Source: a virus
Strand: one strand, 5' to 3'
DNA: 64,000 bases
IMG/VR virus record: IMGVR_UViG_3300048851_000098
Span: 60,172 to 124,171 of that record
How positions within the stretch are numbered: the first letter of the stretch is position 1; the number at the start of each line of letters is the position of its first letter. The notes below the pieces were generated by a model. The model ran no database searches, had not been told where the DNA came from, and saw only the letters and a list, made by a program, of their open reading frames with translations. Position numbers and translations under genes: made by a program. Shown one piece after another: positions 1-64,000 of this stretch.

Positions 1-1
1 T

Positions 2-2425
2 GTCGGTGCGAGAGAACAAGCGCCTTCCACGCGAGTCCAGTCGATTTTCTCGAACTGGCGCGAAGTAGCAGATCAGCTTGGCGATCCATTCGAAGTAGAA
101 AAGATTCCTGTCTCAAAGCTTCGAGCGATGCGCCGAGATCCGATGCTCGGCTTTGGTCTTTCGTTCACAAAGACCCCGCACGTACGGGCGAAGTGGACAA
201 TCAACGCGAAAGATAACAGAGGGCCAAATCCTCAAGTTGCTGCGCATCTTGATCACGACTGGCGACGTATCCATGCCAGCTTCGTAATGCAATATTTGAA
301 CTGCCTTGAGTTTGGCTTTCAAGCTATTGCAAAACGTTTCGAGTTTCGCACTCCATCGGGCACATACATCGATAACACCAGCGAAAGCCCATCTGAAAGA
401 CCTATTTGGTCTGAAGGTGGTATTCAGCCAATCGCATGGAAGCCCTTCGTGGCTCTGCGACCAGAAGGCGTCGATCCGATTTGGGATAGATCTACTGGTG
501 AGTTCTCTGGTATCGAGTACACCCCTTCTGGCGGCGGGAGAACTGGTGGAGGCGGGAGCGCCCCCGCTGGTACTGCCGCGCAGCAAACCTCCGGCGGCAG
601 TGGCGGCACCAATAGAGAGCAGACCTACAAGATCGATCTGCCTCACTCTCTGTGGGTGACGAATGAAAAGGATGCGAACTTCGGTTCCGTCTTTGGATAT
701 CCACGTCTCGGATACGCATATCGTTATTGGTGGAGCTATTGGATGCGCTGGGCGATTGCTGATCGTGCATTCGAGCGCAAGGCTGATCCTTCTGTACTCG
801 TGTATCACCCCGAAGGTGAGTTCCTTGACGAGGACACAGGTCAAACTCTGACACACTCTGAGTACGCGCTTATGATTGGTGAGCGTATGCGCTCAGGTGG
901 CGTTATCGCGATGCCTTCAGAAGTGTTTGAGAGCATCGATGGTCGCGGTACTATTCGTCAGTGGCAGATCGAGTTCACCAAAGATTCAACAAACTTCGAT
1001 CCATTCGATAAGTCGTTCGAATATCTCGATGTGCAGAAACTTCGTTCTCTGTTCATTCCTGAACAGGCATTCCTTGAAGGCAAGGGCGGCACTTCCTCTC
1101 GAAATGTTGCAGCCGAGATGGGTGATTCCTTTGTCGAATCACAGGCTGTACTCAACGCACAAATCGTAGAGACGATTAATCGTTGGATCATCCCACAATG
1201 GCTTGCGGTGAACTACCCCGAGTTTGTCATGAATGGCGGCACTGCCGAGATCATGATGCAGGGATTCGGCGATGAAGATGTCACCTTCATGAATCAGCTC
1301 ATCACGCTCATTGGTCAGCAAGAGAGCGGTATGAGAGAAATTCTGAAGATGGCTGATCTCAGAAAAATGCTCGAAGATCGCGGTGCTCCCATCGCAAACT
1401 TCGCCGAGCAGCAGCGTCGTGAGAGACAGTTGATCGAAGAGGCGCAAGCCGCTGCGGCCCCTGCTGTTGCGCCGGCACCAGGAAGACTTGGCGTGGTGCC
1501 TACCGCTACGGGATTCTCCTACGTAGCTCCGCGCGAGATCATCTACCTGTCTGAGACGGCGACGAGCTTCATCGACAATCTGCCTGACGCCCCACAGTAC
1601 GAGGACAGATCAGTAAGACAGCTTGCGCGACAGCTCTGGAATATCTATGCAGATCTGTATCGTGATGAATATCTCTCCGCTATTGACATCATTCTGAATG
1701 GTGACGATAACGTAGAAATGAGCGACTTCAAGGAACGCGCAAAGAGACTGCTCGAAAAGTGGACAGGCTCAGAACGCTGGGCAAGTGCGCTTGATAAGTC
1801 GATCTCTCTCATGACCAACCTCATGCGTCGTGCGGCCAGAATCGAGTTGACCCGAGTTGGTGAGGTCGGCGAAGTTTCTGACGAAGAGGTCGAGAGATGG
1901 TTGCGCGAGCACTTGGCTGAGATCGCTCCCAAGATCGCTGCTACTACTCGTGGCGAGGTAGAGAGCTTCCTCGCGGCCACCATGGAGTCTGGCGTTACCA
2001 ATCGCGAAGAGCTTGCACAAGCTGCGCGTGAACACTTCTCTGATTTCCCACAGTGGAAAGCTGATCGCCTCGTGCGCACAGAGGTCCGCGACATCTACAA
2101 CGCGGCCACCCTGCTTGCCGCAGAGGCTCACGGAATCAGACGTGTACAGGCTGTAGACGCTCAGGTCACGGCCAACACCGACGAGGAGTGCGTCCACCGC
2201 GACGGCAGAATCTTCGCGATCAGAGATGCCTTCGAACAGCGCGAGCATCCGAACGGAACGCTCGGCTGGCGCATGGTTCCTGCTGAGTTGTCTATTGAAC
2301 GCCGGGACGTTGATGGTGCAGAGTTTGACGAGAGACTGAAGATTCTCACGCTCTCGAATGACTTGCCAGAAGAGACAGAAAACAGAATTCTCAAATCAGT
2401 GGTGGATGTGATGCTTAGTGCTTAG
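2..2425 (+). CDS. Portal protein fused to Mu gpF/SPP1 gp7-like minor head domain (5' truncated by window)
   Basis: Frame is open from position 2 (VGAREQAPST...) into the listed 128..2425 ORF. N-terminal half resembles DUF935/gp29-type portals (LRSLFIPEQAF...SRNVAAEMGDSFVESQ); C-terminal half has gpF-like RLVRTEVRDIYNAA...D..C..RDG...HPN. Confidence 0.75.
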   Translation, partial: VGAREQAPSTRVQSIFSNWREVADQLGDPFEVEKIPVSKLRAMRRDPMLGFGLSFTKTPHVRAKWTINAKDNRGPNPQVAAHLDHDWRRIHASFVMQYLNCLEFGFQAIAKRFEFRTPSGTYIDNTSESPSERPIWSEGGIQPIAWKPFVALRPEGVDPIWDRSTGEFSGIEYTPSGGGRTGGGGSAPAGTAAQQTSGGSGGTNREQTYKIDLPHSLWVTNEKDANFGSVFGYPRLGYAYRYWWSYWMRWAIADRAFERKADPSVLVYHPEGEFLDEDTGQTLTHSEYALMIGERMRSGGVIAMPSEVFESIDGRGTIRQWQIEFTKDSTNFDPFDKSFEYLDVQKLRSLFIPEQAFLEGKGGTSSRNVAAEMGDSFVESQAVLNAQIVETINRWIIPQWLAVNYPEFVMNGGTAEIMMQGFGDEDVTFMNQLITLIGQQESGMREILKMADLRKMLEDRGAPIANFAEQQRRERQLIEEAQAAAAPAVAPAPGRLGVVPTATGFSYVAPREIIYLSETATSFIDNLPDAPQYEDRSVRQLARQLWNIYADLYRDEYLSAIDIILNGDDNVEMSDFKERAKRLLEKWTGSERWASALDKSISLMTNLMRRAARIELTRVGEVGEVSDEEVERWLREHLAEIAPKIAATTRGEVESFLAATMESGVTNREELAQAAREHFSDFPQWKADRLVRTEVRDIYNAATLLAAEAHGIRRVQAVDAQVTANTDEECVHRDGRIFAIRDAFEQREHPNGTLGWRMVPAELSIERRDVDGAEFDERLKILTLSNDLPEETENRILKSVVDVMLSA

Positions 2426-2534
2426 AAGAGGTATTCCAAGTGGCGAGATTTGTAATCAGTGTGGTGGAATGCTGATTCAGACTGGTTCATGTAGAACCTG
2501 CACACAGTGCGGATCGACTTCAGGTTGCGGGTAA
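2418..2534 (+). CDS. 38-aa Cys-rich zinc-ribbon peptide (not in ORF track)
   Basis: GTG start overlaps the portal stop; translates to MLRRGIPSGEICNQCGGMLIQTGSCRTCTQCGSTSGCG*; its TAA overlaps the next ATG (TAATG at 2532-2536). Confidence 0.65.
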   Translation: MLRRGIPSGEICNQCGGMLIQTGSCRTCTQCGSTSGCG

Positions 2535-3256
2535 TGAGATTCGATAGGAACGGTGTTCAACTTGCAAACGTTCCGAATGCTGGCGTATCGCGCCGTAACG
2601 CCGATACTGATTCCGGCAATGCTAATCATGATATTCGTTCTGGTAAATTCGCTCCGGGCGGTAGACCTGATCAAAGACCTACTGCACCGGCGAATGTTGA
2701 TCCGCTCGAATATCAACGAATGCTCGATGCCGTACGCGATGCAGCACGTGAGTTCGATGGCTTCGATGAAGGTGACATCAGAGAATTTGTGAGTGGTCGC
2801 GCTAACGCTCCGGATGTCGTAGATATTAGACAATTCATGGAGATGGTGACAGAGCAGCGCAAGAGTGATCTTGTGGACATGCTCGATCAGATTCTTCGTG
2901 TATATGGCTCCGCTCCGCGAGGACGACGCAAGGTGCGTGTCTCGGCACCAAAGGGATTCATTCGCAAATCTCTCAACGGCCTTGATCCTGATGATCTTGC
3001 CAACGTAATGCACCGCTTGGAAGCTCGCGGTCATACGACTGAAGATGTCGAGAGATTTTTTGAAGGACGTACAAAAAATCTTGATAGAGCCAAAGAGAGA
3101 CGAGATACTTTGACAGCTTCAGATAACTGGTGGGAAGATCCATTTGATTCTGAAGCTACAATCTCATCTGACCAACCGATTATCGTCAACGTGTTCGCTA
3201 ACGATCAGGTGAACCCTGATTTGATTGCAGACGAAATTCGGTTCCGACTCAGATAG
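2534..3256 (+). CDS. Hypothetical head-region protein
   Basis: ORF 2507..3256, likely start at ATG 2534 (TAATG coupling). Contains HDIRSGKFAPGG, like the HPRD..GKF..GG motif of phage head morphogenesis proteins. Confidence 0.6.
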   Translation: MRFDRNGVQLANVPNAGVSRRNADTDSGNANHDIRSGKFAPGGRPDQRPTAPANVDPLEYQRMLDAVRDAAREFDGFDEGDIREFVSGRANAPDVVDIRQFMEMVTEQRKSDLVDMLDQILRVYGSAPRGRRKVRVSAPKGFIRKSLNGLDPDDLANVMHRLEARGHTTEDVERFFEGRTKNLDRAKERRDTLTASDNWWEDPFDSEATISSDQPIIVNVFANDQVNPDLIADEIRFRLR

Positions 3257-3271
3257 CGCTACAATTTCAGC

Positions 3272-3919
3272 ATGGCTCTGAATGGTCGGCTGCCGGCATC
3301 GGATCTCGCGCCAATTGCCGGCGGTCAACTCCGCAAAGACGCAGCATTGCGATGGAATGCAATGAACTACTCGCGTCGCAAGAACGGTCTTACCACCATT
3401 CTTCCCAATGGTCCGCAAAGTTCGTATCGAACTTATAACGGACAAGTGCTGATGCGTAATATGTGGTGTGGAATGGGTAAGTGCGGAAACGCTGCCATTC
3501 CAGGCACATCAAATCACGGCTGGGGGCTTGCGGTAGACGCGAATAACCCTGCTGGTGTGAGTGCATCTGGTGCTCCGTATGGCTATCAAAAGAGATGGTC
3601 AGACGCATCATGGGAACCATGGCACTTCAAGTGGGCAGGGTTCGGATCTACGGTCGGCGGTGCTCCTACAGCAATCGACCGTGTTCGCGAGAATCCGCTG
3701 CGCCTTGGAAGCAAGAGCACGGATGTTCGAGACATTCAAATCTGGCTTCGTCGCGGTGGATACATTCGCAGAAACGCCAGAATTGCAAAGAATGTTGGCA
3801 CTATGGGTCCAGCAACAGTTAGTGCCGTAAAAAGATTTCAAAGGCATGTCGGATTGACTGCCGATGGAATCGTTGGACCTAAGACTTACGCCGCAATTCG
3901 GCGTCGTTGGATCAAATAA
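3272..3919 (+). CDS. Endolysin: M15 (VanY-like) Zn peptidase + C-terminal peptidoglycan-binding domain
   Basis: SYRTYNGQ, PGTSNHGWGLAVD and EPWH motifs; C-terminal AVKRFQRHVGLTADGIVGPKT (PG_binding_1 pattern). Confidence 0.9.
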   Translation: MALNGRLPASDLAPIAGGQLRKDAALRWNAMNYSRRKNGLTTILPNGPQSSYRTYNGQVLMRNMWCGMGKCGNAAIPGTSNHGWGLAVDANNPAGVSASGAPYGYQKRWSDASWEPWHFKWAGFGSTVGGAPTAIDRVRENPLRLGSKSTDVRDIQIWLRRGGYIRRNARIAKNVGTMGPATVSAVKRFQRHVGLTADGIVGPKTYAAIRRRWIK

Positions 3920-3937
3920 CCCACAGGAGGATATCTC

Positions 3938-4321
3938 GTGGACTTCGGGGACCAGATCGAAAAGGTCTTCAAGAGCTATATCGGTCGAGTTGTAGCATTT
4001 GTGCTCGCACCGCTGCTCGCTATTGCAGTTCCGCCACTCACTGTTGCCGTGAACAATGTTCTCGGAACAGGGTTCAGTGACGGTGAGATCGCAACTGTCG
4101 CTATCGCTGCTGTCGTCGGTGTGGCACTGGCAGTCTTCCAGTGGCTCCGTAACCTCGGCAATTGGGAAGCAAAGGCACAAGAGGCATACATGCTCTACAG
4201 AGCTGGTGAGCAGAATCTTGCCGCTGTTGAAGCTCAGCAGGGCATCGTTGCAAGTGAGCCTGACGTTTCTGCTGAGCCTCTTCCCAATGAGGGAATGCCC
4301 AACCGTCCTGATCGACTGTAA
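3938..4321 (+). CDS. Putative holin
   Basis: Two hydrophobic segments, AGGAGG RBS, lies between two lysin genes. Confidence 0.7.
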   Translation: MDFGDQIEKVFKSYIGRVVAFVLAPLLAIAVPPLTVAVNNVLGTGFSDGEIATVAIAAVVGVALAVFQWLRNLGNWEAKAQEAYMLYRAGEQNLAAVEAQQGIVASEPDVSAEPLPNEGMPNRPDRL

Positions 4322-4323
4322 TC

Positions 4324-5040
4324 ATGGCCTGGCGCCCCTCCGCAGCGTTCCGATACGCCTTCAAGGAAGGGATGTCCGGGTGGGATGTGTGGGCACTTCA
4401 GATCAACCTGAAGCAGCTTGGACCTTCTACTAGAGACATCCCTCTTGATGGGAGTTTTGGTCCTGCTACGAGACAAGCTGTACTTCTTCATCAGAAGAAT
4501 AGAAATCTCGTACAGGATGGGATTGCCGGGATTGCAACGCAAACTTCGATTTGCTTGACACTCTCAAAGAAGCCCGAACAGGCAGCTAATTTGCCTATCG
4601 GGCTTCTGCGAGGTCTGATCGAAGGTGAGTCTGGATTTGCGATTGCCTGTTTCTCGCCTCATCCTTCAGACTCGGGGTTTGATCTTGGAGCTTTCCAGGA
4701 CAGCATCACCCCCGGTGAAGTAGGTAACCAGCAACGTTATGCTCGCGCATTCAACGTTCCAGTGCTTGCTGTTGAAACTGCTGAGAAGATTCGTACTCAG
4801 TTTGACGAGTACGCAAAGGTAGTCAGTCATAAGCGTGCTTGGGAATTGGCTGTGCTGTATCACAACTGGCCGTCTGCTGCACACAATCTTGCCTATATCG
4901 GACGCATCTACAAGAATCAGTCAGCAGATGAACCACAACAGTGGATTATCTCTGCAACTGGCGGTCGTCTCCAAACAGCAAGACAATGGGTTGAAAGTTA
5001 CATCGAAAAGAAGTTTATTTACGTCACAAGGTTTCCTTGA
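4324..5040 (+). CDS. Second lysin: N-terminal PG-binding domain + lysozyme/lytic transglycosylase-like domain
   Basis: DGSFGPATRQAVLLHQKNRNLVQDGIAG (PGBD); LLRGLIEGESGF (catalytic Glu), DLGAFQ and AVLYHNW resemble SLT motifs. Confidence 0.7.
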   Translation: MAWRPSAAFRYAFKEGMSGWDVWALQINLKQLGPSTRDIPLDGSFGPATRQAVLLHQKNRNLVQDGIAGIATQTSICLTLSKKPEQAANLPIGLLRGLIEGESGFAIACFSPHPSDSGFDLGAFQDSITPGEVGNQQRYARAFNVPVLAVETAEKIRTQFDEYAKVVSHKRAWELAVLYHNWPSAAHNLAYIGRIYKNQSADEPQQWIISATGGRLQTARQWVESYIEKKFIYVTRFP

Positions 5041-5098
5041 CAGATGTGCAAAACTTCCTGTAATATTCGCGCTTAGCTTGAAAGCCAACGGGGGACAG

Positions 5099-5350
5099 AT
5101 GACTGCTATTGAATCTTATTATACCTACATTTGCCAAGGAAAGCTTCCTGCAACCGTACCTGTAGCTAGTAAAGATGGAAAATTCATCGGCATTGCTACT
5201 ACTGCTTTTGATGTCAGAACACCTGATGCTGTCGAGATGGCAATGAGTGCTGATCCGAGACAGCGCGCGCTTGCTGCCATTTACGCGATTAGTGATGCGA
5301 TGGATCGTATCCATAACGAGAGTGAGACGCTTGAACCAGTAATCCGCTAG
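5099..5350 (+). CDS. Hypothetical protein
   Basis: ATG at 5099 with GGGGA RBS inside ORF 4835..5350; fills the operon gap. Confidence 0.55.
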   Translation: MTAIESYYTYICQGKLPATVPVASKDGKFIGIATTAFDVRTPDAVEMAMSADPRQRALAAIYAISDAMDRIHNESETLEPVIR

Positions 5351-5359
5351 TGTTAGCGG

Positions 5360-5851
5360 ATGCTCTCAACGCTTGTTGTAGCAACAGCAGCAGCATTTAC
5401 TATCTCGGGGCCTTCGTCTTGGTACGGAGGCCCTTGTGATTCGGGGGACAACAATATCCCGAAGTACGCGCCGAGCGACTACAATCGCACCCCCGGCATT
5501 GCGATGCGCACAAGTCACACCGTGCGCCGCACATTCCTTTTGAGAGGGTCTAATAACCGCCTGGTGGTGGTCTGGCATTCAGACTACGGCCCCGCCCTCT
5601 TCACCGGGAAGCTCGTAGACGTGAACTACACCGCCGTCATGGGCCTGGGCTATCCCGGCCCCTGCGCTTGGTCATATCCCACGCCATCGACAGTCTGGCT
5701 CAGACCACTTGACCGTCGTGGTGCTTCCTGGTGGGCGTACAAAACCAGAACCACGCTCGATGACAAATGGATCGTTCGCAGATGGGTTCTCTACAAGTTG
5801 AACCGATCACAGCAAAAGAAAAACTTGCAGAAAGCGAAGCGAATGCGGTAA
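5360..5851 (+). CDS. Exported RlpA-like double-psi beta-barrel protein (candidate lytic transglycosylase)
   Basis: Hydrophobic N-terminal signal; SSWYGG ... SDYGP ... KLVDVNYTAVMGLG matches the RlpA/DPBB SWY, DxGP, D-L-S-x-AA pattern. Confidence 0.65.
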   Translation: MLSTLVVATAAAFTISGPSSWYGGPCDSGDNNIPKYAPSDYNRTPGIAMRTSHTVRRTFLLRGSNNRLVVVWHSDYGPALFTGKLVDVNYTAVMGLGYPGPCAWSYPTPSTVWLRPLDRRGASWWAYKTRTTLDDKWIVRRWVLYKLNRSQQKKNLQKAKRMR

Positions 5852-5860
5852 CATTTTAGC

Positions 5861-6565
5861 ATGCATGCAACGCTTTGCTTTCTCTCGTACAACCGAGCAG
5901 AATTTCTCGCAAGTGCGATCACAACAGCAGTAGACAACGCAGGATATCCAGTTGAGGTAATCGTTCATGATGATGGTTCGACTGAAGGTGATGATGTCAC
6001 CACGGATATGTTGCGTGAGTTTCAAGAAGATGGATATGTCAGCACACTGATTCTCAATCGCCCTGGTCATAATGAAGGCCAGGGTGTTGCTTTGAATCGC
6101 ATGTTTAGTATCGCCACTGGCGATTACATAGTGAAGCTGGATCAAGATCTTATCTTTTTTGATAACTGGCTCAGACAAGCAGTAGATATCCTCGAAAAAG
6201 ATACTGAGATCGGTTTGCTTGGTCTTTTCAGATACGAGCACGATCCTGTTGACTATCGCAAGACCGAAGTAGTTAGCGTCACGCCTCAAGACGACACCTA
6301 CACATTCCACACGCACATTTGCGGATCTGGATTCGTCGTCCCACGCGGTGTGTGGGAAGAGCTTGGCCCCTTTGCTCAACGCAGCCCGGCGTTCTCAGAA
6401 GATTGGGAATTCCAGAGAGCTGTAGCTGAGGGCTGGTACAACGCCTTGCCTACGAGGGATCTCGTACAAAATCGCGGCTTCGGTATTGGTCCGAGCACCA
6501 TTGTGAATCCTGGCAATAAGATCACCAAGATTCAGACCGGCCCCTACATCATCGAGAGAAGATGA
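5861..6565 (+). CDS. Glycosyltransferase family 2
   Basis: SYNRAEFL, VIVHDDGSTE, KLDQD (DxD), SEDWEF. Confidence 0.9.
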   Translation: MHATLCFLSYNRAEFLASAITTAVDNAGYPVEVIVHDDGSTEGDDVTTDMLREFQEDGYVSTLILNRPGHNEGQGVALNRMFSIATGDYIVKLDQDLIFFDNWLRQAVDILEKDTEIGLLGLFRYEHDPVDYRKTEVVSVTPQDDTYTFHTHICGSGFVVPRGVWEELGPFAQRSPAFSEDWEFQRAVAEGWYNALPTRDLVQNRGFGIGPSTIVNPGNKITKIQTGPYIIERR

Positions 6566-7455
6566 CTGATTTCGTTCCCGGTGTCGTGATGCCTGTTGGT
6601 CCTGGACGGCACGAGTTCGCGAATAAATCTCTCAAGAGTATTTATGCAGGTGATATAACGCCAGCCGCTTGTGTTGTGGTGGCTGATGGATGGACACCGG
6701 ATTCTAGCCTTGAACAGATTTTTCCTACCGATGTCAGAGGATTTCGCGTCGCAAATGCGGAGTACATTTTTCATGAAACTCGTAAACATGAGCCGGGAAG
6801 AGAGCAGCCGCGCAACATAGGGGTGCGAGTGCTTCGTGATCATTTCGCTGAATGCACACATGTTTGGTTTGCAGACAGCGATTTGATCTTCGAGAGATCA
6901 GCGCTTGCTGAGTTCAAAAAGGCGTACGAGAAGATTCGCGACAACAGAGCAATCCTGATTGGCCCTTATGAGTGGATGCCATCTGGAAACGATCAGCCAA
7001 TGCCAAAGTTGAGAAACGACCCTCGATGGCCTTTCTTCAACGAGACTGAAGCAGGAGATATTCAAACAGGACTGAATGCAGGGCTCGCCTGCTTCTCAGG
7101 TAATCTTGTGTGGAATATCGATGAGTTCATTCGCATTGGAGGTTTCTGGAATGAGATTCATCACGGTCGTTGCGAGGACGGGGAGCTTGGTATTCGCGCG
7201 TATGCGCAAGGAATGGCCTTTGCCCCTGTTGCCAACGCTCGTGGTTGGCACATGGATCACCCTCGGAATCATCAACGCATTCTTGAGATGAACGCCCGCG
7301 ACGTGCCGATGCTCAATGAGCGCCATCCGTGGGTCGAGCAGCACGGGGTCTTCGTCGCAGAACGAGACGGTAAGCGTTTCGACCAGACCTGCGCTATCTG
7401 TGGACAGGTCGTCAACACCATCGACTGGTGGCAGCACCAGGAAACGCACTCATGA
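6562..7455 (+). CDS. Glycosyltransferase family 2 (GT-A fold)
   Basis: VVVADG, WFADSD (DxD), IGGFWNE..HGRCEDGELG, WHMDH. Confidence 0.85.
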   Translation: MTDFVPGVVMPVGPGRHEFANKSLKSIYAGDITPAACVVVADGWTPDSSLEQIFPTDVRGFRVANAEYIFHETRKHEPGREQPRNIGVRVLRDHFAECTHVWFADSDLIFERSALAEFKKAYEKIRDNRAILIGPYEWMPSGNDQPMPKLRNDPRWPFFNETEAGDIQTGLNAGLACFSGNLVWNIDEFIRIGGFWNEIHHGRCEDGELGIRAYAQGMAFAPVANARGWHMDHPRNHQRILEMNARDVPMLNERHPWVEQHGVFVAERDGKRFDQTCAICGQVVNTIDWWQHQETHS

Positions 7456-7640
7456 GTCACTACGGTGATTTGTATCGACACGATGAAGAATCGCGTCTTG
7501 TCAAACGGTTCCTGCCGAGATGGGCAGATGAGATGAGACTTGATTGGCGTGTACAAGTGGAGATTGCCAAGGGTCAAAAAGCACAGAAGCAATTGTGTGA
7601 TTTGCAAACTGCAATCAGAGTATTTATCGATGCAGTCTGA
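7452..7640 (+). CDS. Hypothetical protein
   Basis: ATGA-coupled 62-aa ORF within the glycosyltransferase operon. Confidence 0.5.
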   Translation: MSHYGDLYRHDEESRLVKRFLPRWADEMRLDWRVQVEIAKGQKAQKQLCDLQTAIRVFIDAV

Positions 7641-8421
7641 CACATTGGCAGTAATGCCTACATTTGTGCGCTCTCGTGATGATCTTGACATCACGATGAA
7701 TGCAATCGAGAGCCTGCATGCGACTAGCGATGCTGAAATTCTCGTAGTCGATGACTGTTCACCGAACGAGAAGCTTCGAGAAGAGCTGGCAGATTTTGTA
7801 GCCGGTCAATCGCTTAGTATTAACCTGAAGGCGAGAAATGAAGGCTTTTCAAAGACAGTCAACTACGGTCTGAGACAAGCTCTTGAACGCGGACAACATG
7901 GCCTCTTGGTGAACGCAGATATCCAGTTCTTCAATAACAGATGGCTGGATATTATGCGCAGTAACGATGCTGATGTGGTAGGTGCTCTGCTTCTATATCC
8001 CAACGGTCTTGTTCAACATGCCGGTATTTTCTTCAGTGTGATCACTCGCATTTTTGATCACATCCACCGCATGGCACCAAGCACTCTTGACCTTGTAGAT
8101 CGCCCACGCATTTGTCCTGTGACCGGTGCTCTGCAACTGATCAAACACAGAACACTTGAGACTATTGGTCTGTATGACGAGAATTTCAAGATGGGCTGGG
8201 AAGATGTTGACTACTGCCATATGGTTTTCAAGGCAGGCATGAAGTGCGCCTACGAGCCAAGAGCTATTGCGATTCACTATGAAAGCTTGTTTCGTAATAG
8301 AGATCCGCCGAGACACATTCAAGAGTGGACCACACAAAGTCTTGAATACCTCTATGAGAAGCACAAAGGTCACGGCTTCTCTGAATATGTTCCGTCAATG
8401 ATTTGGCCTGATGAGATCTAA
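7630..8421 (+). CDS. Glycosyltransferase family 2
   Basis: Likely start ATG 7630; ILVVDDCS, NEGFSKTVNYG, VNADI, VTGALQLI, DENFKMGWEDVDYC. Confidence 0.9.
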   Translation: MQSDTLAVMPTFVRSRDDLDITMNAIESLHATSDAEILVVDDCSPNEKLREELADFVAGQSLSINLKARNEGFSKTVNYGLRQALERGQHGLLVNADIQFFNNRWLDIMRSNDADVVGALLLYPNGLVQHAGIFFSVITRIFDHIHRMAPSTLDLVDRPRICPVTGALQLIKHRTLETIGLYDENFKMGWEDVDYCHMVFKAGMKCAYEPRAIAIHYESLFRNRDPPRHIQEWTTQSLEYLYEKHKGHGFSEYVPSMIWPDEI

Positions 8422-9467
8422 TGCTTTCATCTGAAGACGTTCTTTTTGTTGGCAAGGGAACTGGCGTAGTGCCGTGGTATCGAACCGGCCTCCCTGCTTT
8501 CAATCTCGGGTGTGACTGGATCGGCGCAGTAGGAAGACCCAATGATCTGCGCATGGATACCAGTCTCAAGCGAGGCGGCCATGTGATGCCGAACCTGTAC
8601 AGCTACAAGGTGATCGTTCTCCAACAGGTACATGGTCCCGACTGGATGCGTGAGATCTGCCGTCTGAGAGATCAGGGGATCAAAGTCATTTATGAGGTAG
8701 ATGACTACTTGCATGGTGTGCGTCGTGTGAAAGGGCACAGCGCACGCAGAATGTACACCCGCAAGGTAATGCCTCTCTTCGAGATGTGCATGCGAGTATG
8801 TGATGCAATGATTGTCTCTACTGAATGGCTTGCTAATGCTTACAAGAGATTCAATCGTAACATCTATGTGTGTAGAAATGGCGTAGATAGCAGACGTTAT
8901 GCAAAGTTCAGATTGCCTAGACGGAGAACTCTCAACTTCGGTTGGGCAGGTGGAGAGGGGCATCTCGAATCTGTTTCTGCATGGTTGCCGGCAATCGATG
9001 CATTGCTCAGAGAGAATGAGAACTATCGGTTCATCTCTATTGGTCTTTCTGCGGCAAGAGCGCTTAACAATCCCAAGCAGGCTGTATCGCTGCCCTTCAT
9101 TTCCATTGAGAATTTCCCTGGTGCGCTGACCAACATCGATGTAGCGATTGCCCCGGCGGCCCGCAACAGTTTCTTCGCGGCCAAGTCAGATCTGCGGTTC
9201 CTTGAGACTGGCGCTCTCGCTATCCCCCTCGTCGCAGATCCCTTCGTCTATAGAGACTGCATCCCTGGTGAGACTGCTCTCTACGCCGAGAACGCGGATG
9301 AGGCATACGAGGCCCTGCGCAAGCTTGCCGGCGATGCTGAGCTTCGTAAAGAGATCGGATACAACGCACGCGATTACGTCAATCAGAATCGATCTATCGA
9401 AAGAGCAGTCGAGCAATGGGAAGAAGTATTCGTGAAAGTGACAGTGCCGAGAAAGATCGCGGCATGA
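8421..9467 (+). CDS. Glycosyltransferase family 4-like (GT-B fold)
   Basis: VIYEVDDYL, CDAMIVSTEWLA, FGWAGG, DVAIAP...AKSDLRFLE.GA, pattern typical of phage GT-B proteins. Confidence 0.85.
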   Translation: MLSSEDVLFVGKGTGVVPWYRTGLPAFNLGCDWIGAVGRPNDLRMDTSLKRGGHVMPNLYSYKVIVLQQVHGPDWMREICRLRDQGIKVIYEVDDYLHGVRRVKGHSARRMYTRKVMPLFEMCMRVCDAMIVSTEWLANAYKRFNRNIYVCRNGVDSRRYAKFRLPRRRTLNFGWAGGEGHLESVSAWLPAIDALLRENENYRFISIGLSAARALNNPKQAVSLPFISIENFPGALTNIDVAIAPAARNSFFAAKSDLRFLETGALAIPLVADPFVYRDCIPGETALYAENADEAYEALRKLAGDAELRKEIGYNARDYVNQNRSIERAVEQWEEVFVKVTVPRKIAA

Positions 9468-10129
9468 AGGAAGAAGAGTTCTGGAAGTATGAGAACTGGC
9501 CTTCTGGTGAGCCGTATCAGTGGGAGCCAGCCGGACGCGGATCAACAAAGTACGACCTGATGGATTATCACGTTGATCTTGGATGTGGAACGATAAAGAA
9601 GGGTCGTATTGGAATCGATCGTTTCGTCGCACCCGGTGTCAATATCGCGATGGATTTGAACATCAGTTATAACGGCGAGCTTCGACCAGTCTTGATGCCA
9701 GAGCGACCGGGTGATGATGCAACAGTCACCACGTTCCAATCTGGTCTTCCGTTCCCTGACTCTTCCATTGAATCAATCATCTCCCATCATTTCTTCGAGC
9801 ACGTTGGTGACGGATTCGTAGACCTTATTGATGAGTGTTATCGGGTTCTGAAGCCTGGCGGAATCCTGCGCGCAATCACACCACTCTTCCCCTCACGCAC
9901 TGCCGTAGAAGATCCTGATCACAAGCGCTACTTCATGGAAGGCTCGTGGGAATCTTTCTGCGGTACGCCTGGTCCTGGTGGCTCATGGTATGAGTCATTT
10001 AGTGTTCCTTATATGAATGCGCGGTTCACAATGCTCCATAAGGAGACAACTCCACCACTTCCCATTGAAAAGCAATGGGGGCCTGAAGATGCTCGTGAGA
10101 TTCGAGTAGCTTTGCAGGCAAACAAATGA
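9464..10129 (+). CDS. Class I SAM-dependent methyltransferase
   Basis: Start ATG 9464 (ATGA overlap); VDLGCG motif I, LPFPDSSI, HHFFEHV, CYRVLKPGG. Confidence 0.85.
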   Translation: MKEEEFWKYENWPSGEPYQWEPAGRGSTKYDLMDYHVDLGCGTIKKGRIGIDRFVAPGVNIAMDLNISYNGELRPVLMPERPGDDATVTTFQSGLPFPDSSIESIISHHFFEHVGDGFVDLIDECYRVLKPGGILRAITPLFPSRTAVEDPDHKRYFMEGSWESFCGTPGPGGSWYESFSVPYMNARFTMLHKETTPPLPIEKQWGPEDAREIRVALQANK

Positions 10130-10701
10130 GCGTACCTGTGTCAATTTTGTGCGATTCAACAATCGTGCGGCTTGCACTCGACGGACAGATCAAAATAGAA
10201 CCATTCGATAGCAGTCTTGTACAACCAGCAAGTATTGACGTAAGACTTGGAAGTCACTTTCGAATCTTTGATACTCATACGATTGAAGTTATTGATCTGA
10301 AAAGCAAGCAGCGCAAGATTACTAGAGAAGTAACAATCAGAGACGATGAAGCATTTATTATTCATCCTGGTGAATTCTGTCTTGGGACTACAGTCGAGCG
10401 AGTAGAGCTTCCGCGAAATATTGTTGCACGTGTAGAAGGCAAGTCATCTCTTGGTCGTCTCGGATTGATTGTCCATGCGACAGCAGGATTTATTGATCCC
10501 GGCTTCAGAGGCCCGATTACTCTTGAGTTGAGCAACCTGATGCGCGTTCCGATCATGCTGTACCCCGGTATGCTGGTTGCTCAGCTTTCTTTTATGACAC
10601 TTGATCAGCCAGCGATGTTCCCGTACGGCAGTCCCGAGTTGAATAGTCACTATCAGGATCAGGAGGGGGCAACAGAGAGCCGATACGAGGTGACTGGCTG
10701 A
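10126..10701 (+). CDS. dcd: dCTP deaminase
   Basis: QPASIDVRLG, EGKSSLGRLGL, TAGFIDPGFRGPITLE, PYGSPELNSHYQDQ. Confidence 0.95.
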   Translation: MSVPVSILCDSTIVRLALDGQIKIEPFDSSLVQPASIDVRLGSHFRIFDTHTIEVIDLKSKQRKITREVTIRDDEAFIIHPGEFCLGTTVERVELPRNIVARVEGKSSLGRLGLIVHATAGFIDPGFRGPITLELSNLMRVPIMLYPGMLVAQLSFMTLDQPAMFPYGSPELNSHYQDQEGATESRYEVTG

Positions 10702-10719
10702 CTTTCATTAGGAGGGGTA

Positions 10720-11148
10720 ATGGATGATCAGGCAGATATTCGTGATTTGTACGACCGCTTGCGGCAATGGGAAGAAAGATTTCATGCTGAGCGAGATCGT
10801 CGTTATGCAGAAGTTGCACTTGAACGTGAAAAAGCTCTGAAAATCAAAGAGACAGGCGACAATGCCGCGCTGAAACTTGCACGCGAAATTCAAACATACA
10901 AAGACGAAAAGGCAAATGAGTTGCGTTCTCAAATCGAACGTGAACGTGTAACATACGCCACAAAGGAAGACTTGAAAGCACTTACTGACAAATTCGAGAT
11001 TGCTTTGAAACCATTGAATGAATATGTATCTTCACAACAAGGTCGACAAGAAGGAATCAGACTTAGTACGGGAGCTATTGTCACTACGGTTAGTCTTATC
11101 ATCACGATTCTCGGGGCGATTATTGTAGCCGCGAATGTTCTTACATAA
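10720..11148 (+). CDS. Coiled-coil protein with C-terminal transmembrane helix
   Basis: AGGAGG RBS; charged heptads followed by GAIVTTVSLIITILGAIIVAANVL. Confidence 0.7.
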   Translation: MDDQADIRDLYDRLRQWEERFHAERDRRYAEVALEREKALKIKETGDNAALKLAREIQTYKDEKANELRSQIERERVTYATKEDLKALTDKFEIALKPLNEYVSSQQGRQEGIRLSTGAIVTTVSLIITILGAIIVAANVLT

Positions 11149-11582
11149 TGACTCGTGCTAATCCTTTCAAGCGTCCCGGTGAATCTGCACAAAAAACCGG
11201 ATATCGTTTCGAAAGATACTTTGCCAAGATTTTCGGGGTAAGTCCTACCAGGGGTAGCGGCTCGCAATGGACTGCCAAAATGGACGTTGGCGACGGCACA
11301 ATCCTCTGGTCGCTCAAGCACACGGATGCTGAATCGTTTCGCGTCACTCAAGGATTGATGCGCGAGGTCATCGACGCGATCAACGGTCCCGGTGGCGTGG
11401 GTGGTGATGTGATTCCGGGCCTCGCCATCTCTGTGCAGGGTGAGATCTACACGGTCCTCCGCGCAGATGATCTGATTGCGATGCTGACCAGTGATGAGGT
11501 TGGCTACATCAGACCGAGCAAGGGTGAAGCCAAGCGTCGCCGCGCGCGCGTACCAAACATGTTCAAGGACGAGATAGAATGA
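11148..11582 (+). CDS. PD-(D/E)xK nuclease, Holliday junction resolvase-like
   Basis: GYRFERYFAK ... GSG ... MDV ... WSLKHT resembles archaeal-type Hjc-like phage resolvases. Confidence 0.55.
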   Translation: MTRANPFKRPGESAQKTGYRFERYFAKIFGVSPTRGSGSQWTAKMDVGDGTILWSLKHTDAESFRVTQGLMREVIDAINGPGGVGGDVIPGLAISVQGEIYTVLRADDLIAMLTSDEVGYIRPSKGEAKRRRARVPNMFKDEIE

Positions 11583-11755
11583 GCAGAAATATAAATCTTG
11601 CGGGAGAATTTCTGCGAGGCGTGGCAGTTAGTAGGTGCTGGCACACCTGTCATCGCTGCGGCAAGCCTATTATCGGAATGGAAGAACAATACGACATCGT
11701 TGCATTCTGTCGCTTCTGTTCTAAAAAGCTCGTGAAGGAAGATAAAATTGGCTAA
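11579..11755 (+). CDS. 58-aa zinc-finger protein (not in ORF track)
   Basis: ATG 11579 overlaps the previous stop; CHRC...CRFC pairs. Confidence 0.55.
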   Translation: MSRNINLAGEFLRGVAVSRCWHTCHRCGKPIIGMEEQYDIVAFCRFCSKKLVKEDKIG

Positions 11756-11873
11756 TCGAGTAAGAGGCAAGCGAAAAGCAGCAGCCGCTCGTAGAGGTCA
11801 CAAAAATACGAGCAGACGTAATTCTAATGCGGGTACACGTAAAGCTGCACGAAAGCGATGGGGGAAGAAGTGA
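11748..11873 (+). CDS. 41-aa highly basic peptide (not in ORF track)
   Basis: TTG start after AAGGAAG; MANRVRGKRKAAAARRGHKNTSRRNSNAGTRKAARKRWGKK*. Confidence 0.55.
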   Translation: MANRVRGKRKAAAARRGHKNTSRRNSNAGTRKAARKRWGKK

Positions 11874-12190
11874 TTCCTGAAGACCGACTTCAAGAAATTA
11901 TTCTCCACAAGGATGCTGAGAGAGCACTCGACTGGTGTACAAGACATCAGTATTCAGAAGGCTGGGCGATCATTGATGGTGCAATGGTCATCTATGACAT
12001 CGACAACCCACCTGTCTGGCTCAGACCGATTCTTGCGATGCGCGATGAAGACGGAAACTCGCCGAGAAAACTCATCGATGTAATCCCTGTGCGTAGACCT
12101 ACCGCGAGAGAAAGAAAGCGCGGTGTCGCTTCTGTGACGTGGTTCGACTTCCCTGATAACAACGGGATCTACGAGAGTGAGGCAGCGTAA
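11858..12190 (+). CDS. Hypothetical protein
   Basis: ORF coupled to its neighbours (start 11858 or GTG 11870). Confidence 0.6.
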   Translation: MGEEVIPEDRLQEIILHKDAERALDWCTRHQYSEGWAIIDGAMVIYDIDNPPVWLRPILAMRDEDGNSPRKLIDVIPVRRPTARERKRGVASVTWFDFPDNNGIYESEAA

Positions 12191-12441
12191 TGCCCTGGCC
12201 TGCTCTTGGCCCTGTCCGCAGAGACGATTCGAACGAGCGTGATCTGACTGGCGGCCACCCTACGGTTCCAGGAGATCTCGATAGAACTGTCTACCGTCAC
12301 GGCTTGCCCTCACCTGGCAACGGAATGCCGGGTATCCCTCGCGTAAGACACGGCCGCCGGCACGGCCCTGGTATCCCCGGCATGACGCCTACGGGACCGA
12401 CGCAGCCTGGTGTCACCTACGACGGCGAGAGAGAACTGTGA
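12190..12441 (+). CDS. Pro/Gly/Arg-rich hypothetical protein
   Basis: TAATG-coupled ORF. Confidence 0.6.
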   Translation: MPWPALGPVRRDDSNERDLTGGHPTVPGDLDRTVYRHGLPSPGNGMPGIPRVRHGRRHGPGIPGMTPTGPTQPGVTYDGEREL

Positions 12442-12770
12442 CACATATCGGATATGAGATTCCTGAAGACGCAGTTGATATCGGACATGACCATTTCATA
12501 TCTTTTTACGGATGGTCGCCTGATCGTCAACTGAATCCACAATTTGATGGAATCGCAGACGAGGATAGATCTGGTGTGATGATGTACCATCGAACATCAG
12601 ATGGCTGGTGTGGTGGTGGAGTTACGTTTGATACTCCCGCGATGAGAGCTGCACACAGCGGCCCGATGTGGACCGTAGAATCGTTTGAACCACTGACGAT
12701 TTCGCCTTCTGTGCTTTGCAGTTGCGGTGATCACGGGTTCATCAGGCAGGGTCGCTGGGAACCAGCCTGA
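12438..12770 (+). CDS. Hypothetical Cys/His protein, DUF6527-like
   Basis: C-terminal LTISPSVLCSCGDHGFIRQGRW resembles the PTxSPS...C-x-H-x-F-I-x-x-G signature of DUF6527 (from memory). Confidence 0.45.
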   Translation: MTHIGYEIPEDAVDIGHDHFISFYGWSPDRQLNPQFDGIADEDRSGVMMYHRTSDGWCGGGVTFDTPAMRAAHSGPMWTVESFEPLTISPSVLCSCGDHGFIRQGRWEPA

Positions 12771-12815
12771 TTAGGGTACAATTTCTACTAAGCCTTCGAA
12801 GGGGGTGAATCACAT

Positions 12816-13085
12816 ATGGCTAAGCGTGGTAGCAATAAGGTTGTAACTGTAACTTCCAGAGGAAGTTTCGCACCTGCGTTGACTCGTTCACGTATTCCGG
12901 TTGCGAACCTCGGAAGATTCGATCCTGCGACTGGACGTGTTTATCAGCGTCCGCGTCAGAAGATCGATTATGTCAGTGGCAGCTCTGTTCGTGTGACGAA
13001 CCCCGCATATGCTGGTGGACGGCAGGAACAGCGCACTGCTTCTATCGGCATGAACGCAGCCGGGCAGAAGATGCGTAACTCGTAA
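12816..13085 (+). CDS. Basic hypothetical protein, last gene of the late operon
   Basis: GGGGGTGA RBS; Arg-rich 89 aa. Confidence 0.65.
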   Translation: MAKRGSNKVVTVTSRGSFAPALTRSRIPVANLGRFDPATGRVYQRPRQKIDYVSGSSVRVTNPAYAGGRQEQRTASIGMNAAGQKMRNS

Positions 13086-13111
13086 CACTTACGAGAAAAT
13101 TTATGTAAAAT

Positions 13112-13141
13112 AAAAACGCCCCGGTTATTCCGGGGCGTTTT
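13112..13141. terminator. Bidirectional intrinsic terminator between convergent operons
   Basis: AAAACGCCCCGG-TTATT-CCGGGGCGTTTT: 12-bp perfect stem with A/T tails on both sides. Confidence 0.85.
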
Positions 13142-13424
13142 GCGTATCTCGAACGAGATCCAGATGTGATTCTCGTGCCCTTAGCTCAGATGAGTAGCGC
13201 ATCATGACTTCGCCATTGATCATTGTCTCCCATAGAAGAGGTTCATCACCGCCAAAGGAGTGATCAATGCCAAGAAACACTGTTGAAATCTCCCATAAAT
13301 GATCCTTATAGTAACCGATGCGAAATGGATCAGGAAATCCTTGCTTGATCATCTCTTCACGAGCAGCAGAGATCTCAAGCATCTCTGACTCTGTGATTTG
13401 TCTTCCTGATCGGTTGTAGAACAC
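13125..13424 (-). CDS. Conserved phage hypothetical protein
   Basis: ISTVFLGIDHSFGG..PLLWETM motif seen in phage proteins; its stop codon lies in the terminator loop. Confidence 0.6.
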   Translation of the reverse strand: MFYNRSGRQITESEMLEISAAREEMIKQGFPDPFRIGYYKDHLWEISTVFLGIDHSFGGDEPLLWETMINGEVMMRYSSELRARESHLDLVRDTQNAPE

Positions 13425-13690
13425 TAATTCATTTCAGCGTCAAGTCGAATTGCGCGATGCCAAGCTCCCCAGCCAAGTTGAAGAGCTTCAAGCGCATATT
13501 CTTTCTGTGGCTCTGTAGTTGCGACAATAATCCTTCCATCTGGTGGCAATGTCACAACCAGAGTGATGTTTGGCTTGTCTTCGTCCGTTGAGAATTCTTC
13601 TCGAAACGCTTTCTTGATGGCTTCAATTGCACGTTCTGCGATGACCTCTGATGGATCATCGCGGTTCGGTTCTCTGCGGACCCTAGCCAT
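13424..13690 (-). CDS. Hypothetical protein
   Basis: Coupled ORF. Confidence 0.6.
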   Translation of the reverse strand: MARVRREPNRDDPSEVIAERAIEAIKKAFREEFSTDEDKPNITLVVTLPPDGRIIVATTEPQKEYALEALQLGWGAWHRAIRLDAEMN

Positions 13691-14066
13691 GGATCACGAT
13701 GCGCGCGCTCGCACTCTGTGCTGAGCAGTTACCCTTGCGGCAGACGGTGATCGTGAACACACCGGGGAGCATGCCGGCGACGGTGCGCATGCGAGCGTCT
13801 ACGCGGCCCCACGAGTCCGTCACGGCCCATCCGAATCTCACACGTCTGCCGCTGTTGCTAGCGAAGACCGTCAGGCGAGCGCGGCCGTCGAAGCCTCGTG
13901 CTCGCACGTTGAAGCTGTCGCCCGCCTGGATCTCTCTCGGCGCCACTGTGACGCGAGGCCCCTCCGCAGCGTCAGCATCTCCACCGAACGCCATAGCGAT
14001 AGCGAATCCCATCGCAACCGCAAACACACAGAATCCGAATGCATACTTTTTCACGAGCTTATTCAT
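13683..14066 (-). CDS. Secreted beta-sandwich-like protein
   Basis: Start 14066 after AAAGGATCAG; signal peptide ending ADA; VTVAPREIQAGDSFNVRARGF. Confidence 0.65.
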   Translation of the reverse strand: MNKLVKKYAFGFCVFAVAMGFAIAMAFGGDADAAEGPRVTVAPREIQAGDSFNVRARGFDGRARLTVFASNSGRRVRFGWAVTDSWGRVDARMRTVAGMLPGVFTITVCRKGNCSAQSASARIVIHG

Positions 14067-14089
14067 GACTGATCCTTTTCGTGTAAAAA

Positions 14090-14305
14090 TCATCGCAATA
14101 CTGCTCGACTTTGATCTTCGAGACTGAGCAGCGGCCACAGTACCGCAGCAGCTTCGTTGTAGTGACTGATGTTGAGCTGTTCGTTTCTCAGCTCGGCGAT
14201 CTTTCTTGCGATAGCTCTCTTTGTTTCTCCATAGTCAAGAGTCACACCATCAGGAAAGAATCTGTAGTTGCCGCGCTCCGGAATATCAGCCATCATCGTC
14301 TCCAC
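14090..14305 (-). CDS. Hypothetical protein
   Basis: ORF in the operon. Confidence 0.5.
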   Translation of the reverse strand: METMMADIPERGNYRFFPDGVTLDYGETKRAIARKIAELRNEQLNISHYNEAAAVLWPLLSLEDQSRAVLR

Positions 14306-14661
14306 ACAAGTTCACGCAAGCGGCTTTGTTTATTCTCGCTACGTGTTTCTTTGGCTTCGCGCTTCTGTCGCTTGAGCCGAGCTTTCTTATCAGGGCTAAC
14401 AAACAGAACGTCGTAAATAATAAAATTGAAGTATCTTCTACCGAGAAGATAGATGGCAACGAAAGGCCACAAAAATCCCAGCTCTATCCCGCCAAACAAC
14501 AGGAAAAACAGGATCTCACCCACATCTGGATCGCTGTGGTGATTATCACGGTATGCGATAATAGTCGCGATACGACATGATGTATAAAACCAGATAACAC
14601 CATAGGCAATCAGAAATATCAAAGGCAGTGAGATGATTTCGTGAAGAATATCCAGAATCAT
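14293..14661 (-). CDS. Membrane protein
   Basis: Two hydrophobic segments, basic tail. Confidence 0.6.
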   Translation of the reverse strand: MILDILHEIISLPLIFLIAYGVIWFYTSCRIATIIAYRDNHHSDPDVGEILFFLLFGGIELGFLWPFVAIYLLGRRYFNFIIYDVLFVSPDKKARLKRQKREAKETRSENKQSRLRELVWRR

Positions 14662-15221
14662 GGCTGATCACACGGATGATGACCGTGCTCCAAGAAATAC
14701 TTATTGCTCTTCTTGAACTTCAATCTGCCGTCAACTCTGCGTGGCACCCAAAACCCCCACTTGCGACGATCAGGAAAGAAATACAGAAGTGTCCAACAGC
14801 CGCCGGGATCAACAGCAACAGTGTGTCTGTGCTCAGCTTTGCGGAATGCGAACTTTCCCGGTGTCATGTGCTGAAATCTCATCATATACCCGTGCGCACA
14901 CTTGAGTCGAGCGCACACGCCTGACGCGCACCACGGGCATCTTCTGTCGGTCAGCTCCCAATCGACGTAACCGCCCTTGAGCACGAGCGTGCAGAAATCT
15001 GCGGGGTGATCGTGCTGGTAGCGCTTATCGTCGCTCCGGTACCAGTGGTGGAGCCGCAATGAGCCGAGCCGGCCCATGTTGATGACCCACCGTCGCAGGT
15101 ACGGGCATTCAGGTTCGCCGAGGTACTGCCCCCATGTCACGCCAAGCTTCAAGAAATTCCTTCCTTGAGCAGAGCTGTTTCCACAATGGATTTCACCTGA
15201 GAGTTCTTCAGATGATTCCAC
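14658..15221 (-). CDS. Cupin-fold metal-binding protein
   Basis: LRLHHW..SDD..QHDHP.DF.TLVLKGGYVD ... HRHTV ... WTLL, a phage cupin pattern. Confidence 0.65.
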   Translation of the reverse strand: MESSEELSGEIHCGNSSAQGRNFLKLGVTWGQYLGEPECPYLRRWVINMGRLGSLRLHHWYRSDDKRYQHDHPADFCTLVLKGGYVDWELTDRRCPWCASGVCARLKCAHGYMMRFQHMTPGKFAFRKAEHRHTVAVDPGGCWTLLYFFPDRRKWGFWVPRRVDGRLKFKKSNKYFLEHGHHPCDQP

Positions 15222-15285
15222 TTCGCCTCGCGAACAGCAGTGCGGATAGCAGCTTCGAGTTCTTCTGCTGTTCTCGCCGCATCGT

Positions 15286-15519
15286 TCATGGTCTGTTCCG
15301 ATTCTCAGGCAAGTTCTCAGGCAACAGATCGCTGGCAGGCCGCAGGCCGGCGTCTACCTGTCTCTGCACGCGGATCTGCCGACATGGAACACACTCAAAC
15401 GCATTCACTATTCCGCCATCAACGATGAATGTGATGTAACGATCCGTGGGTTCACCACAGTTGTAACATCTCATTGCCTCGATGGCTTTGCGGATTTGTT
15501 CTCTCAGGTCGTCATCCAT
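15286..15519 (-). CDS. Small zinc-finger protein
   Basis: CYNC...CVPC. Confidence 0.55.
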   Translation of the reverse strand: MDDDLREQIRKAIEAMRCYNCGEPTDRYITFIVDGGIVNAFECVPCRQIRVQRQVDAGLRPASDLLPENLPENRNRP

Positions 15520-16081
15520 CAGATTCCAGCTCTGCCCACGACTTCTGAAGATACTTATACCAACGGCTATTAACTCTGCCTTCTGATTTCACATCCCATT
15601 CAGACAGCGTGGCCTTGTCGCCGTCTCGAATGATCACGGCTGAGGCCAGGGATTCGTCTTCCACGCATGCGAACCAAACCAGTACGTTTTCCTCGACACC
15701 ATCCATGTAGGAAATGTCGCCGTAGTATTCAACAGGATTGCCAGCAGCCTTGCGTCTTTGTATGTAATCGAAGGCGGGTGTGTCTCCTTTGATATTCCAT
15801 GTCTCAGTCAGAATAGCGAAGTATCTGCCGCCTGCTGTTGCCATAGGCGCGAGCACTTCTGAGCCAAGTCGCTCTTTCATCGTAGGATTTGCAAACAATT
15901 CCGTCGGCATATTTACGATAATTGCAACGGGATCGATCGTTCGATGCGTGATCAGAATCGGAAGCATTTGTCCGGCACGTCTGAATACTTCATCTGCGGC
16001 ATGCATTACAAATTCAGTGAACTCCTCAAAGGAGCCTCTGAATGGCAGTGAAAGCGAATGAATATCTTCTTCAGTGATCAT
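15512..16081 (-). CDS. Hypothetical protein
   Basis: Likely start MITEED at 16081. Confidence 0.65.
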   Translation of the reverse strand: MITEEDIHSLSLPFRGSFEEFTEFVMHAADEVFRRAGQMLPILITHRTIDPVAIIVNMPTELFANPTMKERLGSEVLAPMATAGGRYFAILTETWNIKGDTPAFDYIQRRKAAGNPVEYYGDISYMDGVEENVLVWFACVEDESLASAVIIRDGDKATLSEWDVKSEGRVNSRWYKYLQKSWAELESDG

Positions 16082-16271
16082 TGATTTCCCGCGCTTTCCT
16101 AATTCGCTTTGCTTCCCATTCATATGTCGTGCGAATACGAATAGGCGCTGTCAGATCCCACCAGCGGAGTTGCCAGCGATGATAGTGCCACCATGGCTTA
16201 GCTTCCATTTTGTCAAGGATCTGCGCTGCTTCCATAGGATTTGTTCGTCTAATGTTCATCGCTGGATTCAA
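16071..16271 (-). CDS. Hypothetical protein
   Basis: Trp/Arg-rich coupled ORF. Confidence 0.5.
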   Translation of the reverse strand: MNPAMNIRRTNPMEAAQILDKMEAKPWWHYHRWQLRWWDLTAPIRIRTTYEWEAKRIRKAREINDH

Positions 16272-16599
16272 GTTCCTTGATGCGTCTGTCTCGAATTGCG
16301 ATTCTGATCTCTCTTTTTGTTGCTGGCGTAAAGTGCATGAATGTTCTGATGAACGTCCATCTCATCGTCTGCGGTCGCTTGCTCTCGATTGTATTGCCGG
16401 CGACGACCAGCCACGCCAGCGGCCACATGAGTGCACAAATACCACCGATGAGCAGTGCGCTACCGGCCCCCGGCTGGCTTCTGTAGTCGCTCCACCCCTC
16501 TGACCATCTCCGCAGACGTGGTGCGTACAGCATGCCCGCGAAGATCCGCATGCTGATAATCGCAATGACCAAGTACACACTGGTCACATAGATGTTCAT
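16249..16599 (-). CDS. Membrane protein
   Basis: Start MNIYV at 16599; two TM segments. Confidence 0.6.
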   Translation of the reverse strand: MNIYVTSVYLVIAIISMRIFAGMLYAPRLRRWSEGWSDYRSQPGAGSALLIGGICALMWPLAWLVVAGNTIESKRPQTMRWTFIRTFMHFTPATKREIRIAIRDRRIKELESSDEH

Positions 16600-16730
16600 A
16601 CTTGACTTCCGCCTCCCAGCAAGTCCAGTCCGATACAAATCGCCAGAGCGATTGCCCAATCATTCCAATCGTTGAAACTGACGTGCGGTGTATCTGAAAT
16701 CAACCACACTACAAACCAAATGAACGTCAT
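16596..16730 (-). CDS. 44-aa membrane peptide (not in ORF track)
   Basis: MTFIWFVVWLISDTPHVSFNDWNDWAIALAICIGLDLLGGGSQV*, ATGA-coupled at both ends. Confidence 0.5.
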   Translation of the reverse strand: MTFIWFVVWLISDTPHVSFNDWNDWAIALAICIGLDLLGGGSQV

Positions 16731-16939
16731 CGAATCACCAGTTTCAACAATCCACCGCAACGTCGTCCATGTTCTTTGACGTGAACGCCTTGACGTTGAA
16801 TTTCACCAATTGCACTGCAACAGGCTTTGATAGGCAAAACAGTGCCACCACGCGGACAAAGAAAGTTCCTCATCCACGAGTAGTTTCCGTTGTATCTACC
16901 GCCACAGCGCTGGCACTGGAATATGTATGACTTAGCCAT
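16727..16939 (-). CDS. Cys-rich small protein
   Basis: Start MAKSY at 16939; CQRC, LCP, CC, RCGG. Confidence 0.5.
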   Translation of the reverse strand: MAKSYIFQCQRCGGRYNGNYSWMRNFLCPRGGTVLPIKACCSAIGEIQRQGVHVKEHGRRCGGLLKLVIR

Positions 16940-17153
16940 CGTCGCTCGCAAGTCGCGACAGAAACGTTCCGATAGCGTCGTTGATGTCATCCCGGAATCT
17001 GACTATACGTCGAGAATCAGCCAGTACATCAGGAGTAACATCAATATTCAGCTTGTCAGCTTCGGACACCAGTTGGCGAAGCTCTTCGACCTGCTCATGA
17101 GAGAGCGAGAGCGCCAATTCCTTGATTTGCTCATCACTCATCATCAGGGTCAA
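16932..17153 (-). CDS. Hypothetical acidic helical protein
   Basis: ORF directly downstream of the tRNA-like RNA. Confidence 0.55.
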   Translation of the reverse strand: MTLMMSDEQIKELALSLSHEQVEELRQLVSEADKLNIDVTPDVLADSRRIVRFRDDINDAIGTFLSRLASDDG

Positions 17154-17309
17154 AAATTTACAGAATATTCCTTGAAATCATCCTATAAAGATAGGCAAAA
17201 CATCCAGCAAGAAGACGCTGCCGGGGTGGTCGCGATCTGCGCGGCCCCAGGGGGTTTAGGGCACTCGTTAGGGCAGACCGATCAACCAGGGGGCACCCCC
17301 GACAGCAGC

Positions 17310-17502
17310 ACGCAGGGTGGGATTTGAACCACACGACCTCCGGGTTGTATCGAGTCTCCGAGCGACTACTTGCGCGCCGGCCGGAATACGCAAGTGCTTA
17401 TCATCGGCTGTCCGGCGGTCGATGCCTCGACCCTCCATGTTTACCGATTTCCACCTGCTCTTTGACTCTTCCCGGTGCTCTACCAGACTGAGCTACCCGC
17501 GT
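17310..17502 (-). ncRNA. tRNA-like RNA with ~119-nt structured insertion in the anticodon loop
   Basis: Minus strand: acceptor ACGCGGG/CCTGCGT; D arm GCTC-AGTCTGGTA-GAGC; anticodon stem CCGGG/CCCGG enclosing 126 nt (17345-17470); AGGTC variable loop; GTTCAAATC T loop. No encoded CCA. Confidence 0.8.
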
Positions 17503-17630
17503 ATGTGATGGGTTGCGATTCCAGACCTTACGCAACCCGAATCGGATTCCCTCCCATACTTCACAGCGAATCCGATTGAATGAAGTAGTCTTCAGCCGCC
17601 CGTTACGACGTGGCTCATCTGGACTTCACT
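17503..17630 (-). ncRNA. Candidate structured RNA immediately 5' of the tRNA-like element
   Basis: Three stems on the minus strand (TGAAGT/ACTTCA, AATCGGATTC/GAATCCGATT, GGGTTGCG/CGCAACCC) plus a possible TCCAGA/TCTGGA pseudoknot, in a region with no credible ORF. Confidence 0.45.
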
Positions 17631-17671
17631 CATGCGATGCACTCTACAGTAGCTTGTGGGCTTTGTCAACC

Positions 17672-18106
17672 CTAGGCGGCGACAAGCTCGCGCCCGCGCA
17701 AGTCCTCCACGGCACGGTCAATGACCTCCGCGCATGCCTCTGCACCATTGCGCACCATGTAGTCCGTGAAGGGGTCTGCTCTCATATCGCTTTCGAAAAA
17801 CGTCGTCCCGGAATCTGCCTCTTCCGGGATGAACGGCATGACAGCCAATTGCGCTCTATCGGCGAGTGGACTGTCATCGAACAGCGATGGAACGACTGGA
17901 ATAACGCCGTAGCCATGCTCGCCCAAATCGTGTGCTGCCATCCGAATGCAGCCGACAAAGCAACCGCGCTCTGCTGTGCCAGTCCACGCCCCTTGAGCCC
18001 CGTCCGCAGTTTCGTACATAGAGTGAAGCGGGTCCTTCACCACTCTGTCAGGATCACGCAGCATTCTGGCGGCTGCTTCGAGCACGTCGATTTCAGAAAC
18101 GCTCAT
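17672..18106 (-). CDS. Conserved phage hypothetical protein
   Basis: AAAGGGACAG RBS variant; GCFVGCI motif; N-terminal VLEAAARML. Confidence 0.7.
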   Translation of the reverse strand: MSVSEIDVLEAAARMLRDPDRVVKDPLHSMYETADGAQGAWTGTAERGCFVGCIRMAAHDLGEHGYGVIPVVPSLFDDSPLADRAQLAVMPFIPEEADSGTTFFESDMRADPFTDYMVRNGAEACAEVIDRAVEDLRGRELVAA

Positions 18107-18372
18107 CTTCTGTCCCTTTCTGCTTCAAGATCCGATACGAGTACATTGATCGGATTTTTGAAATCTGCGGCCAGTTCATCACAGATGATTTCTGCTTCGC
18201 CGTACTCATCATTGATTTCATGAATAGTGCATCTGAGACGGCTTACATTTTCTGATTTGAGTGAGCAGATTTTTCTTAGGAGAAGCGCGTTTGGATACCA
18301 ACCAGAATGCTCTCGAATAACTTCTTCGAGTTCATCTGACAGGATCAGATACGCTGTGTCACCGGTTTGCAT
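18103..18372 (-). CDS. Hypothetical protein
   Basis: Start MQTGD at 18372 (TAATG coupling). Confidence 0.55.
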   Translation of the reverse strand: MQTGDTAYLILSDELEEVIREHSGWYPNALLLRKICSLKSENVSRLRCTIHEINDEYGEAEIICDELAADFKNPINVLVSDLEAERDRR

Positions 18373-18830
18373 TAGCCGATGATTCCGAGCACGGCACTGA
18401 CCTTCGCCAGTTCCTTCTGCCACTCGGCCTTTTCTCTTTCTGCTTGCTCGATTACTCTGTCCTGCCAAGCAATTCTCTCGCGAAGGAAATCGCAATGCTC
18501 GGTAGCGCTTTTGTACAACGCCGGAATCAGGTTACCCTCGTGAGTTGATTCTTTGAGAGGCAGACGTGATCTGTCGTCGTACTTCGTTTGTGTTGAGCTA
18601 ACTGTGCTTCGAGGATCTACAGGCAGCTCAAGCCCCAGGCGTCTTGCGCCACGGCGAATTTTCTTCGCACTGAAGCCTGTTGCATCTTCGATCTGCGTCC
18701 ACGTCAGCCCATCGTGACGCATCTCAACTGCCCATCTAATTCTGAAGTCGTCGCCTTGGTTTGGCTCCTCCTCCACCGCCACTGACTCGCGTGCCTCTTC
18801 GCCAGTGACCCCTTCCTCGGTTACCACCAC
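18372..18830 (-). CDS. HTH DNA-binding protein with C-terminal coiled coil
   Basis: AVEMRHDGLTWTQIEDATGFSAKKIRR helix-turn-helix. Confidence 0.65.
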   Translation of the reverse strand: MVVTEEGVTGEEARESVAVEEEPNQGDDFRIRWAVEMRHDGLTWTQIEDATGFSAKKIRRGARRLGLELPVDPRSTVSSTQTKYDDRSRLPLKESTHEGNLIPALYKSATEHCDFLRERIAWQDRVIEQAEREKAEWQKELAKVSAVLGIIG

Positions 18831-18850
18831 GACTCCTTTCCTCGTGTTCC

Positions 18851-20533
18851 TTAGATGCTCTCCTGAATGAACTGCGCCATGATCTGTGGTGCGCCAGAGT
18901 CGAACCCGACGACATCCAACATGCCTGGATCTCTTGGGTTAGCGATGCTGTATTCGGTAGCTGTGTAGGCAGCAGCAATCAGCTTTGCTCTGATACCGCT
19001 TTCCTTGCGATAGAACTCCAAAGCTTGCGATGCGTGAATCCCACCATTCCACGACTCGTTATCGGTGTGGATCTCGAAAACGTCGTATTCCTTGCCGTTC
19101 TCACGGGCGTACATGATTGGCAGTGCGCAATCTGTAGCACCCATAAACGGAGACATCGCTCGCATCGCGCGATCAACATCATCGAGACGCTGACGGGGGC
19201 TGAGTGCCATCGGTGTCAAGCCAGGGTAGATCTCTCTACCGGAGTTCCGACTGCGGTAATAACTGTCCCCTCCGCTGGTAAACGCAACCACGTCGTAGGG
19301 ATCGCCCGTCTTCATGCTGGCGAGCGACATCGCACCGGCCGCCTCTGCGGCCACGAACCCTTCGATGCCGGCGACGTACCTCGGGTACGCGCCCCACATC
19401 GAACCGGAGATATCGAGCGCAATCAGACGACGTGCGCCAGTCGGCTCCAAATTGTCGAACGCGAGATAGAACGCCTCATCGAGGGCGTCGAGAATCTGAG
19501 GCACAGGTGTCCACGTCTGCCCGCGCCGGCCCACCCCCGCCGCATAGGTCTTTGAGGCCAGCAGCACGTTGGCAGGGTGGATTCGCGCAGCGCTGATTAC
19601 CTCCGCGTCAGTGAGCGTTCTGCGGATGATGTCCGTCTCTCTGCTTGTGCCAGTGATCACACCATCGCGTGTCATGTTGGCGAGATTGCGAATCATCGCC
19701 GTCATGGGCATTTGTGCATTCAGAAGTGCAGACCAGACCTCGGGCTGATTTCTGTGCTCAGTCAGAATCGCCTCGCGTGGCAGACGGAATCTTTCGATCA
19801 GTCTGGCAGTAGCTCTCGGCGTTCTCGCTCTGAGAGCCTTGCCGGCAGCCTGCACGATCTCCGGGAGATCTCTTTTCTTTCCCTTGTATCTGTTGGTCGC
19901 CCACTGGAAGAGCATCTTCATCTCTTCCATATCTTCGTGAACAACTCTCTCGCGATCCTCTGGATTTGGATGTGCGAGACGCAACAGATCCTCGTGCGAC
20001 CATCCGTCGCGCTGTGGATACTTCACGAGCTGGTAGGCGAGCTTCGGAATTGGCTTCTTCAGATACCAATTCGCCACGGCGTTTCTCATACCACGGCCCC
20101 AGCCGGCGAACTGCTCGCGGAACGTAACGAATTGGAACAAATGTGTGCCGATACGGCAGACATTGTTCACGTTCTCGAATGCGTACTGGCGTGTTGCGTC
20201 ATCACCAAGCGCAGAGGCCATGGCGAGAGCGAACACGGCTTGATCATTCTTCGGTGCGCGAGCGTCCATCGAGATTTCAACGATGGTGTCCACGGTTCTG
20301 ATTCCGTCAAGTTTGCAACACTCGATTACGCACTCGGCGTTTTCACGAGTCAGCTTGCGCTCACCCGTGTAGTAGGTCCCGCCCTCGGAACCGAGAATGA
20401 GGAATCGCCGCAGACGAGCAAAGGGATCGATCTCATAGACGAAACCACCAGCGTTGTTCTCGACCTGATCTTGACCAGGGATCGGTTCGCTCTGTGGTGT
20501 TTCTTTTGCTCCGTAATTTCTCAGATACGACAT
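18851..20533 (-). CDS. rsr: Ro60/TROVE + vWA RNA-binding protein (Rsr)
   Basis: QVENNAGGFVYEIDPFARLRRFLILGSEGGTYY, RIGTHLFQF, WGRGMRNAVANWY, LVKYPQRDGWSHEDLLRLAHP, MPMTAMIRNL, RIHPANVL, vWA ALDISGSM, HTDNESW, MLDVVGFDS. Confidence 0.97.
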   Translation of the reverse strand: MSYLRNYGAKETPQSEPIPGQDQVENNAGGFVYEIDPFARLRRFLILGSEGGTYYTGERKLTRENAECVIECCKLDGIRTVDTIVEISMDARAPKNDQAVFALAMASALGDDATRQYAFENVNNVCRIGTHLFQFVTFREQFAGWGRGMRNAVANWYLKKPIPKLAYQLVKYPQRDGWSHEDLLRLAHPNPEDRERVVHEDMEEMKMLFQWATNRYKGKKRDLPEIVQAAGKALRARTPRATARLIERFRLPREAILTEHRNQPEVWSALLNAQMPMTAMIRNLANMTRDGVITGTSRETDIIRRTLTDAEVISAARIHPANVLLASKTYAAGVGRRGQTWTPVPQILDALDEAFYLAFDNLEPTGARRLIALDISGSMWGAYPRYVAGIEGFVAAEAAGAMSLASMKTGDPYDVVAFTSGGDSYYRSRNSGREIYPGLTPMALSPRQRLDDVDRAMRAMSPFMGATDCALPIMYARENGKEYDVFEIHTDNESWNGGIHASQALEFYRKESGIRAKLIAAAYTATEYSIANPRDPGMLDVVGFDSGAPQIMAQFIQESI

Positions 20534-20574
20534 TTCGATCCCTTCGCATATGTGATTTCTTCAGCGCCCCTAAG

Positions 20575-20674
20575 AGGCTACGAACCTCTATCTGTTATCG
20601 GAAAGCTCAGCCGGTGTGCATCGCCTGCGCGTGGCCGCGTTAGAAGCACGACCAGCGAGAGGGACCGGCAGCCT
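20575..20674 (-). ncRNA. Y-RNA-like element 4 (divergent, ~100 nt)
   Basis: Termini pair (AGGCTGC/GTAGCCT), followed by an unpaired C and CCTCT/AGAGG; shares terminal sequence with element 3; lacks TTATCTC. Confidence 0.45.
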
Positions 20675-20716
20675 ATGACACTTTCCAACAGGACTCGTAC
20701 GAGAGTCGGGGCAAGA

Positions 20717-20855
20717 AAGGCTACGAGCAAATTGTTTGGATTCGATATAGGCGCTCTAACCAGGCTGAGCTACACGCCTTTTGAGCGTGACGGGATTCGA
20801 ACCCGCGACCTCCCTCTTATGCGGAGATAATCGATTCCATCCGGCTCGTAGCCTT
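20717..20855 (-). ncRNA. yrlA: Y RNA element 3 with circularly permuted tRNA-like domain (YrlA type)
   Basis: 12-bp terminal stem AAGGCTACGAGC/GCTCGTAGCCTT, bulged C, GGA/TTT, TTATCTC; then T arm GCGGG-TTCGAAT-CCCGT, looped acceptor CACGCT-CAAAA-GGCGTG, D arm GCTC-AGCCTGGTTA-GAGC. Confidence 0.85.
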
Positions 20856-20862
20856 CAAGAGA

Positions 20863-20935
20863 TCTCGCGAACAAATAGTTGGTGATGGGTATTGTCTGTT
20901 CGATAGAGATAACCCAAAACCTCCGGCTCGCGAGA
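20863..20935 (-). ncRNA. Y RNA element 2, minimal (~73 nt, no tRNA domain)
   Basis: TCTCGCGAGC/GTTCGCGAGA stem, bulged C, GGA/TTT, GGGT..AT/ATACCC, TTATCTC, 3' AACTATTTGTTCG; same scaffold as elements 1 and 3. Confidence 0.8.
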
Positions 20936-20957
20936 GCAGTTATTCAGTTGTAAGGGG

Positions 20958-21099
20958 CTGGTCGAACAAATTAGTTGAAAAGCGAGATTTTTTACCACTG
21001 CTCTACCAATTGAGCTACCGACGCTCTTCGAGCCTCGGGCAGGAATCGAACCTGCAACCTTTGGTCCCTGAGATAACGCTTATCGTCCGGCTCGACCAG
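20958..21099 (-). ncRNA. yrlA: Y RNA element 1 with circularly permuted tRNA-like domain (YrlA type)
   Basis: CTGGTCGAGC/GTTCGACCAG stem, bulged C, AAGCG/CGCTT, TTATCTC; T arm GCAGG-TTCGATT-CCTGC, looped acceptor CCGAGGCTC-GAA-GAGCGTCGG, D arm GCTC-AATTGGTA-GAGC. Confidence 0.85.
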
Positions 21100-21513
21100 T
21101 TGTAACTATTTTCTCCTTGACCCTCGCCAATCAGCTCTTCGTGTCTTTCTATTATGAGCCCATTTTCTTGCTGCTCTTCTAGCAGTGGCCCACATAAATC
21201 TACGCTGCTTTTCACTTCTGAATTTACCGCCGCCATGTTTTCTCTGGCGAGAGCGAGAAGCCATTTTCATCTATCTCCCGAAAATCTCTTCCGCCCGACA
21301 TCCGAAGCATACCATGAGATCCGAATCAGATGCAAGGAATCCCTGCAAAAGAAAAGAACTGCCGAGAGATCGCGATACGCGGTGTCTCTCGACAGTCCTT
21401 TTCCCCCAACACAGCGACCAGGCGGGACGTGGTCACTGTCATGGTGAGCCTGCAAGCGAATGCCGGAAGAGGATCAGCAAAACCGGCGGGCTTGCAGGCT
21501 CTCCACGATTATA

Positions 21514-21870
21514 TCAGTCTCTTTCGTGTTCCCGCATGATCTCGTGCGCTTGAATGTCAGCCTCTTCGAGATCATGCACGAGTCTGATTGCTTCTTCGAG
21601 AGTTTCACAGGAATGCACTTCAACATCCCATTTACTTGGCTTTCGACCAGGATATGAAATTTCTCGACCGCTGTCATCCAGAATCAAAATCTCGCCAACG
21701 TGGAAGACTGGTGCTCGCATCACCAATGCAAGCTGAAGAGGAATAGGAGAGAATTTTCCATCATCTCCATATTGCTTTTCAGGATTATCTGAATACAGCT
21801 CGAAAGCAGCAGCCAGATTACCACCTGTCTCTGGTTCGCACACTCTGGTGACAACAGCGAATTCAGCCAT
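21514..21870 (-). CDS. Hypothetical protein
   Basis: Likely start MAEFAV at 21870, overlapping the Fic stop. Confidence 0.6.
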   Translation of the reverse strand: MAEFAVVTRVCEPETGGNLAAAFELYSDNPEKQYGDDGKFSPIPLQLALVMRAPVFHVGEILILDDSGREISYPGRKPSKWDVEVHSCETLEEAIRLVHDLEEADIQAHEIMREHERD

Positions 21871-22336
21871 GATGTCTGTCAAGCGTGGCGTAGTACCAGA
21901 GCTGAAGGAACGGCAGTACGAACGGATCGTTGCCAAGCCTCATCATCTGCCAGGCCCACAGAGCGCGCCCGCTGCGGCCGTTGCCGTCCATGAACGGGTG
22001 GATGCGCTCGTACTCCGCGTGTGCGTCGTACGGGTTGTCCAGCACACCGTTCACAGCGTCTTGTATCCCGTCGAGCCAGTCGGTCAGGTACTTCACGACC
22101 AACGGCCCGCCTTGTGGCGGAACATGATTCCCCACAACCACAGAGTGATGATCCTGCGTCCGCAGTGGTGCGTTGGCTACCGTAGAAACGAATTCTTGTA
22201 TATCTTCGATTCTCAGGTAGTCCTTCATCCACAGATCTTCGTGCGCTCTGATCTCGCTCGCATTCGGACGACGAAAGATTCCCTCGATCCCGTTCGACTC
22301 TGTGATGAATGCTATTACCTTTTCTCTATTCATCAC
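21863..22336 (-). CDS. Fic-domain protein (AMPylase-like)
   Basis: Canonical HPFMDGNGRSGR; N-terminal SNGIEG fits the (S/T)xxxE(G/N) inhibitory motif. Confidence 0.92.
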   Translation of the reverse strand: MMNREKVIAFITESNGIEGIFRRPNASEIRAHEDLWMKDYLRIEDIQEFVSTVANAPLRTQDHHSVVVGNHVPPQGGPLVVKYLTDWLDGIQDAVNGVLDNPYDAHAEYERIHPFMDGNGRSGRALWAWQMMRLGNDPFVLPFLQLWYYATLDRHHG

Positions 22337-22461
22337 AGATGATCATTCTCTCGATCAATTCTCTTCATGCGCTCGTAGATGACCAACCAGACTATCGCGC
22401 AAAAAAGCACGAACAGTCCGAGCATCACCAGAATGCCTGCAATTGTAAGGGCTACTTCCAT
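22333..22461 (-). CDS. 42-aa single-TM peptide (not in ORF track)
   Basis: MEVALTIAGILVMLGLFVLFCAIVWLVIYERMKRIDRENDHL*, coupled at both ends. Confidence 0.55.
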   Translation of the reverse strand: MEVALTIAGILVMLGLFVLFCAIVWLVIYERMKRIDRENDHL

Positions 22462-22652
22462 TAGTCCACTTCTGCGTCGGGGTACGGAACTTCCGCTTCT
22501 TCGAACCGAAGTGTACCAGTTTCTTCCTGATAACGTTCGCGCTGTTGCTGATTCGCGTAGATCTTCTCAGCTCTTACACGTTGATCGCCATGATAGCGAA
22601 TCGCATCAGCAATTCGATTTACCCAGCGATCAACGTCGAAAGAATTGATCAC
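22461..22652 (-). CDS. Hypothetical protein
   Basis: Coupled ORF. Confidence 0.55.
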   Translation of the reverse strand: MINSFDVDRWVNRIADAIRYHGDQRVRAEKIYANQQQRERYQEETGTLRFEEAEVPYPDAEVD

Positions 22653-22852
22653 TGTCTTGGTGGTGCTGCACTGAAGAGCTGAGTGCGAAGATCTTCGACT
22701 TCGTTGCCGAGTGCTTCGTTACTTGCGTTGAGGCGATTGATCTCGATTCTGTAATCTTTTGTAGCCTCTTCGATTCTGTCGGCTACATATCTTCTGAAAG
22801 TGGGCTTCTGTTCCAGTTTGTTGAAAAGGAACTGAGTGAGCATGTCTGACAT
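22649..22852 (-). CDS. Hypothetical coiled-coil protein
   Basis: Coupled ORF. Confidence 0.55.
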   Translation of the reverse strand: MSDMLTQFLFNKLEQKPTFRRYVADRIEEATKDYRIEINRLNASNEALGNEVEDLRTQLFSAAPPRQ

Positions 22853-23142
22853 TATTCGCTCAGTCTCTTCAGAGCACGCCCGCGCGCGATGTTACGCCCG
22901 ATGCGCTTGGAGAACTGATCGTTCGGGTGGCACACAGCCAGGCCCGTAGCGATGATGTTCTCTTCGGCGTCGTAGACCGTTGCGGCGGTCGCCCGGTGCT
23001 GCTCGCCCAGCGTATGGCCCTGCGGGGTGGAAAGCGTGTAGGCGTGGTCATAGATGACCTTGGCGCCTTCGGGAAGCTGGAATCGGCCCTTCGGCTTGCT
23101 TCTCGGCTTGTCTGTCTGCGTCATGCGTTCTCCTATCTGCAC
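22852..23142 (-). CDS. Conserved phage hypothetical protein
   Basis: GLAVCHPNDQFSKRIGRNIARGRAL motif recurrent in phage proteins. Confidence 0.65.
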   Translation of the reverse strand: MQIGERMTQTDKPRSKPKGRFQLPEGAKVIYDHAYTLSTPQGHTLGEQHRATAATVYDAEENIIATGLAVCHPNDQFSKRIGRNIARGRALKRLSE

Positions 23143-23393
23143 GTTGGGTCTTCGATTACTGCCACCGCCACGCCGACATCATCCCCGCCGACTGAGTAGA
23201 CGCGATGCCCTCTGCTGTCGCACTTGTGTGCAACGCTGGCGAAGCCATCAGGAAAGTTGATCACGTTCGCTGGGGCAGTATCACGCTGCTCGATCTTCGC
23301 ATCGTTACCGCACCCCGCGAAGAAAATCAGAACAACAACTGCCGCGATGATTGCAACACACAGCAGAAAGAAACGTTGATTGGTTCTACTCAT
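23133..23393 (-). CDS. Lipoprotein
   Basis: Start MSRTN at 23393; hydrophobic stretch ending in lipobox FAGC. Confidence 0.7.
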   Translation of the reverse strand: MSRTNQRFFLLCVAIIAAVVVLIFFAGCGNDAKIEQRDTAPANVINFPDGFASVAHKCDSRGHRVYSVGGDDVGVAVAVIEDPTCR

Positions 23394-23520
23394 AGTTATC
23401 CCTTGAATATAAGCCACAGAAAAACAAGTGCGAGAAGTGTTCCGCACAGGATGATCGTTACTTGTACTGCGGGGTGAAGTTCCGTGAAACTGGTTTCTTC
23501 GGTCGCTGCCAAAATAAAGT

Positions 23521-23817
23521 TCATCGATTCAGTGTCCGATCATTGAGCGCAACCAGCTTATATCGAGCTTGAGATCGCAACTCTTCGATTCTGTATTCGA
23601 AATCAGGATTAGCGAATGCAACTGATCCGATCAGAAGACGCTCTTCACCCGGCTTGACTACGTAGACAACGACTTGTTCGCCGTCAGATCTCTCGCTCAG
23701 CTCCCACTCGGCATCGGCCTGCTGACGCTTAGCAAGCTGAGTTTTGGCCCATGTGACCGCCAGGTATCCCAGGCAGACCACGAGGATGATCAGAAGCAGT
23801 ACCGCGAGCGCTTTCAT
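23521..23817 (-). CDS. N-terminally anchored membrane protein
   Basis: MKALAVLLLIILVVCLGYLAV. Confidence 0.65.
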   Translation of the reverse strand: MKALAVLLLIILVVCLGYLAVTWAKTQLAKRQQADAEWELSERSDGEQVVVYVVKPGEERLLIGSVAFANPDFEYRIEELRSQARYKLVALNDRTLNR

Positions 23818-24227
23818 CTGACTGGATAGTCGTAATCAAGAGATTGCGGACTGGCTCTGGCGTCGTCACTGACCACCACGACCTCTTCCCGCAGCAGTTT
23901 CAAGCCCTCTGTCAGATCGTTGATGTCGAGCTTCAGCAATTCGCCATCGTCTTTTGTGCTGAAGATGATGGTTCCGTTCTCTCTGGCGCGTGCGATGATC
24001 AGCTCGCATCTGATGCCGTACTCATTCACAACAGCAGGCAGCCGCACATCTACTTCGATGTTGCGAACGACTCTCGGCGTTGGCGTCTCCACTGGCGTTT
24101 CCGCTCTCGCGGATCTCTTCTTTCTGTCTTCGCGCCGTCTGCGAGCGCGCTCAGCCTGCTTGCGTCTTTCGCTCGGCAGATCTCTCTTGTAGTAGTAGCT
24201 CTTGCCGTCTTCGAAGTATCGCGGCAT
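23814..24227 (-). CDS. Hypothetical protein with Arg-rich N-terminus
   Basis: AAAGGATCAG before the start. Confidence 0.7.
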   Translation of the reverse strand: MPRYFEDGKSYYYKRDLPSERRKQAERARRRREDRKKRSARAETPVETPTPRVVRNIEVDVRLPAVVNEYGIRCELIIARARENGTIIFSTKDDGELLKLDINDLTEGLKLLREEVVVVSDDARASPQSLDYDYPVR

Positions 24228-24278
24228 ATGCTGATCCTTTCTGAAATTCTACAAAAACTGATTCGAACTCTACCTATT

Positions 24279-24287
24279 ATTATAGCA
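24279..24287 (-). promoter_or_regulatory. Extended -10 promoter element
   Basis: TGCTATAAT on the minus strand, ~40 bp upstream of the AAAGGATCAG start of 24227. Confidence 0.55.
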
Positions 24288-24289
24288 CA

Positions 24290-24565
24290 CTACTCGTCGC
24301 GTCTCCAAATGTCCCATTCTCTCATGAATCGTCTCCACCACCAGTGAAGACACCACAGCATCCATATACCGGCAATAATTTGCCCAACGCCAATAAGAAC
24401 GATATAGGTCTTTTCGTCATCCAGTTTACTTCCGCCAGACAAAAAGTCGTAGATGCTGAAGATGATGCACCAAATAACGAAAAAGAGCGCCAACCAGAAA
24501 TCTGGACGTGGCGGCTTCCAGCGTCTACGGCGGCTGCGTATACGAGGCAGTGCGATGCTCGTCAT
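24290..24565 (-). CDS. Membrane protein
   Basis: Two TM segments with basic flanks. Confidence 0.6.
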   Translation of the reverse strand: MTSIALPRIRSRRRRWKPPRPDFWLALFFVIWCIIFSIYDFLSGGSKLDDEKTYIVLIGVGQIIAGIWMLWCLHWWWRRFMREWDIWRRDE

Positions 24566-24762
24566 GTCGGAAGACGGTCGCCCATGTACTCGCGCACGCT
24601 CTCGGGCAACTGCAACACCATCACGCCATCAACTGAGATACCACAGCGTTCACAGTCAATGCGACAGAAGAGAGATCTTTTAGCATCGCTGAGTCTCCGG
24701 TCCCACTTGTGTTTACCGGTGACTTTGCACATGAATGGTTTATTGCGAAGATTATTGAGCAT
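24562..24762 (-). CDS. Small Cys/His protein
   Basis: CKVTGKHKW...CERC. Confidence 0.5.
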   Translation of the reverse strand: MLNNLRNKPFMCKVTGKHKWDRRLSDAKRSLFCRIDCERCGISVDGVMVLQLPESVREYMGDRLPT

Positions 24763-24803
24763 GATGGAAAAAGCGGACGGGATCTCTCCCGCCCGCTGAA
24801 TTC

Positions 24804-25799
24804 CTATCTGAGGTTGGTGATTACGTCGCCGCCCCCGCCGAGCACCTGAAGGTTCTGACAGCCTGCGTCGCCACACAGTGCCTTCACGTAGTCGATTCTC
24901 GCCTGGTACGGATTTCTCTCGTACGATCTAGCTGTGAGAGCGATCTGCTTCGCCGTCTCACGTCTGACTGCTGTCACGCCCTCTGCGGCGACTCTAGCTC
25001 TCTGAGCGTCGAGCGCTGCATTGGCGACCTCTGTGCGCTTCGTCTGCGCCGCAGTGATCTGCGTATTGACCTCGGGCGCGAAGCCGATCTTCAGATTCTG
25101 GAAACGCACGCCTTCCAGATATTCGTCACCAAGATTCGCTCTGAGTCCGATGATGAGCTGTCTGGTGATCTCGGCCTGCACTTCGGCCAAGTTCTGAGTG
25201 TTGTTGATCGACTTGACTCTGCCTCTGACTGCTGAATCTGCCGACTGAATGTACTGGCAGAGGTTATTCAGATCAGTGCAGTTATTAGCGCCGATTGACT
25301 GACGGAGTGCATCAGTCAGAACCGGACGGAATCGAATGCGAAGGAAGTTCTTCCAGCCCTCGTCACTGCTCAATTCCTTGCCGTCCCACTTACGCCGGCC
25401 GTACGCTCTGACGAATCTCCGCAGCAGTACCGGATCGCTGGTCAGACGGAAAAGCGCCTGCCCCTCGGGGAACACCTGCACAGCGTCAGCCGTGGAGACA
25501 GAAATCTGATCCACGTCGTCATTGTCAGTCTCGTTCGGATTGCTCGAAAGAACCCAATCGCGTTCGGTGATCGAGTAGCAGTCCTGCTTGTTGAACGCAC
25601 CGATTGGCTTGGCACCAGAGCCGGGCTGACGAACCTCTGTGATGTCCCGTCCGTCGAATGGGCCACCTTGGCGGATAACGCACGCCTCGCCGGAATCCGT
25701 GCCCTTGAACGAGAACAGCCAAGCGGCGCCCCCAACTATCAGAAACAAGACCACGATGATGCCGACGATGCCGGCGACAAATCCCGCCGTTGCCTTCAT
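24804..25799 (-). CDS. SPFH/band-7 (prohibitin-like) membrane protein
   Basis: N-terminal TM; VSTADAVQV; C-terminal Ala/Glu-rich coiled coil (ITAAQTKRTEVANAALDAQRARVAAEG). Confidence 0.7.
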   Translation of the reverse strand: MKATAGFVAGIVGIIVVLFLIVGGAAWLFSFKGTDSGEACVIRQGGPFDGRDITEVRQPGSGAKPIGAFNKQDCYSITERDWVLSSNPNETDNDDVDQISVSTADAVQVFPEGQALFRLTSDPVLLRRFVRAYGRRKWDGKELSSDEGWKNFLRIRFRPVLTDALRQSIGANNCTDLNNLCQYIQSADSAVRGRVKSINNTQNLAEVQAEITRQLIIGLRANLGDEYLEGVRFQNLKIGFAPEVNTQITAAQTKRTEVANAALDAQRARVAAEGVTAVRRETAKQIALTARSYERNPYQARIDYVKALCGDAGCQNLQVLGGGGDVITNLR

Positions 25800-25800
25800 A

Positions 25801-26679
25801 TTACTCCTCTCCACTACTTTCATTGCTAACCGCCGTTGCGGTCAGCACGTTGTCAGAACCAACGATGCGAGGAAAAGGTTCCTTCACGCGCCACGTCAGT
25901 TGCATCAGTCTGTCACCGTTATAGAAGGCGTTGAATGCCTTCACGATGAATGCGGTTGCCATGATCGGCGGCACTCGCTTCAGGTCAGATGCTCTCTCGC
26001 GAAGCATCCGGTTGCGGAGCGTGAAAATCGGACTATCTTCGGCAAGACCGGCACCACTGCCAATCTGTTCGAAGAAATCCGTAGCAATATCTTCATCCAC
26101 AACTGAGAAGAGAAAATGAAGAGCTGCGATATCGGTCTTCTGAAGGATCTCAGCGCCGGCCCCTCTACGTGATGAGAACGTAACGGATCGCCGCAGATCA
26201 CCGTGCCGATTCAGAAATTCGAGTGCTTGATTGTTGCTCGTTTGGTGACGCGGGCCGTAGGGGACGCCGGTCCGTTCGTACGCGACGCACTTTCGCAGTG
26301 CTGAAGCAAGCACGTATACGTTCGTCTCTCTGCGAAGTCGCAGAGTGTCTGCGAGCGTACGCGCCGCTCCGGTGTCCATCGTCTCTTGTGTCGCATCGGC
26401 GACCCCTCTCACGACGAGTGACACCATTGGCGTGTTGCCCTCGATGATTGCCAGAAGTCGATTCTGACCGTCGAGCAGACGACCTGTGTTAGCGAAAATG
26501 ATCGTCTCGCCATTGATATTCCATCTTCCCGCCTGCATGTCTTCTGCGTACTGCGTGATCTTGCGATCCCGTGATCGACGGTTATGCGTGTTCTGACCGA
26601 TCCACTTCTCGGCAATCTCCGGAGTGATCTGAATCAGATCTACTTGGAGGTTTACACCGAATCTTCTGATACGAGCCAT
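25801..26679 (-). CDS. ParB/Srx-like N-terminal domain protein
   Basis: ITPEIAEKWI..NTHNRR ... DMQAGRW..NGETI ... LLDGQNRLLAI ... MDTGAART; start 26679 after AAAGGATCAG. Confidence 0.8.
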   Translation of the reverse strand: MARIRRFGVNLQVDLIQITPEIAEKWIGQNTHNRRSRDRKITQYAEDMQAGRWNINGETIIFANTGRLLDGQNRLLAIIEGNTPMVSLVVRGVADATQETMDTGAARTLADTLRLRRETNVYVLASALRKCVAYERTGVPYGPRHQTSNNQALEFLNRHGDLRRSVTFSSRRGAGAEILQKTDIAALHFLFSVVDEDIATDFFEQIGSGAGLAEDSPIFTLRNRMLRERASDLKRVPPIMATAFIVKAFNAFYNGDRLMQLTWRVKEPFPRIVGSDNVLTATAVSNESSGEE

Positions 26680-26809
26680 TCTGATCCTTTCCCGTGATCT
26701 GGTGTGCTGGCCGAACACTACCAGAAACGGCTTACATGCGGTGACTTTCACAGATACGGGCTACAAGCAATAAGCGCCTGTAGCCCCGTATTTCTGCGAC
26801 TAGTTGGTG

Positions 26810-27637
26810 TTAGCTCGGGTTCACTGCGCCGAGCTTCAGCGCGTCGATCTTGGCAGCTCCGATTTCACCAGGATCAGAACCCTGACTGATGAGTGCGAAG
26901 CACCGCACTTCGAGAACCGTCTCACTTGCGAACGTCTGCTGAGCACCGAGATTGATTCCGACTCGATATCCGGGTGTTCCGCTCTCGCTGTTGTTGTAGA
27001 ACGATGCGTAGAACGTGTCGATGTTCGCGCTGTCCGTCGCGTTGACGAGATTGCACCGAGTGCGCGAGATCAGACCGCCGTCGCCATCGACAGCCGGCGC
27101 GATGGCGCTGACGCTGCTGGTGATCATGTACGTTCCGGCCGGGACCGTGAGAGTCGTCTGAGTGGTCCCCTTGAGCGTGTAGTCGCCCGCGTCGGTATCT
27201 ACGTCCGCAGCACGCCGACCACCGATGCCGTTGGTGTAGAGAGCGACTGACGCATCGGTTCCAGGCTCACCCTGTGGGCCTTGCGGACCCTGAGCGCCGT
27301 CCTCGCCGTCTCTCCCATTCGCACCCGGCGCACCATTGGTGCCGTCTCTTCCCGCCGGCCCTTGCGCGCCGTCGAGTCCCTTCGCACCGTTGATCCCGTT
27401 GGCGCCGTCCTTGCCATTGGCGCCCGGAGTGCCGGCAGGCCCCTGCGGACCGACAGGTCCCGGCTTTCCTGTCTTGTTCAGCTTGCTCGTGACGCCAGGA
27501 GCGAGATCCTTCTGCTGAATCGATCTGTCCTTGATGTCCTTGCTCCCGATGAGAGAGCCTGCCGTAGCGAATGCGCCACCGCTGATGAAAACGCCCACGA
27601 GCACGAAACTCAGGGCAAAGAGGATCTTTCTCCTCAT
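26810..27637 (-). CDS. Secreted collagen-like protein
   Basis: Signal peptide ([24 protein letters not shown]); 24 consecutive Gly-X-Y triplets; beta-rich C-terminal domain. Confidence 0.85.
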
Positions 27638-27709
27638 TTTGGCTGATCCTTTCTGTTGTTGGCGATACAGCCGGACTACAGGGTAACACAGAACCCCAAA
27701 GTCCACAAG

Positions 27710-28168
27710 CTACTTCTGACGCTTCTCTTCTGTGATCTTGTGAATGGTTGCTGTCAGGACCAAATGCGTTCTCATGAAGAGATCGAACACCTTCAGAATT
27801 CTTGCGTCAATTTTGCCTTCGATGCCCGGTTCGTTTACTGCTTCTTCCAGATCAATAGTGCCCATGAGGGCGGTCTGACAGGCAGCAATCATGGTTCGCA
27901 TAAATCTTGCTTCGTGAGAATCATCCATCCATTCGGACAGATATTCCGCGAATGCGCTGGTGATCACACGCGGCTTTTCTGCTTCAGGCAGATTGAGGAA
28001 AGCGCCAAGCGACATATCCCCAATATTGAGATCGCCCTCGTCAAGTTCGATATCATCGAAAACCGACTGACTTGGCTTGGTGATCTCGATACCGACCATC
28101 TGAATATTATCGCCTTCAATTCCGAGTTTTCTCAGAATCTCTTCCACTTGATCGTCAGTGAGTCTCAT
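27710..28168 (-). CDS. Hypothetical acidic protein
   Basis: TAATG-coupled to the oxidoreductase gene. Confidence 0.65.
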   Translation of the reverse strand: MRLTDDQVEEILRKLGIEGDNIQMVGIEITKPSQSVFDDIELDEGDLNIGDMSLGAFLNLPEAEKPRVITSAFAEYLSEWMDDSHEARFMRTMIAACQTALMGTIDLEEAVNEPGIEGKIDARILKVFDLFMRTHLVLTATIHKITEEKRQK

Positions 28169-29715
28169 TATCGTGTTGTCCGGGTAGGGGATTCGAGCCG
28201 GCTTGCCAGCAATGCTGTGCGGTCGGCATAACGGAACAGAGCTGCGCTGTTCTCGGGAATTCTTTCGATTCGACGGCGCTCGTTGTCATTGATCGGAATC
28301 TGTGCGCCAGGTCCGATTTGCACGACCTCTTGGCCCGTGTATCGGGTTCCGACAATTCGACCGCCGAAATCGGCGAATACTGTTTCGCCCCACTCAGGAA
28401 TTTGAATGCTCTGCTCAGCCGGACGAAAGCCAGTGCAGAGAATCGCCCAATCGTAGGGAACCTCTCGCACCCGCACACCTTCGTAAGAAGGTTCTATATC
28501 TGTCTTGTCGCGCACCGGAAAGATTCGAGAGGTTTTCACTTCACTAGAGTTCTTCGGGAAATAACGGCTCAAGCCCTTGTAGCGTGAGCGAACACATCTT
28601 TCCCATTCAGAGCGATACGCTGATTCTTGGAGAAAGCCCAGGCCAAACCAGGCGATCTTTCTCGGGTAGTCGAGCGCTGCGACGGACATGCCAGTAGACG
28701 GCCCTTGGCCCGTCAGCGCCTCCACCACTGTCTTTCCGGAGTCACCACCCCCGATCACGGCCACACGATCCATTCCGCGCAGGGGGAACGGCTGGTCCAT
28801 TCTTGCCATGAATTCGGTGAAGGTGATGATGCGAGGATCGGCAACTGGCGGCGGCAGTGGCTCGCCGAGTCCCTTCGCCACGATGATCCGATCAGTGAAT
28901 ATGAATCTGTTGTCCTGCTCTGTGACAATCAGATATCTGCGAAGACCAGGATCAGCGAATCTGTTATTCGTGTTCTGTATCCGTGTAACTCTCGCATTAG
29001 TCATCACATCGGCGTTCATCGCCAACGCAACGCGAATCGCCAGTGCAAGATCCGTATTGCGCTGATATTCGTCACCGCTCAGATCTGAAGGCTGGATCGG
29101 ACCACCAGGAATGACGTTGAGTGCAGTCCCTCCCGAACCTGATCCGGGAAGTCCGATGGTGCCGGGGCGATTGCGAGAATTCAGATAGAAAGCAGCTTGC
29201 TTGCTCATCGCGAAGGCACCACCGACGCGAGGCCCGCTTTCGAGCACGAGCGGTCTAGGAAAGCCGCGCTGGCGCCGCACAGAGCAGTAGATAGCGGCGT
29301 GGAGGCCACCACCGATCACCACTTCCTCGGCATCGTAGATGCGCTCGCTCTGATCCCAAATCGTGTCGAGCTGATTCTCGAATTCAGTACGACTTGAAGA
29401 GTCCATCGCAATAGCAGCGATTCGCGCAGCTATCGGAGTAGAGAATTCCGCCTCGCGTTCCAACATCAAATCCATGATGCTGGAATCCATGTTTCTGCTG
29501 ATCTCTACCAGAGCACGCTCGAATTGCGGAATCTTCTCAAACGGAGATGAATAGAAGAGCGAGCTATCGAAATCACTGTCATTAATGCGTACAGTGATAG
29601 ATCCAGTTTTCACAATACCGCCGGACGCATAAGCGGTAGCAGGAATCTCTTCTGTTTTTGTCAGGTCTGCCAGCTCTTCTCTGGTAACTGACCTGATATC
29701 GCTCCACCCTGCCAC
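28168..29715 (-). CDS. FAD/NAD(P)-binding oxidoreductase-like protein
   Basis: Two Rossmann glycine motifs (VVIGGGLHAA; VAVIGGGDSG), LVLESGPRVGGAF, IIVAKGLG, ILCTGF. Confidence 0.75.
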   Translation of the reverse strand: MAGWSDIRSVTREELADLTKTEEIPATAYASGGIVKTGSITVRINDSDFDSSLFYSSPFEKIPQFERALVEISRNMDSSIMDLMLEREAEFSTPIAARIAAIAMDSSSRTEFENQLDTIWDQSERIYDAEEVVIGGGLHAAIYCSVRRQRGFPRPLVLESGPRVGGAFAMSKQAAFYLNSRNRPGTIGLPGSGSGGTALNVIPGGPIQPSDLSGDEYQRNTDLALAIRVALAMNADVMTNARVTRIQNTNNRFADPGLRRYLIVTEQDNRFIFTDRIIVAKGLGEPLPPPVADPRIITFTEFMARMDQPFPLRGMDRVAVIGGGDSGKTVVEALTGQGPSTGMSVAALDYPRKIAWFGLGFLQESAYRSEWERCVRSRYKGLSRYFPKNSSEVKTSRIFPVRDKTDIEPSYEGVRVREVPYDWAILCTGFRPAEQSIQIPEWGETVFADFGGRIVGTRYTGQEVVQIGPGAQIPINDNERRRIERIPENSAALFRYADRTALLASRLESPTRTTR

Positions 29716-29773
29716 GCTGATCCTTTCTGACAGTTTTCAGGCTATCGGTCTACATCATCTCATATGCGCTGCT

Positions 29774-30352
29774 TTAGAGCAAGTCGTTCTCTTCAAGCTT
29801 TTTCCGCAAAAGGCGCAAATTCTCAGTCAGACCTTCGACTTGCTCGTGAAGCTGCTGCTTTCCATTTTCGCGCTGAGTATGTCTTACGCGAATCAAAACA
29901 AATATGAACGGACTAGAGAACAGCAAGGCCACGAGGATTACTGGCAGGAGCCACGCCGGATTGATAATGAGACTCGTGATTGTTTCGCCGTAGTTTCTTG
30001 ACCATCCGCGCGTGTCTTCCCATGTCTGTTCACGCGAGCACTCAATATAAGTTTGTCCAGAATCGATTTGTTGAGTGAAACTCACGGGGTCGTTCTGACC
30101 AATAACTCTGTCTGAACAAACTTGGATATCTCTCGTAGTGGCATCTCTATCGAGCAGATAGGCAGATGCAGTGAGTTGTGTTACATCTGACGGCAGTCTG
30201 CCGCTGTGATTCCAGTCTTGGCGTCCGCTGACATCAAGCGCTATTGAGGCGATAATGAACGATGTAACGGCCAGACACAGCCAACCGAACATCCAACTGC
30301 CCCAATACTCATACCAGTGTGGAAGTTTCTTCATCTCTCGCCTATCCACCAC
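29774..30352 (-). CDS. Membrane protein with extracytoplasmic loop
   Basis: Two TM segments flanking a Cys-containing loop. Confidence 0.65.
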   Translation of the reverse strand: MVDRREMKKLPHWYEYWGSWMFGWLCLAVTSFIIASIALDVSGRQDWNHSGRLPSDVTQLTASAYLLDRDATTRDIQVCSDRVIGQNDPVSFTQQIDSGQTYIECSREQTWEDTRGWSRNYGETITSLIINPAWLLPVILVALLFSSPFIFVLIRVRHTQRENGKQQLHEQVEGLTENLRLLRKKLEENDLL

Positions 30353-30513
30353 GCGCGCATTTTCGATGATTGCTCATCGATTTGGACGAGTTCTGTTTCA
30401 ACCAGACCTTGTGATTCGAGTTCGAGCACCATTGGCAGGACAGGCGCATCGCGACGATCTATCACGATTGTTCTGCCTGCTTTCAGGCCCTCGATCAGTT
30501 CACCCATGGTCAT
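30331..30513 (-). CDS. Hypothetical protein
   Basis: Coupled ORF. Confidence 0.55.
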   Translation of the reverse strand: MTMGELIEGLKAGRTIVIDRRDAPVLPMVLELESQGLVETELVQIDEQSSKMRAWWIGER

Positions 30514-30974
30514 TCGAATCTCACCAGCTCATCCGCGATATGGAGAGTAAGAGTATCTTCGAGATCCCATTCGCAAATGAGACTCCACAAATTATCCCAC
30601 TCTTTGACTTTTTCAATTACATCTGCAACAGTGGGATTTTCAGGGATATCCTCTTCATCAGGCCAAATCTCATCAAGAGTGAGATCAGAAGTACCTGTTA
30701 TCTCAAAATGAAATGTCTTTGGTGAATTGGAAGCAGCTTCATCGTTTCTGACTGACACGGTTGTTACAGATGATTCATGCATCATGATGTGTCTAAGTAC
30801 GCGCGATGGATCTCCCAGCGCCGCTACACGCGCTTTGTGAGCGGTTGTACGTCTGGCATGGCACTCACCGAGAATCGGAAATCCTTCTCTGTCTTTACAG
30901 AATTCGCCTGCATCTGCACAACATTCTGGACACGCGGTAATCGTTATTGCCGCTTCGAAACTATCGATCTTCAC
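30510..30974 (-). CDS. Zinc-finger-containing hypothetical protein
   Basis: CPECCA..GEFC...CHARR motif of actinophage zinc fingers. Confidence 0.6.
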   Translation of the reverse strand: MKIDSFEAAITITACPECCADAGEFCKDREGFPILGECHARRTTAHKARVAALGDPSRVLRHIMMHESSVTTVSVRNDEAASNSPKTFHFEITGTSDLTLDEIWPDEEDIPENPTVADVIEKVKEWDNLWSLICEWDLEDTLTLHIADELVRFE

Positions 30975-31966
30975 AGTCCCGCACCCCCAAGTGCCAGATC
31001 GAACGCATTTGCCTTGAATGAGCCGGGATCATCTATGGCGCGCTGAAAGCGACCGCCATCCTTGCGTTCCTCGCGCATCCAATCGGCATGCTCCACAGCA
31101 GCGTTGTAGAGGCTCCACCACGAGCGCGGGGAGTTGCCAGTGGTGTCGCCATCGGGGCCGTGGCCCTCGAAAATGAGCTGGACCTGTTCACGTGCCGCCT
31201 CGCGATTCCGTCTCTGACGCTCGCCTGTCTGATCGGTAATCGGAAACAGTCCGCTCAGGTAGGCGCGAACATCGGCTTGGGAGGGGATCGCCATAGCGAG
31301 CAGATCACCCAACGCCTTGAACTGTTCGTAGTAGTTGACGGTGACTCTGAGCACATTTGCAGCGTTTTCCATCTTCGCTTGCATGTTGCCCAGGTGTCGA
31401 AGCGTGTAGGTCCGGTCAGCGTTGTAGTCGTGCGCGAGCCTTACAGCCGCCGTGACGGTGTTCTGACAGACGATGCGGATCGGGGTCACCGCCGCAGTGA
31501 TAGAGCGCTTGCCGTCGTGAGCATTCTCGATGAATGCGTACTGGCCGATGGCGTCGCCGCCGACCTCGATGTAGTCAGGGATCTTGAGCATTACCCATAC
31601 ACGTCTGCCGTTCATCAACGAACCGGCAGTTTCGAAATGCATCTCAGACTGGAAGATTCCAGACAGGAAAGAGAATGCTTCGATGTTCTGCACTGGCGAA
31701 TAACGTCTAGAGACGATGCCAAGTGATGCACCTGTATCACTTCGCACGTTTGCAAAATAGCCAGGAATTGCTGTGAATGTTGGTTCATCCAGACTATTCA
31801 GGCTGTGATAAGCAATTGGCTTCTGAACGACATCCCAGGCGAGCCCGGAAAGATGAATCGCTTCTTCAATGCTGTCGGGCGCCTTGTCGAGCACAGCCCC
31901 CAGGCCGTGCCACGGCACTTCCCGTACAGAGAACATGTGATCGTCTTGATTGATTCCCGCCGGCAT
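30971..31966 (-). CDS. DUF932/DUF945 family protein (TIGR03299-like), copy 1
   Basis: REVPWHGLG, VRSDTG..LGIVS.RY.PVQN.EAF, ETAGSL.NGRRVW, HDG, TPIRIVCQNT. Confidence 0.9.
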   Translation of the reverse strand: MPAGINQDDHMFSVREVPWHGLGAVLDKAPDSIEEAIHLSGLAWDVVQKPIAYHSLNSLDEPTFTAIPGYFANVRSDTGASLGIVSRRYSPVQNIEAFSFLSGIFQSEMHFETAGSLMNGRRVWVMLKIPDYIEVGGDAIGQYAFIENAHDGKRSITAAVTPIRIVCQNTVTAAVRLAHDYNADRTYTLRHLGNMQAKMENAANVLRVTVNYYEQFKALGDLLAMAIPSQADVRAYLSGLFPITDQTGERQRRNREAAREQVQLIFEGHGPDGDTTGNSPRSWWSLYNAAVEHADWMREERKDGGRFQRAIDDPGSFKANAFDLALGGAGL

Positions 31967-31976
31967 TTCTGATCCT

Positions 31977-32429
31977 TTATCTTGCGGTTCTGTGTTTGAT
32001 GTGCGCTTTCATGACAGCCGCTTTGTCGTCAGACCACATGCCTCTCAGATCATCGAACTGTGGCAATCCGTTCTTTGCTCGTTCGATCTCCAAACGACGG
32101 CGATCATCAGACCACATTTTGCGAAGCTGTCGTTGTCTTTCTTGATCTGCTTTATTTTTGTTGTTTGGCTCATATGGACCAAACTCATCGATAAGTCGAT
32201 GAATCAGATCGATAATCGGATGCGATTTATCTCTCTGAGGCTTTGTTTCTTCTATTGCTGAAAGCGCAGTCGCTACATCCACACCAGCTTCGATTTCCTG
32301 AATCACGTTAGTAGCGACTCGCCATCTGCGGTTTGCATCCTCGATCTTTTCTTTCGCTGCAACCAGACCTAACCATGAACCGGCACCAATTCCAGCGATA
32401 AAGATTACAAGTGCGATCAAGAGTTCCAT
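31977..32429 (-). CDS. Membrane-anchored hypothetical protein
   Basis: N-terminal TM; AAAGGATCAG start. Confidence 0.7.
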   Translation of the reverse strand: MELLIALVIFIAGIGAGSWLGLVAAKEKIEDANRRWRVATNVIQEIEAGVDVATALSAIEETKPQRDKSHPIIDLIHRLIDEFGPYEPNNKNKADQERQRQLRKMWSDDRRRLEIERAKNGLPQFDDLRGMWSDDKAAVMKAHIKHRTAR

Positions 32430-32504
32430 TGCTGATCCTTTACGTCAAACGCACAGTGGCGAGGCCGAAGCCCCGCCACATTGCGCATTTCGTTGTTACT
32501 GGTG

Positions 32505-34022
32505 TTACTTCTCGGCCGGAACGAACACGCCCGTTTCGCCGATGCGAGGCATGTCGATGTTGGTCTTTCTGAGACGCGAGTCCACCGCTTCGTCCACCAC
32601 GCGCGTGAGGCTGACCGTCAGCGGCTCTCTCGTCGCGTCCTCCTGCGCTTCCTCCATCAGTCTGAGCTGATCGCGCAGACCGTTGGCAGCGTGGACGAAA
32701 TCGTCCGTCGTGAGCTTCTTCGGACGCCCTCTCTCGCGCCCGATTGCGTAGCGCTGCGCGCGGTCGATGGCTTCCTTGACGAACGCCGGCATGTAGCCGT
32801 CCATCGCTCTGCCGATGGCGTCGTAATCGAGGTTGTCGAACAGGTCGTTTCTGACCGTTGCCTCGATCATGCGTTGCACGCCGTGCGTGTCGAGCGCGCC
32901 GATGTGGATAACGGCGTCGAGACGGCCGGGACGCACCATGCCCTTGTGAATGCGCTCGGCGTGGTTGGTGGTCAGAATCGCCACCAGTTCGGTTCCCTTG
33001 GCGGTAATGCCGTCGAACATGTCGAGCAGCTCGGAAACCGCGTCAGTGCCTCTCTCAGGTGTGGAAACGGCGTCCACGTCCTCGAAAAACACCACCGATG
33101 GCTGATAGAGCCGGGCGGTCGCCATGACCTCGCTCAGATCGTCCTTGTTCGGACGGCAGAAGATGAACGTCCACCCGTTCTTGACGGCCTTCTGAGCGGT
33201 CAACAGGGCGGCCAGCGACTTGCCGGTACCGTACGGACCTTCGAGCAGAACCGAGCGCTTGAGGGGCAGGCCAAGCTCTCGATTGAGTCTGGTCTGTTCC
33301 AGCAGCGTGAAGACGTTCGCGCCGAGCTGCGTGATCACTTCGTCGGAATAGATCACTCTGCTGGCGTGGACTGCGTTCTGATCCAGGAACGTCGGATCGG
33401 TCGAGCCGTAGATCGCTCTGCCCTTGTAGATGGAACGCTCGCGCAGCTCCTCGCCGATTGCCTGAAACAGGCCCTCGACGTGAGTAGCGAACTTCTTCGG
33501 AGCAGTGATCGACAGCTTGAAGAGCTGGCCCAGCTCAGAATCGATGGTGTAGCCGAATTCCATCGTGCCTTGCAGCACGGGCATGGAGATCTCGCCCCAC
33601 GGCACCTGCACCGTGTCAGTCAGGGAGATCGGAATCGAGATCATCTGCGGCGGCTGGTAGCCACCGAAGAAAGACCATGTGCCCTTGCCGATGCCCGTCG
33701 TACCGAAGATGCGTCTGGTGGCAGCCAGAACGGCGTGCGCGCCATCCCACGGGCGGAACTTGAACACGCGGGAGAATTCCGTCTCCTTCTCCTGCGCCTC
33801 CATGTGCTGTCTGAGGAACTTGATCACTGCCGGGATCGACATTCCCTCGGGCAGAACGATCTGCTTGCCCGTGTGAATGATGTCCTCGTTGGTGACGCGC
33901 TTCCCGCCGATCTCCGCGAGAATTGCGAGCTGCTGCTTTTCGAGCTGTTCCTCTGACGTAAGTCTGCGACGGCCGTTGCCGTTCGTCTCCTCCACGTCCA
34001 CTTCCATCAGGTCTGTTGCCAT
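32505..34022 (-). CDS. AAA+ ATPase (classic clade) with long N-terminal domain
   Basis: Walker A GPYGTGKS, Walker B VVFFEDVD, sensor TTNH, SRH RPGRLD; likely start MATDL at 34022. Confidence 0.9.
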   Translation of the reverse strand: MATDLMEVDVEETNGNGRRRLTSEEQLEKQQLAILAEIGGKRVTNEDIIHTGKQIVLPEGMSIPAVIKFLRQHMEAQEKETEFSRVFKFRPWDGAHAVLAATRRIFGTTGIGKGTWSFFGGYQPPQMISIPISLTDTVQVPWGEISMPVLQGTMEFGYTIDSELGQLFKLSITAPKKFATHVEGLFQAIGEELRERSIYKGRAIYGSTDPTFLDQNAVHASRVIYSDEVITQLGANVFTLLEQTRLNRELGLPLKRSVLLEGPYGTGKSLAALLTAQKAVKNGWTFIFCRPNKDDLSEVMATARLYQPSVVFFEDVDAVSTPERGTDAVSELLDMFDGITAKGTELVAILTTNHAERIHKGMVRPGRLDAVIHIGALDTHGVQRMIEATVRNDLFDNLDYDAIGRAMDGYMPAFVKEAIDRAQRYAIGRERGRPKKLTTDDFVHAANGLRDQLRLMEEAQEDATREPLTVSLTRVVDEAVDSRLRKTNIDMPRIGETGVFVPAEK

Positions 34023-34062
34023 TACTTGGCTGTCCCGCCTTTGTGTTGGTTTACACAACTAC

Positions 34063-34116
34063 CGATGCCCTCACCGGTAATGAGAGTTACGGGAATCGAA
34101 CCCGTCTACACCATCG
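34063..34116 (-). other. tRNA T-arm/minihelix-like hairpin element
   Basis: Minus strand: CGATG...ACGGG-TTCGATT-CCCGT-AA-CTCTCA-TTACCGG-TGAGGG-CATCG; perfect T arm but no canonical D or anticodon arm. Confidence 0.35.
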
Positions 34117-34402
34117 CTTCCGCAAGCTGCACTCTCAGCAAATCTGTTGCAGCAGACATTCTCGTCAGTTCTTCGGGATCACCTTCGAAATTCGCCTCTT
34201 CAGTGCGGAGAATCCCAATGTATTCGATGCTCTGATCGATTACCTCTTGTCTCTCGCCTGAAATGGTGATCGCATCTCTGATCGTTACCGAATCGACTGT
34301 GAATCCCCCACCTTCAATCAGAGTTCTGACATACCAACCAAGAAAGGTTCCGCCTCGATTGATATTGAAATGCAGATTGTATTCAGCGCCAAGATCCACC
34401 AT
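34106..34402 (-). CDS. Hypothetical protein
   Basis: ORF in operon. Confidence 0.6.
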   Translation of the reverse strand: MVDLGAEYNLHFNINRGGTFLGWYVRTLIEGGGFTVDSVTIRDAITISGERQEVIDQSIEYIGILRTEEANFEGDPEELTRMSAATDLLRVQLAEAMV

Positions 34403-34655
34403 TTATTCTAAACTCGAAAGTTCCTCCGGTAGATTGAATAAATGCATCGACTTGCGACAGCAACTCGACCACGATTTCGGTCTGATCTTCGTAACCGCTA
34501 ATCGCCATTCCGCCGCGCTCTTCTGAGCGAAGAATGATGATCGAAGACAGGTCTTCCTGTTCTCTGATCACGTCCTGCATCTTTTTAGCCCACTGTGTGA
34601 GCCGGTCATGCGGACTGTCGGAACTTCTAATGTCTGTTGTGAGTGCCACTAGCAC
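34383..34655 (-). CDS. Hypothetical protein
   Basis: ORF in operon. Confidence 0.6.
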   Translation of the reverse strand: MLVALTTDIRSSDSPHDRLTQWAKKMQDVIREQEDLSSIIILRSEERGGMAISGYEDQTEIVVELLSQVDAFIQSTGGTFEFRINGGSWR

Positions 34656-34885
34656 GCTCGCTGGTACTTCTCTTCGACAGAGCCGGTGTCCTTCACGCGC
34701 TTCCAGCCGAGAGTTTCCATGTTGATATCGACATCACGGCTCGTACCTCTCTTGCGTGATCTCGCCATTCTCTTGGCCTCGACCATGGCCACATGGATCT
34801 CTCGCCGCAGAGCGCGGAGTCTCTTCGCCTCGCGCAGTCTATTGACGTGTCTGCGGTGTGTGATCTCGCGTGTTTTCAGGTTCAT
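34649..34885 (-). CDS. Arg-rich hypothetical protein
   Basis: ORF in operon. Confidence 0.55.
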   Translation of the reverse strand: MNLKTREITHRRHVNRLREAKRLRALRREIHVAMVEAKRMARSRKRGTSRDVDINMETLGWKRVKDTGSVEEKYQRAC

Positions 34886-34936
34886 TCTCGCCTTTTTTCT
34901 AACTGTTACGAACCCTACAGACTGGCTCGAAAGCTG

Positions 34937-35263
34937 TCAAGCCTCATCGTCCATGGGATATCTGTACTGTTCGAGCATTTGCGCCAGGGTGATACATGTT
35001 TCGTTTGGACCAGCGCGATTGAAGCTTATTACTTCTTCTGCTGACGAATTTGTATTTGTATAGCTAGTACCGGTTTCGTCTGCGCGGGCGATCCGGGCCT
35101 CGCCGGTTGCCAGGTCACGGGAAACCCCTTCTTCCGTGATGGTGTATTCGCTCGCAGCCTTCACCGCTTGCTCCCGCGTCATCACATACGACACGGGAGC
35201 ATCTACGACCTCTGACCACTCGATATATGCGTCATCACCAAGTTTCAGGAATGCACGACTCAT
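34937..35263 (-). CDS. Conserved phage hypothetical protein
   Basis: YIEWSEVVDAP...RADETGTS...FNRAGPNETCIT pattern. Confidence 0.65.
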   Translation of the reverse strand: MSRAFLKLGDDAYIEWSEVVDAPVSYVMTREQAVKAASEYTITEEGVSRDLATGEARIARADETGTSYTNTNSSAEEVISFNRAGPNETCITLAQMLEQYRYPMDDEA

Positions 35264-35339
35264 TAGATATAATACACCATGAGAGCTACAAACGCGAGAA
35301 ACATGATGATTTCGCCAATGCTGGCAGTGCGTGTTCTTC

Positions 35340-35639
35340 TCATGATTTGTTCTTTCGTGGTGGTGTGATTTCTCGGATTCGATTCATGACGATTGCCAGA
35401 CGAATGAGAACGTCTTGCTGAGCAAAACGGTCCCAATAGCCTCGACAAATCGCGTTGTTGCCATCAAGTGTTGAATGGCAGACAATGGTACCGCCTTCCT
35501 TGCTTCGAGCACTATCTACCATCTCGCGTACTCGACCCGACTTGAGCTGCATGCGGTTGCCGCTATGGAAAATGCATGTGTCGCACATTCTGGCGCACAC
35601 ATGCACATGATCATCTCGAAATACGTTGTGTTGATCCAT
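35340..35639 (-). CDS. Cys/His metal-binding protein
   Basis: CARMCDTCIF...IVCHSTL...AICRGYW. Confidence 0.65.
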   Translation of the reverse strand: MDQHNVFRDDHVHVCARMCDTCIFHSGNRMQLKSGRVREMVDSARSKEGGTIVCHSTLDGNNAICRGYWDRFAQQDVLIRLAIVMNRIREITPPRKNKS

Positions 35640-35790
35640 AGCGCTTCATCACCCATTTCACGTGTGCGATGAACCTGCGGTAGCGCCGCTCCGCAGCGAC
35701 AGGCGGATACCTCTTGACCTCGTGCCGGCGGGCTTGTTCTGTCCGCATATTCATGCCTTGCAACCCGTCACGCATGGCTTCATCTCCCCT

Positions 35791-36012
35791 CTAGCTGCCT
35801 GGTCGTGGACGTACAGTCTTAGGACGCGGCCGAACAGGTTCGTTTTTCACCGGGCGGTACACAATGCCTTCCTCGGTCAGTTCACAAAGAAATCTTGTGT
35901 CAGGCGGAAATGTTTCCGCTATTTCAGATGGAACTGTGAGGCTGAAATTCCAGAAGGATCTACCTTCTCTACTAGATCCATTCTGGAATCTCCGCATCTT
36001 GTACGTCCGCAT
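35791..36012 (-). CDS. AbrB/SpoVT-like swapped-hairpin DNA-binding protein
   Basis: SLTVPSEIAETF...FLCELTEEGIVYRPV. Confidence 0.6.
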   Translation of the reverse strand: MRTYKMRRFQNGSSREGRSFWNFSLTVPSEIAETFPPDTRFLCELTEEGIVYRPVKNEPVRPRPKTVRPRPGS

Positions 36013-36018
36013 GATGAG

Positions 36019-36234
36019 TTACTGATTTGCCTCGGCGTACAAGAGAGCCAGGTAGTCAACCCCGTTGGGGTATTTCTTCTTGACGTTCTTGTAGATAGCG
36101 GCAGCGGCGGCGTAGTTTCTCGGATCGCCGTTATCTGTCAGCTTGCCTCTGAGTGCCAGGCGAGCGAGCGTGTAATCCCATGCCTCTTTGTCTTCAGCGA
36201 ATGCTGGTGGTGACTTAGGCATTGCGTGCCTCAA
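36019..36234 (-). CDS. Hypothetical protein
   Basis: ORF in operon. Confidence 0.55.
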   Translation of the reverse strand: MRHAMPKSPPAFAEDKEAWDYTLARLALRGKLTDNGDPRNYAAAAAIYKNVKKKYPNGVDYLALLYAEANQ

Positions 36235-36385
36235 GGATGTTCTTGACCGAAGTCATACGTCTGTGATTATCTTCAGTCTGAAAATGTGCAGGAAGGGCGG
36301 CAAATGCCTTTGCGATATTCATATCGTTATCGCGCAATGCTCTAGCCATATGGTCTTGATTTGATCCGGGTCGGAAAGAATCCAT
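36215..36385 (-). CDS. Hypothetical protein
   Basis: Probable start MDSFRP at 36385 (TAATG). Confidence 0.45.
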   Translation of the reverse strand: MDSFRPGSNQDHMARALRDNDMNIAKAFAALPAHFQTEDNHRRMTSVKNILEARNA

Positions 36386-36564
36386 TAGCCCACCATGCAA
36401 TCGTGTTGAATGAACTGTGTTCCGTTCCCGCCACAGTTGCATTCGGGATCGTCGCAACCCTTTGCTATGACAACGCAGGGATACATGCCGTTCATGAGGC
36501 GATTCAGAATGCTGTCTTGAGTTTCTGCTTGCCCTTCTTTTTGTTCGTCTCGTCTGACAAACAC
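36385..36564 (-). CDS. 59-aa Cys-rich protein (not in ORF track)
   Basis: GTG start after AGGAGGATCAG; ...PCVVIAKGCDDPECNCGG...HDC. Confidence 0.5.
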   Translation of the reverse strand: MFVRRDEQKEGQAETQDSILNRLMNGMYPCVVIAKGCDDPECNCGGNGTQFIQHDCMVG

Positions 36565-36715
36565 GGCTGATCCTCCTAGATGAACGTGGTGAACAGGAGA
36601 GCAGAAATTGCGAATCCCACAGCAAATCCGAGCGCTGTGTAACCGATCCGGTCATCCCCGATCAGGTGCTCACCAAGCGCTTCGATGAACACCATTGCGT
36701 TACTGATTTTCGCCT

Positions 36716-37189
36716 TCATGACAGGCCCGCCGCTGCGAGACGCTGTGCGGCGCGAATGTCGCGGCCCTGCGCGCCCATCGGGTTGAGTTGGATCGCCTGC
36801 GCGAACGACTCGACAGTGACCGTTGTGGTGGTGTTGACCAGCACACCGTTATCGACGCGGAATGCGGTCCACTCGCGGTCATCGAAGGTGATCGGCAGGC
36901 CGCCGTTGCTCTTACGTGCCCGCTCGACACACGTGCGCTCGGCCAGGCGTCCGGCCTCTTCGGCACTCGACGCACGCACTACCTGCATGTCGTTCACCTT
37001 CAGAACGTCTGCTGCGATGGCGCGCGTAGCGTTGCGCCGGCCGCTCGTCTCGCGCAGCAGCTCGCTCGGAACGACAAACCACAGCGGGTCCAGTGGCGGC
37101 GGTGGTGCTACAGGAGCAACCGGCTGTTGTGCTCGCCAGCGCTGCTCCTCTTCCAGACGCTTTCGCTCGCGTCGCTTGCGTCCCCACAT
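36716..37189 (-). CDS. Hypothetical protein
   Basis: AAAGGATCAG start. Confidence 0.65.
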   Translation of the reverse strand: MWGRKRRERKRLEEEQRWRAQQPVAPVAPPPPLDPLWFVVPSELLRETSGRRNATRAIAADVLKVNDMQVVRASSAEEAGRLAERTCVERARKSNGGLPITFDDREWTAFRVDNGVLVNTTTTVTVESFAQAIQLNPMGAQGRDIRAAQRLAAAGLS

Positions 37190-37211
37190 ATTGCTGATCC
37201 TTTCGTATTTG

Positions 37212-37481
37212 TTATTCGTAGTTGAAAACTCGCCCTGCTGCTCCTACTTGTTCTTCTTTGCGATCTCCTTCCAAGCGATAGACTTCCATCAATCTATCCG
37301 TGCCCTTGTCAACTTCCTCGCGGACTTTCTGAGCACTTCCTCTTACATAGACCGGGTAGCAACACTGGTCGCGCGGATCGCCACGAAAGTCCCAATCGTC
37401 ACATCGCACGATCATGTGTGTTGCGCCTTGCTTCACCCCTTCATCAAACCAGCGGTCGAGATCTTCGCGTGACGCTGGCAT
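37212..37481 (-). CDS. Conserved phage hypothetical protein
   Basis: GATHMIVRCDDWD..D..YPVYV pattern. Confidence 0.65.
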   Translation of the reverse strand: MPASREDLDRWFDEGVKQGATHMIVRCDDWDFRGDPRDQCCYPVYVRGSAQKVREEVDKGTDRLMEVYRLEGDRKEEQVGAAGRVFNYE

Positions 37482-37483
37482 GA

Positions 37484-38188
37484 TTAGGACCCCGGCGATC
37501 TCATCACGCCGATGGTGACGAAATAGGTAACACCGTCATCCGATGTGACCTGAATCGTTTGAGCGACATCCTCACCATCGAATCTGCTTTCCTGCTTCGG
37601 ACCGATGTAGAAGTCTTCTGCTCTCTCACCGAAGTTTCTTTCGATGAATCTGCCGGTTCGGCGCACGACCTCATCGAAGCGCCGTTCCTGTACCTGATTC
37701 ATTTCGTTTGACATGTATCTCGTCTCCGATTTGTTGTTCTCGCCCTCCTGCTCTTGAATCTGATCCCGCATCATCTTTGCAGTGCAGTGCGGACAGATCA
37801 CGTCGTCGGGACCGGGATTATCGGTCGGCTCGCATTCCCCCTCGCATCCCATCGGGCGTGGGGGAAGGTCGCTGTCGTCGTCACCCTCGCTTTCTGATTC
37901 GGGCGCCTCGGGAAGATCCTCTTCCCCGCGCTGTTCGTTCTGCTGGTCGAATTCCTCCATCGACTCAGGCTCTTCAGGCTCAGTCTCGGGAGGCAGGCCG
38001 TGCAGATCGTCTCTGTCCGGCTCAGGCTGACTATCTCTCGCAGCTTGTTCGGCGTCTGCATCTCTTTGGGACTGTTGACGAATGAACTCCGTTTCGTCAA
38101 ACGTTTCGTTCTGAATACAGAACGGGGTGTGACAATTGCCATCAGCTCCAAGAGGCTTGTCACACCCCGTACAGACCTTGGGCGTCAC
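37484..38188 (-). CDS. Acidic low-complexity protein with Cys clusters
   Basis: GTG start after AAAGGATCAG; CTGC, CHTPFC, CEGEC, CPHC; Glu/Asp/Pro-rich middle. Confidence 0.7.
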   Translation of the reverse strand: MTPKVCTGCDKPLGADGNCHTPFCIQNETFDETEFIRQQSQRDADAEQAARDSQPEPDRDDLHGLPPETEPEEPESMEEFDQQNEQRGEEDLPEAPESESEGDDDSDLPPRPMGCEGECEPTDNPGPDDVICPHCTAKMMRDQIQEQEGENNKSETRYMSNEMNQVQERRFDEVVRRTGRFIERNFGERAEDFYIGPKQESRFDGEDVAQTIQVTSDDGVTYFVTIGVMRSPGS

Positions 38189-38214
38189 ACTGATCCTTTC
38201 GTATCTATTTGAAA

Positions 38215-38287
38215 TACCCCTAGCGGGAGTTGAACCCGTCTCTACCAGCTTGAAAGGCTAGCGTGCTAACCGTTACACCATAGGGGC
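38215..38287 (-). tRNA. trnE: tRNA-Glu (anticodon UUC)
   Basis: GCCCCTA/TAGGGGT acceptor; D arm; CTAGC-CT-TTC-AA-GCTGG anticodon arm; GGG-TTCAACT-CCC T arm; no encoded CCA. Confidence 0.9.
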
Positions 38288-38321
38288 GTGTAAGCTTCCA
38301 GAACAACAGAAGCTTAGCAGG

Positions 38322-38627
38322 TTAGAGGGTTGTAGAGCGCAGTGGTCTTACACTGATGATTCTAACGTAATCACCATAAAACGCTCGAATACCCATGTAC
38401 GCTGAGTCGTAGCAAACAGCATGAACAAGAATCTTCTCTTTGGGCATCGAGAGTGTTGAAATGATGGCGCTGTACGGACGGCCGACCATTGCCGGATGAA
38501 TATCCAGATGCGGCCACGGAGTGTCGCAATAGTGCTTCAGCACCATGCCATTTCTTCCGCTAATGCCCGTCACAGTGCCACCGTTGCCAACGAAACGATC
38601 CGGCTTGATGAGATCTGCCGCTGTCAC
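38322..38627 (-). CDS. Hypothetical protein
   Basis: ATGA-coupled downstream of ku. Confidence 0.55.
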   Translation of the reverse strand: MTAADLIKPDRFVGNGGTVTGISGRNGMVLKHYCDTPWPHLDIHPAMVGRPYSAIISTLSMPKEKILVHAVCYDSAYMGIRAFYGDYVRIISVRPLRSTTL

Positions 38628-39481
38628 GCGCGCGCCTTGGTGCGTCTTCTCGCGGCTCTTCTGGCAGCTCTCGGCGTTCTTCTCGCCGGTCTGCGACGGG
38701 ACTGCTGTCTCACGCTCGTTTCGAGCGCAGCCATCAGGTCGGGGAGCGACTGACGCTCTCTTGGCGTCTCATCGAATCTCTGACCCTTCATCACCTTCGC
38801 GACAGCTTCGGCGCGAATCGCCAAACCGTCGTCGGCGTACTGATCCCACTCGAAACCGTTTGGATTAGATGTCGCGTCGAGCAATGTGCTCATGACCTCG
38901 TACATCTTCGGATCGACTTCGGTTTCGTAGTGGCGTCTCTCCTGCTCGCCCGGCTCACGCCACGCGCTGCGGAAGGGAATCACCGACAGCATCAGAATCC
39001 CGTTCCACACACGCAGAACGGCGAGCTTCTGAGTGGTCGAGCGGCACCACTTGACCAGGGCACCGCGATTGTTCTCGGTCAGACCATGAACGAGCAGTTG
39101 GAACGACCGCATATCCGCCTTTGGTGCAGGGCGGATGTAATACGTTCCGATGGAGTATTCGAGCGGATACTCATGCTCGGGCTGCACGTCGAGAATTTCC
39201 AGCGAATCGCTTTTCGTTGCATCCTCGATTCGAGACACTTCGACCACGGAAAGCTTTCTCCACTTTCCGTTAGCCATCTCGACGCCCTTGGTCTTGCCCA
39301 TGGGTGGGCGTTCCTTCGTCTTCGCGCAGCGCTCGTGCTTCTCGATAGGCAGGCCGTGGCAAACGCACACGTCGCGCATGGAGCGCTCGCGCTCATCCTC
39401 CCACGCCTTCCCGATTGTGATCGGCACGTTGAGAATGCCGAGCGTGATCGATCCCGACCACATGCTACGGGGGCTTGCCAT
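38624..39481 (-). CDS. ku: Ku DNA end-binding protein (NHEJ)
   Basis: RSMWSGSITLGILNVPITIGKA, TYYIRP, QKLAVLR, DQYAD, PDLMAALETSV and basic C-terminal tail. Confidence 0.92.
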   Translation of the reverse strand: MASPRSMWSGSITLGILNVPITIGKAWEDERERSMRDVCVCHGLPIEKHERCAKTKERPPMGKTKGVEMANGKWRKLSVVEVSRIEDATKSDSLEILDVQPEHEYPLEYSIGTYYIRPAPKADMRSFQLLVHGLTENNRGALVKWCRSTTQKLAVLRVWNGILMLSVIPFRSAWREPGEQERRHYETEVDPKMYEVMSTLLDATSNPNGFEWDQYADDGLAIRAEAVAKVMKGQRFDETPRERQSLPDLMAALETSVRQQSRRRPARRTPRAARRAARRRTKARA

Positions 39482-39516
39482 TTACGCTGATCCTTTCTCT
39501 TTCATCGTATCTCTAC

Positions 39517-39525
39517 AGTATAGCA
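39517..39525 (-). promoter_or_regulatory. Extended -10 element upstream of ku
   Basis: TGCTATACT on the minus strand. Confidence 0.5.
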
Positions 39526-39535
39526 ATAGTCTCCT

Positions 39536-39973
39536 CTATCCGCAAACAGGTGGATCTTGTTCCATTCCGGTCTGTCTGAAAACGAATTGCCCATCTTCCT
39601 CGCGAACGTAGCCAGTCAGATTGTTCTGAAACACTCCGTCAGAACAGCCGGGCATTGAGATATTCGTGAGCGCTACACAGTTCGCCCTGTGATCGTTGAT
39701 CGCCTCACAGTGTGCAGTTGTTCTCGTATTCAGCTCACTAGTCGAATCATCCGACTGAATGATCGCATCGACGTGACTTCTTACTGTCTCACTTGCTCTC
39801 GTCATTACTCCTGGATCACCAGTCGTGAAGACATGAGCAGGTGTTGTAGTAGAGCTGGTTGATGACTGATTGTTCTCGCTATCGCTGAGCAGGATGATGC
39901 CAAGTGCTGCGAAACACAGCAGCACTGTTCCTGCAAGAACTGCGATAACGAGTCCAGGTGAAAACTGTCGCAT
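39536..39973 (-). CDS. Membrane-anchored/secreted protein
   Basis: N-terminal TM, Ser/Thr linker, Cys-containing ectodomain. Confidence 0.7.
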   Translation of the reverse strand: MRQFSPGLVIAVLAGTVLLCFAALGIILLSDSENNQSSTSSTTTPAHVFTTGDPGVMTRASETVRSHVDAIIQSDDSTSELNTRTTAHCEAINDHRANCVALTNISMPGCSDGVFQNNLTGYVREEDGQFVFRQTGMEQDPPVCG

Positions 39974-39994
39974 TGCTGATCCTTTTCTGTTTAG

Positions 39995-40930
39995 TTAGCG
40001 ACTGCGCAAAGGCTGCACAATCAGTTTCGCGTCGAGTGCCTGTTGATTCAGGCGATCCTTCGGGAATCTGTCACCACCAAACATGTCAGCTCCGCGCTGA
40101 TCGCAGGTGATTCTCAGAACTGACGTTTCGGGGTCGTACTTCAATCCCCATTTGCGTCCGGCAATAGTTGTGCCAAGTCCTTCCTCGGCACGCTTTCTGA
40201 TTTTGTCACCTGCTACGCACTTTGCAGTGAACACAAGGTGACGGTAACCAGTTGGTGCAAACAGCACTGACCAGCCGGTGAAGTCAGAAACTTCATTCTC
40301 GCGCTTCACGCGCATAAGAACATTCGAGCGTACGTGATAATCACCACGATAGAGATCATCCAGTTGCACCCAAATATCAACTGTCAAGTCGTATCCGGAT
40401 GCTTCGAGTGATCCCAACAGACCGGCAACCCACGCGCCATATTCCTGCAAGGTGCTGGCCTGCATACCTGAAGCAAATGCCATCTGCACCATGACACGAA
40501 TGCCCGGCTTGCGCTCCTGCGGTGCCATGCCCAAATAGAAATCGTCATAGCCACCGACGAGACGCCCCACGTCAGCGTCTCCCTCTTCTTCATCCCAGGC
40601 TACGTGATCTTTCAGGGCCATTGGGACGTATGCTGCGGAGTGCTCGAATTCTCTTGCGTTATAACCGTCACGCAGCCAACCCAATGTCTGCGCTCCGGTT
40701 CCACCCTCCCATTCCTCTTCGTAGTAATACTCGTCGTTGTCGTAATACAAGTCGTATCGATTGCGACGGCGCTTGCGTCTGCGGCCGTTTGGGTTGTTGA
40801 ACAGCTCTCTAAGGTGGCGATCCATGACCGGCTGACTAGGCCAGCTCTCGCCATGCTCCACGCAGCGAATGAATTGCTCGCGTACGTCTCTCCACTCTAC
40901 GATGATGTTTCGTTCTGTACGTGCCGGCAT
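39995..40930 (-). CDS. vWA-like partner of MoxR-type AAA+ ATPase
   Basis: Downstream of the MoxR/CbbQ-type ATPase; GDADVGRLVGG...RVMVQMAFASG...LEASGYDLTV resembles phage vWA/CobT-like partners (MIDAS degenerate). Confidence 0.6.
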   Translation of the reverse strand: MPARTERNIIVEWRDVREQFIRCVEHGESWPSQPVMDRHLRELFNNPNGRRRKRRRNRYDLYYDNDEYYYEEEWEGGTGAQTLGWLRDGYNAREFEHSAAYVPMALKDHVAWDEEEGDADVGRLVGGYDDFYLGMAPQERKPGIRVMVQMAFASGMQASTLQEYGAWVAGLLGSLEASGYDLTVDIWVQLDDLYRGDYHVRSNVLMRVKRENEVSDFTGWSVLFAPTGYRHLVFTAKCVAGDKIRKRAEEGLGTTIAGRKWGLKYDPETSVLRITCDQRGADMFGGDRFPKDRLNQQALDAKLIVQPLRSR

Positions 40931-40932
40931 GG

Positions 40933-41109
40933 TTAGTGACTGATTTCGATGGTATATCTGGATTGTGTGGGAATAGACAATGAACCTGTGAGTTCGAGTC
41001 CATCAAACAGCTCTTCGAGAAATTCGATTGCTGCTTCGATCGCTTCATCGGGATTGGTCAAAATGTTGAACACACTTTCGCCGTGTTCATCCCGAATGGT
41101 GATCATCAT
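40933..41109 (-). CDS. 58-aa acidic protein (not in ORF track)
   Basis: MMITIRDEHGESVFNILTNPDEAIEAAIEFLEELFDGLELTGSLSIPTQSRYTIEISH*. Confidence 0.55.
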   Translation of the reverse strand: MMITIRDEHGESVFNILTNPDEAIEAAIEFLEELFDGLELTGSLSIPTQSRYTIEISH

Positions 41110-41121
41110 GCGTCTATCCCC

Positions 41122-42492
41122 TTATGCGTCGATGATGTTCCAGAAGAGCGACGTTTCGATACGCTCGTCCAGTTCGATTCTGACGCGGCCCGCGTTCCAA
41201 CGGTCGAGCGTCGCAGCGTCGAGCTTTGTGCGGGCGTTATAGTCGCGCCCTGCGCCCAGGCCCAACGTGTTCATACCGGAAATCGCAATGAAATCCGGAT
41301 GCATCTCAATTCTTCTGCCTGTGGCAGTGTTGAAGAACCACCCGTTCGCGATTGCGGCATTGACGATGAGCAGCAGATTTTCGTTACCAGCGTCCATCTC
41401 ATCGAAGAGAAAGACACCGCCGCCGCCATAGATGCGCTCGAATTGAGAGACAGCGATGTCGCCGGCATTCTGCTTTTCCTGCGCAACGATCATCGCTTCA
41501 TCGTTTCTGCCTTGCGCCAGCAGTGCCATCACGTATTCCGCCGTGCCGTCTGATCCGATCTTCGGACGGCCGTTGAAGGCGCTTGGTGATGTGCCATTGG
41601 TCATTGACACTGCGGCGAAGGGCAATGACATGATCTCGGCAATTTGCATTGCGAGCGTTGTCTTACCAGTGCCCTTCGGTCCGATCAACGCAAGCGGAAT
41701 ACGTTGTTCCACAATCGCCAGGCAGTAGGGCAACGCGGCATGCACTCCGTCACGGCGCTGATCCATTCTGAATGTGGTGACGTCATATTCGTACACATTC
41801 AGACGTTCGCGCACTTCCGGCGGATAGTGCATCGTCAGCGCGTGCTTGATGGCAGGCAAAGGAATTCCGGCCATGAGCATTCTGGCGCCGTACTCGACCG
41901 GACGCAATCCGATCTCGTCCAGCTTGTGACCATCGGCCGCGCGCTCTCTACAGAATTCGCGCAGTGTACGAATCCATTCGAGCAGCCTTGCGGCTTCTCT
42001 TCTGAGCAGGCTTTCTCTCGATTCCTCTTCCTGATCCTGTCCGCTGCCACCGATTCTGTTTGCCTGCAACACCTTCTTTACGCGCTTCAGCTCTCGCATG
42101 AGCGCGTTTCTCTGTGCCTCCATCGGCAGTGGCACATGTCTGCCATCCTGCTTCTTACTGAAGGACAGTGGTCCCCTACCGACACTTGGCAGCAGGGTTG
42201 CGTATGCAGCGTCCACGTCCATGCGGTTCATGCGGAGCGCTCTAGCGAGAATGTCTTGCTTTGAGCCGGGACGGAATCCACTACGTCTTTCGTCGCGTCT
42301 TGGCTCGCCCCCGTTACGATCCTTTTCCGGCGGATGAACACGTCTCAGCTCATCCATGATCGATCTCGCTTGCTCAAGCGTGAGATTTTCGATGATGCCG
42401 CCGTGCGCCTCGATCAGAGGAACTGCGGTTTCCGGAAACTTCTGCTTCAGAAACCGGATCGCGCGAGTCTGTCTATCAGTCGCCTTTGGCAT
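41122..42492 (-). CDS. MoxR/CbbQ/NorQ-type AAA+ ATPase with N-terminal extension
   Basis: GPKGTGKT, VFLFDEMDAG, MHPDFIAISGMNT.G.G, KLDAATLDRW. Confidence 0.88.
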   Translation of the reverse strand: MPKATDRQTRAIRFLKQKFPETAVPLIEAHGGIIENLTLEQARSIMDELRRVHPPEKDRNGGEPRRDERRSGFRPGSKQDILARALRMNRMDVDAAYATLLPSVGRGPLSFSKKQDGRHVPLPMEAQRNALMRELKRVKKVLQANRIGGSGQDQEEESRESLLRREAARLLEWIRTLREFCRERAADGHKLDEIGLRPVEYGARMLMAGIPLPAIKHALTMHYPPEVRERLNVYEYDVTTFRMDQRRDGVHAALPYCLAIVEQRIPLALIGPKGTGKTTLAMQIAEIMSLPFAAVSMTNGTSPSAFNGRPKIGSDGTAEYVMALLAQGRNDEAMIVAQEKQNAGDIAVSQFERIYGGGGVFLFDEMDAGNENLLLIVNAAIANGWFFNTATGRRIEMHPDFIAISGMNTLGLGAGRDYNARTKLDAATLDRWNAGRVRIELDERIETSLFWNIIDA

Positions 42493-42539
42493 AGTTCGTA
42501 GCTGATCCTTTTATATCGTCGTTGGGCGTTTGAGGGGTA

Positions 42540-42545
42540 TTATAC
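42540..42545 (-). promoter_or_regulatory. -10 element upstream of the MoxR-type ATPase
   Basis: TATAAT on the minus strand in an AT-rich intergenic gap. Confidence 0.45.
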
Positions 42546-42567
42546 ACAAATACGTCAGACGATGCGA

Positions 42568-42993
42568 CTACAGAACTTGCCGTTCCTTCAACAGCCGTTC
42601 TGATGCATTCATCGTGTCGCACAGTTCGTAAGCCTTTGCGCGATACTCTGCAAGCTTCTCTTGAAAGTCAACAGAGTCATGCGCAAGCGCATGCTGATTT
42701 TCACTGAAAACAATGTGTGTACTGTTCGTGAACAACTCTTTGCGGCCGTTTTCGTCCAACTTGATAAGACGAAACCCAATGCCGTCTATCCGCTTCTCGT
42801 CTGGTCTGCCTTCCTGTCGAACCAGACCTACTTGATATTGTTCAACTTGCCACTGCCCAGCTCTGATCAGTCTGTTTCTGATCTGCTGGATGCGATTCTC
42901 TTTCAGCTCTGGATATACCACCGTAAGCCATGGCAACCCGAACACAACCGCTGCAAAGAGCAACGCAAGAAAGATGATTCCCAAAACCTCCAT
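42568..42993 (-). CDS. Membrane-anchored hypothetical protein
   Basis: N-terminal TM; AAAGGATCAG start. Confidence 0.7.
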   Translation of the reverse strand: MEVLGIIFLALLFAAVVFGLPWLTVVYPELKENRIQQIRNRLIRAGQWQVEQYQVGLVRQEGRPDEKRIDGIGFRLIKLDENGRKELFTNSTHIVFSENQHALAHDSVDFQEKLAEYRAKAYELCDTMNASERLLKERQVL

Positions 42994-43078
42994 TGCTGAT
43001 CCTTTCTCGTTTGTTCACCAGCGCACAAAAGCCAATGCGCCACCGCCTATTGGCAATGACGCATTCGCTTTCGTTCGA

Positions 43079-43270
43079 CTAGAGAGCAGCTTGTACAGCT
43101 TCGCTCAGTTCGCGACAGATCGTTTGCTCTGGCGATGGTTCACCAGAGCCATCGCTGAATTCAGCACGAATATCGTCACGCGACCATTGGAGCGCTATGT
43201 TGAGAACTCTCAGATGATCTTTGGGAAGTTGCTCGATGATTCGTGTAATTTCAGGATTTGCCATACACAT
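43079..43270 (-). CDS. Hypothetical protein
   Basis: Short ORF. Confidence 0.5.
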   Translation of the reverse strand: MCMANPEITRIIEQLPKDHLRVLNIALQWSRDDIRAEFSDGSGEPSPEQTICRELSEAVQAAL

Positions 43271-43303
43271 GGCCCTTTCTGCGCGGGTTTATGTTGATTG
43301 TTA

Positions 43304-43630
43304 CTACTTGCCGCGCTGCGCGAGCCGGCGAGCCTTCGCACGGCTTCTGTCCGTCAGCACGTACTTGTGAGCGGGGCGGCCGACCGTGCCCGTGCGCTGC
43401 ACGTCGAGCGTGGTCGTCTTGCCGGCGCGCTTCTGCGCGGGCTTGATGATGCCGTCGTCCAGCATGCCCTGAAGCTGCGCGACCGAGAGGCCGAGCTGAG
43501 AGCGCGTGGCGGCCCCGCTGGTCAGCCGGACCATGGCCGCAGTACGCGCCGCGATGGTGGACTGACGGGGACCGATCTTGACGCCCTTGCGGGAAGTGCG
43601 GGCGGTGCGAGTCTTCGTGATGGTGCTCAT
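43304..43630 (-). CDS. Basic DNA-binding protein, winged-helix-like
   Basis: ATRSQLGLSVAQLQGMLDDGII ... VGRPAHKYVLT; Arg/Lys-rich; AAAGGATCAG start. Confidence 0.65.
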   Translation of the reverse strand: MSTITKTRTARTSRKGVKIGPRQSTIAARTAAMVRLTSGAATRSQLGLSVAQLQGMLDDGIIKPAQKRAGKTTTLDVQRTGTVGRPAHKYVLTDRSRAKARRLAQRGK

Positions 43631-43827
43631 TTTGCTGATCCTTTGATTTGTTTATTTCAGATTGACTTAGTGTTGATTTCTGTACTGCTTTTTCTAGCTG
43701 ATTCGTTTCTATCGGCCGTTCATTCGCATTCCTTGATTTCCGTTTGTGTTGCTTGCTTTCAGCAGCTTATCAGATGTTGTGGGCTTTGTGGGAAAAGATT
43801 TCAGATTGTCAGAGTTCCTACAAACAC

Positions 43828-44121
43828 TCAGATACTCGCATCACCCTCCAAAAGCTCTTTTGCTTGAAGAGCGCTTCTGAGTGCGAAGATGTAAGCGTTG
43901 GTCACCGATCCTCGGGCGGCAGAATCCGGCTCGAAACAGATAAGTCTGTTCCAATCGAAGTTGTTGATCAGGAGGGCCATTCCTTCGCGCTTGCGTTGAC
44001 GGCCCAGGTCGGTCAAGCACGCCATCATGAGCTGACCGTGATCATTCAGCGCAAACGCATTCACAATGCTCATGGTGTCATTGCCGAATGAATGGATGAT
44101 GTAGTTAGTAGGCGTATCCAT
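43828..44121 (-). CDS. Hypothetical protein
   Basis: TAATG-coupled. Confidence 0.55.
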   Translation of the reverse strand: MDTPTNYIIHSFGNDTMSIVNAFALNDHGQLMMACLTDLGRQRKREGMALLINNFDWNRLICFEPDSAARGSVTNAYIFALRSALQAKELLEGDASI

Positions 44122-44786
44122 TATGTCGTTTCTGGTGCATAGACCGGTTGCGTATTGCCCATGTTATTGAGCATGAGGCGACACACACTCATGTGTTGTC
44201 TGCCTGTAGGGAAGTAGCCGTAGCTACCGTGAATCCCTGTACCTGTACCGAAACCGTCTGTGTAGGCGAGTCTGTGCCATTTACTGCGCGGGTAAGCCAT
44301 GCAGAAGGCGCCAGCCTCCGCAAACATTTCCATGGCGCTTGTTCCGCAGCCTTCCCAAATGGAAAGACCATGGCATGCCCTGATACGAAAGACCTTTCCC
44401 CAATCCTGCGGGAGCTTCATGATCTTCCGGAAGCGCTGACGAATGTATTCGGCTCTTGGATCAGGTGTAACTCTCACGATATCGAGATCTTCACCAACCA
44501 ATACTTCATCGTCTGTGAGATCATCCCACATGTGAGTGTATTCATGGAAGAACGTTTCAGGGTCGGCACCCTCGATGCCTATTTCTGTACCGCCAGCGAA
44601 ACATCCCGCCCAACCATCACAGTCCCGATGAACCGTCATGGTCAGGTCAAACAATTGAATGCTTGACTTATTGGCCCATCTTTGCAACAGGGGTGCGGGA
44701 GTGCCATCACGGTTGGTGACATGCAGTGCTGACGCCTCAGCCGGGAAGATGAGGATCAGCAAAACGAGCATGACAAACCGTTTCAT
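44121..44786 (-). CDS. Secreted zinc metallopeptidase-like protein (zincin)
   Basis: Signal peptide MKRFVMLVLLILIFPAEASA; FFHEYTHMWD (HExxH) and downstream EMFAE third ligand. Confidence 0.7.
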   Translation of the reverse strand: MKRFVMLVLLILIFPAEASALHVTNRDGTPAPLLQRWANKSSIQLFDLTMTVHRDCDGWAGCFAGGTEIGIEGADPETFFHEYTHMWDDLTDDEVLVGEDLDIVRVTPDPRAEYIRQRFRKIMKLPQDWGKVFRIRACHGLSIWEGCGTSAMEMFAEAGAFCMAYPRSKWHRLAYTDGFGTGTGIHGSYGYFPTGRQHMSVCRLMLNNMGNTQPVYAPETT

Positions 44787-44965
44787 GGTGACACCTGTTC
44801 GATTGAGTGGGCGCGATTGGCCGGGTAGAGCTTGGCGATTCTGGCCCACGCCTCGGCCTGTGTGGCAGCTCTCACGCTGTCTGTGTGAACGAACTTGGGC
44901 GGTTTGCCCTGGTCCTGTGCTCGCGTGTTCGCGTACTTTCTGATCTTGAAGTGGAATTCCTGCAT
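44783..44965 (-). CDS. Hypothetical protein
   Basis: Start MQEFH at 44965 after AAAGGATCAG. Confidence 0.6.
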   Translation of the reverse strand: MQEFHFKIRKYANTRAQDQGKPPKFVHTDSVRAATQAEAWARIAKLYPANRAHSIEQVSP

Positions 44966-44975
44966 TGCTGATCCT

Positions 44976-45200
44976 TTAGTTTGTTTTGGGTGGAACCGCC
45001 TTTTGAAGAGCATCGATGATCTCTCTGGCTTCTATTTCGGAAAGCTCATCAACACTTCTGTTATATCTGTCGATAATTGCGAGTACGCCTCTATCGTCAG
45101 ACTTGGCTACCCAACGATTGCGAACGAAAGTGATTACTCGCTTTTGTCGGTAAGTTGCCGGGTTCATACACAGTCGCAGTAGGGAAGATGCCAGCCACAA
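44976..45200 (-). CDS. Hypothetical protein
   Basis: ATYRQKRVI motif; ELSEIEAREIIDAL. Confidence 0.5.
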   Translation of the reverse strand: MWLASSLLRLCMNPATYRQKRVITFVRNRWVAKSDDRGVLAIIDRYNRSVDELSEIEAREIIDALQKAVPPKTN

Positions 45201-45321
45201 TCAGGGCAGGCAATACATTTTGTGTTGTCAGTGCAGTAGGGATCTCTGCATGGTGCTCCCGTAGGTTCAGGAGCCGCCAGAATTGCCTCGATCACTTCCA
45301 TAACCGCTTGAGATACTTTTC

Positions 45322-45714
45322 TCATGCTGCGCTTGCCTCCAATCGCCGCAACTCTGCCGTTTGGTAGATAAGTGCTGATTGCAACCGGTCTGCCCGATCA
45401 AACGCTCTATCGATAGTGACGGTATCGGTGGCGCGATTGGCTGCGTCACTTGCTTCGAGGTAGTCGCGCTCAGCCTGTGCAATCTTCTCGCGCAGCTCCT
45501 CCATGCGCAGGCGATCACGTTCCCGATCCTCTTCGGTCTGTGCTGCCACAGTCACTTGTGCAACGTCAGCAGCTCTACTAGAACCGGACTGATAGAGCGC
45601 CATAAGAACAGGATTATTGCGGCATGTATCACAGTGCTTCGGTCGTGTGCCGCGTCTAGACTCGCGCTCCCATTCGTGTCTACCTGCTTCACAGTAAAGT
45701 TTTTGAATCGCCAT
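45322..45714 (-). CDS. Zn-ribbon + coiled-coil protein
   Basis: CEAGRHEW...RPKHCDTC, then charged heptads. Confidence 0.65.
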   Translation of the reverse strand: MAIQKLYCEAGRHEWERESRRGTRPKHCDTCRNNPVLMALYQSGSSRAADVAQVTVAAQTEEDRERDRLRMEELREKIAQAERDYLEASDAANRATDTVTIDRAFDRADRLQSALIYQTAELRRLEASAA

Positions 45715-45947
45715 TACTCTTCTCTCCGCGTTCGTTCCAGCGCATTGGCAACAATGCCAATGGTAGCGATTGCACTGGTGTCAATGCCGAGCTTTCGCAA
45801 TGCGCACAGTGCATCCTCGATTTGCTCGCAAGTCTGATCGACAGCCGCCATTGCGACATCCGGCGGATAGTCTGCGGCGAGCAGTTCGGTAAGGATCACC
45901 ATTCGCCGACCGGTTATGACTCTGTCATTGGTGATTCCCCGACTCAT
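45714..45947 (-). CDS. Hypothetical protein
   Basis: Coupled ORF. Confidence 0.55.
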   Translation of the reverse strand: MSRGITNDRVITGRRMVILTELLAADYPPDVAMAAVDQTCEQIEDALCALRKLGIDTSAIATIGIVANALERTRREE

Positions 45948-46282
45948 GCGGAAACCTCTCTGATCTCATATTTGTTTGCTGTTACACGGTGGAATTCCTC
46001 CGCACCGTTGTACTCGGCGATTCGTGCGTTTGCGTCGCGCTGGAAGATGCGAGCCATCCAATGCCCGTATCTGTCCCACGACGGCGCACCACGATCACGA
46101 GCGCCATACGGGCCACTGTTGTAATAACGCTTGGAATCAGCGTCATGCAATCTAACCTCCCAACCGAACGTGCGAATGCGAGGCTTCTGCATCTCGCGCG
46201 TGTCCCACGCGACTGTCAGCCCGACCTCTTCAGCACATGCGCGAAGATCGGTAAAGGTGAGTGAGTCGGAATAAACCTTCAT
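45944..46282 (-). CDS. Conserved phage hypothetical protein
   Basis: AAAGGATCAG start; APSWDRYGHWMARIF.RD.NA pattern. Confidence 0.7.
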   Translation of the reverse strand: MKVYSDSLTFTDLRACAEEVGLTVAWDTREMQKPRIRTFGWEVRLHDADSKRYYNSGPYGARDRGAPSWDRYGHWMARIFQRDANARIAEYNGAEEFHRVTANKYEIREVSA

Positions 46283-46305
46283 AGTCTGATCCTTTCAAAT
46301 TGTGA

Positions 46306-46382
46306 CCTTATAGAGACAATCCACCCTCGATCCCGCCTCACCGCCCGATGGTTAGGAAAGTTTGCGGATTGTCTCTATAAGG
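46306..46382. repeat. 17-bp perfect inverted repeat with 43-nt loop
   Basis: CCTTATAGAGACAATCC (46306-46322) / GGATTGTCTCTATAAGG (46366-46382); adjacent 9-bp hairpin at 46385-46410. Confidence 0.85.
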
Positions 46383-46440
46383 CAACAGACCGCCCTTTCG
46401 AGCGGTCTGTGTTTACCCTATTCGATTGTTCGTCTAGGCG

Positions 46441-47484
46441 CTAGGCGAGAACCGGAATGCCGATCCCGTCAAGCAGCTTCAGCGTGTCCATGTCCAGCCC
46501 GTCCACTTCGCCTCTTGCGGCACGCATCATGTTGCGATCCGCGCGAGTCTGCCCCTTCACGATGCTTTCGTGATGGGCGAACGTGTTGCACGTCTGCACG
46601 ACACCCCACGCGGTGCCCTTCCACGGGGCGCACCGCTGGTCATGCTCGTACATTCTGTTGAGCGCGTCACGCTTGTTCTGCGCGCGCGTCTGGCCCTTGC
46701 CCTCATCCTCGGGCATTGGGACCAACGTTCTCAGGAAGTTGTCCCAATCCTTGGCACTGACCTTGACAGCGGTCAACTCGGCGACCTGCTGTGTGAAGTC
46801 GTCAGCGATGGTGTGAATGATCGCCAGCGCGTCGCGAGCCTCTTGCAGCTTCACACGCGAATATCTGCTGTGCTTCACCTTGAGACGCTGCCGGCCGCCG
46901 TCGTCACCGTTGCCACCCTCGCGCAGTGCTGCCGACATGGTGTTATCGCACACCACGTTGGTCACCACGCGCTGATACGTCGTCGCCAGCGATCCGTCAT
47001 GTGACGTGCAGGCGAGCAGGTTGGGGCGGAACAGCACACCCTCGGGCGTTTCGAGCGTGTCGGGGACCTCGACGCTGACCCACGCGACCGCGCCACCCTT
47101 GAGGAGGCCAGCGGAACCGATGGAAAGCCCGTCATCGAGAATCGAGCCGACCTGATCCAACAGCCACTCCTCGAACTGGTGAACAGAGTAGGACTGTCTG
47201 AAGATGCCGAGAACGTGGCCTGTGTCGGAACGCATGATCGCCTTGCGCTCTCTGTCCACAGTCGTCAGAACGCCGTCTTCGTGCATGTGCGTCGCGGTCA
47301 GCGTGCCCTCGACAGCCTGCCAGTGGAAAAGCCGTCTGCGCACATCCTCGACGGGAATCGCCCCATCGTAGTGATTGCTCTGCTCGCCCTGATCCTCCGC
47401 GCGATAGTGCCACGCATGCCCGCGCTTATCGGTGAAGCCAATCAGCGTGTTGGTGTTGAGCCACTGCGAAGTCTCTTGCGACAT
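46441..47484 (-). CDS. DUF932/DUF945 family protein, copy 2
   Basis: MRSDTGHVLGIF...Y.VHQF, SAGLLKGGAVAWV, TSHDGSLAT, TNVVCDNT, WKGTAWGVVQ. Confidence 0.9.
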   Translation of the reverse strand: MSQETSQWLNTNTLIGFTDKRGHAWHYRAEDQGEQSNHYDGAIPVEDVRRRLFHWQAVEGTLTATHMHEDGVLTTVDRERKAIMRSDTGHVLGIFRQSYSVHQFEEWLLDQVGSILDDGLSIGSAGLLKGGAVAWVSVEVPDTLETPEGVLFRPNLLACTSHDGSLATTYQRVVTNVVCDNTMSAALREGGNGDDGGRQRLKVKHSRYSRVKLQEARDALAIIHTIADDFTQQVAELTAVKVSAKDWDNFLRTLVPMPEDEGKGQTRAQNKRDALNRMYEHDQRCAPWKGTAWGVVQTCNTFAHHESIVKGQTRADRNMMRAARGEVDGLDMDTLKLLDGIGIPVLA

Positions 47485-47612
47485 GGTTACTGATCCTTTT
47501 CTGAGTGATTTCTGAAAACGTCTGATACTGCCGTTAGCTTGCCTGTCTGCCCTCCGGTCGCTTGCTTCCAGCCGATCTTAGCGAATCAGCTAGAAGCATG
47601 CAACCCGTGCCC

Positions 47613-47768
47613 CTACAGAACGTCTCTGGCGCCCAATGCGCTTTCGATCCCGCCGGCCCATGCCAGCCGCGCAATGGCACGCTTCACCGTATCTTCCGCT
47701 TCACTGTCTATGTAATTGTGGTTTTCGTCCCACGCTCTAAGTTGCGCAAGGATCTCTCTAAGTGTCAT
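47613..47768 (-). CDS. Hypothetical protein
   Basis: Start MTLRE at 47768 (ATGA). Confidence 0.5.
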   Translation of the reverse strand: MTLREILAQLRAWDENHNYIDSEAEDTVKRAIARLAWAGGIESALGARDVL

Positions 47769-47884
47769 GCCGGGACAATCACCACCTTGCAACGCTTGAC
47801 CATCTTCGCGCGAGCGATGGCCTGCGCGAGCGTAAGCGGGGTGCTTTCGTACGTGCGGCCGGTGACCTTCCACTTGTTCGCCAT
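47765..47884 (-). CDS. 39-aa basic peptide (not in ORF track)
   Basis: MANKWKVTGRTYESTPLTLAQAIARAKMVKRCKVVIVPA* after AAAGGATCAG. Confidence 0.55.
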   Translation of the reverse strand: MANKWKVTGRTYESTPLTLAQAIARAKMVKRCKVVIVPA

Positions 47885-47932
47885 TTCTTATTCACTGATC
47901 CTTTTGTGATTGATGGTGGTTATTACTGAATG

Positions 47933-48703
47933 TCAGTCGAGCGGGTCGGGAGCACAGAGCATGATGCATCCCTCATCCCACATCATGTGTGCGTCGGGCG
48001 TCGCGCTTGTGTCAGCAGCGCGGTAGTTGTTGATCAGTTGGTCGATTTCCTCCGCATAAGCGGCCCATGTTTCGACCAATCCGCTACCGGGAGGCATGTT
48101 CTGCCACGCCTCCCACACTTGTGATCCGCCTCTCATGGCCCGTGCCGATGGTGAGTATTGCGAACCGTCCATGAGGCATTCCGTCCCATGTGGGCGAACC
48201 GGAGTCGCATTAGCGATTGTCACCAATTCGTTGAAATCTTCTTGTGCGAGCTGCCGTGCGCGAGCTTCGGTCATCTTTTCGTATGACCAAACAACTTCGC
48301 CTCTACTAACCACACCAGCCGATTCCAGTTCTGGCGTATCTTCCGTGGGTTCATCATCAGACATGACAATGCTTGCGATCTCGCCCAAATCCTCTGAAGC
48401 GCTACCGCTGCCCTGATTGATGATTTCACGAACCTCATTCAGCGGCTCACGCGCGTAGCTCGCCGTCTGAATGGCAAAGCGCAGGACATCGCACATTTCG
48501 CCGATGGTGCGACGACGTGAGCCGAATGGTTCACGAACCGCACCGTGTTCCATAATTTCGTGAATGACGTATCCGGCATTTTGCGTGTAGTTCAGATTCC
48601 AAGTGCCGATCTCGATCTCGGAATGAACTGCGGCGCGTCGTCCGAGCGCAGTACACAGACGGATGTGCAGTTCGTACAAGTCTTTTCTTGTTTCGCGTGC
48701 CAT
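47933..48703 (-). CDS. Hypothetical protein
   Basis: 256-aa ORF; GAVREPFGS pattern. Confidence 0.7.
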   Translation of the reverse strand: MARETRKDLYELHIRLCTALGRRAAVHSEIEIGTWNLNYTQNAGYVIHEIMEHGAVREPFGSRRRTIGEMCDVLRFAIQTASYAREPLNEVREIINQGSGSASEDLGEIASIVMSDDEPTEDTPELESAGVVSRGEVVWSYEKMTEARARQLAQEDFNELVTIANATPVRPHGTECLMDGSQYSPSARAMRGGSQVWEAWQNMPPGSGLVETWAAYAEEIDQLINNYRAADTSATPDAHMMWDEGCIMLCAPDPLD

Positions 48704-48709
48704 GGTGAA

Positions 48710-49024
48710 TCAGTCCCCTTCTGCAAAGCAGCCCGTTTCGGCCGCATACATGAGTTCCCGGACGGGATAGAAACCGTCATACAGGCTGTCTCTGAGTGCC
48801 ACACGGAGGAATCCGTCTCGGATGTCCTGCGTGCCCGTCAGGGGGCGCGCATTGGCGTCTGCGTAGATCGCTTGCGCCTCCCCCTCGATCAATCTTCCCC
48901 ACGGCAACGTGACCAGTTCCTTACCGGTCGGCAGGTAGCGGATGTGCAGGTTGCTCCGCGCAGCACGAACGACCCGTTCCAGCGCGACGAAATCCGACAT
49001 GGTGAGCGTGTCCATGGTGATCAC
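48710..49024 (-). CDS. Hypothetical protein
   Basis: Coupled ORF. Confidence 0.6.
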   Translation of the reverse strand: MITMDTLTMSDFVALERVVRAARSNLHIRYLPTGKELVTLPWGRLIEGEAQAIYADANARPLTGTQDIRDGFLRVALRDSLYDGFYPVRELMYAAETGCFAEGD

Positions 49025-49165
49025 CCTCGCATGCTCGGGTCGGGATGAAAGCGCAGCTCAAACAGCAGGTGCAAAATCTTTATGGCGAACATTGCTGATC
49101 CTTTGCAGTTGTTAGCGAACCAATGCCAATATCCGCCATGGTGACGGATACTCGCATTCGTTCGA

Positions 49166-49351
49166 CTAGAGATAGATCTCAAGGTGACAGCCGGGCGGAA
49201 CGTGCAAGCTTGCCTGATCCAATGCACCATCCATGAATCTGACTTCGATAACAGCGCCTTCCGTCTCTCGAATGCTGTCAATACTCGTGAGAGTGTTTGG
49301 CTCTATAAGCCCGTCATCTTGCACGTTGTTTGGGACAACTCGAATGAACAT
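49166..49351 (-). CDS. Hypothetical protein
   Basis: AAAGGATCAG start. Confidence 0.6.
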   Translation of the reverse strand: MFIRVVPNNVQDDGLIEPNTLTSIDSIRETEGAVIEVRFMDGALDQASLHVPPGCHLEIYL

Positions 49352-49368
49352 GGTGAAGAACTGATCCT

Positions 49369-49545
49369 TTAGAAGAGTCCTGCATTTTCAGCGGACTTGA
49401 GGAGACACACACGATTACGTCCGGGTGTGCTCTCTGCCTCGAAACTGTCACGAACCCAATATGCGTTCGCATTACTGCGCCGATAGAGCCACAGTTCGTA
49501 ACTGTGTTGAATCATCGACTTGAGTTGTTCTCTGTACGAACGCAT
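49369..49545 (-). CDS. Hypothetical protein
   Basis: Start MRSYR at 49545 after AAAGGATCAG. Confidence 0.6.
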   Translation of the reverse strand: MRSYREQLKSMIQHSYELWLYRRSNANAYWVRDSFEAESTPGRNRVCLLKSAENAGLF

Positions 49546-49566
49546 GGTGGCTGATCCTTTCAAAGT

Positions 49567-51193
49567 CTATGTACATAGTCCGTATGCACGCATCGCGCGT
49601 AGAGCAGCGTATGCACGCATCGGCCCTCAACTATGCGACAGCACCAAAGACCCAACAGGTATGACTGACGTGTCTATGGCGTAGTCGTCGCTCGGCACGT
49701 AGAAGCACATGACCCACGCTCTACTACCGTGCGGGCGAAGCATGCCGCGCAACTCCCGCGTGGCAACCACTGCATCACCACCGTCAACCGAACCACCGTC
49801 CGGCCCTTCATCTCTTCGCAGCATCTTTTCCCCTATAGGTAGAGAGTAGATATGGATAGGTGTGCAGTTGGTTTGCAATCACCTGTCTTTACACCACGAA
49901 CGCTGTATACATAGACTATGTACATACGATCCTATGTCTACAGTCGTGCGTATGCACGCATTCGACTACCTACACAGTGCCTCTATGCACGCATCCTCTG
50001 TCCTCACCCCCTGATATCCAGTTCCCATGTTGCGCCACGTCAGCTAAATAGGGTGCTTTTCAGAAAAAACTCTGTAGCTACAGACTATGTATACAGCCTA
50101 TATATACAGACTATGTACATACGATTTTGACCCTCAACCTACGAATATGTACATAGAGCGCCTACGTGCCAGAACACTATGTACATAGGATCGGAACGAT
50201 TCTGGCCCTCACCTACACGTACGGGCTAATGCGTGCATACCCCTTAGCTCTATTAGGCTTAGGTCTGCGTGATCTCTTGTTATTTCTGTATGTGAAGGGC
50301 ACATCAACAAGGGCCACATAGCCACCTGTAACACCACACTTGCCCTTCACACGGATGATATGCGGCTGATCCTTACTAAGACGCATTTCTGATCCTTTCT
50401 GTATGCACGCATAGAAGCTATTTGCGTAGTTCCTATGCCTACGCCCCGCATGCGCTTGTATCTGCTAACGCACACGGGGCTATTAGGCGCTGATCCTCTA
50501 TCGAAGCTTTAGCAGGAGGGCCATACAACGCTGTGCGCCGGCTCAGGCCCTCGTATCGGATAACTCCCCCTGCGCAGACAGCTAGTCCCTAGGGGCGGTA
50601 CATGGGCGGTACTCAGAACATCTTTCTGGCCTCATGTTGGCTACATACGCATGTGCGCTGCAATCAATCCGATACGTACCGATTGCATTTCCCGTGAGCG
50701 TGCGGGGTTCCTTCCTATGTAACTGATAGAGGAGAGCTGTTAGCAAGTCCTCTGCGGTTAGGGCGGGAAGTGCGGCCCAACCGACAAAAAGAAATCTACA
50801 GAGACTTAGTAGCAGTGTCAAGGGATTTCGCAAAGAATTTCCTATTCCTTCAAAAAGCCTGCATATCAGCACTTTTTGCATATCCACTTGGCACGTAGAC
50901 ATTTACCACTCAAGCCCACCCCCACCCTTTTCCTCTTGCACCCCCGCGCTCACCACCCAAAGCCGATGTACGCCCCTTTGTTCGGGATAGGTCACCGACC
51001 GATGTCTGTATACATAGGATTCCGACCAACCGACCGAACACTATGTACATAGTCTTCCGAGCAATCCGACCGACCACCCCCACCCTTCGCACTCAGCTCC
51101 CGGCCTTCTCACACATTCACCCCACCCCCGCAGACATTCACACCAAAATCTCAGAGCGTACTATAAAGATAGCTAGGGAGACTGTATATACAG
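49567..51193. repeat. Mostly non-coding region with two clustered motif families
   Basis: ~12 copies of a 12-bp palindrome CTRTRTAYAYAG (e.g. CTATGTACATAG at 49567, 50177, 51041; CTGTATATACAG at 51182); 6 copies of TATGCACGCAT (49583, 49610, 49951, 49984, 50402, reverse 50229); CCGAC runs and C/A-rich skew at 50.9-51.15 kb. Confidence 0.85.
50213..50386 (-). CDS. 57-aa basic protein (not in ORF track)
   Basis: ATG after AAAGGATCAG; MRLSKDQPHIIRVKGKCGVTGGYVALVDVPFTYRNNKRSRRPKPNRAKGYARISPYV*. Confidence 0.5.
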   Translation of the reverse strand: MRLSKDQPHIIRVKGKCGVTGGYVALVDVPFTYRNNKRSRRPKPNRAKGYARISPYV

Positions 51194-51261
51194 ACCCTTA
51201 GCGTTTCGGCTTGCAAACCTTTCTCAAAATCCGTTTTTCTACGGATTTCAAAATCTTTTGG

Positions 51262-51495
51262 CTAGCCGTTGCGGTCCATGTGCTCGTGGTCTGCCATCTC
51301 GACGGCGAGCTTGCACAACTCGTAGTCGAGCTGAGTTGCGATTGTCATCACTGCGCGTTCGCTCTCGTCGTCACCGACAGAGATAGCGCGAAGGTATTGC
51401 GCTTCCAGCTCGTCCATTCGCACTCGCAATACGCCATACAGCGCAGGAAGATTGAATGAAGTTTTGACCTTCATAAGATTGCCGAAGATGCGCAT
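51262..51495 (-). CDS. Small helical paralog family member 1
   Basis: NLPALYGVLRVRMDELEAQY. Confidence 0.7.
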   Translation of the reverse strand: MRIFGNLMKVKTSFNLPALYGVLRVRMDELEAQYLRAISVGDDESERAVMTIATQLDYELCKLAVEMADHEHMDRNG

Positions 51496-51716
51496 TACTC
51501 ACCAAAGAGAACGGTTTCGAGACGTTCGATCTCTGTGCGCAATCTGATGGCTTGGTTGTACACCACGAATCGCCGCATGCTCTTTGGTGTGGCCCGGTTG
51601 TAATACAGAATCAGCTCGTGCATCTCATTCCAGCGCATATCGAGCACAGCCGAAAGAGCGGGCAATCTGAAGAAATACTCAAGCCGTGCGATCTTGACGT
51701 TCGTATCGGCCATCAC
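51495..51716 (-). CDS. Small helical paralog family member 2
   Basis: RLPALSAVLDMRWNEMHELI. Confidence 0.7.
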   Translation of the reverse strand: MMADTNVKIARLEYFFRLPALSAVLDMRWNEMHELILYYNRATPKSMRRFVVYNQAIRLRTEIERLETVLFGE

Positions 51717-51928
51717 ATCGGTCTGATCAGTCTCAGAAGATCCAGCACTCTGAAGACTTCGATATCCAATTCGAGGATGCGTGCTGTGGGGAATTCGGCT
51801 TCGCCGATGAACACGCTATCCCCTCTCAGCTCTCTGCGGCGCAACGACAGACAACGCGCGAGAGCGGGGTAGTCTGCTCTCCGCAGCATCTCGTACCCTG
51901 TGGCGTCGAATCGGTATTGCCTCATCAC
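51713..51928 (-). CDS. Small helical paralog family member 3
   Basis: DYPALARCLSLRRRELRGDS. Confidence 0.7.
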   Translation of the reverse strand: MMRQYRFDATGYEMLRRADYPALARCLSLRRRELRGDSVFIGEAEFPTARILELDIEVFRVLDLLRLIRPM

Positions 51929-52143
51929 GCCGGTCCGATGGGGCCTATCAGGTTGTAGATGTACTCGGCCTCGACCTGCATCATGTCGGACGTGATTGCT
52001 ACGCGCGCAGCCGTCTTCTCATCCCTGCTGCGCTGTGCAGCGGCGTACATCAACACCAGCTCTTCAAGCCGATCTTGGACGATCCGGCTGACAGCTACCA
52101 GCTCGGCTCTTTCGAGCATGAGTGTTTCCTCGAAAGCTCTCAT
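51925..52143 (-). CDS. Small helical paralog family member 4
   Basis: ELVAVSRIVQDRLEELVLMY. Confidence 0.65.
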   Translation of the reverse strand: MRAFEETLMLERAELVAVSRIVQDRLEELVLMYAAAQRSRDEKTAARVAITSDMMQVEAEYIYNLIGPIGPA

Positions 52144-52370
52144 GCTGGATAATCTTCCAAGATCTTTTCAGTTTCACCAGTAACGCGATTAGCTACTTCA
52201 GATATTCGATCAAGTCGCATTCGGCGAAAAACACCATCGCGCCTATATAGATGATCGATATAGCGATAGTGCTCTTCAAGCTCTGCCATGCGAAGCTGAG
52301 TGACTTCAGCCAATGTTGGAAGTCTTGCCAAACGAAGGTTTCGAGTGGCATCGTACGTCCAGCGCGTCAT
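52140..52370 (-). CDS. Small helical paralog family member 5
   Basis: RLPTLAEVTQLRMAELEEHY. Confidence 0.7.
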   Translation of the reverse strand: MTRWTYDATRNLRLARLPTLAEVTQLRMAELEEHYRYIDHLYRRDGVFRRMRLDRISEVANRVTGETEKILEDYPA

Positions 52371-52564
52371 TTATCGTTCGCCTCCATAAGGAGAGCGACC
52401 CTGAATACCTCAAGATCAAGCTTATTGTCAACACGACGCACTATCATGCGACGACGAACAATTTCGTAATTGCGATTTAGCTCATCGACACGCAAGCGAA
52501 TGATTCTGGCGAGAGCAGGCAAGCCAGCACGTTGCAATTCGCCCTCCCACTCTCTGTAGCTCAC
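52367..52564 (-). CDS. Small helical paralog family member 6
   Basis: GLPALARIIRLRVDELNRNY. Confidence 0.7.
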   Translation of the reverse strand: MSYREWEGELQRAGLPALARIIRLRVDELNRNYEIVRRRMIVRRVDNKLDLEVFRVALLMEANDK

Positions 52565-52773
52565 AACATCAATCTGATTGCTTTGCTGATCTCATACGAA
52601 AGTCTCATTGCTACTACATAAGAATCCGCCAGCACAACATCAATCGGTATAATATCATCGTAATCAGGTATTTCGTTGTTATATGCTTCGGTCAGCTCTT
52701 CATTGCGGATCTCAAGCACTCTGACAAGTGCAGGCAATCCAACACTGACTAGATCGGTACGCCAATCACTCAT
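52561..52773 (-). CDS. Small helical paralog family member 7
   Basis: GLPALVRVLEIRNEELTEAY. Confidence 0.7.
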   Translation of the reverse strand: MSDWRTDLVSVGLPALVRVLEIRNEELTEAYNNEIPDYDDIIPIDVVLADSYVVAMRLSYEISKAIRLML

Positions 52774-52957
52774 AATGAGCAAGAATACGCATACATTCGT
52801 GTTTTAGAATATGAACTCTGCGCATCATTTGAACTCGCTCTTCGCTGATAGGACCAAGCGGCTGAAATCTCTTTACCAGCTCAGCCTTGCGAACTTGCAC
52901 CACATGCGCGAGTCCAGGTAGACCACAATCGAAAAGCCGCTGCGAATACGGGTTCAT
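52766..52957 (-). CDS. Small helical paralog family member 8
   Basis: GLPGLAHVVQVRKAELVKRF; start MNPYS at 52957. Confidence 0.7.
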   Translation of the reverse strand: MNPYSQRLFDCGLPGLAHVVQVRKAELVKRFQPLGPISEERVQMMRRVHILKHECMRILAHYE

Positions 52958-53961
52958 TCCACTACTCGCGCTTTTACCACGAGCGGCTTGTCTTCCGGAC
53001 CCTTGACGTAGGGCGGTCGCCAGATGCGGATGCACTCTCTGCCCCCGATCATCATCACCTTCTCGGGCTTATCGCGCTTCCACTTCTCGAAGAGCTTGTT
53101 CGGTGTGCCTTCGGCCGTCTGCGCGAAATGGTGGGCGTAGTTGCCGGCGACCTCGAAGCGGTGCGAGTAGTCCACGTGCGCGCTCTCGTCGCTCTTGCGC
53201 TGGCGCCGCGAACGTTGCATCACCTTGACCGTGAGCGGGACCTGTTGGTTCTTCCGCGCAGCGCGCTTGCGCTCGTTACGCGACAGCTCTACCTCGTCCA
53301 GGTAGACGTTGGCCGATTGAAGCATTGCGATCACAGCAAGCGCACGCTCGACCTGATCGATGTGGTTCTCCATCAGCGTCCGCTTGTCTTCAGCAGAAAG
53401 CGACAATGCTGTCTCGTGAAAATCCTTGCTCCACGTAGTGAGCAAGGTCATATCGTCTTCGCGAGCCTTAGATGCATCTGGCTTCAGAGCTTGTCCTGAA
53501 AGATCGATGAATCCGCGATAAAAATCAGATTCATCTTTGTTCACGCCAATTGCCGAAGCGCTCATTGGATTGACCATCATCACTGGTGCAAATGTTCTCG
53601 ACTGCGTTGCTCCGAACCCAAGACCAGTCACGCCCAATTCTGTCTGCATCAGCAAAGCACCGATGCAGATAGATCCATCTCTGTAGCCTTCGAGATCAGA
53701 TCCCAGCGTATCTACGAAAATCGTGTCAAAGGGCAATACGCAGCCATGCATGAATTCTGCAAGGTTTTCGTATGCTCTTTTTCTAAACTTGTCGTCATTG
53801 AACAGATTAGGAAGAACGTTTACTTGCGCGGGTTTTACAGCGATCACGCGAGCCACCTGCATCAGGTTCATGATCGATCTAGAAAACTCATTGCCTTGAT
53901 ATTCGAGAGCACTCCACGCGCGCGTAAAGCCGGGCGCGCTCGCCCACACCGGCCGTCTCAT
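52954..53961 (-). CDS. Conserved phage hypothetical protein interrupting the paralog array
   Basis: C-terminal YSHRFEVAGNYAHH...IWRPPYVKGPEDKP resembles the HRxxVxGHW...W..P..KGP family. Confidence 0.7.
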   Translation of the reverse strand: MRRPVWASAPGFTRAWSALEYQGNEFSRSIMNLMQVARVIAVKPAQVNVLPNLFNDDKFRKRAYENLAEFMHGCVLPFDTIFVDTLGSDLEGYRDGSICIGALLMQTELGVTGLGFGATQSRTFAPVMMVNPMSASAIGVNKDESDFYRGFIDLSGQALKPDASKAREDDMTLLTTWSKDFHETALSLSAEDKRTLMENHIDQVERALAVIAMLQSANVYLDEVELSRNERKRAARKNQQVPLTVKVMQRSRRQRKSDESAHVDYSHRFEVAGNYAHHFAQTAEGTPNKLFEKWKRDKPEKVMMIGGRECIRIWRPPYVKGPEDKPLVVKARVVE

Positions 53962-54224
53962 TCTGATTCGCCTTCCTGTTCTAACATCAACACCACAATC
54001 CCGTACATATCGTCGTAAAGCGCTTCTACATCAGAAATGATTTCGCTATTCCACTTGAATTCTTTTGCAATGACATATTGTGAAGAAAGAAAGCTAATAC
54101 GAGTCTCCAAGACGCCGCTAAGACCTACATAGCCTTCTTCTTCTGCCATCTCTGCCCATGATCTCATATGGTCGAGCAACTTCGAGATGCGTACAGCTCG
54201 TGCGATCTCTTCAGAACGACTCAT
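53958..54224 (-). CDS. Small helical paralog family member 9
   Basis: GYVGLSGVLETRISFLSSQY. Confidence 0.6.
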   Translation of the reverse strand: MSRSEEIARAVRISKLLDHMRSWAEMAEEEGYVGLSGVLETRISFLSSQYVIAKEFKWNSEIISDVEALYDDMYGIVVLMLEQEGESE

Positions 54225-54481
54225 TATACTCTATCTGCGAGTCTAAGTACAGCGAGTTCTCTATTGAGCTTTTCCAGAGTGAGAATCAGCTTACGCTTTG
54301 TGACAAGCGATGTTCCGGTTGCATAAAAGATGATCTCGATCTCTCTCAGACGCAAAAAGATACAGTTACCCAAACCGGTGGGTCGGCGATTTCCGTGGTA
54401 GTATCGAAACCGATATCCGACAGTACGACGAATTTCTTCGAATCGTCCAACCAGATATGTATCTACATCGGTCACGCCCAC
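54224..54481 (-). CDS. Small helical paralog family member 10
   Basis: RPTGLGNCIFLRLREIEIIF. Confidence 0.6.
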   Translation of the reverse strand: MGVTDVDTYLVGRFEEIRRTVGYRFRYYHGNRRPTGLGNCIFLRLREIEIIFYATGTSLVTKRKLILTLEKLNRELAVLRLADRV

Positions 54482-54747
54482 AATGAAACTACGAGAAATA
54501 TCTCGCGATTGAGCTTTTTCATCGCCAGAATGCAGTTTGGTTTACCTGCGATTGGCCCGTCATGAAATCTAGTTACAAGCTCGTTTGCGCGATGGCGAAC
54601 GCATTCGGATATCCCCGTGTATCTGTGTCCGATAAGCAATCGCTCAGACTGCACCATGAACTGTCTCAGCTCCATCTCAAACTGAGACGCGAACACCTGC
54701 ATCAACTGCATGTGTTCCTGCTCCTCTTGAGTGCGGTAGTCGCTCAT
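54472..54747 (-). CDS. Small helical paralog family member 11
   Basis: RYTGISECVRHRANELVTRF; start MSDYR at 54747. Confidence 0.65.
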   Translation of the reverse strand: MSDYRTQEEQEHMQLMQVFASQFEMELRQFMVQSERLLIGHRYTGISECVRHRANELVTRFHDGPIAGKPNCILAMKKLNREIFLVVSLWA

Positions 54748-54977
54748 GAGGCCCGGTAGCGCGCCTTTGCGATCTCTCTGCGCAGACGGTTCGCTTCCCA
54801 CAGGTATTCCATGCGCTTCTTCGCAGGCGCGCGCGGGAAACGCTCCTCAAGCTCTTGCAAGCGCATGATGATGAGATTTGTGGTTACGGGATAGTGGATG
54901 CTCAGCGGTACGAGAGATCTGTACGCATGATTGATCGCGAATCTGAAAGACACTTCGATAGTGTCACGTGGACTCAT
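54744..54977 (-). CDS. Small helical paralog family member 12
   Basis: HYPVTTNLIIMRLQELEERF. Confidence 0.65.
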   Translation of the reverse strand: MSPRDTIEVSFRFAINHAYRSLVPLSIHYPVTTNLIIMRLQELEERFPRAPAKKRMEYLWEANRLRREIAKARYRAS

Positions 54978-55306
54978 CCCGCACGAGACAGAAGTGTGGA
55001 GATATCGTTATCAATCGCGGCCAGCTCGTTGATGATCACCATCATCTCTTCTCTGCTGGCCCACTGCGATTGGAATCTCAATTCGTCCAGTCGAAGTTCT
55101 ACAGCTTCGGAGATAGCAACAAAATTATGCTTATCTCGGAGTATCGCCGTATGAGACTGGATATTCTCGATGATTCGCTCGATCAGAACATCGGGCATGC
55201 TCTCGATCAACTCGCTGAAAGACTTACCAAGTCTGTTGACAGCGTGTGCGAGTCTCTTCATTGCTTCGGGATCAAAGTTCATGAGGAGCCTCGATCCATA
55301 TATCAA
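54974..55306 (-). CDS. Small helical paralog family member 13
   Basis: NFVAISEAVELRLDELRFQS. Confidence 0.65.
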   Translation of the reverse strand: MIYGSRLLMNFDPEAMKRLAHAVNRLGKSFSELIESMPDVLIERIIENIQSHTAILRDKHNFVAISEAVELRLDELRFQSQWASREEMMVIINELAAIDNDISTLLSRAG

Positions 55307-55377
55307 GAAAGTCCTGCTTCATTGTGTCTCCCGCCAAAGAGTTTTGGAGACACAATGATAGCAGAAAATTGCGATTA

Positions 55378-55569
55378 CTACTCGTCAGCTTCGCAGATCA
55401 GCCAGATGGTCGGAGCCCACGCAACAAAAAAGAATACTACTGCTGTTCCGCCCAGCTTGCCAGAAATATCACCGCTTGACCAGATCGCCGCAAGGACAAG
55501 AATAATAAATATTGCCCAGGCGACGACTGTTGCAGTAGCCGCTGCGAGGATTCGTGGTTTCTTTGTCAA
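55378..55569 (-). CDS. Small membrane protein
   Basis: Two TM segments. Confidence 0.6.
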   Translation of the reverse strand: MTKKPRILAAATATVVAWAIFIILVLAAIWSSGDISGKLGGTAVVFFFVAWAPTIWLICEADE

Positions 55570-55964
55570 ACCTCGACTTCCTCCTCATCGGTGGCGCCGA
55601 TTCTGTAGATCTCCCACGGCCCTTCGAAGAGTCTTCTGAATCTGGCCTCGTCGCCGACCGTCACCATCTCCATGTGGCGCTCGGCCGCATCCATCGACGG
55701 GAACTCGTCGCCGCCGACCGTGATCCAGCCAGTCGGCTCGTGACCGCAATCGCTGCGCTCGATCACCCAGCCTTCGCGGACCCAACGCTTGTACTCGACT
55801 CTGATCGCCTTGTTCCACAGGTCGAACTGGTCGAACGGATCTTCCGGAGGCTTGTCGGCGCCGTTCTCGCGCATCCACTTGGCAAGGACATCGCCGTAAC
55901 GCGAGGCGATGTATCCACGAGCTTCCGGATCGTTGAGAAATTCGTAGAGGTTATGCGGCGGCAT
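55566..55964 (-). CDS. Hypothetical protein
   Basis: AAAGGATCAG start. Confidence 0.65.
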   Translation of the reverse strand: MPPHNLYEFLNDPEARGYIASRYGDVLAKWMRENGADKPPEDPFDQFDLWNKAIRVEYKRWVREGWVIERSDCGHEPTGWITVGGDEFPSMDAAERHMEMVTVGDEARFRRLFEGPWEIYRIGATDEEEVEV

Positions 55965-56134
55965 TACTGATCCTTTCGGTCATTGATTCTCTTGAGTACA
56001 TCTTTAGCACGTTGCCAAGCAAGAGGCTTCTCTCGCTGATAGACCTCATCCCGAGGCCCATTCTTCAGTGATACAAGAGTCGAGAGTGCTTCATACAGCT
56101 CATCCCGCTCTTCTCTTAAACGGGCATTCTCCAT
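55964..56134 (-). CDS. 56-aa hypothetical protein (not in ORF track)
   Basis: MENARLREERDELYEALSTLVSLKNGPRD..., TAATG-coupled at both ends. Confidence 0.55.
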   Translation of the reverse strand: MENARLREERDELYEALSTLVSLKNGPRDEVYQREKPLAWQRAKDVLKRINDRKDQ

Positions 56135-56604
56135 TACAGAGCTACCTTGTGTGAGAATGCTTCAAGACCGGTCTGCTGGCAATGATCGCATGGATTGACA
56201 CCCTTCCAGCCATTACCACCGCATCTCGAACAATCTTCGTGCTCGACCAGCAGTTTCAAAAGCTCTTTCTGACCTTCTACTACAGCTTTGAAATCTCTAC
56301 GTGCGTGGACCAGCATTCTGTCTTTGTCAGCCAACTTAGCGTTGAGAAGATCTCGACGTTGCATATAATCGATCTTCAAAGCGCCAAGCTCGCTATCCTG
56401 TTTGATCATGCGAGCTTCAAGACGTGCAAGCTTTTCTTGCATTCTTCTTTGATATTCGCCAGATCCACTTGCACGAACGAATTCCACTCTTTCGCGAACG
56501 GGATGGTTACATCTTTTACAGCGCGTGCGGAATCGTCCCCAATCAGCAGGATCACCGCATTTGCCACACACCCAAAGCTCTATTGTGGAATTCTCGTCCA
56601 TCAC
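56134..56604 (-). CDS. Zn-finger/coiled-coil protein
   Basis: CGKC, CKRC, coiled coil, C-terminal CSRCGGNG...CDHCQQTG (DnaJ-like CxxCxGxG). Confidence 0.7.
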   Translation of the reverse strand: MMDENSTIELWVCGKCGDPADWGRFRTRCKRCNHPVRERVEFVRASGSGEYQRRMQEKLARLEARMIKQDSELGALKIDYMQRRDLLNAKLADKDRMLVHARRDFKAVVEGQKELLKLLVEHEDCSRCGGNGWKGVNPCDHCQQTGLEAFSHKVAL

Positions 56605-56873
56605 ATTTGTGAGATTTGCGTAGGAAGCTCGCGCACTTCGGCCTCTTCCTCTGATCCTCTGGCGTCGGGTCGATTCGCAAGCAGAAATTCGAGAAGCTTG
56701 TCCTGATCAGCTTTCCCGAAATCGAAAGCTATTTCTACTCGTTCCGTACCTTCGTACCGATCAATCTCAGCAGTGATGATCCCTTGAATGAACGAGTAAC
56801 CAGCTCTATTACGAGGAATCGCATCCAAGCGAATTCCCAATGTTGGCGCTGCTTCAAGATCAACTGAAATCAT
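56601..56873 (-). CDS. Hypothetical protein
   Basis: Coupled ORF. Confidence 0.55.
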   Translation of the reverse strand: MISVDLEAAPTLGIRLDAIPRNRAGYSFIQGIITAEIDRYEGTERVEIAFDFGKADQDKLLEFLLANRPDARGSEEEAEVRELPTQISQM

Positions 56874-57058
56874 TGTCTCTTGGCGCGCTTACCAGCGACC
56901 TTGATGTTTGATGCGATTCTTCCGCTGATCACTTCGCCAATCGAATTCAGCACAGTGCGGGTTTGCTCTCCCGGTGCCTCCTGTGCAGCTCTGTCAACTG
57001 CATTCAGAAGCACTATCGCGCCCTCGCGCGTGAGACTGAGATCGATCTGATCTGACAC
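56870..57058 (-). CDS. Hypothetical protein
   Basis: GTG start MSDQIDL at 57058. Confidence 0.55.
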   Translation of the reverse strand: MSDQIDLSLTREGAIVLLNAVDRAAQEAPGEQTRTVLNSIGEVISGRIASNIKVAGKRAKRQ

Positions 57059-57075
57059 ATTGCCCCCTGTCTGTG

Positions 57076-57285
57076 TTAGTCGTCGGCAGGCTGCGGGAAC
57101 GGGACATCGGCGGGATTCGCGCGCACGTAGATCCCCGAACGTGTCTGCTCTCCGCAGAAGGAACACGTTTCATCACTTCGATACGGCACGGTCAGGCGCG
57201 TAGGAACTCGATCTCCTCTCAGGCGCTTCCAGCAAGGGTCGCAACATGCCTGATTCCACGAAAATCGTTTTTCTCTGCTCTCCAT
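57076..57285 (-). CDS. Small Cys-rich protein
   Basis: CCDPCW...CSFCG. Confidence 0.6.
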   Translation of the reverse strand: MESREKRFSWNQACCDPCWKRLRGDRVPTRLTVPYRSDETCSFCGEQTRSGIYVRANPADVPFPQPADD

Positions 57286-57360
57286 GTCGCCAACCTACCC
57301 GAGTTACAGCATTTTTGCAATATCGCAGGTTTTCTCGACAATGGCGGAGAAAAACGCAGC

Positions 57361-57390
57361 TTGACATAGCCTAGCAGATACCTCTATAGT
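57361..57390 (+). promoter_or_regulatory. Consensus SigA-type promoter, probably giving a leaderless mRNA
   Basis: TTGACA (57361-66), 18-bp spacer, TATAGT (57385-90); ATG 7 nt downstream with no SD. Confidence 0.75.
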
Positions 57391-57397
57391 CCACAAG

Positions 57398-57628
57398 ATG
57401 ACCGAATTCCTCAATGTACGTGAGACAGCCGAAATCGTCGGCGTACATGAGAATACGATCCGAAATTGGGCAGATCGTGGAATTATCAAAGCACACAAGT
57501 TGCCCGGTTCGGGTTATCGACGTTTTGCATTTGAAGATGTACAAAAACTCATAGACGCTATTAGGAGTGGAGACGTTGAACTCTACAGAAGAACTGCCGA
57601 GCAGGAGAGACATCGACAAGATGGGTAA
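57398..57628 (+). CDS. Excisionase/BldC-like (MerR-type) HTH protein
   Basis: FLNVRETAEIVGVHENTIRNWADRGIIKAHKLPGSGYRRF. Confidence 0.88.
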   Translation: MTEFLNVRETAEIVGVHENTIRNWADRGIIKAHKLPGSGYRRFAFEDVQKLIDAIRSGDVELYRRTAEQERHRQDG

Positions 57629-57932
57629 TAAGCAAGCGATAGTCTTTATAGGCAGCTTGTTTATTGTTGGCTTTGTAAACGGGATCAGCGAGCTTGTATC
57701 GCCTTTTGTGTTCCTGGGCCTGTTGATTTTGATGCTTGTGGCAGTCTTCTATGCAGCCAACTTTCTCAGCATGCAAATCGCATACGCCTACTCACGCGGT
57801 ATTCACGATGGCGTTGTTGTCTGGCATGAGTCGGTATTCGGCGAACGGCCTCCGCTGGGCAAGCCAAGAATGGTCCGGAGACTGTGGATGGTCAGAGGCA
57901 TTGCTGTGTCGAGAATCGAGGACGATGCCTGA
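57621..57932 (+). CDS. Membrane protein
   Basis: Start MGNKQ at 57621; two TM segments. Confidence 0.65.
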   Translation: MGNKQAIVFIGSLFIVGFVNGISELVSPFVFLGLLILMLVAVFYAANFLSMQIAYAYSRGIHDGVVVWHESVFGERPPLGKPRMVRRLWMVRGIAVSRIEDDA

Positions 57933-58069
57933 TCCGTTTCGGCTTCCCTTTCGGGGTGTGCCGAAAGTCGATTTGCGCGTTTGGAATAGTTTGCACGGGT
58001 CAGTTTCACCACGCGAAACTTGGGGGACTGCGCGTATGCTTGAAGCAGTCATCCATCAAAAAGGAATCT

Positions 58070-58558
58070 ATGTTCACTCAAGAGATCATCAGGGATTCAC
58101 TCACTCGTGAAGAGCTGACTGCGCTCTACGACACATTTGTAGTAATTCGTCGTTCTCGCTTCTCCCTTGCCGTATGGCGTCGACAACTCCCTGATTCGAG
58201 AAGATTCGAGCTGGCTTACAAATGCCGCACGGCAGTCGGTGCGATTGGATATCAAACACCCGGCGGGCCGCACTTCGTCATCGCCAAGGCGAAGAACCCC
58301 GACTGGCTGATCCCGAACTCTCAATGGGCCATCGACGCCGGCCTCAGACCTGGCACGATCATTCCTGGTGGCGCGCCTGAGAATCCCATTCGCGAGGCGT
58401 TTCTGCGCCTGACAGACGATGGCGTGGGCATCCACGGAACCGAGAACCTGCTTTCTCTCCGCAGTCGCGCGAGCCACGGTTGCATTCGCGTCACCCCGCA
58501 AGCGGCACAGAACCTCTATCTGATCGTTCCGGTTGGATCTCCGGTATTCATCGTCTGA
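58070..58558 (+). CDS. L,D-transpeptidase catalytic domain (YkuD/ErfK family)
   Basis: AVGAIGYQTPGG, KAKNPDW, GIHGT...ASHGCIRV...VPVGSPVFI; ATG 58070 after AAGGA. Confidence 0.9.
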   Translation: MFTQEIIRDSLTREELTALYDTFVVIRRSRFSLAVWRRQLPDSRRFELAYKCRTAVGAIGYQTPGGPHFVIAKAKNPDWLIPNSQWAIDAGLRPGTIIPGGAPENPIREAFLRLTDDGVGIHGTENLLSLRSRASHGCIRVTPQAAQNLYLIVPVGSPVFIV

Positions 58559-58680
58559 CAAGCGATATCCATAGATTTCTGCATTTAGGTTCTACTTGAT
58601 GATATGATGCGATTAGCGTTGATTTAAGTCAAGGAACCTCAAATGGTCAAAAACCACAAAGTAAACTGGCGGGCGCTCTA

Positions 58681-58842
58681 ATGGTGCCCGCTATTGTTTT
58701 GATTGTTATTGCTGCTCTGTTTTTAGCAATGGCAGTCGTTTTCATAGTAATCGGCGAAGTTCTGATCGCAATTGCTCTCGTACTTGCATCAACATTCACA
58801 ATGCGAACAGCGCTGAAAGGTGATGATCTTGATGGCGACTGA
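58681..58842 (+). CDS. 53-aa membrane peptide (not in ORF track)
   Basis: MVPAIVLIVIAALFLAMAVVFIVIGEVLIAIALVLASTFTMRTALKGDDLDGD*; preceded by a 12-codon ORF (58643-58681) coupled by TAATG. Confidence 0.55.
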   Translation: MVPAIVLIVIAALFLAMAVVFIVIGEVLIAIALVLASTFTMRTALKGDDLDGD

Positions 58843-59077
58843 AGAAGAAATCCGAGCAGAATTGCTTGAGCTTCGCGCAATAGGCGATCTAATGCAATCA
58901 GCATCAAGTCGCGTGCTCGACTGGATCACTTCAGTTGAATCAATCGAGCATGACAGCATCCCCTATGAAGTTCGTGGTGCGCTCCACGAGATCAGAAGCA
59001 CGGTGGCAAAATGGACAGAAATACGCAAAACATCGAGAAACATCGGTCTGCCGAGAGTTGATATCATTGGTCCGTGA
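58832..59077 (+). CDS. Hypothetical protein
   Basis: Start MATEE at 58832. Confidence 0.6.
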   Translation: MATEEEIRAELLELRAIGDLMQSASSRVLDWITSVESIEHDSIPYEVRGALHEIRSTVAKWTEIRKTSRNIGLPRVDIIGP

Positions 59078-59586
59078 CACTGGAACCTGACAGAATCGCT
59101 GCCGCTGTTGAGCTTGCGGCGGGTTGCCATCTCGGGCAAGTAGACAAAGCCGGCGAGTCCTACATCCTCCATCCCATCGCTGTTATGCAGCGCGCGGAGA
59201 GATACTTCCTGCTGACGAGCTGGCGGGATGACGAAGAGCTGCGGATCGATGTCATGGTCGCGGCTCTTCTGCACGATGTGGTCGAGGATTCCAGAGGCGA
59301 TCCTGGACAGAGAGCGATTCTCCGCGAGCACATCCGCGACCGCTTTGGCGCGCGCGTGGAGGAGGCGGTCTACGCGCTCACACGCCAGCGGAACGAGTCC
59401 TACGAGGACTTCATCACGCGCTGCACGGGAAATCAGATCGCATGTCTCGTCAAGCGGGCGGACTGTATGCACAACGTGGATCTGACGCGGTTCAGACGCG
59501 AGTTGACAGAGAAAGACCTCGCTCGACGCAAAAAGTATTACGCCGCAGCACTTCAACTGAAAAGAGCACTGAGTGAGTTTCTTTGA
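59074..59586 (+). CDS. HD-domain hydrolase, small alarmone hydrolase (RelA/SpoT HD, Mesh1)-like
   Basis: AAGCHLGQVDKAGESYILHP, AALLHDVVEDS, ALTR, LVKRADCMHN. Confidence 0.85.
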   Translation: MTLEPDRIAAAVELAAGCHLGQVDKAGESYILHPIAVMQRAERYFLLTSWRDDEELRIDVMVAALLHDVVEDSRGDPGQRAILREHIRDRFGARVEEAVYALTRQRNESYEDFITRCTGNQIACLVKRADCMHNVDLTRFRRELTEKDLARRKKYYAAALQLKRALSEFL

Positions 59587-59926
59587 TGAGACGGCCAGAG
59601 AGTCGCAGAAGGAATCGCGTATTCGCAGGCTGTATAGACAACTCGAAGAAAAAGCTGAGAAAAGCGAGCGGTTGGAAAGACTTGCTCTGTTTCTCGAAAG
59701 AGCTGATCACGCTCAGGTGCAAATGATTGCTACTGCGGCCACGATGGTGATCGTGTTCCCGCTGCGACCGCGCGTCCTGCACAGAGCGTGGGCCGGATTG
59801 GTCGAGTCAGATTTCGAGCCTTCTCGCAAAAATGCTCGGCGACTGATCACGATTGTCGCTATTCTCTCCCAGGTTGCAAAAGAAACCCAAGGGTTGAGAA
59901 TAAATGCCAGAAGACAGACAGATTGA
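59573..59926 (+). CDS. Hypothetical protein
   Basis: Coupled ORF. Confidence 0.6.
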   Translation: MSFFDETARESQKESRIRRLYRQLEEKAEKSERLERLALFLERADHAQVQMIATAATMVIVFPLRPRVLHRAWAGLVESDFEPSRKNARRLITIVAILSQVAKETQGLRINARRQTD

Positions 59927-60260
59927 AGCGGTAATCCAAAAGATCCTCAACGGTCATGCTGATGATCGTATTGGCGACATCATGGATGCCATCAACAGAC
60001 GCAATGAGGAACGAAAGGAAACCGTAAAGCGTCTGGTACGTGAAGTATTTGGTGATGACTTCGATGTGGGACCGAGAGAAAATCCATTCATCAAGCGAGC
60101 AAGAGAACGTGCTGAAGCTGGCGAAGGTCGCCAGCCTGGCGAGATCCTTCCCGGTGAGTCGCCACACGTGCAGCCAGTAGATCCGTTTGCCGATGATCCT
60201 GTATCTCTCGATGATGAATCTCGTTCACCAATCTTCGGAGCCAGACCACCATTTGAATAG
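59904..60260 (+). CDS. Hypothetical protein
   Basis: Coupled ORF. Confidence 0.6.
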   Translation: MPEDRQIEAVIQKILNGHADDRIGDIMDAINRRNEERKETVKRLVREVFGDDFDVGPRENPFIKRARERAEAGEGRQPGEILPGESPHVQPVDPFADDPVSLDDESRSPIFGARPPFE

Positions 60261-60272
60261 AAAAGGATCAGT

Positions 60273-60881
60273 ATGGCGCCAAGGCTGACATTGTTCGATA
60301 TGAGCACCAGAATGTGCGAAGCGTTCGCACAAGAATTCTTCGAGTATGAAGGCGTGGCAATAGTTCATGCCAAGGTCGATGAATTGGACCCGCACGATTG
60401 CATAGTCAGTCCGGCGAATTCCTTCGGAATGATGGACGGAGGGCTTGACGCTGCGCTTTCCGCGATGATGCCAGACGTGCAGGAATACGTTCACGAAGCG
60501 CTTGAAAGACAGTTCTTCGGCGAGCAACCCGTGGGCACGAGCGTAATCGTCAACACTGGCAGTGAAAGATTCCCGCTCCTCGCACACACGCCCACGATGC
60601 GCTATCCGCGACGAGTGGCTGATGAAGTGGTGTACGACGCGATGCGCGCTCTGTTGATTGCGGTAGAGGCATTCAACGCGGACTTCGACAGTGACGATCT
60701 GAAGATTCAGACGGTCGCCTGTCCGGGCCTCGGAACGCGCTCAGGCGGCGTCTCTTCGCAGAGAGGGGCGCACATGATGCGAGTCGCCTACGACTCGATC
60801 TATCGTGACCAGCCGTACATCTATACGGACTGGCGAGGCGATATCAGTGACCATCTTAGAACTATCTACAGAGGCGGCTAA
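60273..60881 (+). CDS. Macrodomain protein (ADP-ribose binding/hydrolase)
   Basis: DCIVSPANSFGMMDGGLDAAL, QPVGTS, LAHTPTMRYP, VACPGLGT.SGG. Confidence 0.92.
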   Translation: MAPRLTLFDMSTRMCEAFAQEFFEYEGVAIVHAKVDELDPHDCIVSPANSFGMMDGGLDAALSAMMPDVQEYVHEALERQFFGEQPVGTSVIVNTGSERFPLLAHTPTMRYPRRVADEVVYDAMRALLIAVEAFNADFDSDDLKIQTVACPGLGTRSGGVSSQRGAHMMRVAYDSIYRDQPYIYTDWRGDISDHLRTIYRGG

Positions 60882-61384
60882 TGGCGGAATTCAGAACAGA
60901 GCCGTATTTCGATTACGATGCAGTCACTCAGGAGATGGCAGATGATCTCCACGCCAAGCTGAGAGCATTCGGTGAAGCGCAAAGACTGTTCTCAGAAAAC
61001 GGCTGCGTCGAGAACGCTCGAACGCTCATGAGGACCCGATTCGAGCTGGCCGGATGCGAAGACGAGATCCGCACGATTATCTGGACAGAACCGGTGACCG
61101 TTCATGTGGCAGGGCCTCGCGAAGAGGAAGAGGACGACCACGAAGAGGGTCACGAGGGCGTCTTGTATACACAGCGCTGTGCGCGCTGTAAGACGGTTCT
61201 CTCGCGCTGGTGCGAGCACATGCCCGTCCCCTTCGAGGCGATGCCGTGGTGGCCTGAAGGCGCAGTGGTGGGCAAGTTCTCCTACGGCCCGATGGTCAGA
61301 GTCGAGCTGATCGGTGACCGCGATCTCGAAAAGCACGAAGTTATGTGCCCCGACTTCGACTTGGTGACCGATGGCAGCAAGTGA
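60881..61384 (+). CDS. Hypothetical protein
   Basis: TAATG-coupled; QRCARC. Confidence 0.6.
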   Translation: MAEFRTEPYFDYDAVTQEMADDLHAKLRAFGEAQRLFSENGCVENARTLMRTRFELAGCEDEIRTIIWTEPVTVHVAGPREEEEDDHEEGHEGVLYTQRCARCKTVLSRWCEHMPVPFEAMPWWPEGAVVGKFSYGPMVRVELIGDRDLEKHEVMCPDFDLVTDGSK

Positions 61385-61667
61385 AATTCACAAAATTGTC
61401 AGAAGTGAACTTGAAAGGCTTTATAGTCGCGTAGATCTTCATTCGCGGGCAATACAGGAAGCCGTGAAAGTAACTGATGAAGCCTTTGAGAAATACCATA
61501 TACCCTCATCGTATGAAGAACGCGCGATGGAAATCGTAAGGCGACTCCGAAAACTTCCTATAACTGTTGATGGTTATAGATTCACCAGACAACACGACGA
61601 GTATTCCAAGCTGCTCTTGGACGCTCATGATCTCTACGCGGATATAGTGCGCGAATATGACAACTAA
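61371..61667 (+). CDS. Hypothetical protein
   Basis: Coupled ORF. Confidence 0.6.
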   Translation: MAASEIHKIVRSELERLYSRVDLHSRAIQEAVKVTDEAFEKYHIPSSYEERAMEIVRRLRKLPITVDGYRFTRQHDEYSKLLLDAHDLYADIVREYDN

Positions 61668-61929
61668 ACTTCCGTGCCCTCTCTGCGGCGAGACTGACTG
61701 GTTGGCCCTCGAACAGATCTCGTCGGAATCTCCCTGCTGCCTCATACAGGAGGAAGACGGCAGCGTCGAGATCGAACCAGAACCCTCCGCAGAGTTTGTG
61801 CGCAGAGCGTCGTCATCGATCACACTCGCCTATATGTGTGCAAATGAACCTTGCAGTTACTCATTCGGTGCGAGTGATGTGGAAACCATGTTCAGAATCG
61901 CTTCTGGCGATGCTAGACTTGGTGGATGA
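61657..61929 (+). CDS. Small zinc-ribbon protein
   Basis: CPLCG...CANEPC. Confidence 0.6.
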   Translation: MTTKLPCPLCGETDWLALEQISSESPCCLIQEEDGSVEIEPEPSAEFVRRASSSITLAYMCANEPCSYSFGASDVETMFRIASGDARLGG

Positions 61930-62183
61930 CGAAATACAATGTAAGTCTTTCCAGACCAAGAAGTAAAAATCCATACAGGATTGTCGCCAGTCCTGATGTC
62001 GAAAGAATCCTCGCGCTTGCATGTGATTGCGGTGAAATCATTCACAAGCGTGTGGATTCTTTTTTGGTTGGAATGCATGTAGCTATTTGCCTTAGATGTG
62101 ATAACCAAAGCACAGAAGTAGTCACACCTGACGGCAGACATCACAAGGTAACTGCTGAGGATCACCAGGGAACTGGCATGTGA
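61926..62183 (+). CDS. Small Cys-rich protein
   Basis: CDCG...CLRC. Confidence 0.55.
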   Translation: MTKYNVSLSRPRSKNPYRIVASPDVERILALACDCGEIIHKRVDSFLVGMHVAICLRCDNQSTEVVTPDGRHHKVTAEDHQGTGM

Positions 62184-62211
62184 TTATTTTCTGAGTACGA
62201 TATAAATAGGG

Positions 62212-62448
62212 GTGATGGTTTCCCCTCGTACTCACTGCCCCGACTGCAATAGCCTTCAGCGCTTCGCTCGTAAAGAACGACGAAGCTCTGAAACCGTCGA
62301 GGGCGTTATCTCCTGTTCTGCATGCGGGTGGGAATCTGTAGTCGATTCCTTTCCCGCTGCGGACGAAAAAAGTATTGCTAGAGCGCGCATCTCCTGGATG
62401 CGCGAGTTCCGTCGAGCGATGCGAGTATCGAATGCCGATGGTCGTTGA
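62212..62448 (+). CDS. Small zinc-ribbon protein
   Basis: CPDCNS...CSACGW. Confidence 0.6.
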   Translation: MMVSPRTHCPDCNSLQRFARKERRSSETVEGVISCSACGWESVVDSFPAADEKSIARARISWMREFRRAMRVSNADGR

Positions 62449-62701
62449 TCCCCTCACGGCTATCACGCCTCGCCAACTGGAATTGCTGGCGCTCTATGCC
62501 TCGGGTTACGATCTGAAAGAGATCGCCGAGACGAAATTCATGTCCTACTCGTCGGTGCGTGGTGATCTCGCTGCGGCCCGTGATCGCGTTGGAGCGAAAA
62601 CGCTCCCCAATCTGATTGCGATCTGCGTAGAATCACGTGTAATTGTTAGGAATGGTACGGCCTACATTCCTGTGCAGGAAGAACGAGTGATCGGGGAGTA
62701 G
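62432..62701 (+). CDS. LuxR/GerE-type HTH regulator (stand-alone)
   Basis: ITPRQLELLALYASGYDLKEIAETKFMSYSSVRGDLAAARDRVGAKT. Confidence 0.85.
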   Translation: MPMVVDPLTAITPRQLELLALYASGYDLKEIAETKFMSYSSVRGDLAAARDRVGAKTLPNLIAICVESRVIVRNGTAYIPVQEERVIGE

Positions 62702-62707
62702 GACTTT

Positions 62708-63148
62708 ATGGCTATTACAGTCAAATGGTACGGGAGAGGTCTTCTCGCGTGTCTTAGAAATGATGTGGATCTGGAAGCAGATACACTCAGAATGACGTTG
62801 CATACTGGAACTTATGTTCCTAATCAGGATACTGATGATTTCTTCAACGATGCAACGAATGAGCTTGCTACTGCTAATGGTTACACAGCCGGCGGCGTAA
62901 CCCTCGCCAGCAGTGCGTTGAGCTACGACGCGACAACTGATCAGGTTCGATGGGACTTCGCTGACCCGTCTTGGACCTTTTCAGGAGCAGTCACTTTCAG
63001 AGTGGCAGTTATCCGTAAGGCTCGCGGCGGGGCCTCTTCCGCAGACGAGGTTATTGCGTATCTCCTGTGGGATTCTGATCAGACCATCTCTACGTCTTAC
63101 ACGCTTCAGATCGACGCCAACGGTCTTCTGTACATCGACGCAACGTAA
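62708..63148 (+). CDS. Virion structural (tail-associated) protein
   Basis: DLEADTLRMTLHT..Y.P..D.D.F..D..NE....GYTAGG.TL...DFADPSWT, a widespread actinophage tail-region family. Confidence 0.75.
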   Translation: MAITVKWYGRGLLACLRNDVDLEADTLRMTLHTGTYVPNQDTDDFFNDATNELATANGYTAGGVTLASSALSYDATTDQVRWDFADPSWTFSGAVTFRVAVIRKARGGASSADEVIAYLLWDSDQTISTSYTLQIDANGLLYIDAT

Positions 63149-63153
63149 GTCTT

Positions 63154-64000
63154 ATGGCTGCGCCGACTTTTTCTGTTGGGGCCGGTACAACGGCGATCAG
63201 CGACAGAACGGTATCGCTGGCTGGTCCTGTGGGCCGCAGAGTCGGCGAGCTTCTTCTCGCTTCCTTGTACGTCTACAACACAGAAGCGATTACTACTCCG
63301 TCCGGATGGAATCTGATCAATCAGACAGCCGCTCCGGCGTTTCAGATTATTTCTTACTGGCGAATCGCGACTGGTGATTCGTCGGACACTTTCACTGCTT
63401 CGTGGACTAATTCCGTATATCGGCAGCTTGCAGTTGGATCGTTTGCAGGTGCCGCAAGAGTAAGACCAATCATTGCAGTAGGCGCTGATAACAGCGGCAC
63501 TTCAACTTCTCTCCTCGCTAGAGGATTCAACCTGCCCGTAAAAGATTGTCTTCTGTTTTGGGCAGGTGGCGTTGATACTGTTCGAACTTTTACAGTTCCA
63601 TCTGGTTTTACACGCTATGACGATAACGACGGCGTATATATTGGTCTTGCGGAGCAATCATCGGTAGGTGCAACAGGCGATAAGACCGGTACTGTAAATA
63701 CGTCAGTTGCATGGGTTACGCATATGTTTGCGATTGCTCCTGCATCTATGTATTACGACGCAGTAATGGCTGATTCACCTACTGCGTACTTTCCGCTGAA
63801 TGAAGCATCTGGAACGAGTGCACTCGATGCCATGGGAGGGGCTTCGGGCACTTATACCGGCGGTTACACACTTGCTCAAACTTCGCTAATTGCTGACGAT
63901 AATAGAGCAGTTCTGTTGAATGGTTCTACTGGCTATGTCAGAGCTGCTGATCGAGCCGCTTTTGATATTGGCGATGTATTTACGCTCGAAGCATGGGTTC
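63154..64000 (+). CDS. Minor tail protein with LamG/ConA-like domain (3' truncated)
   Basis: Open frame from ATG 63154 to the window end; YDAVMADSPTAYFPLNEASGT...AVLLNGSTGYV...FTLEAWV is a LamG-like signature. Confidence 0.8.
   Translation, partial: MAAPTFSVGAGTTAISDRTVSLAGPVGRRVGELLLASLYVYNTEAITTPSGWNLINQTAAPAFQIISYWRIATGDSSDTFTASWTNSVYRQLAVGSFAGAARVRPIIAVGADNSGTSTSLLARGFNLPVKDCLLFWAGGVDTVRTFTVPSGFTRYDDNDGVYIGLAEQSSVGATGDKTGTVNTSVAWVTHMFAIAPASMYYDAVMADSPTAYFPLNEASGTSALDAMGGASGTYTGGYTLAQTSLIADDNRAVLLNGSTGYVRAADRAAFDIGDVFTLEAWV

What the first reader, a model, noticed from the sequence alone, without database searches (positions are those of the whole stretch)
51262..55306. Tandem array of 13 highly diverged small helical paralogs
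Seen: 13 tightly packed, mostly stop/start-overlapping ORFs of ~63-110 aa share phi-(P/x)-(A/G)-(L/I/V)-x2-phi-phi-x2-R-x2-E-L-x3-(Y/F), followed by a second amphipathic helix, with little identity elsewhere and no obvious DNA repeats. Inference: an old gene expansion under diversifying selection, as expected for anti-defence proteins or adaptors against a variable host target. The helix spacing in some members loosely recalls UVR (UvrB/C, ClpC/McsA) coiled coils.
Basis: partly seen in the sequence, partly recalled or inferred. Interest (0 to 1): 0.75.

Follow-up and report, generated by a model that had tools for sequence, protein, structure and literature searches.

The report
Thirteen-copy small helical phage protein array
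An uncultivated 124-kb soil phage has one tightly coupled operon of 13 very different copies of a tiny three-helix protein found nowhere else in public data. The operon is wrapped around a gene that resembles the anti-CRISPR AcrVA2, which suggests, without proof, a panel of small binding proteins aimed at host defences.

Summary
All 13 small minus-strand ORFs at 51262-55306 belong to one family. Each is recognised by an HMM of the other 12 (9-34 bits; at most 1 of 1000 shuffles reaches the real score). All lie in the best codon-usage frame. No other ORF in the genome joins the family.

The family has no relative in searches covering 5.8 and 1.84 billion proteins, and no Pfam, PHROG, NCBIfam or PDB match. 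AlphaFold models give a generic three-helix bundle. Conserved residues are heptad core positions plus an Arg/Glu/Glu cluster. Surfaces and charge (pI 4.2-10.6) have diverged.

It is linked to its neighbours by the same stop/start overlaps. It is probably a distant AcrVA2-like protein (ESM Atlas 0.97; hhalign 56%), but it lacks AcrVA2's HxRxxH residues.

The UVR resemblance is not supported, and diversifying selection cannot be tested because no orthologues exist. The best reading (confidence about 0.4) is an early-expressed panel of small binders against host or rival-element proteins.

This scan has already found comparable small-helical paralog arrays in many other large phages, so this is a new family within a recurring, uncharacterised pattern.

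The parts
55320..55357 (.). Perfect 12-bp inverted repeat CATTGTGTCTCC-N14-GGAGACACAATG, unique in the genome, lying 14 nt upstream of the TTG start of the first array gene and 38 nt upstream of its ATG start. Candidate operator, or a U-less terminator of the upstream gene.
   Evidence: RNAfold gives -39.3 kcal/mol for the 116-nt intergenic stretch; no other copy with up to 2 mismatches pairs elsewhere in the genome
54974..55306 (-). p13, the first gene of the chain. It is 110 aa from TTG 55306 or 102 aa from ATG 55282. It has an N-terminal extension with a weak ribbon-helix-helix-like match, followed by the family three-helix domain (residues 38-109).
   Evidence: RHH_1 E 0.0024, 18.2 bits, below the 20.5 cut-off; AF2 pLDDT 86; 22.4 bits, 0/1000 shuffles
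54744..54977 (-). p12, 77 aa, pI 10.6, family member; ATGA overlap with p13
   Evidence: 19.1 bits, 0/1000
54472..54747 (-). p11, 91 aa from the ATG that overlaps the p12 stop; family member (subgroup B)
   Evidence: z 10.1 to p10; 22.5 bits
54224..54475 (-). p10, 83 aa from the GTG that overlaps the p11 stop. It is the weakest member and is tied to the family mainly through p11.
   Evidence: blastp 1e-4 to p11; 9.3 bits, 1/1000 shuffles
53958..54224 (-). p09, 88 aa, pI 4.4, family member in which Phe replaces the near-invariant Glu
   Evidence: E 0.0037; 12.1 bits, 0/1000
52954..53961 (-). 335-aa gene unrelated to the array family and coupled by ATGA overlaps on both sides. Probably a distant AcrVA2-like protein with a conserved C-terminal SHRFEV..G...HH....IRIWRPPYVKGPEDKPL.
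   Evidence: ESM Atlas 0.97, 224/256 features; 28 of 30 hits fall in clusters where some members carry PF26125; hhalign 55.8%, E 1.6e-5, collinear over 299 columns
52766..52957 (-). p08, 63 aa from the ATG that overlaps the stop of the 335-aa gene; family member (subgroup A)
   Evidence: E 3e-6; 24.9 bits
52561..52773 (-). p07, 70 aa from ATG, pI 4.2, family member
   Evidence: (E 1.6e-8)
52367..52564 (-). p06, 65 aa, the most central member of the family, with no loop between helices 2 and 3
   Evidence: E 5.8e-11; AF2 pLDDT 92
52140..52370 (-). p05, 76 aa, family member
   Evidence: (E 4e-8)
51925..52143 (-). p04, 72 aa, family member lacking the Pro (LVAV in place of LPAL)
   Evidence: E 0.021; 22.1 bits, 0/1000
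51713..51928 (-). p03, 71 aa, family member
   Evidence: E 3.5e-4; z 8.9 to p06
51495..51716 (-). p02, 73 aa, family member
   Evidence: (E 9e-5)
51262..51495 (-). p01, 77 aa, the last gene of the chain, family member
   Evidence: E 2.4e-9; 34.4 bits
51222..51256 (-). Terminator-like hairpin (AAATCCGT-AGAAAA-ACGGATTTT, followed by a T run) a few nt after the p01 stop codon
   Evidence: RNAfold shows a 13-pair stem. The consensus scan did not list it.

Best explanation
The locus is a single 14-cistron operon on the minus strand. It is bounded upstream by a unique 12-bp palindrome and downstream by a terminator-like hairpin, and every gene starts on or within a few bases of the previous stop codon. 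Thirteen of the genes are old tandem duplicates of one orphan mini-protein of 63-102 aa that folds as an antiparallel three-helix bundle.

The family keeps only its bundle core: heptad hydrophobic positions, an invariant Arg in a core position of helix 2, and Glu residues in helices 2 and 3. Almost every surface position and the net charge have drifted apart.

The most likely reading is a panel of small stoichiometric binders (inhibitors, decoys or antitoxin-like neutralisers). They would be made together early in infection, each fitted to a different host defence or takeover target, or to a protein of a rival mobile element. They would work alongside the embedded AcrVA2-like protein, whose characterised relatives shut down specific target proteins.

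Shown here: paralogy, coding potential, operon anatomy, predicted fold, orphan status, and the AcrVA2-like neighbour. Inferred: early expression, binding, and the anti-defence role.
For: - Family membership of all 13 members.
- Similarity decays with distance along the array, as expected for tandem duplication.
- All members have the best coding score in the annotated frame.
- All junctions overlap.
- The genome's start-associated motif AAAGGATCAG has exact copies in front of many flanking minus-strand genes but none inside 51262-55306. The chain therefore relies on coupling from one entry point.
- AF2 models are confident and all-helical (pLDDT 92 and 86). Besides the non-significant PezA top hit, designed three-helix bundles and mini-protein binders recur among the nearest PDB folds.
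- Conservation follows an a/d heptad pattern, with R77, E80 and E116 (alignment columns) conserved and surface-column entropy above 2.5 bits. pI ranges from 4.2 to 10.6.
- The embedded 335-aa gene is AcrVA2-like by ESM Atlas (0.97, 224/256 features) and by profile-profile alignment to verified AcrVA2 homologues (55.8%, E 1.6e-5). Its relatives sit on actinophage contigs and actinobacterial plasmids.
- AcrVA2 homologues act in conflicts between mobile elements and host defences (bioRxiv 10.1101/2022.11.29.518452).
- The operon lies 2-6 kb from the divergent region that heads the long minus-strand arm.
- A precedent exists for many diverged copies of an anti-CRISPR in one viral genome: AcrID1 in Rudiviridae (PMC11065993).
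Against: - There is no functional evidence of any kind.
- No orthologue exists, so neither co-occurrence with defence systems nor selection can be measured.
- The AcrVA2-like assignment is only moderate. The residues aligned to AcrVA2's essential H286/R288/H291 are F/V/N in this protein.
- The small family is absent from 38 other viral loci that carry AcrVA2-like homologues, so the association is not conserved.
- Equal, coupled translation of all 14 genes would suit a hetero-oligomeric complex at least as well as independent binders.
- Early timing is inferred from position only.
- A three-helix bundle is too generic a fold to indicate function.
Confidence: 0.4

Rival explanations
1. The paralogs assemble with one another into a hetero-oligomeric helical-bundle complex. 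This could be a scaffold, a regulatory particle, or a partner or adaptor set for the embedded AcrVA2-like protein. The conserved core and Arg/Glu cluster would then form the shared interface.
For: All 14 genes form one translationally coupled chain, which favours fixed stoichiometry. Conserved residues lie on one heptad stripe. In the AF2 monomer model p06 is a single long helix, as coiled-coil subunits often are. Acidic and basic members alternate (pI 4.2-10.6), which would allow charge pairing.
Against: Stop/start overlaps are common in actinophage gene clusters regardless of function (general knowledge). p13 is modelled as a self-contained bundle with pTM 0.68. No multimer prediction could be run. 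No other AcrVA2-like locus carries such partners.
Confidence: 0.18
2. The proteins serve conflict between mobile elements rather than host defence. They would act in superinfection exclusion or inhibit rival phages or plasmids, in the manner of the AcrVA2 homologue FinQ, which blocks F-plasmid transfer.
For: AcrVA2 homologues usually occur where Cas12a is absent, and FinQ acts against another plasmid (bioRxiv 10.1101/2022.11.29.518452). Homologues of the embedded gene are frequent on actinobacterial plasmids.
Against: This rests on the same indirect evidence as the main reading. The genome shows no sign of a lysogenic lifestyle in the window, where exclusion genes would pay off most. That absence is weak evidence.
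Confidence: 0.15
3. The proteins are small DNA- or RNA-binding regulators. p13 would be a ribbon-helix-helix repressor acting on the upstream palindrome, and the rest would be diverged regulators of phage or host genes.
For: p13 residues 12-35 match RHH_1 at E 0.0024. A unique perfect 12-bp palindrome sits 14-38 nt upstream of its start. Several members are strongly basic, with pI 9.2-10.6.
Against: The RHH score is below the curated cut-off, and the match concerns only p13's private N-terminal extension, not the family domain. With the ATG start preferred by the gene caller, the beta-strand is missing. Half of the members are acidic, with pI 4.2-5.1. AF2 predicts no strand. No HTH or RHH profile hits the shared domain.
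Confidence: 0.12
4. The array consists of largely neutral leftover duplicates or mis-called ORFs and has no present function.
For: It has no homologues anywhere and is extremely diverged.
Against: All 13 frames are open and score best of six by codon usage. Start/stop coupling is intact at every junction. Core positions are maintained in all copies despite saturation elsewhere. AF2 folds two members with confidence.
Confidence: 0.05

Closest known systems
AcrID1 paralog clusters of Rudiviridae (SIRV1/2/3), as described in PMC11065993
   Same: Many highly diverged copies (minimum identity 7.3%) of one small protein family sit close together in a single viral genome, among early accessory genes. 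That paper interprets this as duplication and functional diversification of an anti-defence protein.
   Different: AcrID1 occurs in archaeal viruses and has a proven anti-CRISPR member. Its copies mostly have their own conserved promoter rather than forming one coupled operon. No sequence relation to the present family was found or could be tested here.
Arrays of small three-helix paralogs in other large phages noted earlier in this scan (e1-147124, the 'LGTNYQ' family = phrog_4148, 26 copies; e1-5406085, about 40 copies)
   Same: They are tandem, overlapping operons of about 70-aa diverged helical paralogs of unknown function in the accessory or early regions of large phages.
   Different: The family here is different: no member matches any PHROG, including phrog_4148. 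The host range is actinophage-like rather than coliphage or T4-like. Only here is an AcrVA2-like gene embedded.
AcrVA2 / FinQ family (PDB 7CI1; Pfam PF26125 AcrVA2-like). This applies to the embedded 335-aa gene only.
   Same: Similar size. The N-terminal region varies and the C-terminal basic beta-rich motif is conserved (RGHW...W..P..V). The genes are carried on phages and plasmids. ESM Atlas neighbours carry PF26125, and hhalign to verified homologues gives 55.8% over the full length.
   Different: Neither BLAST nor HMM links it to 7CI1. The residues aligned to the essential H286/R288/H291 are F269/V271/N274, although an invariant S-H-R lies just upstream. No Cas12a context is known.
Epsilon/PezA antitoxin three-helix bundle (PDB 2P5T)
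   Same: It is the best, though non-significant, structural neighbour of the p13 model (TM 0.55-0.66). It is a small three-helix bundle that neutralises a partner protein by binding, and in PezA it is likewise preceded by an N-terminal DNA-binding domain.
   Different: Foldseek E is 1.9. There is no sequence similarity and no zeta/PezT-like toxin gene nearby.
   Same: Both are short and alpha-helical, with Arg/Glu-rich amphipathic helices.
   Different: No profile match at E<=10 in any member. No UVR-containing chain appears in the PDB profile search. The unit has three helices and 60-70 aa rather than a 36-aa hairpin.

Membership tests
UVR domain (PF02151) | Sequence match to the UVR profile | tested here: not met
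   None of the 13 members hits UVR at E<=10. No UvrB/UvrC/McsA chain is among the PDB hits at E<=10.
UVR domain (PF02151) | About 36-aa two-helix hairpin | tested here: not met
   The AF2 models show a 60-70-aa unit with three helices.
Ribbon-helix-helix (PF01402), p13 N-terminus only | Profile score above the curated cut-off | tested here: not met
   18.2 bits against a cut-off of 20.5, E 0.0024, residues 12-35.
Ribbon-helix-helix (PF01402), p13 N-terminus only | N-terminal beta-strand followed by two helices, with a palindromic operator | tested here: inconclusive
   Helices at 13-26 and 30-36 fit, but no strand is predicted and pLDDT there is 50-77. The strand exists only with the TTG start. 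A unique palindrome lies upstream. Binding was not tested.
AcrVA2-like (PF26125), 335-aa gene | Match to the Pfam profile | not testable with these tools
   PF26125 is absent from the local Pfam library. The local Pfam scan therefore says nothing on this point.
AcrVA2-like (PF26125), 335-aa gene | Detectable homology to verified AcrVA2 (7CI1) relatives | tested here: inconclusive
   hhalign of a 23-sequence profile against 10 AcrVA2 homologues gives 55.8%, E 1.6e-5, over 299 collinear columns. ESM Atlas gives 0.97 with 224/256 features. HMM searches against the PDB find nothing.
AcrVA2-like (PF26125), 335-aa gene | C-terminal H-x-R-x-x-H (H286/R288/H291) required for mRNA down-regulation | tested here: not met
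   The aligned residues are F269/V271/N274. The wider actinobacterial clade keeps only the last His (GHWR). An invariant S266-H267-R268 lies 2-3 residues upstream.
AcrVA2-like (PF26125), 335-aa gene | Carried on diverse mobile elements, with a variable N-terminus and a conserved C-terminus | tested here: met
   38 viral contigs and 65 actinobacterial plasmids carry relatives. In most of them only the C-terminal 90-140 aa align.
phrog_4148 'LGTNYQ' small-paralog family | Match to the PHROG profile | tested here: not met
   phrog_4148 is not among the PHROG matches at E<=1; the only matches are weak (E >= 0.084), each in a single member and each to another family.
HAMP domain | Match to HAMP profiles; helix-connector-helix with a conserved Pro and Gly | tested here: not met
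   The family HMM hit a poly-HAMP protein only by summing repeats of 3.3 bits or less, and these aligned to the second HAMP helix. No member hits HAMP in Pfam.
Epsilon/PezA antitoxin | Fold match plus an adjacent zeta-type toxin gene | tested here: inconclusive
   Foldseek E 1.9, TM 0.55-0.66. No toxin-like neighbour was found.
AcrID1-type multi-copy anti-CRISPR family | Sequence homology to AcrID1 | not tested
   No AcrID1 sequence was fetched. Only the organisational analogy is claimed (PMC11065993).

The most novel reading that the evidence does not exclude
The 13 mini-proteins and the embedded AcrVA2-like protein form one system. The three-helix paralogs would be interchangeable recognition modules, each gripping a different host defence protein or nascent peptide. 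They would either neutralise the target directly or hand it to the AcrVA2-like effector. The phage would thus carry a hard-wired 'library' of binders that widens the target range of a single silencing enzyme.
Probability: 0.07. Interest if true: 0.85.

Novelty: new variant of a known kind. Interest (0 to 1): 0.5.

Why it matters
Large phages repeatedly devote kilobases to arrays of tiny, fast-diverging helical paralogs, and no such array has a known function. This one is compact (14 genes, 4 kb) and cleanly bounded, and it has no other copies in the genome. It is the first in this scan seen to be physically and translationally tied to a relative of a characterised anti-defence protein (AcrVA2). 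That gives a concrete hypothesis: the paralogs are binders of host defence or rival-element proteins. It also gives a small set of proteins that could be synthesised and screened.

If the hypothesis holds, it would add a new anti-defence protein family. It would also illustrate how phages diversify a minimal three-helix scaffold, the same scaffold protein engineers use for designed binders. If it fails, the array is still a clean case of an orphan family maintained by selection on its core alone.

Tried and rejected
- **No external homologues.** These searches returned only the window's own proteins or nothing: a word-indexed search of 5.8 billion proteins with profiles of p01-p08 and p09-p13, a full HMMER scan of 1.84 billion representatives, megablast against phages, PHROGs, Pfam and NCBIfam, a PDB sequence profile and the ESM Atlas.
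- **Two false positives.** Both hits (P0009, P0010) are repeat proteins whose per-repeat scores are at most 10.5 bits, so they were rejected.
- **Structure searches.** Foldseek against PDB and BFVD gave no hit with E<=0.001. The pdb_via and pdb_via_wide libraries were not installed.
- **Contig context.** Viral contigs were used instead.
- **Family near other AcrVA2-like genes.** The family HMM found nothing in 38 AcrVA2-like loci. No comparable paralog arrays lie beside them.
- **The 335-aa protein.** tblastn against phages and plasmids found no match. Its profile found nothing in the PDB. PF26125 is not in the local Pfam.
- **Promoters and terminators.** The consensus scan found no more sites than in shuffles.
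- **Sequencing runs.** One soil-metagenome DNA run, probably the source, holds the stretch as contigs at depth about 21 with no variants. No RNA holder is listed.
- **Literature.** Searches for actinophage paralog arrays gave nothing relevant.
- **Not possible here.** No multimer prediction was available.

Full report
**Setting**

The window is the last 64 kb of a single 124,171-bp contig. The contig encodes a portal, a Ro60-like protein and AAA-ATPases. Its best relatives are in phages of Mycobacterium, Rhodococcus, Gordonia, Microbacterium and Streptomyces, but no close relative exists in GenBank phages. It is therefore an orphan, actinophage-like genome from a soil metagenome. GC skew and ORF orientation show a long minus-strand arm from about 57,200 down to about 12,000. 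The finding lies 2-6 kb from the head of that arm.

**Checking the observation**

Thirteen small minus-strand ORFs lie between 51262 and 55306. Reading the strand shows that every junction is a stop/start overlap: ATGA, GTGA, TAATG, and one 8-nt overlap. This fixes the likeliest starts of four genes:
- p07 is 70 aa.
- p08 is 63 aa.
- p10 is 83 aa.
- p11 is 91 aa.

These lengths equal those of the gene calls stored in the protein collections.

All six tests below agree that the 13 ORFs form one family:
- **Pairwise BLASTP** within the set links p01-p08 (E down to 8e-7) and links p10 to p11 (1e-4).
- **An HMM of the 8 downstream members, leaving out the tested one when it was among them,** was searched against all 1108 six-frame ORFs of the genome. 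Eight members ranked first and four ranked 2-4.
- **An HMM of the other 12** scores each member at 9.3-34.4 bits. No shuffle in 1000 reached the real score, except 1 in 1000 for p10.
- **The 13-member HMM** finds no further member in the genome; the next best hit has E 0.066.
- **Codon usage** puts all 13 in the best of six frames.
- **DNA repeats** are absent apart from 14-29-nt traces over the conserved motif.

First, a 335-aa unrelated gene (52954-53961) sits between members 8 and 9 and is coupled to both by ATGA overlaps. Second, the domain has three helices, not two.

**Anatomy of the family**

AlphaFold2 with the 13-sequence alignment models p06 at pLDDT 92, with a short helix followed by a long helix. 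It models p13 at pLDDT 86 and pTM 0.68. In p13 the family domain is helix 38-60, a turn, helix 63-80, a 4-residue loop, and helix 85-109.

Most members have Pro/Gly-rich loops of 3-13 residues at the second turn.

Column statistics show hydrophobic positions in a/d heptad spacing in helices 2 and 3. One invariant Arg occupies a core position. A Glu lies three residues later (12/13), and another Glu lies in helix 3 (11/13). Almost all other columns have entropy above 2.5 bits. Net charge ranges from -10 to +7, and pI from 4.2 to 10.6.

Smith-Waterman z-scores split the family into p01-p08 and p10-p12, with p09 and p13 as outliers. Similarity falls with distance along the array (Spearman -0.31, permutation p 0.011). 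This pattern is expected for old stepwise tandem duplication.

**Operon boundaries**

A perfect 12-bp inverted repeat with a 14-nt spacer, unique in the genome, lies 14-38 nt upstream of p13. A 13-pair hairpin followed by a T run lies a few nt after the p01 stop codon.

I confirmed exact copies in front of many flanking minus-strand genes, against a chance expectation of about 4. None occurs inside the 14-gene chain. Translation of the chain therefore probably depends on coupling from p13.

**Search for relatives and known families**

No homologue of the small proteins was found in the following searches:
- 5.8 billion clustered proteins;
- a full HMMER pass over 1.84 billion representatives;
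- Pfam, PHROGs and NCBIfam;
- PDB sequences;
- the ESM Atlas.

The only two hits are a coiled-coil repeat protein and a poly-HAMP chemoreceptor. Their scores are sums of repeats worth at most 10.5 bits each, so I rejected them.

Foldseek found no significant neighbour in PDB or BFVD. The nearest folds are generic three-helix bundles. The PezA antitoxin comes first at E 1.9, and designed three-helix bundles and mini-protein binders recur among the rest.

The UVR idea fails. There is no UVR profile hit at E<=10 and no UVR-containing chain in the PDB search.

p13 alone has a private N-terminal extension with a sub-threshold ribbon-helix-helix match (18.2 bits against a cut-off of 20.5). Together with the palindrome, this makes an autoregulatory role for p13 possible but unproven.

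**The embedded 335-aa gene**

This gene has metagenomic homologues with a strongly conserved C-terminus. It also has relatives on 38 viral contigs and 65 actinobacterial plasmids. Most of these share only the C-terminal 90-140 residues.

The ESM Atlas places it at 0.97 (224 of 256 features). Of 30 neighbours, 28 belong to clusters in which 22-45% of members carry Pfam PF26125, 'AcrVA2-like'. That Pfam model is not in the local library, so I tested the lead independently:
- I fetched the AcrVA2-annotated gene of Shewanella phage vB_SbaS_Y11 (PMC10846135).
- I verified that it matches the AcrVA2 crystal chain 7CI1 at E 1.5e-72.
- I collected nine further homologues.
- I ran hhalign against a 23-sequence profile of the actinobacterial family. 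The result was 55.8% probability, E 1.6e-5, collinear over 299 columns. It aligned the LP(F/D)W region and the C-terminal RGHW...W.P..V motif.

The link is thus probable but not secure. The residues aligned to AcrVA2's essential H286/R288/H291 (bioRxiv 10.1101/2022.11.29.518452) are F/V/N in this protein, although an invariant S-H-R lies just upstream.

According to that preprint, AcrVA2 binds the nascent N-terminus of Cas12a and triggers loss of its mRNA. Its homologues, including FinQ, are widespread on mobile elements that lack Cas12a.

The small family does not accompany AcrVA2-like genes elsewhere. The association is therefore specific to this phage.

**Interpretation**

- **Shown:** an old, selectively maintained, orphan 13-member family of three-helix mini-proteins. 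They are co-translated in one operon with a probable AcrVA2-like protein, near the head of the accessory arm of a large phage.
- **Inferred:** the proteins are small binders with a common scaffold and divergent surfaces. They would be made early and aimed at different host defence or takeover targets, or at rival elements. I give this about 0.4.

The rival readings are:
- a hetero-oligomeric complex or adaptor set (0.18);
- inter-element conflict or exclusion (0.15);
- nucleic-acid-binding regulators (0.12);
- non-functional relics (0.05).

The closest documented parallel is the clustered, highly diverged AcrID1 paralogs of rudiviruses (PMC11065993).

Earlier notes of this scan describe similar arrays of about 70-aa helical paralogs in many other large phages. 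This array belongs to none of those families. The pattern is therefore recurrent, while this family and its AcrVA2-like companion are new.

**Limits**

- No orthologues exist, so dN/dS could not be measured.
- No multimer or third fold job was available.
- The look-up of encoding contigs and the VIA-align libraries were unavailable.

Noticed in passing
window 52954-53961 (-): The 335-aa gene inside the array is a probable distant AcrVA2-like protein. Its clade has replaced AcrVA2's HxRxxH with an invariant S-H-R plus GN(F/Y)AHH. Relatives are common on actinobacterial plasmids and actinophage contigs and are all annotated as hypothetical.
   Followed up: yes
L001:8901-9878 (IMGVR_UViG_3300003465_000044): In this high-GC actinophage contig the full-length homologue of the 335-aa protein sits in the structural module, between the portal plus an HNH gene and a MuF-like head-morphogenesis gene. 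The gene therefore behaves as a mobile insert with no fixed neighbourhood.
   Followed up: partly
window 55320-55357: A perfect 12-bp palindrome with a 14-nt spacer, unique in the 124-kb genome, lies between a 63-aa membrane-protein gene and the first array gene.
   Followed up: partly
window 14069-50398 and 55967 (minus strand): The start-associated motif AAAGGATCAG has 36 matches with up to 1 mismatch against about 4 expected by chance, nearly all on the minus strand in front of genes. It skips the whole 14-gene chain. Copies at 50366-50398 and 50490 lie in the 'non-coding' repeat region and may mark unannotated small genes, for example the 57-aa ORF 50213-50386.
   Followed up: partly
window 63154-64000 and genome 76-2022: The ORF running off the contig's end matches the start of the contig (28 aa, 93% identity). 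This suggests a circular or terminally redundant assembly.
   Followed up: no
window 51262-55306: Third-position GC differs in blocks along the array: p01-p04 0.66-0.71, p05-p10 0.35-0.50, p11-p13 and the 335-aa gene 0.57-0.65. The genome's long ORFs average 0.57 +/- 0.09. This may reflect mosaic assembly of the array or simply the small size of the genes.
   Followed up: no
window 56134-56604 (-): A 156-aa protein upstream of the array has two CxxC pairs at each end (weak double-zinc-ribbon hit, E 0.0012) flanking a coiled-coil segment. Its function is unknown.
   Followed up: no
window 46441-47484 and 30971-31966 (-): Two paralogous genes (26% identity over 201 aa, E 7e-12). The one at 46441-47484, which was scanned against PHROGs, belongs to phrog_1221, a family widespread in actinophages. 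Outside the array they are one of only three paralog pairs detectable by BLAST in the genome (E <= 1e-4); a second of the three is just the contig-end overlap noted above.
   Followed up: no
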